Assembly (NCBI GenBank): GCA_041891195.1
Contig: JASDVE010000072.1
Span: forward strand, 1 to 37,109
Length of the DNA: 37,109 bases
Source of the DNA: Myxococcota bacterium
GTDB taxonomy: Bacteria; Myxococcota_A; UBA9160; UBA4427
Direction of reading: 5' to 3'
The position numbers and the translations under genes are program-made. Each line of letters opens with the position of its first letter. Within the stretch, counting starts at the first letter, position 1. Shown here piece by piece: positions 1 to 37,109 of the stretch. The notes beneath the pieces are model-generated. The model did no database searches. It was not told where the DNA came from and saw nothing but the letters and a program-made list of their open reading frames with translations.

Positions 1-60
1 ATTTTAATAAATTTTTATTTTGTATTTTATACTCAATATTATAGACTTAAAATATTGATT
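1..60. other. Extreme AT-rich 60-bp block at the window edge, containing an inverted repeat
   Basis: Only 6 G/C in 60 nt (10% GC) against about 58-60% GC for the rest. Holds an 8-bp inverted repeat, TCAATATT (33-40) N10 AATATTGA (51-58). Composition changes abruptly at about 61. Confidence 0.5.
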
Positions 61-254
61 GCCTCTCTGGACGCAATGACGCACCGTGTTAAGATGCGGG
101 TGTTCGCGAGCCGATAGAACCAATTCAAGCGGGAAAAGGCGAAATCGCCTGGCAACCGTTCAAGGCATGACGCATGGCGTCGCGACGAGATTCTTCACCG
201 CAACGGGCAGGCCCCGACCGCCCCGCCGCGAAGCAGACTTTAAGGAGCACCAAG

Positions 255-608
255 ATGGCCCAACGACAGAACATCATCGAAGAGAGTTTTGAGAATGTGC
301 AGGCGCGCTTCCGCAGCGCCGGCGAGGAGCTCCAGAAGCTCCAGGATCGCGCGAACGAGAACCGTCAGGAACTCGCAGACCGCGCACAGGCCCGAGCCGA
401 GAAGGTGCAGAAGCAGCTTCTCAAGGTTCCGGCAATTAAGGCAGCGGACGACTTTCGCATTGACATGGTCAAGCAGATCGAGGCACAGGTGGACGAGTTC
501 ATGTCCCGAATGCCCGTCGCGTCCATGAGCGAAGTTAAGAAGCTCGAGCGCAAAGTGAACGGCCTCACCCGCAAAGTTCGCGCCCTCGAGAAAGCTGCCC
601 AGAGCTGA
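255..608 (+). CDS. Phasin / PHA granule-associated protein-like coiled-coil protein
   Basis: Internal ATG at 255 lies 7 nt after AAGGAG (242-247); the 174 start adds an Arg/Pro-rich extension. The product is a charged helical protein. Its C-terminus (MPVASMSEVKKLERKVNGLTRKVRALEK) resembles the PhaF/phasin family tail. Confidence 0.55.
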   Translation: MAQRQNIIEESFENVQARFRSAGEELQKLQDRANENRQELADRAQARAEKVQKQLLKVPAIKAADDFRIDMVKQIEAQVDEFMSRMPVASMSEVKKLERKVNGLTRKVRALEKAAQS

Positions 609-724
609 GCCTCTCTCAGCCCCGTAAGAAATTGACCGGTTTCAATACCAGTCGTCTCGCGAGCCGATCGGCACGCTCTGGTGCGTCGACGCACCCGTAA
701 AAGCCCGCGGCATCGCTCATAAAG

Positions 725-757
725 GCCCGGTGGACCCCAGATCCCCCGGGCTTTTTT
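725..757 (+). terminator. Rho-independent terminator candidate downstream of the phasin-like gene
   Basis: GCCCGG (725-730) pairs with CCGGGC (746-751), followed by TTTTTT (752-757). Confidence 0.5.
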
Positions 758-869
758 GCGTCTGCATACCGCCGGACGCGCTCCGGGTTCCTGATCTCCC
801 CCGCAACGATATCAGGTTTCGGACTGCTAGGATTCGCCGCTCACGCAACGCCCCTTCCTGGAGACCCCC

Positions 870-2039
870 GTGGCCGCTTACCAATCCCCCGACTTCCTTC
901 ACCTCGACGACAATCACTACAGCGACGAAGAACGCATGGTTCGCGATTCGGTCCGCGACTGGGTGAGCCGCGAGTTCCTCCCCAAGCTCACCGAACACGT
1001 GCGCCAGGACGGCTCTTTTCCGATGGAGTTGGTGTCCCAAATCGCCGAGCTCGGAATGTTTGGCGCCAACCTCAAAGGCTACGGCTGCGCGGGGATGAAC
1101 AACGTCTCCTACGGGCTGCTGATGCAAGAACTCGAACGCGGTGACTCAGGGCTTCGATCATTCGCCTCGGTGCAAGGCTCGCTCTGCATGTACCCGATCC
1201 ACAAATACGGGAGTGAGGAACAAAAAGAAGAATGGCTGCCCGGCATGGCGGCGGGTGAAAAGATCGGCTGCTTTGGTCTCACCGAACCCGACTTCGGGAG
1301 CTTCGTCACCGGCATGGCGACTCGCGCCGAACGCAAGGGGGACGGCTGGGTACTCAACGGCACCAAGCGCTGGATCACCAACGGCACCCTCGCCGACATC
1401 TCGATCATCTGGGCCATGACCGACGACGGGGTTCGCGGCTTTCTCGTAGAAAAAGATCGCCCGGGCTTCGAGGCACGGGACATCAAGGGCAAGTTTTCAT
1501 TGCGCGCTTCCGTCACGAGCGAACTCTTCTTGCAAGACGTTGAACTCCCCGAAGCCAACCGGCTCCCCAATGCAAAGGGAATCTCGGGACCGCTGAGCTG
1601 CTTGACCCAAGCGCGCTACGGAATCGCATGGGGCGTTATTGGCGCTGCCATGGCGTGCTACGACGAAGCCCTCCAGTACTCGAAGGACCGCATCGTGCAG
1701 GGTGGTCCGCTTGCGAGCAAACAGCTCACACAGCAAAAGTTCGCCAACATGCTCACAGAAATCACCAAGGCGCAGTTGATGGCGCTTCACGTAGGCCGCA
1801 TCAAAGACGCCGGCAATCTCGAACCCGTGATGGTCTCGATGATCAAACGCAACAACGTCGACATCGCGCTTCAAATCGCTCGCGAGGCACGCGATCTCCT
1901 CGGCGCCAACGGCATCGTGGACGACTACCAGTCAATGCGGCACATGATGAACCTCGAAACGGTGCGCACCTATGAGGGCACCCACGACATTCACACGTTG
2001 ATCTTGGGTGAACACATCACAGGGATGCGAGCGCTCTAG
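870..2039 (+). CDS. gcdH: Glutaryl-CoA dehydrogenase-type acyl-CoA dehydrogenase
   Basis: 389-aa ORF with a GTG start. Shows ACAD motifs (GCFGLTEPDFGS, KRWITNG, YEGTHDIHTLILG) and overall GCDH-like organisation. Confidence 0.85.
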   Translation: MAAYQSPDFLHLDDNHYSDEERMVRDSVRDWVSREFLPKLTEHVRQDGSFPMELVSQIAELGMFGANLKGYGCAGMNNVSYGLLMQELERGDSGLRSFASVQGSLCMYPIHKYGSEEQKEEWLPGMAAGEKIGCFGLTEPDFGSFVTGMATRAERKGDGWVLNGTKRWITNGTLADISIIWAMTDDGVRGFLVEKDRPGFEARDIKGKFSLRASVTSELFLQDVELPEANRLPNAKGISGPLSCLTQARYGIAWGVIGAAMACYDEALQYSKDRIVQGGPLASKQLTQQKFANMLTEITKAQLMALHVGRIKDAGNLEPVMVSMIKRNNVDIALQIAREARDLLGANGIVDDYQSMRHMMNLETVRTYEGTHDIHTLILGEHITGMRAL

Positions 2040-2052
2040 CAGCCTGCTCGCG

Positions 2053-2883
2053 CTACACCGCTTCTTTGCGCACGACTTGGAGCGCGGCTTCGACGCAGCC
2101 ACCGTTTTGGTCAAGCAAACGCTGAGCCTGCTCCGTTTCGAGTCCCGACAGTTCGGTCAGGATTCGAAGCGCGCGTTCCCTTAGTTTGTTGTTTGCCGGC
2201 GAGAGGTTCGTCATCAGGTTTCCCTTGACGCGACCCAACTTCACCATCGTGGACGTTGAAAGGGAGTGAAGAATCATCTTCTGCACGAGTCCGCCCTTCA
2301 TTCGAGTAGAACCCGCGATGACTTCGGGACCTACACTGGGCGCAATTGAAATCTCGACAGCTTCAGCGAGCGGTGAACTCGGGTCGCAACAAATGCCAAC
2401 GCTACGGGCACCCACTTCATGGGCCGCTTCGATCGCGCCCAGAACGTATGGCGTGGTGCCGCTGGCAGAAATCGCGACGACGACATCCCCCATTTCGAGC
2501 CCGCGTTCCCGCACTTCCCAGGTCCCCGCCTCAAAATTGTCTTCCGCGCCTTCAACAGCGTTGCGGAGCGCTTTCTCGCCCCCGGCGATCAAGCCTTGCA
2601 CCCGCTTCGGCGACAGGCCAAAAGTTGGTGGAATTTCGGAGGCATCAAGGACACCGATGCGTCCACTCGTGCCAGCACCCACGTTGTACCAGGTGCCGCC
2701 TCCAGCCAAAGACGCGACAAGTACGTCGACGGCGTCGGACATCGGCCCGAGGACTTGTCCGACGGCAGCGTGCGCAACCCTGTCTTCTGCGTGGATGAGC
2801 TTTATGATCTCGCCAACGGAGAGTTGGTCGAGGTCACGCGCGCATTCAAGGATCGCTTCTGTCGGACTTTTTCTCGCCATCAC
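2053..2883 (-). CDS. murQ: N-acetylmuramic acid 6-phosphate etherase (SIS domain)
   Basis: 276 aa. Contains GAGTSGRIGVLDASEIPPTFG, ISASGTTPYV and AGSTRMKGG, which are typical MurQ signatures. Confidence 0.85.
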   Translation of the reverse strand: MMARKSPTEAILECARDLDQLSVGEIIKLIHAEDRVAHAAVGQVLGPMSDAVDVLVASLAGGGTWYNVGAGTSGRIGVLDASEIPPTFGLSPKRVQGLIAGGEKALRNAVEGAEDNFEAGTWEVRERGLEMGDVVVAISASGTTPYVLGAIEAAHEVGARSVGICCDPSSPLAEAVEISIAPSVGPEVIAGSTRMKGGLVQKMILHSLSTSTMVKLGRVKGNLMTNLSPANNKLRERALRILTELSGLETEQAQRLLDQNGGCVEAALQVVRKEAV

Positions 2884-2953
2884 GTTGTGTTTCGGTTGAT
2901 TGCGACCGAAGCCTTACGCAGAAGCCGTCGTATATACGGGTTAGGATCGGATC

Positions 2954-5494
2954 GTGGATTTCCTTCTTACGCAGAAGACCCTCGAAAGCCTTGAGTGGCA
3001 ACAAGTGGTCGCAAAGCTACTTCGCTATTGCAGTACGCCACAAGCTCGCCTGCGACTTGGTTCGCAAGACGAAAATCACGCGGATCCAGACAGAAACGAA
3101 GCTTCAGCACGCGGCAGTTCCAATGAGGAACGAACTCATCTCGACCAAGCGCGCGCCGCAGAAACGGACGCTTGCGCGCTCGCGGAACTCGAAGGCTCGC
3201 TGATTGGCGTTCGCGAACGACTCGCCGAAACCAGCCAGGCGCGCAATCTGCTTGAAGAAAGCGAAGCACCGCCGCTGCACGGGTTCGCAGACTTGCGAAT
3301 CGGTTTACGTCGAGCCGAAATGGGTGGGACGCTCACCGGTCATCAATTGCTCGACGTCAGTAAGAGCATCGAGACCGTCGCACGAGTCGTGAAATATCTC
3401 GCAGCACGCAAAGAAGCGGCGCCGCTTCTTGCGGACCTCTCGGCGACGATCGACAACGACCCAAGACTCGCCCGGGACATCGACGCGTGTCTCGAGCCTT
3501 CTGGCGAAGTTCGCGACTCCGCATCTCCAGAACTCAAACAAGCGCGGCGCAACGCGAGCGATCTCGGCTCACAACTGCAACGACGCCTGGGCCAATACCT
3601 ACAAGACACCAATGTCCAGGGCGCGCTCTCAGACTCGTACTTCACCCTGCGAAACGATCGTTATGTGTTGCCCGTACGTTCCGACGCGCGAAGCAAAGTC
3701 AAAGGCATCGTCCACGACGCATCGCGCTCGGGCACCACGATCTTTGTCGAGCCCGAAGCTGTGGTCGACCTCAACAACCGACTCAAGCAAGCGGAGCTCA
3801 CGGTCGTTCGAGAAGTCGAGCGTGTCATGCAGCGTTTGTCTCAAGCCGTGTCTCAGGTCGGACCCGCGCTGCGTGCGAGTATTGAGACCATCGGGCAGAT
3901 CGACCTCGCGTTTGCACGTGCGCACCTCTCCATCGACATGAACGCCACTGTCCCCCAAGTCGAACGCGCCGGGTGCTTTCGCTTGATGGGGTTGCGCCAC
4001 CCGTTGCTTCCCCGCGACGAAGCAGTGCCCAACGACGTTGAACTCGGCGAACGACATACCGTGCTTGTCATCTCCGGTCCCAACGGAGGCGGAAAAACGG
4101 TCGCGATGAAAGCCGTTGGGCTTGCCGCGGTGATGATCCGACTTGGACTTCACATTCCTGCCGAGCCCGGTGCACGGGTGGATCTCGTCGATCAGCTGCT
4201 CGTCGACATCGGCGATGGACAGGACCTGCGCGAAAGTCTTTCAACCTTTTCCGCCCACATGGTGAACTTGGCCGGCATCGTCGATGCGGCTTCCGAAAAC
4301 ACCCTCGCACTCCTCGATGAAGTCGGTGTGGGTACGGACCCGAGCGAAGGCGCTGCTCTCGCCCAAGCGATCCTCGAACAACTCGCGGAACGCGGTGCAC
4401 GGGTGATCGTAACGACCCATTACAACCTGCTCAAAGAAATGGCCGAAGTGGACGAACGCTTCTGCAACGCAAGCGTCGAGTTCGACCCGGTCACACTCGC
4501 ACCGACATTTAGGCTTCACACTGGAACCGCAGGCGTGTCTTCAGCCACTGCCGTCGCCGCGCGAATGGGCATGGCACCCGAAGTCCTCGAACGCGCAAAC
4601 GCGTTACTCGCCCGTGAAGATCGCCAGCTCGACAACATGTTGAGCGAGCTGGCCAATAGCCGCGCAACCCTTGAACGCGAAAAGCAAGAAGCCAGCAAGT
4701 TGCGCAAAGAAGGGGAGAGCACACGCGACAAGTACCTCCACAAACTCGAACGGTTGCAAGAACGCCGAGACAAACTCTTCGAGTCGATGCGTATCGAACT
4801 CGACGCCACTTTCAAAGACGCCCACGCACAGGTGGCTGCCGTGATTCGCGGCCTACAACGCTCGGGTGGGACAAACACGCGCGAAGCCGCCCACGGCGCC
4901 GCCCATGCGCGCGAGCGCTTGCTCAACCTTGAAAGCCGCACTCAGGCCAAGGGCGAGTCGGCGGCCGTGGATGAAGAAGAAGTCCTTGGCTCGGCGATCG
5001 ATTGGCGATGCGCGAAGCCCGGCACCGAAGTCATTGTTCCCGGCGGTCAGCGCGGAACCCTAAAGTCGCTACCCGATCGTCGTGATCGCGTGGTTGTCCA
5101 AATCGCGACCGCAAAACTCGACCTCGATGCTTCAAAGGTCCGATACGCCGCGTCGGGCAACGCTCCGTCCGACGACAATGCCCGAACGGAAACGAAGGTG
5201 TCCTTCGAACGCGCAGACCCGGAGGACGCCGGAGTCACGGTCGCGGGGGGAACCCAGCAATGCGATCTGCGCGGCCGACGCGTCGACGAAGCCCTCGACG
5301 AACTCGAAACTGCGCTCGATCAGGGGCTGCGCGACGGCAACGAACAGCTTCACGTGATTCACGGCATGGGAACCGGTGCGCTTCGAACCGCAGTCCGCGA
5401 GTTCTTCACCGCGTCTCCCCACATTGTCTCTCACCGCACTGGCGAGCGCGGCGAAGGCGGGACCGGGGTTACAAGCGCGGTGCTGCGCAGGTGA
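2954..5494 (+). CDS. mutS2: Endonuclease MutS2 (MutS domain V ATPase plus C-terminal Smr domain)
   Basis: 846 aa. Has Walker A GPNGGGKT, the DEVGVGTDPSEG motif, a long coiled-coil and a C-terminal Smr domain (LRGRRVDEALDELE...HVIHGMGTGALR). Confidence 0.9.
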   Translation: MDFLLTQKTLESLEWQQVVAKLLRYCSTPQARLRLGSQDENHADPDRNEASARGSSNEERTHLDQARAAETDACALAELEGSLIGVRERLAETSQARNLLEESEAPPLHGFADLRIGLRRAEMGGTLTGHQLLDVSKSIETVARVVKYLAARKEAAPLLADLSATIDNDPRLARDIDACLEPSGEVRDSASPELKQARRNASDLGSQLQRRLGQYLQDTNVQGALSDSYFTLRNDRYVLPVRSDARSKVKGIVHDASRSGTTIFVEPEAVVDLNNRLKQAELTVVREVERVMQRLSQAVSQVGPALRASIETIGQIDLAFARAHLSIDMNATVPQVERAGCFRLMGLRHPLLPRDEAVPNDVELGERHTVLVISGPNGGGKTVAMKAVGLAAVMIRLGLHIPAEPGARVDLVDQLLVDIGDGQDLRESLSTFSAHMVNLAGIVDAASENTLALLDEVGVGTDPSEGAALAQAILEQLAERGARVIVTTHYNLLKEMAEVDERFCNASVEFDPVTLAPTFRLHTGTAGVSSATAVAARMGMAPEVLERANALLAREDRQLDNMLSELANSRATLEREKQEASKLRKEGESTRDKYLHKLERLQERRDKLFESMRIELDATFKDAHAQVAAVIRGLQRSGGTNTREAAHGAAHARERLLNLESRTQAKGESAAVDEEEVLGSAIDWRCAKPGTEVIVPGGQRGTLKSLPDRRDRVVVQIATAKLDLDASKVRYAASGNAPSDDNARTETKVSFERADPEDAGVTVAGGTQQCDLRGRRVDEALDELETALDQGLRDGNEQLHVIHGMGTGALRTAVREFFTASPHIVSHRTGERGEGGTGVTSAVLRR

Positions 5495-5807
5495 TCCTGT
5501 GCGGAGCCTCAACGCCGCAGGCCTCCGGCGTCAAAGACACCATCGACTCGAGCACTGCTCTCCAAAACGGATGGCCTGAGGCCCGCGATCCATTCCCTTC
5601 CCGGTACGCCACTAATTCGTCCAGCACCGCTTCGGTCCATTCATCGTCACCGCGTGCGACCTTCGGCCCGCTTTCCCTTTCGAGTCGCAGTTCAACAATG
5701 GCTTCCACCACCCGTTTCGACTCTCGAAGGTCGATCTGAACATCACGAAAGACGCGCCGTAAGGAGTTGAGCGCGATACGTACAACCGAACCACAGAGGC
5801 CATGCAC
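5469..5807 (-). CDS. Possible small AroQ-type chorismate mutase
   Basis: Only the distal part of the 5469..6251 ORF lies outside the upstream gene. Candidate GTG start at 5807. The helical sequence (LRRVFRDVQIDLRESKRVVEAIVELRLER...DDEWTEAVLDELV...HPFWRAVLESMV) resembles the CM_2 pattern. Its 3' end overlaps the mutS2 3' end by 26 nt. Confidence 0.4.
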   Translation of the reverse strand: MHGLCGSVVRIALNSLRRVFRDVQIDLRESKRVVEAIVELRLERESGPKVARGDDEWTEAVLDELVAYREGNGSRASGHPFWRAVLESMVSLTPEACGVEAPHRITCAAPRL

Positions 5808-5854
5808 GCAAAGATCAACGCGACGAAAGGCGCGCGAATATGGTGAAAAGCGCC

Positions 5855-7231
5855 TTAGCCCTCGAAGTGCGCGCGTAGCGCATCTGCGGCCCGCATTCCC
5901 GACGACACTACTTGATTGGGTCCGGGGCCAATCAGATAATCGCCGGCGAAGTAGATCCGGCGGCCGGCGGCACCTCGGTCTTTTTGCACCCGCGCGAGGC
6001 GAGCAAGTTCCCGATACGCGCCTACGTGAAAGTTCGGATTGCCGTTTTGGGTGCGGCGCAATCGGGTAAATACCACGCGATCGCGAACCTCGGGATGAAA
6101 CCGAGAGAATGAAGTCAGGAGCGATTTTTCCACGACGTCGTCTGCGGCCGATGAATTCGCACTTGCGAATCGCTCGTTCGCACGGATCATCACAAGGCCT
6201 TTGCCGTCCGGGGCGCGGCCTTCCGCTGCACCGCACTCCGACAAATAACATTCGATCGTCGACGCTTCGGCTTTGGGCACGCGCACGAACTTCGCGTAGT
6301 GGGCGAGTGGAGCCGACAACGCGAGAACCAGGGTCATAGACGGCCCACCGCGATAGCGAGCGAAGTAGTCGCGCTCGGCCGGGACCAGAACGGGGGCGGC
6401 AATCTCGCCTGCTGCTTCGGGCGACGTCGCGACCACGACGGCATCGACATCAATCGCGCGCAGCTTTTTCGGTGCGTGGGCATCGCCGTCTTTAAGCCCG
6501 GAGCTGCAGTGCACCCGGTAGCCACCGTCACCTCGCTCCGTGACTTCGTCCGCCCACACGTCGTGAACCACGTTGAGGCTACTCGCAGCGCGTTCGGCTA
6601 GCTGCCACAAACCCTGACGCATGACGCCGAGAGCCACTTTGCCTTCGCGCGACGTGATGCGGGAAAGCAAAAAAGCGACACGGCTGAGTTCCATTTCATC
6701 GCTCGCATACTGCGACGTCGTTTCAGGCGAGACCCAGTAGTCCCAAACCGACTTGCCGAGGTAGAGCGTGGCGAAGTCTCGAGCGCTTCGGTAGTCGAGG
6801 TCTGCCGCAAGCTCGGGGCGGTCGGGGTCAAGTTGACCGCGATAGCGCGCCATCAAACGCGGCAGTCGAAGTAAGCGCTTCTTGTCCCAGTTCGTCACGC
6901 CAGGAATTTTCGCGAGATCCGACAACGTGCTGGTGTCAATGGGCCCGATCTCGCCTCGATGGATTTGCGAATCGATACAGGCGCGTGGAGGCAAGAGCGA
7001 CGCGGAAAGCTCGCTTTGCTCGATCCACGAAATGAGTGAGCGGTCGGAGGATCGAACCAGCGGGAGTGTGCCGTCGAGGCTAAAGCCATCCCGGAACGAC
7101 CCTGCAGCGCTACCGCCAACAACGGAAAGCCCTTCGAGAACCGTCACTTCATACCCAGCGCGCGACAACTCTGAAGCTGTCCGCAGCCCGGCAAGGCCGG
7201 CACCAATTACTGCAACACTCACACCACTCAA
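5855..7231 (-). CDS. FAD-dependent oxidoreductase (amine oxidase / protoporphyrinogen oxidase-like family)
   Basis: 458 aa. N-terminal dinucleotide-binding motif VAVIGAGLAGLRTASELSRAGYEVTVLEG and a C-terminal FAGDY motif. Confidence 0.75.
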   Translation of the reverse strand: MSGVSVAVIGAGLAGLRTASELSRAGYEVTVLEGLSVVGGSAAGSFRDGFSLDGTLPLVRSSDRSLISWIEQSELSASLLPPRACIDSQIHRGEIGPIDTSTLSDLAKIPGVTNWDKKRLLRLPRLMARYRGQLDPDRPELAADLDYRSARDFATLYLGKSVWDYWVSPETTSQYASDEMELSRVAFLLSRITSREGKVALGVMRQGLWQLAERAASSLNVVHDVWADEVTERGDGGYRVHCSSGLKDGDAHAPKKLRAIDVDAVVVATSPEAAGEIAAPVLVPAERDYFARYRGGPSMTLVLALSAPLAHYAKFVRVPKAEASTIECYLSECGAAEGRAPDGKGLVMIRANERFASANSSAADDVVEKSLLTSFSRFHPEVRDRVVFTRLRRTQNGNPNFHVGAYRELARLARVQKDRGAAGRRIYFAGDYLIGPGPNQVVSSGMRAADALRAHFEG

Positions 7232-7300
7232 AACTCGGCTCCCAAAAATCTGAGCGCGGACACTAGCTTGGATTGGGAGCGGGGGCGCGGATCCGCTGAA

Positions 7301-8116
7301 TCAGCGCGCGTGGAGCGCCTGAGCCTCGCTCACGAGGGCGCTCAACTGGTCGACGACATCAACAAGCGTTTCGAAGGGTTCGAACGGTTGCTTCCGCTCT
7401 TGCAGTGCCGGAGCCAAGCTGTCTTTGGCAAAAGCAAGGTCGGCCTCGATGGCCCCGCAAAGGTCCGAAACCCGGCCGTTGCCGATATGGACGGTGAACG
7501 CCCCCGGGCGTTGTTTGCGTTGTGCTCGGATGATCTGGCTCTTGCATGTCCCGGTGCCACAGTCGCAGCTCGCATTGCGACCACCTGGGGCGATCTGCCA
7601 TTGGTCTTTCGCAACGCCTGTGTACTCAAGGTGGTTGCACATGTAGTCGAACGTTACGCCGTTGTGGCGCTGCAACCAATCCAAGTTGTAGTCAAAGCCG
7701 TCGGACAAAATTCGGAATGAAGCATTGTTGTCGGCGCACCATGCTTGCAACTCACACGCGCCGGGATCGAGGTCGATCGTTTCGAGAAAGGCGTGAAGGT
7801 CGGCGGGTGGAAGTTTGAACCCCGTAAAGAGTTCGACGTTGTATTCCCAAGCGTCGACGATGCCCTGTTCGTACCGGTCCCAAAGCTCCGTGCGGCGCTC
7901 ACCGAGATACTTACGCGCAATGCTCGACCCGACGTCCTGCACCGAATAGGTACCATCGAAGTCGCAGAAAATTGCGATGCAAGTCGATTCGGCGAGCTTT
8001 GCGGCGGGATCATAGTTTGGCGTGAGGCCCTCGGACGAGCGAGTCAATGGGGTGTCCCTTCTGCTGCCTGGTGGCGAAACTCTCGCGCGCGGGCGACCCA
8101 GCGCGACCGGGCACAC
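7301..8116 (-). CDS. HAD-IB family phosphatase, MtnX/PHOSPHO-like
   Basis: HAD motif I is FCDFDGT. A Cys cluster CDCGTGTCK and the late motif GNGRVSD are present. The start codon is uncertain because the N-terminal 50 aa are low complexity. Confidence 0.65.
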   Translation of the reverse strand: MCPVALGRPRARVSPPGSRRDTPLTRSSEGLTPNYDPAAKLAESTCIAIFCDFDGTYSVQDVGSSIARKYLGERRTELWDRYEQGIVDAWEYNVELFTGFKLPPADLHAFLETIDLDPGACELQAWCADNNASFRILSDGFDYNLDWLQRHNGVTFDYMCNHLEYTGVAKDQWQIAPGGRNASCDCGTGTCKSQIIRAQRKQRPGAFTVHIGNGRVSDLCGAIEADLAFAKDSLAPALQERKQPFEPFETLVDVVDQLSALVSEAQALHAR

Positions 8117-8308
8117 AGTACCCGGCCATCGCAGAGAAGGCGAGGACGTTCAAAGCTCGAAATCAGTTCACCAGCCAACGCAAGAACGCACTTCAACGCG
8201 ACTTTGTTCCGTACCGAGGCCGGCGAATTCGCGCCTTGCGCCGGAGCGACCGTCTGCGGGATCCTTTACGCTTCGCAGATTCGCGTGCCGCTTCCAAGGA
8301 GAGACTTG

Positions 8309-9358
8309 ATGCAATCCCCGTCGCAAGGTCCCGGCCGTCCCGGTCGTAGAAACTTTCTCAAGGCACTCGCCGTCGCAGGCGTAGGCGGCAGGACCCTGTT
8401 GCGAAGCGGCAATGTGAAGGCGGCGGTGGACGCCGCGCGCACGGTAGCCTCAATCGACCGCTGGCCAGAAATGCCGCAACGAACTCTTGGACGAACAGGC
8501 TTCGCAGCCAGTCGCCTGGTATTTGGTTGCGGCGCAGCTTTGTCCCGCGGCCGTAAGGACGACTTGCTCCACGCGGCGTTTGACGCAGGGGTCAACGTTT
8601 TCGACGTGGGCTTCCGTGACTACTACAACGATGCCGAAAAAAACTTGGCGCCGTTTCTAAAGCAAGTACGCAGCCGTGTGTTCTTGATTTCGAAGGCTTA
8701 CGCGGAGCTTGATGTCGAGCCAAACGACCGGATAAGTCCCGCCCAGGCACGACACGCCGCAGCGAGCTGGACCAAAGCGCTCGACGGCAGCCTTCGTGAA
8801 CTCGACGTCGATTACGTCGACGCTTACTACCTAATGGCGAGCTACAGCCCCGCCCTGGTGGGCAGCCACGAAATTCTCAACGCTGCCTCGAAGGCCAAGC
8901 AAGCAGGCAAGTTCAAACACCTTGGTTTGTCGACCCACCAGAACGCAAGCCGCGTGCTTGCAACTGCGGCCAAGACCGGAGTCTACGATCTCGCGCAAAT
9001 CGCCATTACTCCGGCTGGATGGTACGACTGGGCGGACAAGGGCATTCTCGCCGGCTCGCCAACCATGAAGAACTTGCACGCCGAACTCGCCGAAGCACGC
9101 AAAGCCGGTATCGGCCTCATCGGAATGAAGGCGGGACGCTTTCTCGCCGGTCGTAAGTTCTTGGGCTGGGGAAATCCGGGCGCATTTGACGAGTACTACG
9201 ACGACCCGCTTATGAAGTCTGACTTCTCACCGTACCAGCGAAGCTATGCGTACGTTCTCGAACATGGCCTCGACTGCGTCAACGCCGACATGCAGCAGCT
9301 CTCACACCTGGCCGAAAATTTTGCTGCTGCTGCGACATCGGGGAAGTATTTCGTCTGA
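8309..9358 (+). CDS. Aldo/keto reductase with a twin-arginine (Tat) signal peptide
   Basis: ATG at 8309 follows AAGGAGAG (8296-8303). The N-terminus RRNFLKALAVAGVGG is a Tat motif, followed by an AKR-like core (RTLGRTGFAASRLVFGCG...). The 7745 start in the track overlaps the HAD gene and is rejected. Confidence 0.75.
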   Translation: MQSPSQGPGRPGRRNFLKALAVAGVGGRTLLRSGNVKAAVDAARTVASIDRWPEMPQRTLGRTGFAASRLVFGCGAALSRGRKDDLLHAAFDAGVNVFDVGFRDYYNDAEKNLAPFLKQVRSRVFLISKAYAELDVEPNDRISPAQARHAAASWTKALDGSLRELDVDYVDAYYLMASYSPALVGSHEILNAASKAKQAGKFKHLGLSTHQNASRVLATAAKTGVYDLAQIAITPAGWYDWADKGILAGSPTMKNLHAELAEARKAGIGLIGMKAGRFLAGRKFLGWGNPGAFDEYYDDPLMKSDFSPYQRSYAYVLEHGLDCVNADMQQLSHLAENFAAAATSGKYFV

Positions 9359-9480
9359 CACCGTCTAGGACGGAAGGCGTAGAATACAGGGCGTAGGGCG
9401 GAATCTGTACTGGCTATCTGACTGTTGCCGGTCTATTGCGCACCCCGAAACTTCCTTTTTCCAATCCGTGTAATCTTCCG

Positions 9481-9495
9481 GACGCAATTTGCGTC
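9481..9495. promoter_or_regulatory. Palindrome GACGCA-ATT-TGCGTC, candidate activator binding site
   Basis: 6-3-6 perfect inverted repeat about 130-145 bp upstream of the sigma54-type promoter at 9625. An AT-rich tract (about 9558-9612) lies between them. Confidence 0.3.
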
Positions 9496-9624
9496 ACTTG
9501 CCTACTGCTTATTGCGCGCGGGCTGCGCGAGGCTGAAGGTCGGCGATGGGGTCGATCTGTAAATCTATTTCGTTTTCAATAACTTAGAGATTTCTTAGTG
9601 GCCTTATTTTCGAGCCATCGCCGA

Positions 9625-9640
9625 TGGCATCAAATTTGCT
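9625..9640 (+). promoter_or_regulatory. Sigma54 (-24/-12) type promoter TGGCAT-N5-TTGCT
   Basis: TGGCATCAAATTTGCT has exact GG-N10-GC spacing against the consensus TGGCAC-N5-TTGCW. It lies in an ORF-free intergenic region and points toward the 9841 CDS. Its extended -12 region TTGCTTTATA is shared with the promoter at 33415-33430. Confidence 0.6.
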
Positions 9641-9663
9641 TTATATAGCTAACAACGGAAACG

Positions 9664-9748
9664 GCGAAGACCTTATTCGCGCCCGTGTTGGCTACCCCTC
9701 CCCTGTCACTTCGGTGTCAGGAGCCGACCCGGGCGCGTTTGTCTTCGC
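9664..9748 (+). promoter_or_regulatory. 85-nt extended hairpin in the leader downstream of the sigma54-type promoter
   Basis: Nested helices: 9664-9671/9741-9748 (8 bp), 9678-9685/9730-9737 (8 bp), 9690-9693/9722-9725 (4 bp), 9702-9709/9714-9721 (8 positions, 7 pairs with one U-U mismatch, UUCG tetraloop). No trailing U-run. Confidence 0.45.
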
Positions 9749-9840
9749 TGATCAACAACGCTTAGAGGCGCTTCGTTGGGCGATCCCTTAGTCGCTCTTC
9801 CATTCCCCGATTTTCGATCCGTTCACGGTAGACTTCTCAC

Positions 9841-11877
9841 GTGGCCGGAAAAACGAATCGTGCGGGACGATCCAAAAGCACAAGCCGTCCCCCCGCGCGC
9901 GGCGTCCGCAAGATAAAATTTCCCGACCTGCTTCCAGCCCCGAAATCCGTCCAACACGATCGCGGTGCGTTTGCCTTCGCGCGCAATATTCCGATCGTTT
10001 TGTCGCCGGGCGCAGACGAAGCAAGCAGCGCATCTGCGCACGTGCTTCGTGACGCGATCGAGCGAACGTGCAAGGTTCGCCTCCCCATTGAAGTTCACCT
10101 GCGTCGCTCGGATCTGGGTCGACATGTCGCACTTGATCATACCGGTGGGGCACCTGGGACCACATCCGATCGCTACCGAATCATCGTTTCAGACGACGTC
10201 GTTGAAGTTCGTGCCGGCGGCCCTTCGGGCCTTCGCTACGCCGTTGAAACTCTGATTCAGCTCATTCAACCTGGGGGCTCGCTTCCCGGCTGCGTGATCG
10301 AAGACGAACCCGACTTTGCGATGCGCGGCATCATGCTCGACGTGTCTCGCGGCAAGGTTCCCACCTTCGAGAGTTTGTGCGGTCTCGTCGATGTCCTGGT
10401 CAAGCTCAAGCTCAACACGCTGATGCTCTACACCGAGCACACTTTTCGATTTCGGCGTCACCCCAAAATTGGCGCAACCGATTCACCCCTCGATGGCGAA
10501 ACCATGCGCACGTTGGACGCTTATGCGCATGAACGACATGTCGAGTTGATCCCTTGCCTGCAGTCACTCGGACACATGGACCACATTCTGATGCTGCCGC
10601 AGTATCGCGACCTTGCAGAGACTGAGGTGGGTTGGACCATTGCACCGACACGCCCAGAAAGCCTCGAACTATTGCGAGACATGTACGATGAGTATCTACC
10701 GAATTTTCGCTCACGGTTGTTCAACGCCAACTGCGACGAACCTTGGGACCTCGGCAAGGGACAGTCGAAAGAACGAAGCGAAGAGCTTGGCCCGGGCGGC
10801 CTCTACCTCGAACATGTCATCGCGTTGCGCGCTCTGGCTCAACGAAGCGGTAAGCGCACCATGATCTGGGCCGACGTCGTCCACGCCCACCCCAAACGCA
10901 TCGGCGAGATCCCCAAAGACATGGTGATGCTCGACTGGGGGTACGAAGCCGAATACAGCTATGACCGCGTCTCAGTCTTTCAACAGAACAAACTCGAGTT
11001 CGCCGTCTGCCCGGGCACGTCAACGTGGAACTCGCTTTTCCCACGCGTCGAAAACAGCACAGTGAACATCAGCAACTGGGCCAAAGCGGGACTCGAGTAC
11101 GGTGCGCTCGGTTTAATTACCACGGACTGGGGCGACTTCGGCCACTACAACCTACTCGGCAATTCGTGGTTCGCATACGCGGTGACTGCCCAGCAGAGTT
11201 GGTCGGGCGCCTGCGACAACACCGCGTTCGCCCGAGCATTTGGTGCTCGCGTGTTCGGCGACCAGAGCGGTGGAGGCACAGTGGCCCGGTTGTACAAAGC
11301 CCTTGGTGCAATTCACGGCGTAGGCTTCAAGGTCTTCAATGGCTCGCCTCTCGCGTATCTGTTCTTCGACACCCTCGAAGAGAGCTACTTCATCGAGGGC
11401 TGCAAGCAGGGCGCGCTCGCACGTACCCAGAAGAAGCTCGAACGCGTGCGCAACGAAATCGAAGACGCCAAGGACTGCTTTGCGATCGAACGCGCGAGTT
11501 GGCGCGAGCTTCTGTACGCAGCGGATGCATCGCTCCATGCCGTAGACAAAGCTGTCATCGGTAGGCGTTATAACGCTTGGCGGCGTAAACCAAAGAGCCT
11601 GGACGCTCGCGCACGAAAGCGTCTCGCAATGGAGCTTCTCGAACTCGCCAAAAAGCAGAGCGCCCTGCTGACACGGTTCCGGAGACTTTGGCTTGCACGC
11701 TCCGCAATCTCGAATTTTGATTTGACGCAGGGCCGCGTAAAGCGTTCGGTCAAAAGCCTGCGGGATGCTGCGAAGTTCTTGGATCGAAACGAACCTCCGT
11801 CACCCATCGCGCGCAAACCCATCGACATTCCCGGGGTTACCGCTGCCGTACGCCGCTCTTTTGGAGCGAGCAACTAG
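9841..11877 (+). CDS. Glycoside hydrolase family 20-like protein (beta-N-acetylhexosaminidase-like)
   Basis: 678 aa with a GTG start. N-terminal LLPAPKSV, then EDEPDFAMRGIMLDVSRGKVP and LKLNTLMLYTEHTF, typical of the GH20 TIM-barrel entry. Confidence 0.75.
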   Translation: MAGKTNRAGRSKSTSRPPARGVRKIKFPDLLPAPKSVQHDRGAFAFARNIPIVLSPGADEASSASAHVLRDAIERTCKVRLPIEVHLRRSDLGRHVALDHTGGAPGTTSDRYRIIVSDDVVEVRAGGPSGLRYAVETLIQLIQPGGSLPGCVIEDEPDFAMRGIMLDVSRGKVPTFESLCGLVDVLVKLKLNTLMLYTEHTFRFRRHPKIGATDSPLDGETMRTLDAYAHERHVELIPCLQSLGHMDHILMLPQYRDLAETEVGWTIAPTRPESLELLRDMYDEYLPNFRSRLFNANCDEPWDLGKGQSKERSEELGPGGLYLEHVIALRALAQRSGKRTMIWADVVHAHPKRIGEIPKDMVMLDWGYEAEYSYDRVSVFQQNKLEFAVCPGTSTWNSLFPRVENSTVNISNWAKAGLEYGALGLITTDWGDFGHYNLLGNSWFAYAVTAQQSWSGACDNTAFARAFGARVFGDQSGGGTVARLYKALGAIHGVGFKVFNGSPLAYLFFDTLEESYFIEGCKQGALARTQKKLERVRNEIEDAKDCFAIERASWRELLYAADASLHAVDKAVIGRRYNAWRRKPKSLDARARKRLAMELLELAKKQSALLTRFRRLWLARSAISNFDLTQGRVKRSVKSLRDAAKFLDRNEPPSPIARKPIDIPGVTAAVRRSFGASN

Positions 11878-11933
11878 CGCGCGCTAGGCGACGGCGCGGC
11901 AGAAGGTGTGCGTGACCCGATGTCGAGACAATC

Positions 11934-11961
11934 TCGATGGCAAGGCGTCGATGGCAAGGCG
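11934..11961. repeat. Perfect tandem duplication of a 14-bp unit (TCGATGGCAAGGCG x2)
   Basis: Read directly from the sequence in the convergent intergenic region between the GH20-like gene and the carboxylase alpha subunit. Confidence 0.9.
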
Positions 11962-12026
11962 CGAAAGCACCGCTCTAGCTGGCTACCCCTAGCTTTCGCA
12001 ACGCAGGGAGCGGCATTGGATCCGCG

Positions 12027-14105
12027 TTAGGGCGCTTGCGCCTTCTGTCGGGCAGACGCCTCGGACGGCTCGGCCAAAACTAGAAGCGTCGCGCCGTCGT
12101 CCACTTGGTCCCCTGCTGCAACCAAAATCTCTTCGATGACGGCAGCTGCGTTCGCGCGCACCGTGTGCTCCATCTTCATCGCCTCAAGCACAACCATGGC
12201 CTGGCCTGATTCGACGGAATCTCCCGTGGCGACAAGGACTTCGATGATCTTTCCCGGCATGGGGGTGAGCACCGCCCCCGCGCTCACGGTCTCTTCAACC
12301 GCAGACGAGGCGAGGCCACGGGTAGAAAGGCGATACGTCTCTCCCGCGACGAAGAACGTGAGCGAGTTCCCATGCGCGACTGATCGCGCCCGAATCGTAC
12401 GCCCCGCCATCACCGCGCTGAACTCGTGGGCGGTTGCACGTCCCTGATCTACTTCGTCCCAATTGCGCGAACTTCCCGAAACCACGACTTCAACCGAACC
12501 GACATTCACCACGTAGCTTTCGGCACCGGTCCTCCGAATGGTGGTTTCACGCGGTTCGCCTTCGAGTACGAAATGAAGGATTTCCGTCGAAGCAGCATTG
12601 AGCCTCCACGCGTCAGTAGCGGCCCACGGCGAACCGGGGTCTCCAGCACGTGCCGCTCTCGCTTCACTGCGACGCGCACGCGACAGCACGCTGTCCAGAC
12701 TCACAACGGCGAGGAGTTCGCCTGGCGCGAGGCCCCCCGCACCGAGGAGAGTTTGCTGATTGGCTTCGACGAACCTGTTGTCGAACGCACCGCTTGCAAA
12801 CCCATCGTGCGCGACGATGCGCGAGAGAAAGGAAAGATTGGTTGCGAGGCCGGCAACGTGAAATCTGCCAAGCGCGCGATGCAAGCGTGTGCGCGCTGCC
12901 TCTCGGTCTTTGCCCCAAACGACGAGTTTGGCAAGCATCGAGTCGTAGTAGACCGAGACTTCGTCTCCCTGCCGAACCCCTGTTTCGATACGCAAAGAGC
13001 GCTTTGCTGTGGGCGCCCCCAAGTAGTCGATGCGTCCGGTGGTCGGAAGAAAGTCGTTCGCCGGATCTTCGGCGCAGATCCGAACCTCAATACTATGGCC
13101 ACGTACCTCGATCTCGTCTTGCGCGAGTGGCAACGGTTCACCGGATGCAACGCGCAGTTGCCATTCCACCAGGTCGACCCCGGTCACCATTTCAGTGACA
13201 GGGTGCTCGACCTGAAGACGGGTGTTCATCTCCATGAAATAGAAGGCGTCTGCACCCGGCGACGCATCGAGCAGAAACTCCACCGTCCCGGCTCCCTGGT
13301 ACCCGATCGCCTTTGCGGCTTTGACCGCAGCACCGCCAACCCGCGCCCGTAACGCTTCTGTCAGAAATGGTGCCGGCGCTTCCTCGACGATCTTTTGGTG
13401 CCGACGTTGGATCGAGCAGTCGCGCTCAAAGAGATGCACAACGTGCCCGTCCTGGTCGCCAAAGATCTGGACTTCGAGATGACGGGTCGGAGTCAGAAGC
13501 TTTTCGAGCAACATACGCTCGTCTCCGAATGCTCCTTTGGCTTCGCGCTTCGCGGCTTCGAGAGCGGCCATGAAACCTTCGGGCTCATGCACGGCACGCA
13601 TGCCCCGTCCGCCACCCCCGGCCACCGCTTTGATGAGCAGCGGGTAACCCACTTTATGCCCAGCAGCCTGCAGCGCGTCGGGGCTCTGATCGCTTCCCTT
13701 GTCTCCCGGTATGACGTCGACACCGGCGGCCTCCATCAGCACCTTGGCGCGGTCTTTCTCCGCCATGTCACGAATCGTTTCGGGGCGCGGGCCCACAAAG
13801 ATGAAGCCGGCGTCGACACACGCTTGTGCGAAGTCGGCATTTTCGGACAAGAAGCCATAACCGGGATGAACTGCGTCGGCACCGCTCTCGCGCGCGGCAC
13901 TCAACACCGCATCAAAGTCGAGGTAACTCTCGGATGCGGGCGAGCGACCGATGCGAACAGCCACGTCGGCGCGTTCCACGTGACGGGCATTTGCGTCGGC
14001 ATCGGAATAGACCGCGATGCCCGTGATGCCTAGACGTCGCGTTGTTTCGAAAATACGACATGCGATTTCGCCGCGGTTTGCGACGAGGAGCTTTGTGATT
14101 TTCAC
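12027..14105 (-). CDS. mccA: 3-methylcrotonyl-CoA carboxylase alpha subunit (biotin carboxylase plus biotinyl carrier domain)
   Basis: 692 aa. N-terminus KLLVANRGEIACRI, an ATP-grasp core, and a C-terminal biotinylation motif EAMKME. Lies downstream of the carboxyltransferase subunit. Confidence 0.85.
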   Translation of the reverse strand: MKITKLLVANRGEIACRIFETTRRLGITGIAVYSDADANARHVERADVAVRIGRSPASESYLDFDAVLSAARESGADAVHPGYGFLSENADFAQACVDAGFIFVGPRPETIRDMAEKDRAKVLMEAAGVDVIPGDKGSDQSPDALQAAGHKVGYPLLIKAVAGGGGRGMRAVHEPEGFMAALEAAKREAKGAFGDERMLLEKLLTPTRHLEVQIFGDQDGHVVHLFERDCSIQRRHQKIVEEAPAPFLTEALRARVGGAAVKAAKAIGYQGAGTVEFLLDASPGADAFYFMEMNTRLQVEHPVTEMVTGVDLVEWQLRVASGEPLPLAQDEIEVRGHSIEVRICAEDPANDFLPTTGRIDYLGAPTAKRSLRIETGVRQGDEVSVYYDSMLAKLVVWGKDREAARTRLHRALGRFHVAGLATNLSFLSRIVAHDGFASGAFDNRFVEANQQTLLGAGGLAPGELLAVVSLDSVLSRARRSEARAARAGDPGSPWAATDAWRLNAASTEILHFVLEGEPRETTIRRTGAESYVVNVGSVEVVVSGSSRNWDEVDQGRATAHEFSAVMAGRTIRARSVAHGNSLTFFVAGETYRLSTRGLASSAVEETVSAGAVLTPMPGKIIEVLVATGDSVESGQAMVVLEAMKMEHTVRANAAAVIEEILVAAGDQVDDGATLLVLAEPSEASARQKAQAP

Positions 14106-14176
14106 GCTACCACCAAGCCTCCAAAAACAATAAACAGTGTACGACGAACAATGTTTTCGACGCGCATGCCGCTGGA

Positions 14177-15784
14177 CTACATACGGAAGATGCCAAAGCG
14201 GGTCTCCTCGCTGGGGGCGTTGCGCGCGGTCGCGAGGCCAAGTGAAAGAACGCGACGGGTCTGCGCCGGTGCGATGATGCCGTCATCCCAAATCCGTGCA
14301 GTCGCGTAGTAGGGGTGACCCTCGAGTTCGTACTGGTCGCGCACCGGCGCCATGAAGGCTTCTTGTTCTTCGGCGCTCCAGCTTTCGCCCCGTGCTTCAA
14401 GGCCGTCGCGCTTCACCGTCGCGAGCACGTTGGCGGCTTGCTCTCCGCCCATCACCGAAATGCGTGCGTTAGGCCAGGTCCACAAGAAGCGCGGCGAATA
14501 GGATCGTCCGCACATCGCGTAGTTTCCTGCACCAAAAGAGCCGCCGGTCACGACCGTAAACTTCGGCACCTTCGCGCAGGCGACTGCCATCACCATCTTG
14601 GCACCGTCTTTCGCGATGCCGCCCGCCTCATACTTTTTGCCGACCATGAAGCCAGTGATGTTCTGCAAGAACACGAGCGGGATATCGCGCTGACAACAAA
14701 GCTCGACGAAGTGCGCTCCCTTGAGCGCCGACTCCGAAAACAACACACCGTTGTTCGCAACGATGCCAACCGGCATGCCATGAATGTGGGCGAAACCGGT
14801 GACCAAGGTTGAACCGTAACGCGCCTTGAATTCGTCGAACTCACTCCCGTCGACGATGCGCGCAATGATTTCTCGCACGTCATAGGGAATGCGGGTGTCA
14901 GAAGGGATGATGCCGGCAAGGTCTTCCGCGTCGAATAGCGGGTCCCGAGGCTCTCGCAGGCTCCCCCCGGAAGGCGCCGGACGATTCAAATGCGCGACTA
15001 CGTCGCGCGCAAGCGAGAGCGCGTGCCGATCATCTTGTGCGAGATAGTCCGCGACCCCCGAAATTCGGGTGTGCACATCTGCACCACCCAAGTCTTCGGC
15101 CGAGACAACTTCGCCGGTCGCCGCCTTCACGAGCGGCGGACCACCGAGAAAGATCGTGCCCTGGTCTTTTACGATGATGCTTTCGTCGGCCATCGCGGGG
15201 ACGTAGGCGCCGCCCGCCGTGCACGACCCCATCACCACCGCGATCTGCGCGATCCCCGCCGCCGACATCTGTGCCTGATTGAAGAAGATACGCCCAAAGT
15301 GATCGCGATCCGGGAAGACGTCGGCCTGGTTGGGCAGGTTTGCCCCGCCGGAGTCGACGAGATAGATGCAGGGGAGTTGGTTTTGCTGGGCGATCTCTTG
15401 TGCGCGCAGGTGCTTCTTGACCGTAATCGGGTAGTAGGTTCCCCCTTTGACCGTCGCGTCATTGCACACCACAACGCATTCGCGCCCCGCGACACGTCCG
15501 ACCCCGGTGATGATTCCCGCGGATGCGATGCCGCCCCCGTACAAACCATGAGCTGCAAGTTGCGAAAGTTCGAGAAAGGGAGAACCGGGATCAAGCAGTC
15601 CGTGAATCCGCTCGCGCGGCAGCAGCTTTCCGCGAGACAAATGTCGGGCCACAGCAACTTCGCCGCCTCCGAGTTCAACGCGGGCCACTTCGCCATGCAG
15701 GTCATCCACCAAGGCGCGCATCCAACTCTCATTACGCGCGAAGTCAGCGTCGCCGCGGTCGAATTTTTGGCCGACTATTGCCAT
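14177..15784 (-). CDS. mccB: 3-methylcrotonyl-CoA carboxylase beta subunit (carboxyltransferase)
   Basis: 535 aa. [35 protein letters not shown] closely matches the MCCase beta N-terminal signature. Confidence 0.9.
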
Positions 15785-15835
15785 GGGTTGAGTCTCCGAC
15801 CTGGTGCGGGGAAAAATACATCCGCGTTGCGACGT

Positions 15836-16084
15836 CTATTCGTACTCTTCTTCGTCCCATTCTTCTTCATCGTTCTCTTCTTGGTCTTCATCTGCGTCTT
15901 CCGGGTCGGAAGCACCTGCTGATTGCGGAGTATTTGACAGTAAGCTGCTCGCCAGCCAAAAACCCAGGATCCACGCGCCCAAGCTGAACCAAATTTCTCG
16001 GCTGTCCCGCGAATGTTCGGCGAGCCAATATCCGAAACCTAGGGTGATGGTTCCTGAAAGTAGAGCCAAGGCGCGAGGTTTCAT
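15836..16084 (-). CDS. Small hydrophobic (likely membrane) protein with a strongly acidic C-terminal tail
   Basis: ATG at 16084 lies 6 nt after GGAGG. Two hydrophobic segments are followed by the tail DPEDADEDQEENDEEEWDEEEYE. Confidence 0.5.
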   Translation of the reverse strand: MKPRALALLSGTITLGFGYWLAEHSRDSREIWFSLGAWILGFWLASSLLSNTPQSAGASDPEDADEDQEENDEEEWDEEEYE

Positions 16085-16208
16085 TTCAATCCTCCGAACC
16101 AGCAGGTAACTTCCCCTATCTTGCGAGCAAGCGGTAGAGGGAAGCGGCCTCAACCTTCTATTTTGTAGCTTTTCATTTCATCGCGACATCGCGGAGTTTT
16201 CGCACAAC

Positions 16209-16946
16209 TTGAGCACCCCAATCCTACCGGGAACGATCCCAGAACCCACAATGATGGGCGCCATTCAGAACGGGCTACGCGTCCTGCGCGGAGACATCGT
16301 CCCACTCTTGGTGCTGCAATTTCTCGTCACCATGATCACGGGAGTGTGCGGTTCGCTGGCGTATCTCATAGACGACGGCGGCCCTTACTTGACGGCTGCC
16401 CTCACCGCGCTCATTGCGTCGCCCTTCGAACTCGGCACTGCATTCGTCTACCTACGAACAGTGCGCAGCGGCTCAGTGAACTTCGAGCATTTACTGGCCG
16501 TCCCGGGTCGCTACGGATCGATTGTCTTTGCCAGTGTGCTCATCATGGCGATCGGCTCTGGAGCCACCGCAATGATGATCGTTCCCGGCATGCTTTTTTA
16601 CTGCACGACTCGCTTTGTTCCGTTCCTGCTCCTGGAAGACGAACTTGGCGGCGCGCAGGCGATCATCGAAAGTATCAAGCTGAGTCGAAGCTGCTTCTGG
16701 CAACTTCTGGGGATCTGCTCCCTCGGTTTGGTCGGGCTATTTCTCGTCGCACTTCTAGCGCGCTACATCGGCATTGCCTCGGCGATCGGCATTGTGCCGA
16801 TCTTTGTTTGGTGGCACCTCTCGATCGCTTCTCTTTATCACGCGATCGTCCGACCGCCTTCGGGCTGGGCCCTGGAAGACCTAGAAGAGCACGACCGTAT
16901 CGCCAGTAACGAAGGCAAGGAAGATGACGTTGAAGTGACGCCCTAG
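16209..16946 (+). CDS. Polytopic membrane protein of unknown function (DUF975-like topology)
   Basis: 245 aa with 5-6 hydrophobic helices. The start is uncertain: TTG at 16209 or ATG at 16251. Confidence 0.55.
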   Translation: MSTPILPGTIPEPTMMGAIQNGLRVLRGDIVPLLVLQFLVTMITGVCGSLAYLIDDGGPYLTAALTALIASPFELGTAFVYLRTVRSGSVNFEHLLAVPGRYGSIVFASVLIMAIGSGATAMMIVPGMLFYCTTRFVPFLLLEDELGGAQAIIESIKLSRSCFWQLLGICSLGLVGLFLVALLARYIGIASAIGIVPIFVWWHLSIASLYHAIVRPPSGWALEDLEEHDRIASNEGKEDDVEVTP

Positions 16947-17128
16947 CGGCATTCTCATCCTCCGCGTGCATCCGATCGAATCCTATTTGCGAGCGCCCCT
17001 TTACATATCGTGGCCCGGGCTGAACCTTCCTCCATACGCATTCGCTCGACGGGCGCTTCGAGCCCAAGCCCTCTAACCTGCCGTCCGCGCGAAATCGCTG
17101 CGCCCAGCTGCGAAAAGAGGATGCTGCA

Positions 17129-18019
17129 GTGACAGACAACGACCTCGCGCGTAACCCGCGCTCTCAACGAGTCGAGAACAACGTCGCCGAGTTGATCGAA
17201 TGTCTCGGCCTCGAAGAACTTGATCGAGATTTTTTCGTCGGAGACCCAGGCCAGGGGAAGGGACGCCTATTTGGCGGTTTGGTGGCCGCGCAGTCCGTCG
17301 TTGCGGCAGGACGGACGGTTGCTCCGAAAATGGCGCTCCACTCACTCCATGCGTATTTCTTGCGACCGGGCGGGTATGGAAAACCGATCCGTTACACAGT
17401 GGACCGCATTCGCGACGGACGCTCGTACACAACGCGTCGTGTGGTTGCCATGCAAGCGGGCGAAGCCATCTTCAACCTGAGTGCCAGCTTCGCTGTGCCC
17501 GAAGACGGCCCCTCTCATCAACAACCCATGCCCGACGCGGTTGGCCCCGCCGGCTTGCCCGAGATGTCGGAGGTACGCGCGCGCTGGTTCAAGGAACCGC
17601 CGCCGAAAAAACTTGTTACGGGCACGATGGAAATGCGTGTATTCGACGACACCGACGGCGACCCGACACGGAAGCTCGAACCGACCCGACACGTTTGGAT
17701 GCGACTCAACGGTGAACAACCCGACGACCCGTTGCTCAGGACCGCGCTCCTCGTCCATGCAAGCGACCGCACACTACTCGGCACCGCACTGCGCCCAATG
17801 GGCCGAACACCCGGCGGTGACACCATGGTGACAAGCCTCGACCACGGCTTCTGGCTCCACCATCCCCCGGACCTGTCGGACTGGTTTCTTTATTCATCCA
17901 ACAGCCCGATGTCGCACGGGGGTCGCGCGCTGATCCACGGCGCGATCTATGCGACCGATGGAAGGCGCATCGCGTCCGTCACCCAAGAAGGCTTGGTTCG
18001 AAAGCGACGGAAGAAGTAG
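17129..18019 (+). CDS. tesB: Acyl-CoA thioesterase II
   Basis: 296 aa. RLFGGLVAAQSVVAA, LHSLHAYFLRPG and VDRIRDGRSYTTRRV match the TesB double hot-dog fold. Confidence 0.85.
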   Translation: MTDNDLARNPRSQRVENNVAELIECLGLEELDRDFFVGDPGQGKGRLFGGLVAAQSVVAAGRTVAPKMALHSLHAYFLRPGGYGKPIRYTVDRIRDGRSYTTRRVVAMQAGEAIFNLSASFAVPEDGPSHQQPMPDAVGPAGLPEMSEVRARWFKEPPPKKLVTGTMEMRVFDDTDGDPTRKLEPTRHVWMRLNGEQPDDPLLRTALLVHASDRTLLGTALRPMGRTPGGDTMVTSLDHGFWLHHPPDLSDWFLYSSNSPMSHGGRALIHGAIYATDGRRIASVTQEGLVRKRRKK

Positions 18020-18092
18020 CCGTTTTGTCATAAGCCCTGGCCGAGTCAGGGGCCCGAAGGGCTTAGGAGATGACTTCTAAGAAGCCGAATCG

Positions 18093-20771
18093 CTACTTCT
18101 TCTTTTTCTCCGGCTTCGGTGCGAAGACCATTTCGCGTGCTTCTACGACGCCGTCTTCGAGCGCCGCATCTTCGTTGTTTTGGTGGGCGTGACATCGCGC
18201 GGCCGCCAGGACATCGTTCTCCACTACGGCCAAGCGCGCGAGCGTTCCGGCGTTTGCACAGACGTGAAGCGTTTCTATCTCGCGACCGAGCGAAACCTCG
18301 TTGTCCGTTTTGCCCTTGTTGATCGAAGCCAATGCTGCGACGGCGAGGTCGAAGCTTTCGGTGTCATCGGGAGCCGCGATGCCCGCAAAGTCCGAAGCAC
18401 TGGGCCACGGCGCGGTATGAATCGACGCTTCGCCCGTTTCTTCTGCAAATGTCCATGACCAAATCTCTTCGGTGACATACGGCATCACCGGTGCGAACAG
18501 GCGCAGCAAGACGTTGAACCCAAGGCGAAGCGCGGCGACTGCAGACCCGCTTTCTGCAGCTTGGTCACCGGTGGCACCGTCTTCGAACCAGCGCGCACGC
18601 GGCTTCGCGAGTTCGAGGTAGGTGTCCGTGAAATGGGTCCAGAAGAAGGTTTCGGTTTCTTGCAAACCGTGGGCGAAGTTCCAGTCCTCGAAATGCGCCG
18701 TCACGCGTTCAACCAAGCCGCTGAGTTCGGCTACGAATGCGCGGTCGAGTTCTGCTTGGACCGGATGCACTTCGCCTGTCTGTGCCAACGCGAACTTGCC
18801 CGCATTGAAGAGCTTGGTGACAAGGCGTTTGCCGATCTTCCAAACCTGTTCGTCAAAGGCAGTATCGACACCAAGGCGCGCACTCGCGGACCAGTAGCGC
18901 CCTGCATCCGTCGAATATTTTTCGAGCAGGTCGATGGGCGTCACAATGTTGCCGACGCTCTTGCTCATCTTCTTTCGATCCGGATCGAGGATCCAGCCGG
19001 AGATCATCACATGTTCCCAGGGCTTCGTGTCTTCGTGAAGCAGCGCCTTGGCGATCGTATAGAACGCCCAGGTGCGAATGATCTCGTGGGCCTGTGGGCG
19101 CACGTCTGCGGGAAAGAGCTTCGCGTGGCGCTCCGCATCCAGGCTCCAATGCGAGCTGATCTGCGGCGTCATGGAACTCGTAAACCACGTGTCGAAGATG
19201 TCGGCTTCGCCCGCAAACCCACCGGGCTGGTCTCGCTGCGATTCGTCGTAGCCAGGTGCGGTGTCGGTCATTGGATCAACTGGCAAGCTCGCGCGGTCGG
19301 CAAGAACGACATTGTCGTATTGCGGCATACCCTCCGCATCGAGTGGATACCAAACCGGGATCGACACACCGAAGTAACGCTGTCGACTCAGGCACCAATC
19401 CTGGTTCAAGTTCTCGGTCCAGTCGCGGTAGCGGTTTTTCATGTGGGGCGGATGCCACTGGATCTCGTCGCCCTTGGCGAGCATTGCGTCCCGCTTGTCG
19501 ACCAAGCGCGCAAACCATTGGCGCGTGGTCAAGTATTCGAGCGGGCGGTCGCCCTTTTCGAAGAACTTCACGGGGTGCTGAATCGCTTCGGGTTCCGAAC
19601 GCAGCGGTGCGCCGTTGCCCGTGGCACTGCCTTCCGGGTCCGCGAGAAGTTCAACCATGCGCTTTTGCGCCTGCTTTACGTTCTTGCCCGCAACTTCGGC
19701 GTAGTAGGCATTGGCCGCGTCAGGCTTGAGGCTTACAAACTCGGGCGTGCCGAACGTCACCGGGTCGAGTCGACCGTTCTTCCCAATAATTTGCCTCGAT
19801 GCGAGGCCTTGTTCGCGCCACCAAATGACATCGGTCGCATCACCAAAAGTGCAGACCATCAGTATGCCCGTGCCCTTTTCGGGATCGGCCAATTCGCTCG
19901 GGAAGATGGGTACGGGCGCGTGGAACAGAGGGGTCACCGCGCGTTTGCCGAATAAGTCTTTGTATCGCGCGTCTTCGGGATGGGCGGTTACGCCGACGCA
20001 CGCCGGCAAGAGTTCGGGCCGCGTGGTCGCGATCGTGAAATTCGCGTCGCTTCCTTCAACCGCGAATTCAAGATGGTGGTACGCGCCGGGCAAGTCCTTG
20101 TCGATCACTTCGGCTTGGGCCACCGCACATTGAAAGTCGACGTCCCACATGGTCGGCGCTTCGTTGGTGTAGACCTCGCCCTTGTCGTGCAAGTCGAGAA
20201 AAGACGCCTGGGCGATCTCGCGACAATGATCATCGATCGTTTGGTATTCCTGCTTCCAATCCACCGACAACGCCAGCCGCCGCCAGAGTTCGCGGTAGTA
20301 CTCTTCGTCTTGGTTGATGAGGCCGTAACACGTTTCAATGAAGTTGCGCCGGGAAATCAAACGCGCCGGCTTCTTGCGATCTTTGGCGCTCGCCTCTTTG
20401 AGTTCGAGGTTTTCTTCATAAGGCGAATGCGGGTCGCAACGCACGTGATAGTAGTTCTGCACCCGGCGCTCGGTCGGGAGGCCGTTGTCGTCCCAGCCCA
20501 TCGGGTAGTAGATATTCATGCCGAGCATACGCTTGTAGCGCGCCATCACGTCAGTGTGGGTATACGAAAAGACATGGCCGACGTGCAGTGAACCCGACGC
20601 GGTCGGGGGCGGCGTGTCGATGACGAAGGTTTCGTCGCGTGGGCGATCCGGGTCCCAGCGATAAATGCCGCGGTCTTCCCATTCGGCGATCCAGCGCTTT
20701 TCGACGTCTTCTGCTTCGAAGTGCTTTCCCAGCGCGTTGGGATCGATGGCGCGAACTTTGTCTTGACCCAT
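18093..20771 (-). CDS. valS: Valine--tRNA ligase
   Basis: Class I aaRS with an HIGH-type motif (SGSLHVGHVFSY) and KMSKS. The N-terminus is ValRS-like. ATG at 20771 is preferred over 20855, which adds a low-complexity extension. Confidence 0.9.
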   Translation of the reverse strand: MGQDKVRAIDPNALGKHFEAEDVEKRWIAEWEDRGIYRWDPDRPRDETFVIDTPPPTASGSLHVGHVFSYTHTDVMARYKRMLGMNIYYPMGWDDNGLPTERRVQNYYHVRCDPHSPYEENLELKEASAKDRKKPARLISRRNFIETCYGLINQDEEYYRELWRRLALSVDWKQEYQTIDDHCREIAQASFLDLHDKGEVYTNEAPTMWDVDFQCAVAQAEVIDKDLPGAYHHLEFAVEGSDANFTIATTRPELLPACVGVTAHPEDARYKDLFGKRAVTPLFHAPVPIFPSELADPEKGTGILMVCTFGDATDVIWWREQGLASRQIIGKNGRLDPVTFGTPEFVSLKPDAANAYYAEVAGKNVKQAQKRMVELLADPEGSATGNGAPLRSEPEAIQHPVKFFEKGDRPLEYLTTRQWFARLVDKRDAMLAKGDEIQWHPPHMKNRYRDWTENLNQDWCLSRQRYFGVSIPVWYPLDAEGMPQYDNVVLADRASLPVDPMTDTAPGYDESQRDQPGGFAGEADIFDTWFTSSMTPQISSHWSLDAERHAKLFPADVRPQAHEIIRTWAFYTIAKALLHEDTKPWEHVMISGWILDPDRKKMSKSVGNIVTPIDLLEKYSTDAGRYWSASARLGVDTAFDEQVWKIGKRLVTKLFNAGKFALAQTGEVHPVQAELDRAFVAELSGLVERVTAHFEDWNFAHGLQETETFFWTHFTDTYLELAKPRARWFEDGATGDQAAESGSAVAALRLGFNVLLRLFAPVMPYVTEEIWSWTFAEETGEASIHTAPWPSASDFAGIAAPDDTESFDLAVAALASINKGKTDNEVSLGREIETLHVCANAGTLARLAVVENDVLAAARCHAHQNNEDAALEDGVVEAREMVFAPKPEKKKK

Positions 20772-21496
20772 CTGCTGCTTTGATCCTTGCTCTTGATCGC
20801 TCGACTGTTGCGCTCTGGCAAACGCGCGGCGTGCGGGGTTTCTCTCGATTCGCAAACGCCGGATCGCTCGGCGTTCGATCGTGAGACATGACGCGCGAAT
20901 CGGCTCACAAGAACGTGGCAGTTCGCGAAAGGCTGCTCAATATAGAACAGGCGAAAGCCCACGCCTCCAAAAGCACCGGGCAAATCGGTAGGTCCATCCC
21001 AAGGGTTCAAGCCGTTCGGGCACAATGCGAGATTTGGGCTCGACACCCCATTGTTGGTGTTGAAACTCCCAGTCGAGCAGGTGAGAGGGTTGGATAGGGG
21101 GATGAAAATGGACGACGCGATCTCCCTCGGCCCGCGCCATTTGCGCGCCTTCGACACCACTGCCGACGAACAAGTCGCCCACCGCCTATGCAGACTCGAA
21201 ACCGCAGCGCGCGACGCCTCAACCGATCTGCCGCAAACAGGAGACTCTCGAAACCGTCGAACTCGCACGCGAGTGCATTGCCAATCGGGGCAAACCAACA
21301 AATGAAGACTTCGTTGCGAGGTACGGCGGATAGTCATTCGCGTCGCTTTACAAGAAGCGCAGGCCCCCGTTCTCAAAACCCTGGCCGAGAGCTGCCTTCA
21401 TAATCTGCGAGACCTTGAATTCGAAGTCGGTAATGACTAGGCGCGACCCCACGGGGGAACGCGGAGGGGGCAGGAAAGGACGGGGCGACCCCCGAT

Positions 21497-21919
21497 GTGA
21501 ACAAATCGGCTGAATCCTGGCTCGAACGACGGACCCGGCCCCTCGATCAGGCCAAGGACGTGGATCGGGCCCGACCGGTGTTCCAGCCGGAAGAAAACGA
21601 ACAGGCGAGTGAATTCGAGCTTCGGCGTGGCCTGACGGTTGTAGTCCTACGTGCCCGAACCCAGAAGGATTTCGCCAATCTATTGCGGGTCGAACAGCAG
21701 CCGTCTATGGTCTCGCGTCTTCTCGGTGGGGCCCATGCGGCGACCCTCGAGTCCTCGAAATTTTTATCCGCCCGACGGCCAGCGCACCGAAGATGCTGGT
21801 TGAAGCAGGCGACCGGAGTAGTGAAGTGGCGAAGACATCGCAGATCATCCGAGACAATCGGCGCAAGAAGCTTATCAAGAAGTACGCGGAAAAGCGGAAG
21901 GAACTTCGCAAGAAGTTGA
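21497..21919 (+). CDS. Possible XRE-family helix-turn-helix protein (antitoxin-like)
   Basis: GTG start. [40 protein letters not shown]...TLES resembles the XRE HTH pattern. The Arg-rich tail overlaps rpsN by 94 nt in another frame, so the true end is doubtful. Confidence 0.35.
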
Positions 21920-22131
21920 ACGACCGAAACGTTTCCGTTGAAGAGAAGCTCGAAGTTCAGGCCGAGTTCGCCAAGCTTCCGCGCAACTCGTGCCCGACCC
22001 GACTCAACCGACGCTGCGAAGTTTCGGGACGTTCAAAGTCCTACTACCGCAAGTTCGGTCTCTCCCGCATCGCACTTCGTGAGCTAGCGCTCCGTGGGCA
22101 ATTGCCGGGCGTTCGCAAGTCGAGCTGGTAA
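21826..22131 (+). CDS. rpsN: 30S ribosomal protein S14, long cysteine-less (C-) form
   Basis: GTG at 21826 follows [24 protein letters not shown]...[28 protein letters not shown] is the canonical S14 sequence without a CxxC zinc ribbon. It is not visibly part of a large ribosomal protein operon. Confidence 0.9.
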
Positions 22132-22164
22132 TAAGTCGAGCTGGTCGTAAGACGAGCTGGTCGT
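22117..22164 (+). repeat. 16-bp x3 tandem repeat spanning the rpsN stop codon
   Basis: AAGTCGAGCTGGTAAT / AAGTCGAGCTGGTCGT / AAGACGAGCTGGTCGT. The first copy encodes the S14 C-terminus KSSW plus the stop codon. Confidence 0.9.
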
Positions 22165-22231
22165 CAGTTCGTAGTCACGGCGGTTCGCTCGATGCGATCC
22201 AAAGTTCAGCACAAGATTTAGGAATGGAAAC

Positions 22232-22477
22232 ATGAAGCCCGATACGCATCCCGACTACCACAAAGTCATCTTCGTCGACTCCGCTTCCGGCGATGAATGG
22301 ACGAGCCGCTCCACCATGACCTCGGCAGAAACTCGCGACGTCGACGGGGAGAATATCCCCGTCATCAAGCTCGAAATTTCGGCCGCCAGCCATCCTTTCT
22401 GGACGGGCACCATGCGCGAACTCGATGCCGACGGAAAGATCGACCGCTTTCGCAGGCGGTACGGCGGCAAGAAGTAG
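22232..22477 (+). CDS. rpmE2: 50S ribosomal protein L31 type B (cysteine-less paralog form)
   Basis: MKPDTHPDYHKVIFVD...SHPFWTG...RFRRRYG matches the YkgM-type L31. It has no CxxC motif. Confidence 0.9.
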   Translation: MKPDTHPDYHKVIFVDSASGDEWTSRSTMTSAETRDVDGENIPVIKLEISAASHPFWTGTMRELDADGKIDRFRRRYGGKK

Positions 22478-22551
22478 CAACGGCCGCGCGCCGGTTTCGT
22501 CTGCTCTCTATTTTCGAGTTCCCTTCTACGCGATCGTGTTTCGCGTCGAAA

Positions 22552-23487
22552 TCAGGGCCTGCTTAAGGCGCTATCTCCAGTGGTTTGGGAGCTGCCTTCT
22601 TCATCGTCGAGTTTTCCCATCGCAACCAGGGAATCGACCAGATGGCAGTACAGGCGCGTGGGGTCGGTCGCAGCGTGGTATGTGCCCCCGGTCATTTGAG
22701 CGATCAGCCCCAGGGTGTAGCCCCGCCAAGCACCTGACTTTTGGGTGAGGCCAAATGTGTTGAACGTAATGTCGTTGCGTTCTGCTTCACCAGTCGCGCG
22801 CGCAACATCGACTCCAATGCCGCCGCGGAGAGGCTTGCCTAATTCGAGAAACAGCGGGCCAGGCGTATCCGAAAAGTACATCACAATTCTTCGCCGCTTC
22901 GGGTTCTTCGCTTCAATCAGGACTTGGTTTGCTCGGCGCGCACCGGCGTAGAAGTTCGGCGACCCGTCGCTTCCTAAAGTCATGATCTGATCGAGTGCTG
23001 ACTCAAGCGACGCGCGACTTCGGGTCAAGCCCGCCCGCTCCTTGGCATCCCTCGAACCAACCGCAAGTGATAACGAACCTCTCTGGGAAACGAACAGGGA
23101 ATCCGCAAATGTCACTATCGAAAAGCGTATATCGAGGGCTGCCGTGTTTCGGATCAACTTTCGCGCCGCCTCGACCTCGACGCCCAACCAAGAATCTCCG
23201 CGGTCGGTAAACACGCTCGATCTAATTTCTCCGACCGTTCCGTCGCCGTCAATGTCAAAACCAGACGGATGCTGACTCGAGAGCGAATTGTCGAACGCGA
23301 AGACAATGTCGCTGGGGCTTAGAGCGTCGAGGCTCTCGACCGAACAGTTGAGAGGAACGGGGACTTCCTCTACTCCCTCCATCTCGGGAGAACTCGCACA
23401 GCCAACCAGCACGCCCATCGCAACAACGGCGACACGATTTAAGACAAGAGCCAGGGGTCGATGCTCGCGAACGTATGGTGCCGACAT
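22552..23487 (-). CDS. Lipoprotein with a von Willebrand factor A (VWA)-like domain
   Basis: ATG at 23487 lies 10 nt after AAGGAG. It has a signal peptide with lipobox LVGC and a MIDAS-like motif DNSLSS. Confidence 0.6.
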   Translation of the reverse strand: MSAPYVREHRPLALVLNRVAVVAMGVLVGCASSPEMEGVEEVPVPLNCSVESLDALSPSDIVFAFDNSLSSQHPSGFDIDGDGTVGEIRSSVFTDRGDSWLGVEVEAARKLIRNTAALDIRFSIVTFADSLFVSQRGSLSLAVGSRDAKERAGLTRSRASLESALDQIMTLGSDGSPNFYAGARRANQVLIEAKNPKRRRIVMYFSDTPGPLFLELGKPLRGGIGVDVARATGEAERNDITFNTFGLTQKSGAWRGYTLGLIAQMTGGTYHAATDPTRLYCHLVDSLVAMGKLDDEEGSSQTTGDSALSRP

Positions 23488-24072
23488 GTTGGCCCTGCTC
23501 CTTTGCCCTTGACCGATCAGAGAGCCCCGAGGAGCCCGTGTGTGCAACGCGTTTGAGTATTGCGGTCCTGCCGACCTAGCGCCGCCTATGGTTTCGATTC
23601 GACTTCCTATTCAAGTCAATTCGCTGCGCCTTCATCGACGTCGAGCTTCGACAACAGTCGAACCGACGCTTTACGTGCTTCGGTTTCGGTTTTGCGCACG
23701 ATTACCCGGACTCGATTTCCAAAGCGTAGCGGCCGGCGGGGCCGCGATGCATGGTTACACTTGTCGCCAATAATGTCCTTCACACCTTCCACCTTGTCGG
23801 GCCACATCAAGAAGACAACCGCTGCTTTTGGGGCGACTTTACGTGCGTGTGCGCTCAACCCACCGAAGTAAAACGGGGATGGAGCGTGTTGTGTTTCGCG
23901 AACCGCGGTGCGGCGAGTTCCAGTTGATGGTGCTCGCCTGTATGCCCCAGGTCTACACCGCAAAATAAGATCTTGAGGATCTGCATCACTTCGAGAGTGG
24001 CGCGCTGAGACGCGCCATAACTCCCCCCGCCTCGCAGCAACGAGCAATCGCATTTGGGAGGCGCGTGAGGAG

Positions 24073-24082
24073 CCCCCCCCCC
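24073..24082. repeat. C10 (G10 on the minus strand) homopolymer tract
   Basis: Read directly. It lies inside the minus-strand ORF 23855..24199, encoding GGG within AFTGGGAPH. Confidence 0.95.
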
Positions 24083-24479
24083 TGTAAATGCCACATTATC
24101 GATTCCGAGATTATATCCCGAAGGCAAAAGGCAGTTGTCGCACCGGTTCGTGTCGGCACGACGAACGACCTCGGCGCAGTGCGCGAAAGTTCTTGACAAT
24201 TTGGGGGCCGAGGCGCCGAGAAATTCGTAGTCGTCGTAACACAGTGCGGAGAACCAAGAAAAATCGACGGGGGGAATCTACATCGTGACCACGCGTGGGT
24301 GGCACGCGCGCTAGTGAAAGTAGTCGCCCCGCATTGGCACTGGGAAAACCAAAGCTACGTGAAATTAATCTGCAACGTTGGCTGCGTCATAAGTTTCGTT
24401 ACGTTGACACTGCCGACCTGAGGAACGTGACGGCTGCATCGGCTACACTCTCGCGCGGGGGCCGAGCAGGAGTAATTTG

Positions 24480-26489
24480 ATGGTAAATGCCCGAGACGAC
24501 GTAGTCGGCAATATGGCAGGCTCGGTGATCGCGAGGATCCCGGCGCCCACGCCAGGACTGAAACTTCCGGTTCTGCCCGAGCGCACCGACCGACTCCTCA
24601 CATTGCTGTCCAGCATGGACGCGTATGTCACCGAAGCAGACAGCGCCCCCCGAACGTTATTCGTAAGCCCCGGGGTTTCTGAAGTTACCGGGTACTCACC
24701 TGAAGAAGTGATCGCCGGTGATTGTCTCGTCATTCACGAAGATGACCATCACCTACTCGCCAACGGTGCCATTGCGCTCGCAAAGTACGGCCGTGCCTTT
24801 AGCTGTATCATTCGGATGAAGCACAAGCGTGGTGATTGGCTTTGGATTGAGATCAGCTCGCTGTCGTCTTACGAGACTTCGGAAGGCGGGTACCGGTCAA
24901 TGTCTCTTAACCGGGACGTGACTCGCTTGATGAACACCCAGCGCGACCTCGCGCAGAGTGAAGAGCGTTACCGCGCCGTGTCGGAGATGACCCGGGACTT
25001 GATCACCGAAAGCACCACCGACTCCCAGACGGTCTACGTCAGCCCCGGTGTTTCGGAAGCACTCGGTTGGTCCCGAGAAGAACTCGCAGCACACGGGCCG
25101 TATGAGAAGGTTCATCCCGACGACGTGGAGCGAGTTCGACGGGTCACTGAGGAATCCTTGGCGTCAGGTCAGCCAAGTCATTATGAGGCATTTCGAATCT
25201 TCGCCAAGAACGGCCAATGCCTGTGGTTCGAAACTTCTGCGATGATCTATCAGCGAAGCGACGGCGAGACCCGCATCCTTTCGGTCTCACACAACATCAC
25301 CGAACAACGCCGGGAACAAGAGGACCGGCGCGAGCTCGAAGAGCAGATGGTTCGCGCGCAAAAACTGGAAAGCCTCGGCGTCATGGCGGGCGGGATCGCA
25401 CATGACTTCAACAACTTGCTCACACCAATCCTTGGCGAAGCAAGCTTGGTACTCGAAGATCTGCCTCAAGACTCTCCGTTGCGGGAGCGAATGCTAAAGA
25501 TTCGGCATGCAGCCGAGCGTGCGGCGTCGCTGACAAACCAGATGCTGTCCTATGCGGGCAGGGGCCCGGTACATCTAGAGCGACTCGACCTCAGTCAACT
25601 CGTCGACGAGATGGGGCGACTTTTCGAGTCCGCAGTCTCAGGCAAGACCGTGCTCGACTTTGACCTTACGCCGGCAATGTTGCTGATCGAGGCAGACTCA
25701 TCGCAGATCAGTCAGGTTGTGATGAACTTGATCACCAACGCGAGTGAATCACTTCCGGACGGTGAAGGAAAGATCACTGTTCGTACGGGTGGCGTGGATC
25801 TATTGGCGCCTCCGAACAAGTCGGTCTTCGCCGAACGACTTGAGGCCGGCCCTCATATCTATGTCGAGGTGTCAGATACCGGGTGCGGGATGGACGCGGA
25901 CACGATCACGAAGATCTTCGATCCATTCTTCACGACTAAATTCACGGGCCGCGGACTTGGGCTCGCAGCGGTTGCTGGGATCGTGCGAGGGCATCAAGGT
26001 GCACTCGAAATTCGATCCGAGCCGGGTAAAGGCTCGGTCGTCAGGGTGCTGTTTCCCGTATCGCAAGGAGCCGAACCGCTAGGCCAGCTGACAAGTATCG
26101 GTGGCAAAAACACTTGGACGGCTGACGCGATGGTGTTGGTGATCGACGACGACGAAGGTATGAGAGACTTGGCGACCGACATTTTATCGCGCGCTGGCCT
26201 CGAAGTGAGAGCAGCAGCGAACGGTCGCGACGGCCTCGAAATTTTCCGCGCTCATGCAAATGAAATCAATCTCGTGCTGCTTGACCGCACAATGCCCACC
26301 ATGAGCGGCTACGAGACCTTTCAAGAAATTCGCAAGATCCACCCCAGCACCCCAGTCGTCCTTGTGAGCGGCTATTCAGAAGAGCGTGCTGCAGCCGAAC
26401 TCGCCGGCGCCGGACTCGCGGGTTTCTTACATAAGCCATTCTTGCCCGAAACACTTCTAGATCTCGTGAAGGCGTCGATCGAGGGCTAA
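24480..26489 (+). CDS. Hybrid sensor histidine kinase (PAS-PAS-HisKA-HATPase-receiver)
   Basis: ATG lies 7 nt after AGGAG. It has two PAS-like modules, H-box GGIAHDFNNLLT, HATPase motifs (DTGCGMD, GRGLGLA) and a C-terminal receiver (VLVIDDDEGM...LLDRTMPTMSG). Confidence 0.85.
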   Translation: MVNARDDVVGNMAGSVIARIPAPTPGLKLPVLPERTDRLLTLLSSMDAYVTEADSAPRTLFVSPGVSEVTGYSPEEVIAGDCLVIHEDDHHLLANGAIALAKYGRAFSCIIRMKHKRGDWLWIEISSLSSYETSEGGYRSMSLNRDVTRLMNTQRDLAQSEERYRAVSEMTRDLITESTTDSQTVYVSPGVSEALGWSREELAAHGPYEKVHPDDVERVRRVTEESLASGQPSHYEAFRIFAKNGQCLWFETSAMIYQRSDGETRILSVSHNITEQRREQEDRRELEEQMVRAQKLESLGVMAGGIAHDFNNLLTPILGEASLVLEDLPQDSPLRERMLKIRHAAERAASLTNQMLSYAGRGPVHLERLDLSQLVDEMGRLFESAVSGKTVLDFDLTPAMLLIEADSSQISQVVMNLITNASESLPDGEGKITVRTGGVDLLAPPNKSVFAERLEAGPHIYVEVSDTGCGMDADTITKIFDPFFTTKFTGRGLGLAAVAGIVRGHQGALEIRSEPGKGSVVRVLFPVSQGAEPLGQLTSIGGKNTWTADAMVLVIDDDEGMRDLATDILSRAGLEVRAAANGRDGLEIFRAHANEINLVLLDRTMPTMSGYETFQEIRKIHPSTPVVLVSGYSEERAAAELAGAGLAGFLHKPFLPETLLDLVKASIEG

Positions 26490-26566
26490 GCGAAGCTCTT
26501 CTCCCACCCTTCATCCCGCTCCAGCCTCACCCCAGCGATGCCGATACACGGTGCAGGGGGAGTCAC

Positions 26567-28012
26567 TTGCGAGCCGCGGACCCGCGAAGCCTGGGATTGC
26601 TGCGCATCGCGATCGGCAGCATGCTGATCGCCGACGTGCTGCGTCGGCTACCCGACTTCGCTCATTTTTATACGAATGCGGGAATGCTGCCAAACCACAC
26701 AACACTGTGGCAGCCGCTGCGCCCGCATGCGATTTCTTTCTTCTTCACCCTGTCGACACCCGCCGAAGCGCTGCTTGGGTTGCTTGCCTGCTTGGGCGTG
26801 TTCGTGTGCTTCACCCTCGGTTGGCGAACGCGACTTTTTCAGATGCTCGCGCTGGTCTGCCTCATTAGCCTGCACGGGCGTGTCACGATGCTCGAAAACG
26901 GCGGGGACATCGTACTCAGCAACTTGCTGTTCTGGTCGACCTTCCTGCCACTCGGACGACGCTTTTCCCTCGACGCAAAAATTGCCGCAGAGACGAATCC
27001 AAACTTCGTGCACGACACGCGGCCCATCACATCACTTGCCGTGCTCGCGATCATTCTTCAGTTCGGCGTCATCTATCTCTTCAACGCTTTCAACAAGTAC
27101 GGCGTTGAATGGCTTGACGGCTCAGCCGTCCACTACGCAATGCACCAAGACCGAATCGCGACCGCGCTCGCAGTTGCCGCCCGAGAGAATCTCCCGCTCG
27201 CCGGCCTTAAAGCCATGACGTGGCTTGCAATCGCGACCGAGTACGTCCTCGCAGCCTTGATCTTGACGCCATTCTTAAGACGCTACGCGCACCGCGTCGT
27301 TTTGCTCACGGCGCCTGGTCTCCACCTTTCATTCGCGCTTTTCCTCAACCTCGGCCTGTTTTCGTATGCAATGTTGGCTTGGCTCCCCTTGCTACTTACG
27401 AGTGAAGACTGGGACTGGATCGCTCGACGCCGTGGGCAGGAACCCGAGGTTGTGAATTCGGACTCAGACGAATGCAGTTCACCTGCCTGGACTGTATTGC
27501 TGCGCGAAGCCGCCGTAGTTGCGTTTCTCATCGCATGTGGGTTCCAACTATTGAACGAAAACCCATTTACTCCAGAACGTTTCCGGCTCGAGAAACCCGC
27601 AATTGTACAAGCGATGATCGGCTACCCGCGGTTGCGGCAAGGCTGGAGCATGTTCGCGCCTCGCTCGCCAATCAACGAGACGCTGCTCGTCGTCGATGCA
27701 CGCACTGTCGACGGCAGGCACGTCGACCCCATCGCGTGGGCGTCACGCGGAACCGACGAGGTGATCCGCGACCACATCCCGAAGGCCCTCGGCTTTAGTC
27801 AGTTTTGGGTCAGCATCGTCGAACGCATGCCCGGCCACGCGCCCTATCATGGTGCGCTACGCGACTGGATCCTGCGTCACCACGAACGCACCGGGAACGA
27901 CAATGACGCAGTCGTGCGTTTTGAGGTCGTAAACCTGATCGCTGAAAGCCCGCATCTTGGCGAAGACAAGGACTACCCCGTCAGCGAGCAGATGGTCTTG
28001 CGGTATCCGTAA
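26567..28012 (+). CDS. HTTM domain (vitamin K-dependent gamma-carboxylase-like transmembrane domain) protein
   Basis: TTG start follows GGGGGAG. N-terminus SLGLLRIAIGSMLIADVL plus multiple TM helices fit the HTTM-type pattern. Confidence 0.65.
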   Translation: MRAADPRSLGLLRIAIGSMLIADVLRRLPDFAHFYTNAGMLPNHTTLWQPLRPHAISFFFTLSTPAEALLGLLACLGVFVCFTLGWRTRLFQMLALVCLISLHGRVTMLENGGDIVLSNLLFWSTFLPLGRRFSLDAKIAAETNPNFVHDTRPITSLAVLAIILQFGVIYLFNAFNKYGVEWLDGSAVHYAMHQDRIATALAVAARENLPLAGLKAMTWLAIATEYVLAALILTPFLRRYAHRVVLLTAPGLHLSFALFLNLGLFSYAMLAWLPLLLTSEDWDWIARRRGQEPEVVNSDSDECSSPAWTVLLREAAVVAFLIACGFQLLNENPFTPERFRLEKPAIVQAMIGYPRLRQGWSMFAPRSPINETLLVVDARTVDGRHVDPIAWASRGTDEVIRDHIPKALGFSQFWVSIVERMPGHAPYHGALRDWILRHHERTGNDNDAVVRFEVVNLIAESPHLGEDKDYPVSEQMVLRYP

Positions 28013-28123
28013 AGCGGGCGCAACCCATCACCGACCACAAAACTTTGGTGTAGAAACCAGGGACCGCGAGGCAGCACCAAGGCGCGGCGTCGATCGAGTT
28101 ACCTCGAAACGCGGCGCGGCTTG

Positions 28124-28405
28124 TTACTTCTGCAACCGCTTGAGCACGCGGCGCTTCAGGCGAAGGCCCTCTTCGGCAAGGTCCTTGTCCGCAGTCTTGA
28201 TCAAGAAGGCGTCGAGCCCACCCTTCTTCTGCACCGTGCGAAGAGCGCGCACGGAAACCTGAAGAGACACGTCGCATCCCAAAACGTCAGAAGGCAAGCT
28301 CACCTTCTGGATGTTGGGCATGAAGGTCCGGTTGGTCCGGCGCTTACTGTGCGAGACGTTGTGCCCAAACTGAACTTTCTTACCGGTAAGCGCGCATTGA
28401 CCCAT
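28124..28405 (-). CDS. rpmB: 50S ribosomal protein L28
   Basis: [34 protein letters not shown] is the canonical L28 N-terminus. GAGGGA lies upstream of the ATG. Confidence 0.9.
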
Positions 28406-28484
28406 GACGATTTCCCTCGAAGTCCATCACTAAGTTGCGACCGTGACACAGTCTGCGTATAGGATGGATGAATTTTGGCGACGT

Positions 28485-28578
28485 GTGTTGTGACGGTGTT
28501 GTTACGGTGTTGTTACGGTGGTGTTACGGTGGTGTTACGGTGGTGTTACGGTGGTGGTGATGTGACGGTGTTGTTGCG
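28485..28578. repeat. Tandem array of about 8 copies of an 11-bp unit (GTGKTGTTACG)
   Basis: Units at 28485, 28496, 28507 (GTGTTGTKACG), 28518, 28529, 28540 (GTGGTGTTACG x3 perfect), a 17-nt degenerate unit at 28551, and 28568 (GTGTTGTTGCG). The array lies 80-170 bp upstream of the rpmB start and downstream of pspA. Confidence 0.95.
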
Positions 28579-28775
28579 GCTTTTGCGCCGGACTCCCGCC
28601 GGTCTTTGTTCCGAACCCCCTGAAATCCAAAAAGAATTTCCCAAAGGGCGCGAAAGCGAGGGCAATGGATAGCGATTGGTCGGGGCCCGGTCAAGCAGCG
28701 TTTGACAGCCTGAGAGCGAGAAACTGGGCTTCGGGGCCAAAATCCACCCGACACCCTCGCGTTCCTCCCCCACTG

Positions 28776-29510
28776 CTAGTGAGAAGCCAGTATTGGCTCA
28801 TTTTGAGCCGGAATTATGCGAGCGGCCATTTCGCGTTTGAGTTCCGCGAGCTCGCTCTTGGCCGCGTCTCGACGGGCTTGGTCGCGGAAACCTCGAAGCT
28901 GTCCACGGACCTCTGTGCCGCCGATTTCACGGTCGAGTTCGCTCTCGGCGCCCATCCGCTCGATCTGTTCTCGTACGCCTTCGAGGGCATCCATTTCGGC
29001 CTCAACTGAGAGCCCTTCCATCGCGGCCTGCAGTCGGCGGCGGGCCTTGGCATTCGCGAGGGTGGCGATCATGCGGCCCTTTTCGCGTACCAGCGACCGA
29101 ATTTCTTCGCGAAATCTGACGAGATTCGCCTTGGCTTCGTCCGCCTGCACCCGGACAGTGCCGAACTCCGTTTCGGCCCTTTCGAGATCTTCAAACAACG
29201 ACTGTTTGCGCGCGATCAAGGTCAGGCAGGCTTCTTCGTCGTCGCGCGAGAGCGAGCGCCGGGTTTCGTCATGCAGGCGGGCGATCTCGGCACGTCGCTC
29301 GGCGATTTCGGCGTCGAGCTTGCCGCGCATATATAGAATCCCCGCCACGGCGTCTTTGAGTTCCCGGTACTGCTTCAGTCGTCCACGAATCGCTTGCTCG
29401 TAGACGGCTTCGGGACTTTCGAGCTCCCGGTCGCGCACCCATACCGAGAAGATGCCTCGCAACAGGCTACGCATTCGTCCAAACACGCTTGCGGATTTGG
29501 TTCCACTCAT
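28776..29510 (-). CDS. pspA: PspA/IM30 family membrane-stress protein
   Basis: 244-aa coiled-coil protein. The N-terminal amphipathic segment RMRSLLRGIFSVWV...PEAVYEQAIR and the overall pattern resemble PspA/Vipp1. Its ATG overlaps the upstream stop codon (ATGA). Confidence 0.8.
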   Translation of the reverse strand: MSGTKSASVFGRMRSLLRGIFSVWVRDRELESPEAVYEQAIRGRLKQYRELKDAVAGILYMRGKLDAEIAERRAEIARLHDETRRSLSRDDEEACLTLIARKQSLFEDLERAETEFGTVRVQADEAKANLVRFREEIRSLVREKGRMIATLANAKARRRLQAAMEGLSVEAEMDALEGVREQIERMGAESELDREIGGTEVRGQLRGFRDQARRDAAKSELAELKREMAARIIPAQNEPILASH

Positions 29511-30949
29511 TGGTTTTCCCCTTTGGTTTGTTGGCTCGCGGGCGCTGAACCAAGCGACTCGGAACGGAGCCCAAGTTCGCGGATCTTCTGTTGCAGGCTT
29601 TGTCGCACCATCCCGATGTCCCGAGCGGTTTGCGACACATTGCCGTCGTTCTTTCGCAGCGCGCTCACCAAGAACTCGCGCTCAAAGTTTTCGATCATCG
29701 ACTTTTTGGCTTCCGAAAAGGGAAGCTTTCCGTTGGGTTCTGAGGCAAAGCTCGGTGTCGCCGCGAGCCGTGTGATCGCACTCGCACCAAGCTGCAAGTC
29801 GTCTTCTTCGATCTCGTCGCCGCTCGAAAGCACCGCCGCTTGTTCGAGCAAGTTGCCGAGCTCGCGCACGTTGCCGGGCCAGTCGTGTTGCATGAGACGC
29901 GCCATGGCACTGGGGGAAAGTTCTTTTTTTTCGCGCCCCAAGCGTTCGGCGACGCGCTCGAGAAACCGCGCACAAAGAGAGGGAAGGTCTTCGCGTCGTT
30001 CGCGCAGGGGGGGAAGCTCCACCTGCACGACCTTCAAACGGTAATAGAGGTCTTCGCGAAAGCGCCCTTCCTTAACTTCTTCTTCTAGATTGCGATGAGT
30101 TGCCGCGACGACACGGACGTCGACTTCGACACCGTCGCTGCCGCCAACGCGTTCAAACTTTTGTTCTTGCAAGACACGCAAAACTTTGGCTTGGGTTTCG
30201 GACGCCATGTCGCCAATTTCGTCCAGAAAAATCGTGCCGCCGTCTGCAAGTTCGAAGCGACCTTCACGCCGCTGATCTGCGCCCGTGAACGCGTTTTTTT
30301 CATGACCAAACAATTCGCTTTCAACGAGTTCCTGGTTGATCGCTGCGCAATTGACCGCGATGAATGGGCGGCTACGACGACCGCTCGTGTTGTGAATCGC
30401 CTGGGCGACGAGTTCCTTTCCGGTGCCACTTTCGCCGCGAATCAAAACGGTGAGGTCCGTCTCCGCGACTTTTTGAATCGTCTCGTAGACTTTTCGCATT
30501 CCGGCGCTTGTCCCAATGATGTTTTCGAAACCGTACTCGCGCTGAACGCGTTCGAGCAGCAGCCGATGTTCCCGTTCGAGTCGGTATCGATCGATGGCCC
30601 GACGTACCACCACGCGGAGCTCGTCATTGTCAAAAGGCTTCGGGATGTAGTCTTCGGCGCCCGCCTTCATCGCGACTACGGCGATCTTTTCAGAACCATG
30701 TGCGGTGATCATGACGACGGCCGTTTCGAGGCGCAGTTCTTTGGCCCGCTTGAGCACGTCCATCCCGGTGGCCCCGCGCCCAAGCGCCAAGTCGGTCAGC
30801 ACGAGATCGAAGCTTTGCTTTTCGAGGGCTGCGAGTGCCTTCTCACCGTCTTCGGCGAGCTCCACCTCATAACCTTCACGCTTGAGCAGGCCGTTAAGTG
30901 CTACACGGATCGCGCTTTCATCTTCGACGACCAAGATACGAGGCTTCAC
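29507..30949 (-). CDS. NtrC-family sigma54-dependent response regulator (receiver-AAA+-HTH)
   Basis: Receiver domain (ILVVEDE...LTDLAL), Walker A GESGTGKE, GAFTGA-loop variant ESELFGHEKNAFTGA and a C-terminal Fis-type HTH (NVSQTARDIGMVRQSLQQKI). The GTG start overlaps the upstream stop codon (GTGA). Confidence 0.9.
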   Translation of the reverse strand: MKPRILVVEDESAIRVALNGLLKREGYEVELAEDGEKALAALEKQSFDLVLTDLALGRGATGMDVLKRAKELRLETAVVMITAHGSEKIAVVAMKAGAEDYIPKPFDNDELRVVVRRAIDRYRLEREHRLLLERVQREYGFENIIGTSAGMRKVYETIQKVAETDLTVLIRGESGTGKELVAQAIHNTSGRRSRPFIAVNCAAINQELVESELFGHEKNAFTGADQRREGRFELADGGTIFLDEIGDMASETQAKVLRVLQEQKFERVGGSDGVEVDVRVVAATHRNLEEEVKEGRFREDLYYRLKVVQVELPPLRERREDLPSLCARFLERVAERLGREKKELSPSAMARLMQHDWPGNVRELGNLLEQAAVLSSGDEIEEDDLQLGASAITRLAATPSFASEPNGKLPFSEAKKSMIENFEREFLVSALRKNDGNVSQTARDIGMVRQSLQQKIRELGLRSESLGSAPASQQTKGENQ

Positions 30950-32187
30950 AGGCGATCTCCTTGGAAGGCCGACGGGCTTCCCTTCGGCAAACTCAAAATA
31001 AATTCGGCACCACTTCCGGGGACCGCACTGACTTCGATCTTTCCGCGGTGGGCGTCAACGAGCTTCTTCGTGATCGCAAGCCCAAGCCCGGTGCCGTTGC
31101 GATTGGCGGTATAGAAAGGCGTGAAAATCTGATCCTGAATTTCTTGATCGATCCCTAGCCCGTTATCCCGAACACGAACCCAGACCTCGTTTCCGGCGAG
31201 GTTTTCGCCCATCGAGACATGCACCACCGGCTCGGTCACTTGCGCCTCGGCGAGGGCGTCGAGGGCGTTCCCAACCAAGTTGATCATGACTCGCCGAAGC
31301 TTTTCGGCGTCGCCGTGCATTTCGCCGTCGCAGTCAAACTCGCGCTCGATCGCGATGCCTTCGCGTTCACTACGTTCACGAAACGTTTCAAGAGCCGAGT
31401 CGAGCACGTCCCGCATCAGAAGCGGAGCGCGGTGGAGTTCTTCTTCGCGACCAAACTTGAGCAGGTGAGAAATTGAGCGCTCAACACGTTCGAGTTCGAC
31501 CAACGCAACCTGGGCGTATTCTTCGTTGTCGATCGAATTGGGGTCTTCGCGCATCTGTTGAAGCAGACTCTTCGCCGCTGTGATGGGGTTGCGAATTTCG
31601 TGGGCAACCGAGGCGGACAACACTTCAAGCGACTGCGCGTGGTCGTCCGCAAGCTCAACTCGTTCACGGCTCACGTTGGCGTGAACATGACGTTCGACTT
31701 GTTCTTCAACGAGGCGTTCTTTCAAGCGCGGCTCGACCATCTGCGAAAAGAAGCGTCGCCCGTGGCGGAAGAACCAGTAAAGGATCGCGGCGAAACCAAG
31801 CCACGGCACAAAGACAAGCAGCAGCAATACGATGATGGCCTGCTTCGCGGTCGAGATGAGGAGCTCTGCCCGGTCTTCTGCGTCCGTTCGCGCGTCTTGA
31901 TATTCTTGTTCTTCAGAGCTCAGAACTCGTGTGTGCGGTCGCGCGATGTCTCCATGGTCGTCGTCCGATTCGAAGAGCTCGCCTTCGTCGTGGCGCGAGG
32001 GGTTTCGACGACGGAGACGACGCTTGCCGCGGATTTTCGACTGCACTTTGGCCTTTGCCTCCGACCGCGCCTTGTCCCAGTTCGACTTCAGGTGATCCGA
32101 CATGCGCGCGTCCTCCGGCCTTTGGGTCATCCCAGCCGTCTGAAGAGTGTCGAGGAGAAACTTGTTGTATCGCAGCGTTGTCTTCAT
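30946..32187 (-). CDS. Sensor histidine kinase with a charged N-terminal region and one long hydrophobic segment
   Basis: H-box SASVAHEIRNPITAAKS and HATPase motifs (NLVGNALDAL, DNGLGID, GTGLGLA). No sizeable extracytoplasmic domain is evident. The ATG overlaps the upstream stop codon (ATGA). Confidence 0.85.
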   Translation of the reverse strand: MKTTLRYNKFLLDTLQTAGMTQRPEDARMSDHLKSNWDKARSEAKAKVQSKIRGKRRLRRRNPSRHDEGELFESDDDHGDIARPHTRVLSSEEQEYQDARTDAEDRAELLISTAKQAIIVLLLLVFVPWLGFAAILYWFFRHGRRFFSQMVEPRLKERLVEEQVERHVHANVSRERVELADDHAQSLEVLSASVAHEIRNPITAAKSLLQQMREDPNSIDNEEYAQVALVELERVERSISHLLKFGREEELHRAPLLMRDVLDSALETFRERSEREGIAIEREFDCDGEMHGDAEKLRRVMINLVGNALDALAEAQVTEPVVHVSMGENLAGNEVWVRVRDNGLGIDQEIQDQIFTPFYTANRNGTGLGLAITKKLVDAHRGKIEVSAVPGSGAEFILSLPKGSPSAFQGDRL

Positions 32188-33278
32188 GACTTCGCTACCG
32201 AGCCGGCGTGCGCCTTCGGGAAAGTAAGCAGAAATTCTGCACCCGAGTCATTGCCGTCGACCACTTCGAGGCTGCCGCCGTGGGACTCCACAACCTTCTG
32301 CGACAACGCCAGTCCCAACCCAGTCCCGTTCGATTTGGTGGTGAAAAAGGGATTAAAGATGCTCTGACGAACTGCCATGTCCATGCCGGGGCCGTTGTCG
32401 CGAATGCGCAGCCAGACTTCGGTGCTCGCCAGGTTCTCCCCAGCCAAGATCACAACACACGGCGTTGGGGTTGCGGACTCTTCGAGGGAGTCGAGTGCGT
32501 TGCGGAGCAAGTTGATCACGACACGACGCAGCTTTTCGGTGTCGCCCTGCATTTCGCAGATGGCCCCGGTTTCAACGTCGACGTTTACGCCAAGTGCGTC
32601 GACACGGTCGCGCATAGATGCAAGGGCCGAGTCGATAATGTTGGGCAGGAACAACGGCTCGAAACAAAAGTCTTCTTCGCGGGCGTACTTGAGCAAGTGA
32701 GAGATCGAGCGTTCGACACGGTCGAGTTCTTCGAGTGCCACCCGGGCAAACTGAATGTTGTCCCCAGAAACGGGATCTTCACCCATCTGTTGCACCAGGC
32801 TCTTGGCTGCGGTGACGGGGTTGCGAATTTCGTGAGCGATCGATGCCGAAAGATCTTCGAGCGATCGCGCATTGGCGCTCTGTGCGACGTCGAGTTTTTT
32901 CGCACCCTGCTCAACGTGTCGGTCCATCTCATCGGCGATCCAACGTTCGCGCAGCCGGGGTGCAGCCAACGCCGCCACGTAGTGAAGTGCGAGGCCAATA
33001 CCCCAGGACAACGCGACGATGATCGTGGCGCGAAGGCTGCGGCTACTGACGAGAATCAGAGTCAACACCGACCCATAAGCGGTCAAATGAATGAGCCAAC
33101 CAACCCGGCGGTTCGCACGACTCTGCGCAGTGCGGTAGCGCCGCTCTTCGAGGGTCCATTCGCGCTTCTTTCTGTCCCGGCCCCAGGCGACCGTTTTACG
33201 ACGCGGTCGTCGCGACGCACCGTGCGAGTCAAAGCGATCGGGAAAACCTTGCTCTCGATTTTGCTTGCGGTGACTCAT
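32184..33278 (-). CDS. Sensor histidine kinase with a 2TM-type N-terminal membrane module (paralog of the downstream kinase)
   Basis: ATG at 33278 follows GGGGGGAGAG. Two adjacent hydrophobic helices (VGWLIHLTAYGSVLTLILV / IIVALSWGIGLALHYVAAL) precede H-box SASIAHEIRNPVTAAKS. The catalytic core aligns almost residue for residue with the next kinase. Confidence 0.85.
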   Translation of the reverse strand: MSHRKQNREQGFPDRFDSHGASRRPRRKTVAWGRDRKKREWTLEERRYRTAQSRANRRVGWLIHLTAYGSVLTLILVSSRSLRATIIVALSWGIGLALHYVAALAAPRLRERWIADEMDRHVEQGAKKLDVAQSANARSLEDLSASIAHEIRNPVTAAKSLVQQMGEDPVSGDNIQFARVALEELDRVERSISHLLKYAREEDFCFEPLFLPNIIDSALASMRDRVDALGVNVDVETGAICEMQGDTEKLRRVVINLLRNALDSLEESATPTPCVVILAGENLASTEVWLRIRDNGPGMDMAVRQSIFNPFFTTKSNGTGLGLALSQKVVESHGGSLEVVDGNDSGAEFLLTFPKAHAGSVAKS

Positions 33279-33414
33279 CGCTCTCCCCCCGACACCGCCA
33301 GATTGATGGCCGTCGGTGCCGCCACTCGAGACGCCGCACTCCCATCGAGGGAAGGAGTGAAAGGCGTCGTCACAGTGCGGTCGTCGTCCATAAGCCAGCA
33401 TTCCCCACTATAAA

Positions 33415-33430
33415 GCAATGACCATGCCGA
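33415..33430 (-). promoter_or_regulatory. Sigma54 (-24/-12) type promoter CGGCAT-N5-TTGCT upstream of the kinase-kinase-activator-pspA operon
   Basis: The minus strand reads tCGGCATGGTCATTGCTTTATAG with exact GG-N10-GC spacing. It shares the extended -12 region TTGCTTTATA with the 9625 promoter. It implies a leader of about 125 nt before the 33278 start. Confidence 0.55.
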
Positions 33431-33552
33431 AAATAAAAAATTAGCAATGCCGGACACTTAGCTTCAGGCGTGGGCCGACGATTGGGCATTCCCTGCGTTC
33501 AGTGCAGTAGAGATCATGCACCATCCACGCAGCTTGCACGACGCCGAACTTC

Positions 33553-33586
33553 CATCGCGTCAACGAATCATTCAATTGACGCGATG
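33553..33586. promoter_or_regulatory. Perfect 11-bp inverted repeat CATCGCGTCAA-N12-TTGACGCGATG, candidate upstream activator site
   Basis: Read directly. It is located 125-155 bp upstream of the minus-strand sigma54-type promoter, with an AT-rich tract (33430-33450) in between. Confidence 0.4.
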
Positions 33587-34165
33587 CAACGACAAGCTGA
33601 ACACAGGTCTCCAGATATAGAGGGACGCCCGGGGAGCATCACCTCAACCCGGACGGCCTCTACTCTCCAGTTACCGAATTTCCCGCGTCTCGCCGTAGGC
33701 CTCGGGGGCGAGACCACCGACCCTCAAACGCTCGCTTGGCGCTTCACCAATGGACCCGTGTGGCTATAAGCTCGGCGGCTGCATAAGGCAACCGACCGAA
33801 ATCCCTTCCCAGGTCCGAGCCATCAGAATTCGCTGCTTTTCATCAACATAATCGCGCTGGTGAACGGCTGCGAAACGAATGACAAGGGCCACCCCGGGTA
33901 CATCAGTAGAAGAAGTCAATCCAGCAACGGGTCGGACCGTTGACCCGCGAAGGCAGAATACGGACGGGTGTGCGTAAAAGTCAATCAATTAATCACCGGT
34001 AACTCGAATTGGACCGCCCGGTTCACGACGGGACGTTTTATGTCGCGTTGCTATCATGCGCGCCGAAATGCAGGAGTGGGGGCTTGTGCTTGAGACCAAA
34101 GCAAAAATTGGTTGATAGTCGTGAGCGAGCAAAGCGCAATCAGTTGAGCCGCAACAGGAGCAGAT

Positions 34166-34726
34166 GTGACGGATATAGACACAGCAGCGACCACGCAAAC
34201 CGACGAAGAAACCGCCTACCACCAAGCGGGGCAAGCAGTCAATTGCGTCACCCTATTTGGCGCGCGGGTCGTAAAGAACTTGGGCTTGTCAGGGGGCCGG
34301 GTCACCGATTGGAAGTTCGAAACTTATTCGCGCTTGCCGGTTCCGCTTTCGTGCCGGCCGCCGAGTCATAAGCGCGGCGAAGATCGCAAACCGATCGAGG
34401 TTGAAGGCATCGTCGACGCACACGGCATCCTCACCTATTCGGGAAGCGCTGCGGTGTACATGCACTATCGCGATCAAGGTCGCGCCGAAGCGTTCGACTA
34501 CCAGAACGATCATCTCGGCACGCGCGAAGCACTTGCAAAACTCGCGAGTAGCATTGGCGTTGAACGCCCAGCAGATAAGTTTTACGAAACGTACTGGAGC
34601 GAAGCGAGTCGGCTCCTTACGGCAGACTGGAACGCCGTCGAACGCGTGGCAGATGGTTTGCTCACGTTGCGCTCGCTCAATGGCAACCGCATTGACGCGT
34701 TGGTGCTCGGCGAAGAACTTCAGTAG
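34166..34726 (+). CDS. FtsH/peptidase M41-like domain protein with a degenerate metal site (HEXXH changed to HQAGQ)
   Basis: GTG lies 5 nt after AGGAG. ETAYHQAGQAV aligns to FtsH AYHEAGHAL. The downstream segments YSGSAAVYMHY and NDHLGTREALAKLA resemble the M41 helical region. There is no AAA+ domain and no TM segment. Confidence 0.5.
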   Translation: MTDIDTAATTQTDEETAYHQAGQAVNCVTLFGARVVKNLGLSGGRVTDWKFETYSRLPVPLSCRPPSHKRGEDRKPIEVEGIVDAHGILTYSGSAAVYMHYRDQGRAEAFDYQNDHLGTREALAKLASSIGVERPADKFYETYWSEASRLLTADWNAVERVADGLLTLRSLNGNRIDALVLGEELQ

Positions 34727-34973
34727 CCACGGCGACGGCAGACCGCACCCCCGCGGCACCAGTTCGCAACCCAGAAACAAGCCGCGTTTTCGTCAAACGT
34801 GCTGATAACGGACGCGATGTCTAATCAGGGGCCGGGGAGAGAGAAGCCGGGGGGCGGGTTCGGCCACCCGCGATATTGAGGCGCCCTCCATCGTCTCAGA
34901 TGTAGATGCAATTTGGCCAATGGGGGAGGGAAGTCTCGCTGATCTTCACGAACCCGTTTAGACTCCTGTCGCC

Positions 34974-35885
34974 ATGAGAATCTGGATCGATACCGACATC
35001 GGAACGGACGTAGACGACGCTTTGACATTGGCGTACACGCTGCGGCATCCAGGCTTTGATGTCGTGGGAATTTCAACTGTGTTTGGCGATGTGGACCTGC
35101 GAAGCCAGATCGCCGTCGAGTTACTCCATATCTCGGGTGTGCCCGAACACCGCGACGTACCCGTTGTCACGGGTCTCGGTGTTCCAATCTCGCCGCATCG
35201 CCACGGTCTGATGTTTGGTCATGAAGGCGAGGGGCTGATCGTCGATGCGGAACCGAAGCGCAAAATCGAAGAAGAGCCGGACGCCGGTGCCAAGCTAGAT
35301 CGGCTTGCAGCCGCACTCGAGATCGCGCGGCCCGACGTCATCCTGGCCATCGGTCCGCTCACGAATCTGGCCGCGTTGTTGAATGCGGGTGTATCGCTGC
35401 CTCACCTCGCCATCATGGGTGGCAAGCTGCAAGACGTGATGCTGCCCGGCATGCTTCCCAACATTGCGGAATGGAATTGGTTCTGCGATCCGGTGTCGGT
35501 ACAGGTGGTGCTCGACGCAAAGCACGCGACGCTGCCGCGAATCATTCCGGCAGAAGTCACTTTCGCGACACAGCTCGACGACGGCGACGTCTCGCTTCTG
35601 TCTGAAGGCGATGCGCTTGCACAAATGTTGTCGAAGCTCTCCACCGTATGGCTCGATGTTCTACGAACATCCATCAGCAAAGCGCCACCACGGATCGCCC
35701 TTCACGACCCTCTTACCGCGGCCACTCTGGTTGAGCCGGGTCTGTGTCACTTCGAAGAGCGTCGTATCGAAGTCGATGGCGTTGGGGCATCACAGCCAGC
35801 AAGGGGTCCAGACAATATCGAAGCCGCCATCGACGTTGACAACGCCGCTTTGCGTGATCATTTGATGAAAACTTGGCTTCCATGA
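34974..35885 (+). CDS. Nucleoside hydrolase (IUNH family)
   Basis: The N-terminal fingerprint IWIDTDIGTDVDDALTLAY matches DxDxxxDD. 303 aa. Confidence 0.85.
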   Translation: MRIWIDTDIGTDVDDALTLAYTLRHPGFDVVGISTVFGDVDLRSQIAVELLHISGVPEHRDVPVVTGLGVPISPHRHGLMFGHEGEGLIVDAEPKRKIEEEPDAGAKLDRLAAALEIARPDVILAIGPLTNLAALLNAGVSLPHLAIMGGKLQDVMLPGMLPNIAEWNWFCDPVSVQVVLDAKHATLPRIIPAEVTFATQLDDGDVSLLSEGDALAQMLSKLSTVWLDVLRTSISKAPPRIALHDPLTAATLVEPGLCHFEERRIEVDGVGASQPARGPDNIEAAIDVDNAALRDHLMKTWLP

Positions 35886-35900
35886 TTCGGCAGATCTGAG

Positions 35901-37109
35901 ATGAGACGTCGTATCGCTTGGTCCGTGCTCGGATCGCTCGTGGTCGCTGGAGCCGCCTTCTACCTTTTGGGCCAGGGGTTCTTTGGCCGTCATGAAGGAG
36001 CCGGCGTTGTCACCCCTATCGAGCGGAACCTCGCACTTCGCACCGAGCGCGACACCGCAAGCGCCGTCGCAGCCCAAGCACTCGGCGAAGGTCCACGACG
36101 GATTCTGTTTGGCGATCTGCACGTTCACACGACCTTCTCGTCGGACGCATACGTGATGAGCTTGCCCCTGGTGTCGGGTGAGGGCGCGCATCCACCGGCC
36201 GACGCCTGCGACTTCGCGCGCCATTGTTCCGCATTGGATTTCTGGTCGATCAACGATCACGCCGAGTCACTCACCCCCGAACGGTGGCAGGAGACGATCG
36301 ACAGCATCCGTCAGTGCAACGCAGTCACGGATGATCGGAACCCGGATACAACCGCCTTCCTCGGTTGGGAGTGGAGTCAGGACGGAACCACCCCCGAAAA
36401 CCATTGGGGACATCGGAATATCGTCTTGCGCGACCTCGATGAAGCGAGCATCCCGGCGCGACCGATTGGCGCCCGGGGCAGCGACGGCGCGGTTGATCTT
36501 GTCACCATGGCGCCCGCGGCGCGGGCCGGCTTGGCCATTCTGATGCGCGATCGACGCACACTCGATTTCACGCGCTTTCTGGCCGAGAGCGAGGCAATGC
36601 CGCTGTGCCCGGATGGTGTCCCGGTTCGCGAGCTACCGCGCGATTGCCGCGAGTCGACGACGACTCCGGGCGAGTTGTTCAGCAAGCTCGACGACTGGGG
36701 GGTCGAATCTCTCGTCATTCCTCACGGCACGACGTGGGGAAATACAGCGCCCCCTGCGGCAAGCTGGGACAGTCAGATCGCCGGGTTGAACGCCGATCCT
36801 GCGCGACAGACGTTGGTCGAAATGTATTCGGGACATGGCAACTCTGAGGAGTATCGCAGCTTTCGGGCCGAGAACGTATCGGCGACGGGAAGCGAACGTT
36901 GCCCACAACCCACCCTCGGTCCAAGCGGCTTCGTACCGAATTGTTGGCGCGCCGGTGAGATCATCCGCGCGCGTTGCCTCGAGACGGGCGAAGGCGAAGA
37001 TGAAGACGAGTGTGACGAGCGTGCGCGGACAGCCCGTGCCAACCATGTCGCTGTTGGGCGGATGGGATTTCGCACCGTGCTCGGAGCGTCGGCGGAAGAT
37101 TGGTTGGAT
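35901..37109 (+). CDS. DUF3604-family protein (PHP-like metal-dependent phosphoesterase fold), 3' end outside the window
   Basis: Absent from the ORF track because it has no stop codon in the window. My own translation from ATG 35901 gives 403 stop-free codons. These are MRRRIAWSVLGSLVVAGAAFYLL (signal/TM) followed by ILFGDLHVHTTFSSDAY, DFWSINDHAE, GWEWSQ, IPHGTTWG and YSGHGNSEEY. Confidence 0.7.
   Translation, partial: MRRRIAWSVLGSLVVAGAAFYLLGQGFFGRHEGAGVVTPIERNLALRTERDTASAVAAQALGEGPRRILFGDLHVHTTFSSDAYVMSLPLVSGEGAHPPADACDFARHCSALDFWSINDHAESLTPERWQETIDSIRQCNAVTDDRNPDTTAFLGWEWSQDGTTPENHWGHRNIVLRDLDEASIPARPIGARGSDGAVDLVTMAPAARAGLAILMRDRRTLDFTRFLAESEAMPLCPDGVPVRELPRDCRESTTTPGELFSKLDDWGVESLVIPHGTTWGNTAPPAASWDSQIAGLNADPARQTLVEMYSGHGNSEEYRSFRAENVSATGSERCPQPTLGPSGFVPNCWRAGEIIRARCLETGEGEDEDECDERARTARANHVAVGRMGFRTVLGASAEDWLD

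Follow-up and report, generated by a model that had tools for sequence, protein, structure and literature searches.

How is the production of PspA controlled when its gene closes an operon that begins with two histidine kinases and continues with a receiver-bearing sigma-54 activator? The PspA/IM30/Vipp1 family represents a bacterial ESCRT-III-like membrane-repair machinery, and PspA/IM30 itself is an ESCRT-III-like membrane-remodelling protein whose production, to our knowledge, is understood in three model wirings alone: PspF with PspBC, LiaFSR, and ClgR. The operon in question lies within the 37,109-nucleotide stretch of DNA analysed here (the window), whose source is an uncultured marine myxobacterium. 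The best reading of this circuit is that it joins a Lia-like logic to a PspF-like output.

The cassette consists of four genes on the minus strand: a first kinase, HK1 (longest ORF 32184-33401, probable true extent 32184..33278), a second kinase, HK2 (30946-32187), the sigma-54 activator, or EBP (29507-30949), and pspA as the last cistron (28776-29510), whose product matches Pfam PF04012. The start/stop overlaps reported in the original prediction can all be read in the letters, as ATGA at 32184-32187, GTGA at 30946-30949, and ATGA at 29507-29510. The assignment of the fourth ORF to PspA/IM30 also held, as its product scores 76.6 bits against PspA_IM30 (cut-off 33.9) over residues 8-227, covering positions 1-217 of the 220 in the profile, and the profile of its orthologs matches the Vipp1/PspA structures 6zvr and 7o3w over residues 8-238. 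In all, 1117 relatives of this PspA were found. The score for the enterobacterial PspA equivalog TIGR02977 is 20.1 bits, compared with a cut-off of 242.95, and judged from sequence the window PspA is a divergent member of the family and not an enterobacterial ortholog.

This gene order is not peculiar to the window. The activator stands immediately upstream of pspA in 48/48 informative related loci, and a kinase stands upstream of the activator in 34/34. The HK(-HK)-EBP-PspA arrangement recurs wherever a related locus is informative, which is far beyond chance. Two kinases are present in 20 loci and one in 4, and PspA is the sole constant non-signalling gene of the cassette. No conserved gene was found downstream of pspA in 74 loci; a conserved small membrane protein was looked for in this position and none was found, and a scan for intrinsic terminators after pspA gave none. 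In the surveys and papers searched, no description of this HK-EBP-PspA wiring was found.

The first element of control precedes the first kinase gene, in the form of a predicted, position-conserved sigma-54 -24/-12 promoter, CGGCATGgtcaTTGCT (33414..33429, minus strand), from which transcription would start near 33403. It has the GG-N10-GC spacing and matches the pattern TGGCACG-N4-TTGCW, it is conserved in position, and it has an upstream activator site, these being the features by which a sigma-54 promoter was judged. In the window alone the pattern is not significant, with 22 matches against 16.6 expected, and the claim rests instead on conservation of position: an equivalent element, agreeing with at least 10/12 positions of the family consensus (cGGCACG-N4-TTGCTCT), precedes the first-kinase gene in 24/24 loci, which are all of the related loci with enough upstream sequence for the promoter and the enhancer to be counted. 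The same 24/24 loci contain a conserved palindrome, gTGCAG-N8-CTGCAc (TGCA-N10-TGCA), whose instance in the window, TGCATGATCTCTACTGCA (33503..33520, minus strand), is a candidate enhancer 91 bp upstream of the -24/-12 element. Over the whole set of 148 kb, TGCA-N10-TGCA occurs 12 times, compared with about 1.6 expected by shuffling, and ten of these twelve occurrences stand 54-101 bp upstream of these promoters. An 11-bp inverted repeat, CATCGCGTCAA-N12-TTGACGCGATG (about 33553-33586), was first taken as the enhancer; among the relatives it is retained, with one mismatch, in the near-identical L001 and L013 alone, and TGCA-N10-TGCA was preferred. The presence of a conserved sigma-54 promoter and enhancer before the first kinase implies that the circuit is autoregulatory. 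As to the sigma factor, rpoN was not found among the ORFs scanned in the window, and Rfam and ARAGORN likewise gave no match in it; Myxococcus xanthus has a sigma-54 that is apparently essential, as attempts to delete rpoN failed (PMC4641369).

The stretch between the predicted transcript start and the first kinase is probably a 5' leader of about 125 nt (33279..33402, minus strand), the alternative being that it encodes the N-terminal 41 codons of the longest ORF. The ATG at 33278 is preceded, with a spacing of 4 nt, by a ribosome-binding site of the GGAGG type, GGGGGGAGAG, and both this site and the MSHR start are kept in the related locus L015, in which the frame upstream of the start is not. 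From these sequence features, the true start of HK1 is probably M42 at 33278, not the codon at 33401.

The two kinases differ in how they meet the membrane, as had been predicted, and the difference is conserved among relatives. In intramembrane-sensing histidine kinases the input consists solely of two transmembrane (TM) helices joined by a very short linker. HK1 has this architecture: a basic tail is followed by a 2TM hairpin (Pfam 2TM, 27.4 bits, cut-off 24.8), a DHp domain (HisKA), and a CA domain (HATPase_c), with hydrophobic helices at about residues 100-118 and 125-147 of the long ORF, the hairpin reading as a TM1 of about 20 residues, a loop of the form T/S-R-S-x-R, and a TM2 of about 22. 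The loop of about 6 residues is well below the limit of 25 for this class, neither HAMP nor PAS domains were found in HK1, and its H, N, G1, F, and G2 boxes are intact. HK2, in which Pfam detects HisKA and HATPase_c and the DHp/CA boxes are intact, departs from this class, as its N-terminal region, charged and about 110 residues long, is followed by a single uncharged stretch of about 24 residues, broken at V127/P128 (26-29 residues in orthologs, counted by eye). With 24-29 residues, a proline break, and basic residues on either side, this hydrophobic segment is not long enough for two bilayer crossings. An AlphaFold2 model of HK2 predicts a helix over residues 91-126, a break at 127, and a second helix over 128-214, and a Foldseek comparison of the model with known structures matched the kinase core alone (e.g., HK853, ZraS, and BceS). 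The description of the two catalytic cores as near-identical was too strong, since identity is 54% in DHp+CA and 45% overall. The position-1 kinases form one clade in the tree and the paralogs co-diverge, a pattern that points to one old duplication from which each copy has kept its own membrane module.

The prediction that neither kinase possesses an extracytoplasmic sensor domain was confirmed, and this bears on the nature of the signal. One alternative scenario is that the circuit responds to a cue unrelated to the membrane, such as a metabolite or metal as for AtoS and ZraS, with PspA acting as a co-expressed general protectant or mainly as an accessory regulator and the important targets lying elsewhere in the genome. 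The best NCBIfam matches, AtoS/ZraS for the kinases and NtrC/AtoC/ZraR for the activator, would fit such a scenario; all of these matches fall below equivalog cut-offs and are uninformative on the signal. It is opposed by the lack of any ligand-binding domain, periplasmic or cytoplasmic, in either kinase (by Pfam and by sequence), by the constancy of PspA alone among the non-signalling genes, and by the enhancer motif, which in the 148 kb is essentially confined to the promoter of this operon. This scenario is thus considered unlikely. Membrane stress is the signal that we infer, on the basis of the effector and the absence of sensor domains.

The activator has the receiver-AAA+-HTH organization foreseen for it. 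Its receiver is complete (Response_reg, 100 bits; residues D10, D53, T82, and K104) and is followed by a Sigma54_activat domain (251 bits), AAA_lid_14, and a Fis-type HTH (HTH_8), all matched by Pfam, with a Walker A of GESGTGKE, a Walker B of IFLDE, and an L1 loop of NAFTGA. The sigma-54 contact loop reads GAFTGA in 44/51 orthologs, NAFTGA being the form of the window's own lineage, a departure that counts against the circuit proposed below. The protein therefore has the makeup of an NtrC-type response-regulator EBP; it is not an NtrC ortholog (TIGR01818, 469 against a cut-off of 558.6), and its best family matches, NtrC, AtoC, and ZraR (411 for the ZraR equivalog, cut-off 760), all lie below equivalog cut-offs.

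A second alternative is that the classical Psp logic has been kept, with PspA holding the AAA+ domain of the activator inactive and the kinases and receiver merely modulating this control. The adjacency of pspA to the activator in every informative locus is in keeping with this view, as is the 45% identity of the activator AAA+ domain to PspF, and PspA and PspF have been described as a co-evolving functional core in proteobacteria (PMC3041696). Nevertheless, PspA docks on PspF via the YLW patch, composed of Y51, L52, and W56 (PMC3791423), and in an ungapped alignment to PspF (the reference sequence having been checked against PDB 2vii) these positions are N, T, and R in the window activator. 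The same positions hold polar or charged residues in 51/51 orthologs, in which structural loop residues are conserved. The absence of the patch in all 51 disfavours a PspF-style action of PspA on the activator. Moreover, NtrC-type proteins are usually regulated in cis by their receiver, which is complete here, and the activator is nearer to NtrC1, NtrX, and ZraR than to PspF, which together make retention of the classical logic improbable.

A third view, that pspA is driven by a promoter of its own and stands after the activator through functional linkage without co-transcription, might be entertained for the 8/73 loci in which the gap before pspA exceeds 100 nt and a sigma-70-type internal promoter is possible, the more so as scans would miss the Myxococcota sigma-70 type, but it is very improbable given the 4-nt overlap in the window, overlaps in 26/73 loci, a median gap of 17 nt, no enhancer site and no -24/-12 element scoring above 8/12 before pspA in the 73 loci, and an RNA-library contig that spans the EBP/pspA junction. 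The expectation that pspA has no detectable independent promoter was thus upheld across these loci. A scan for sigma-70 promoters gave none above background. Contigs from RNA libraries lie on all four genes and span the HK1/HK2 and EBP/pspA junctions; their depth is 2-6 and they carry no strand information, so that the predicted co-transcription gains weak support from them. One contig (33389-33649) extends across the promoter, pointing to DNA carry-over or to read-through.

Comparison with known systems helps to place the cassette. Both the kinases and the activator have among their best family matches the ZraPSR proteins (E. coli and Salmonella), an envelope-stress two-component system that works through an NtrC-type sigma-54 regulator. 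Here the scores fall below the equivalog cut-offs and the effector is the cytoplasmic PspA; in ZraPSR the sensor domain of ZraS is periplasmic, and ZraP, at once partner and effector, is a periplasmic chaperone with a divergent gene.

With the enterobacterial Psp system, an inducible membrane-stress response and in this respect a likeness that may extend to the present circuit, the cassette shares the PspA/IM30 effector, a sigma-54 promoter, and an AAA+ EBP with a Fis-type HTH. In the enterobacterial system pspF is divergent from pspABCDE, the receiver-less PspF is regulated in trans through docked PspA, and PspB and PspC serve as sensors. Here pspA closes the activator's own operon, the activator has a receiver and lacks the YLW patch, and two kinases stand upstream. 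Pfam detected neither a PspB nor a PspC domain in the ORFs around the operon or in the larger ORFs of the remaining window, as had been noted at the outset. None of the three features that define the classical system (a receiver-less activator, the YLW patch, and PspB/PspC encoded with pspA) was found in the sequence scanned. The contrast with E. coli that had been drawn for this locus is therefore sound, and the notion of a differently wired circuit is supported by the domain, gene-order, and promoter tests alike.

A parallel in logic is LiaFSR-LiaIH of Bacillus subtilis, an autoregulated two-component system that chiefly yields the PspA homolog LiaH and whose kinase, LiaS, is of the intramembrane-sensing type and lacks an extracytoplasmic domain (PMC9239133, PMC11237479). 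A PspA-family output, autoregulation, and a kinase devoid of an extracytoplasmic domain are thus shared. However, Lia needs LiaF and LiaI, and none of LiaF, LiaI, or Toastrack is adjacent here; LiaR, moreover, joins its receiver to a winged HTH and lacks an AAA+ sigma-54 module (PMC11237479), in contrast to the AAA+ sigma-54 activator, the predicted sigma-54 output, and the usually paired kinases of the present cassette. On its gene content, then, the circuit is Lia-like in logic but not a member of the Lia type.

We consider it likely that the cassette encodes a positively autoregulated two-component sigma-54 circuit with PspA as its constant output. According to this model, the kinases would sense a perturbation in or at the cytoplasmic membrane via their 2TM or short-hairpin modules, autophosphorylate on the histidine of the HEIRNP motif, and pass the phosphate to D53 of the activator receiver. 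The activator would then oligomerise on the enhancer and remodel the sigma-54 RNA polymerase at the promoter, and the whole operon would be transcribed to yield more of the signalling proteins together with PspA, which would bind and stabilise the damaged membrane. Control of the activator would be by phosphorylation and not by PspA docking as in E. coli PspF. Any feedback by PspA on the circuit would more likely act on the kinases than on the activator.

A more speculative extension, which we regard as doubtful, is that the hydrophobic segment of HK2 forms a re-entrant hairpin in the cytoplasmic leaflet that reads lipid packing or curvature, that the 2TM module of HK1 reads a transmembrane property, and that PspA, after its release from the membrane or its recruitment there, feeds back on the basic tails of the kinases. 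In this hairpin reading, the cue for HK2 may be the same physical cue that PspA recognises. Were it true, the cassette would constitute an inner-membrane sense-amplify-repair loop that dispenses with PspB/PspC or LiaF/LiaI partners, and the segment of HK2 would be an input module of a new, membrane-sensing kind among histidine kinases.

What this analysis adds is the predicted sigma-54 promoter and its candidate enhancer, the conservation of the cassette, the duplication of the kinases, and the absence of the YLW patch and of a detectable promoter before pspA. Placed beside the three model wirings, the cassette would represent a fourth wiring for PspA, one with a phosphorelay input and a sigma-54 output. 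It sets side by side two minimal kinase input modules, both embedded in the membrane, for which sensing the condition of the bilayer is the only plausible function. As it is compact, comprising a promoter, an enhancer, and three or four genes, it should be easy to transplant and test, and it is strongly conserved in abundant uncultured marine Myxococcota.

The four consecutive minus-strand genes of the original prediction were borne out by ORF listing and translation, and the 4-nt start/stop overlaps that join them (ATGA at 32184-32187, GTGA at 30946-30949 and ATGA at 29507-29510) were read in the sequence at the expected places. Pfam models identify a first histidine kinase, HK1 (longest ORF 32184-33401; 2TM, HisKA and HATPase_c), a second kinase, HK2 (30946-32187; HisKA and HATPase_c), an activator (29507-30949; Response_reg, Sigma54_activat, AAA_lid_14 and HTH_8) and, as the fourth product, a PspA homolog (28776-29510; PspA_IM30, 76.6 bits against a cut-off of 33.9). 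The NCBIfam families nearest to both kinases are AtoS and ZraS, and those nearest to the activator are NtrC, AtoC, NtrX and ZraR, all below equivalog cut-offs; for the enterobacterial PspA equivalog the operon PspA reaches only 20 bits. The H, N, G1, F and G2 boxes are intact in both kinases, the activator has receiver residues D10, D53, T82 and K104, and Walker A and Walker B motifs are present in its AAA+ domain. The kinases are indeed paralogs, but their catalytic cores are not near-identical as had been claimed: identity is 54% in the core, 45% overall and 25% between the N-terminal modules.

Control of the activator can be judged against E. coli PspF, whose W56 loop is the docking site for PspA and whose hydrophobic patch is made up of Y51, L52 and W56 (PMC3791423). 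We aligned the operon activator to PspF(1-255), a reference that matches PDB 2vii at 100%, and the loop aligns without gaps (H-N-T-S-G-R-R-S-R-P-F-I-A versus H-Y-L-S-S-R-W-Q-G-P-F-I-S in PspF). Comparison of 51 activators from these operons shows that the structural positions H50, R55, P59 and F60 are retained and that each patch position is invariably occupied by a polar or charged residue (N/S/D/T; T/R/A; R/K/S). The loss of the patch, together with a complete receiver, argues that the activator would be switched by phosphorylation and not by docking of PspA in the manner of PspF. Structure matches are stronger to NtrC1, NtrX and ZraR (about 345 bits) than to PspF (203 bits). The sigma-54 contact loop reads NAFTGA in the window (30278-30295), and the orthologous operon activators carry GAFTGA (44 of 51), GSFTGA (4), SAFTGA (2) or NAFTGA (1), so that the NAFTGA variant is specific to the window's lineage.

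Directly upstream of HK1 lies a candidate sigma-54 promoter of the -24/-12 type (GG-N10-GC; CGGCATGgtcaTTGCT, 33429-33414, minus strand). By itself the pattern is not significant in the window, where 22 matches were found against 16.6 expected, and the element was therefore tested by conservation. It recurs immediately 5' of the first kinase gene in 24/24 loci with enough upstream sequence, each copy matching 10 or more of the 12 consensus positions; the family consensus is cGGCACG-N4-TTGCTCT. A conserved palindrome, gTGCAG-N8-CTGCAc, sits 54-113 bp upstream of this element in the same proportion of loci (24/24), often doubled with copies 33-34 bp or 19-20 bp apart; the window's copy of TGCA-N10-TGCA occupies 33503-33520. 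This motif occurs 12 times in 148 kb, and 10 of these occurrences fall within the 200-bp stretches before these promoters, against about 1.6 expected from shuffling for the whole set. The palindrome thus bears the signature of an enhancer-binding-protein site, and since such an enhancer would drive the operon that encodes the activator itself, the circuit is predicted to be positively autoregulated. A perfect 11-bp inverted repeat (CATCGCGTCAA-N12-TTGACGCGATG, ~33553-33586), which lies ~140 bp 5' of the -24/-12 element, was rejected as the enhancer, since only near-identical relatives retain it (with one mismatch in the closely related locus L001). Neither of two further perfect TGGC-N7-TTGCW matches, both on the plus strand, is accompanied by the TGCA-N10-TGCA enhancer: one, at 9625-9640, precedes a GH20-family glycosidase gene (9841-11877) by ~200 bp, and the other, at 34647-34662, falls inside or after an ORF at 34166-34726 and precedes a nucleoside hydrolase gene (34974-35885) by ~310 bp. 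They may be coincidental, or sigma-54 promoters that depend on different activators.

The predicted transcript start lies near 33403, so close to the ATG at 33401 that a message read from there would have next to no leader. HK1 probably starts instead at the ATG at 33278: a strong ribosome-binding site precedes it, and the related locus L015 keeps the MSHR that begins there but not the frame upstream. Contigs from seawater and vent metatranscriptomes match pspA, the activator, HK2 and the HK1 leader, and they run over the HK1/HK2 junction (32151-32308, zero mismatches) and the activator/pspA junction (29324-29558, ~97% identical). They are consistent with, and weakly support, a single transcript; the depth of only 2-6, the unstranded contigs and one contig (33389-33649) that crosses the promoter leave room for DNA carry-over or read-through. 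Within an ORF-free interval ahead of the operon, adapter-ended metatranscriptome contigs cover only a stretch of ~170-180 nt (33758-33936), at depths of 462 and 142 compared with 2-6 for the operon, which marks a very abundant small RNA. This RNA has no Rfam match, is neither tRNA nor tmRNA, and its conservation (89%) extends no further than the closest relatives, L001 and L013; minimum free energy folds are stable for both strands (raw energies of -58 and -67 kcal/mol), and it could be 6S-like or a novel sRNA.

The arrangement was followed by tblastn of the four products against 92 related loci, comprising named genomes, contigs with more distant PspA relatives and metagenome contigs. In 48/48 loci whose sequence extends more than 1.6 kb 5' of pspA the activator is its immediate upstream neighbour, a kinase directly precedes the activator in 34/34, and where over 3 kb of upstream sequence is available 20 loci have two kinases and 4 have one. 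PspA identity to the window's copy ranges from 96% down to 49%. The named sources are seawater and sediment MAGs assigned to Myxococcota or "Deltaproteobacteria", and two loci labelled as other phyla are probably binning or naming artefacts. The activator-pspA gap has a median of 17 nt, with overlap in 26/73 loci, and in these 73 gaps there is neither a -24/-12-like element above 8/12 nor an enhancer site. The cassette is chromosomal and not an island, as its neighbours (valS, acyl-CoA thioesterase, S14/L31, L28, DUF3604) have housekeeping roles and are in part syntenic with the distant relative L012. S14, L31 and L28 ribosomal protein genes recur near it in L010 and L012, both distant relatives; the window has its S14/L31 pair at 21826-22477. 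Across the related loci no gene is conserved 3' of pspA; rpmB is the commonest neighbour, found in roughly a third, and the position is otherwise variable. In the window rpmB (ribosomal protein L28, Pfam 85 bits; 28124-28405, minus) shares the strand of pspA and lies ~370 nt beyond it, and its depth of 20-45 in RNA libraries suggests that it probably has its own promoter; between the two genes is a tandem array of CACCACCGTAACA-like units with an 11-bp period (28485-28578). A hybrid PAS-HisKA-HATPase-receiver kinase (24477-26489, +) and an HTTM-domain membrane protein (26567-28012, +), convergent to the operon, are not conserved beside the cassette in other loci and are thus probably unrelated to it.

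In a maximum-likelihood tree the kinases in the HK1 position form a clade (92/90 support) split from those in the HK2 position, and the two halves have mirrored topologies, as would be expected from a single old duplication followed by co-divergence. The single-kinase loci L008, L022 and L035 nest within the HK2-position clade, which implies loss of HK1, and the kinase of locus L007 branches near the base and has a 2TM-type module. The membrane module is conserved within each position. Kinases of the HK1 type have a basic tail (20 K+R versus 7 D+E in 59 residues), then a pair of hydrophobic helices, each ~20 residues long, with a T/S-R-S-x-R loop of ~6 residues between them; a helix then runs directly into the DHp domain, with no HAMP or PAS. 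This architecture fits the definition of an intramembrane-sensing kinase. The HK2 type has a charged region of ~110 residues and then one uncharged stretch with a conserved central proline (~24 residues in the window; 26-29 in orthologs, counted by eye). The AlphaFold2 model of HK2 (mean pLDDT 80.9; 85-93 through the hydrophobic segment) places a helix at 91-126, a break at V127/P128 and a helix at 128-214 that continues into DHp, each arm of the segment being 11-13 residues long, about half a bilayer. Given the basic residues on both flanks in most orthologs, a kinase domain that is necessarily cytoplasmic and a long charged N-terminus with no signal peptide, we infer that this segment may be a re-entrant hairpin in the cytoplasmic leaflet and not a single span.

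Two systematic surveys of PSP systems (PMC9239133, PMC11237479) cover PspF-PspABC, two-component contexts (Lia-type and others) whose regulators are receiver-HTH proteins, and, in Gammaproteobacteria, NtrC-like regulators that carry ACT and PAS domains; an operon of the order kinase(-kinase)-REC-AAA+-HTH-PspA is described in neither. In the Desulfovibrio sigma-54 regulome, psp genes are under a receiver-less, PspF-type regulator (PMC4641369), and further literature searching found nothing closer to the cassette. In its logic the cassette resembles LiaFSR-LiaIH, where an autoregulated two-component system with an intramembrane-sensing kinase likewise has a PspA homolog as its output, and in its output machinery, the use of sigma-54, it resembles PspF and ZraR; yet by the tests that define membership of LiaFSR-LiaIH and of the PspF system it falls outside each. 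The overall interpretation of the original prediction is supported, and to it are added the regulatory DNA, the duplication history and the loss of the docking patch. The comparative evidence supports this wiring well, and we regard it as likely to be correct. The signal may be membrane stress, and PspA may feed back on the circuit. The cassette is of interest to the fields of envelope stress and of sigma-54 or two-component signalling.
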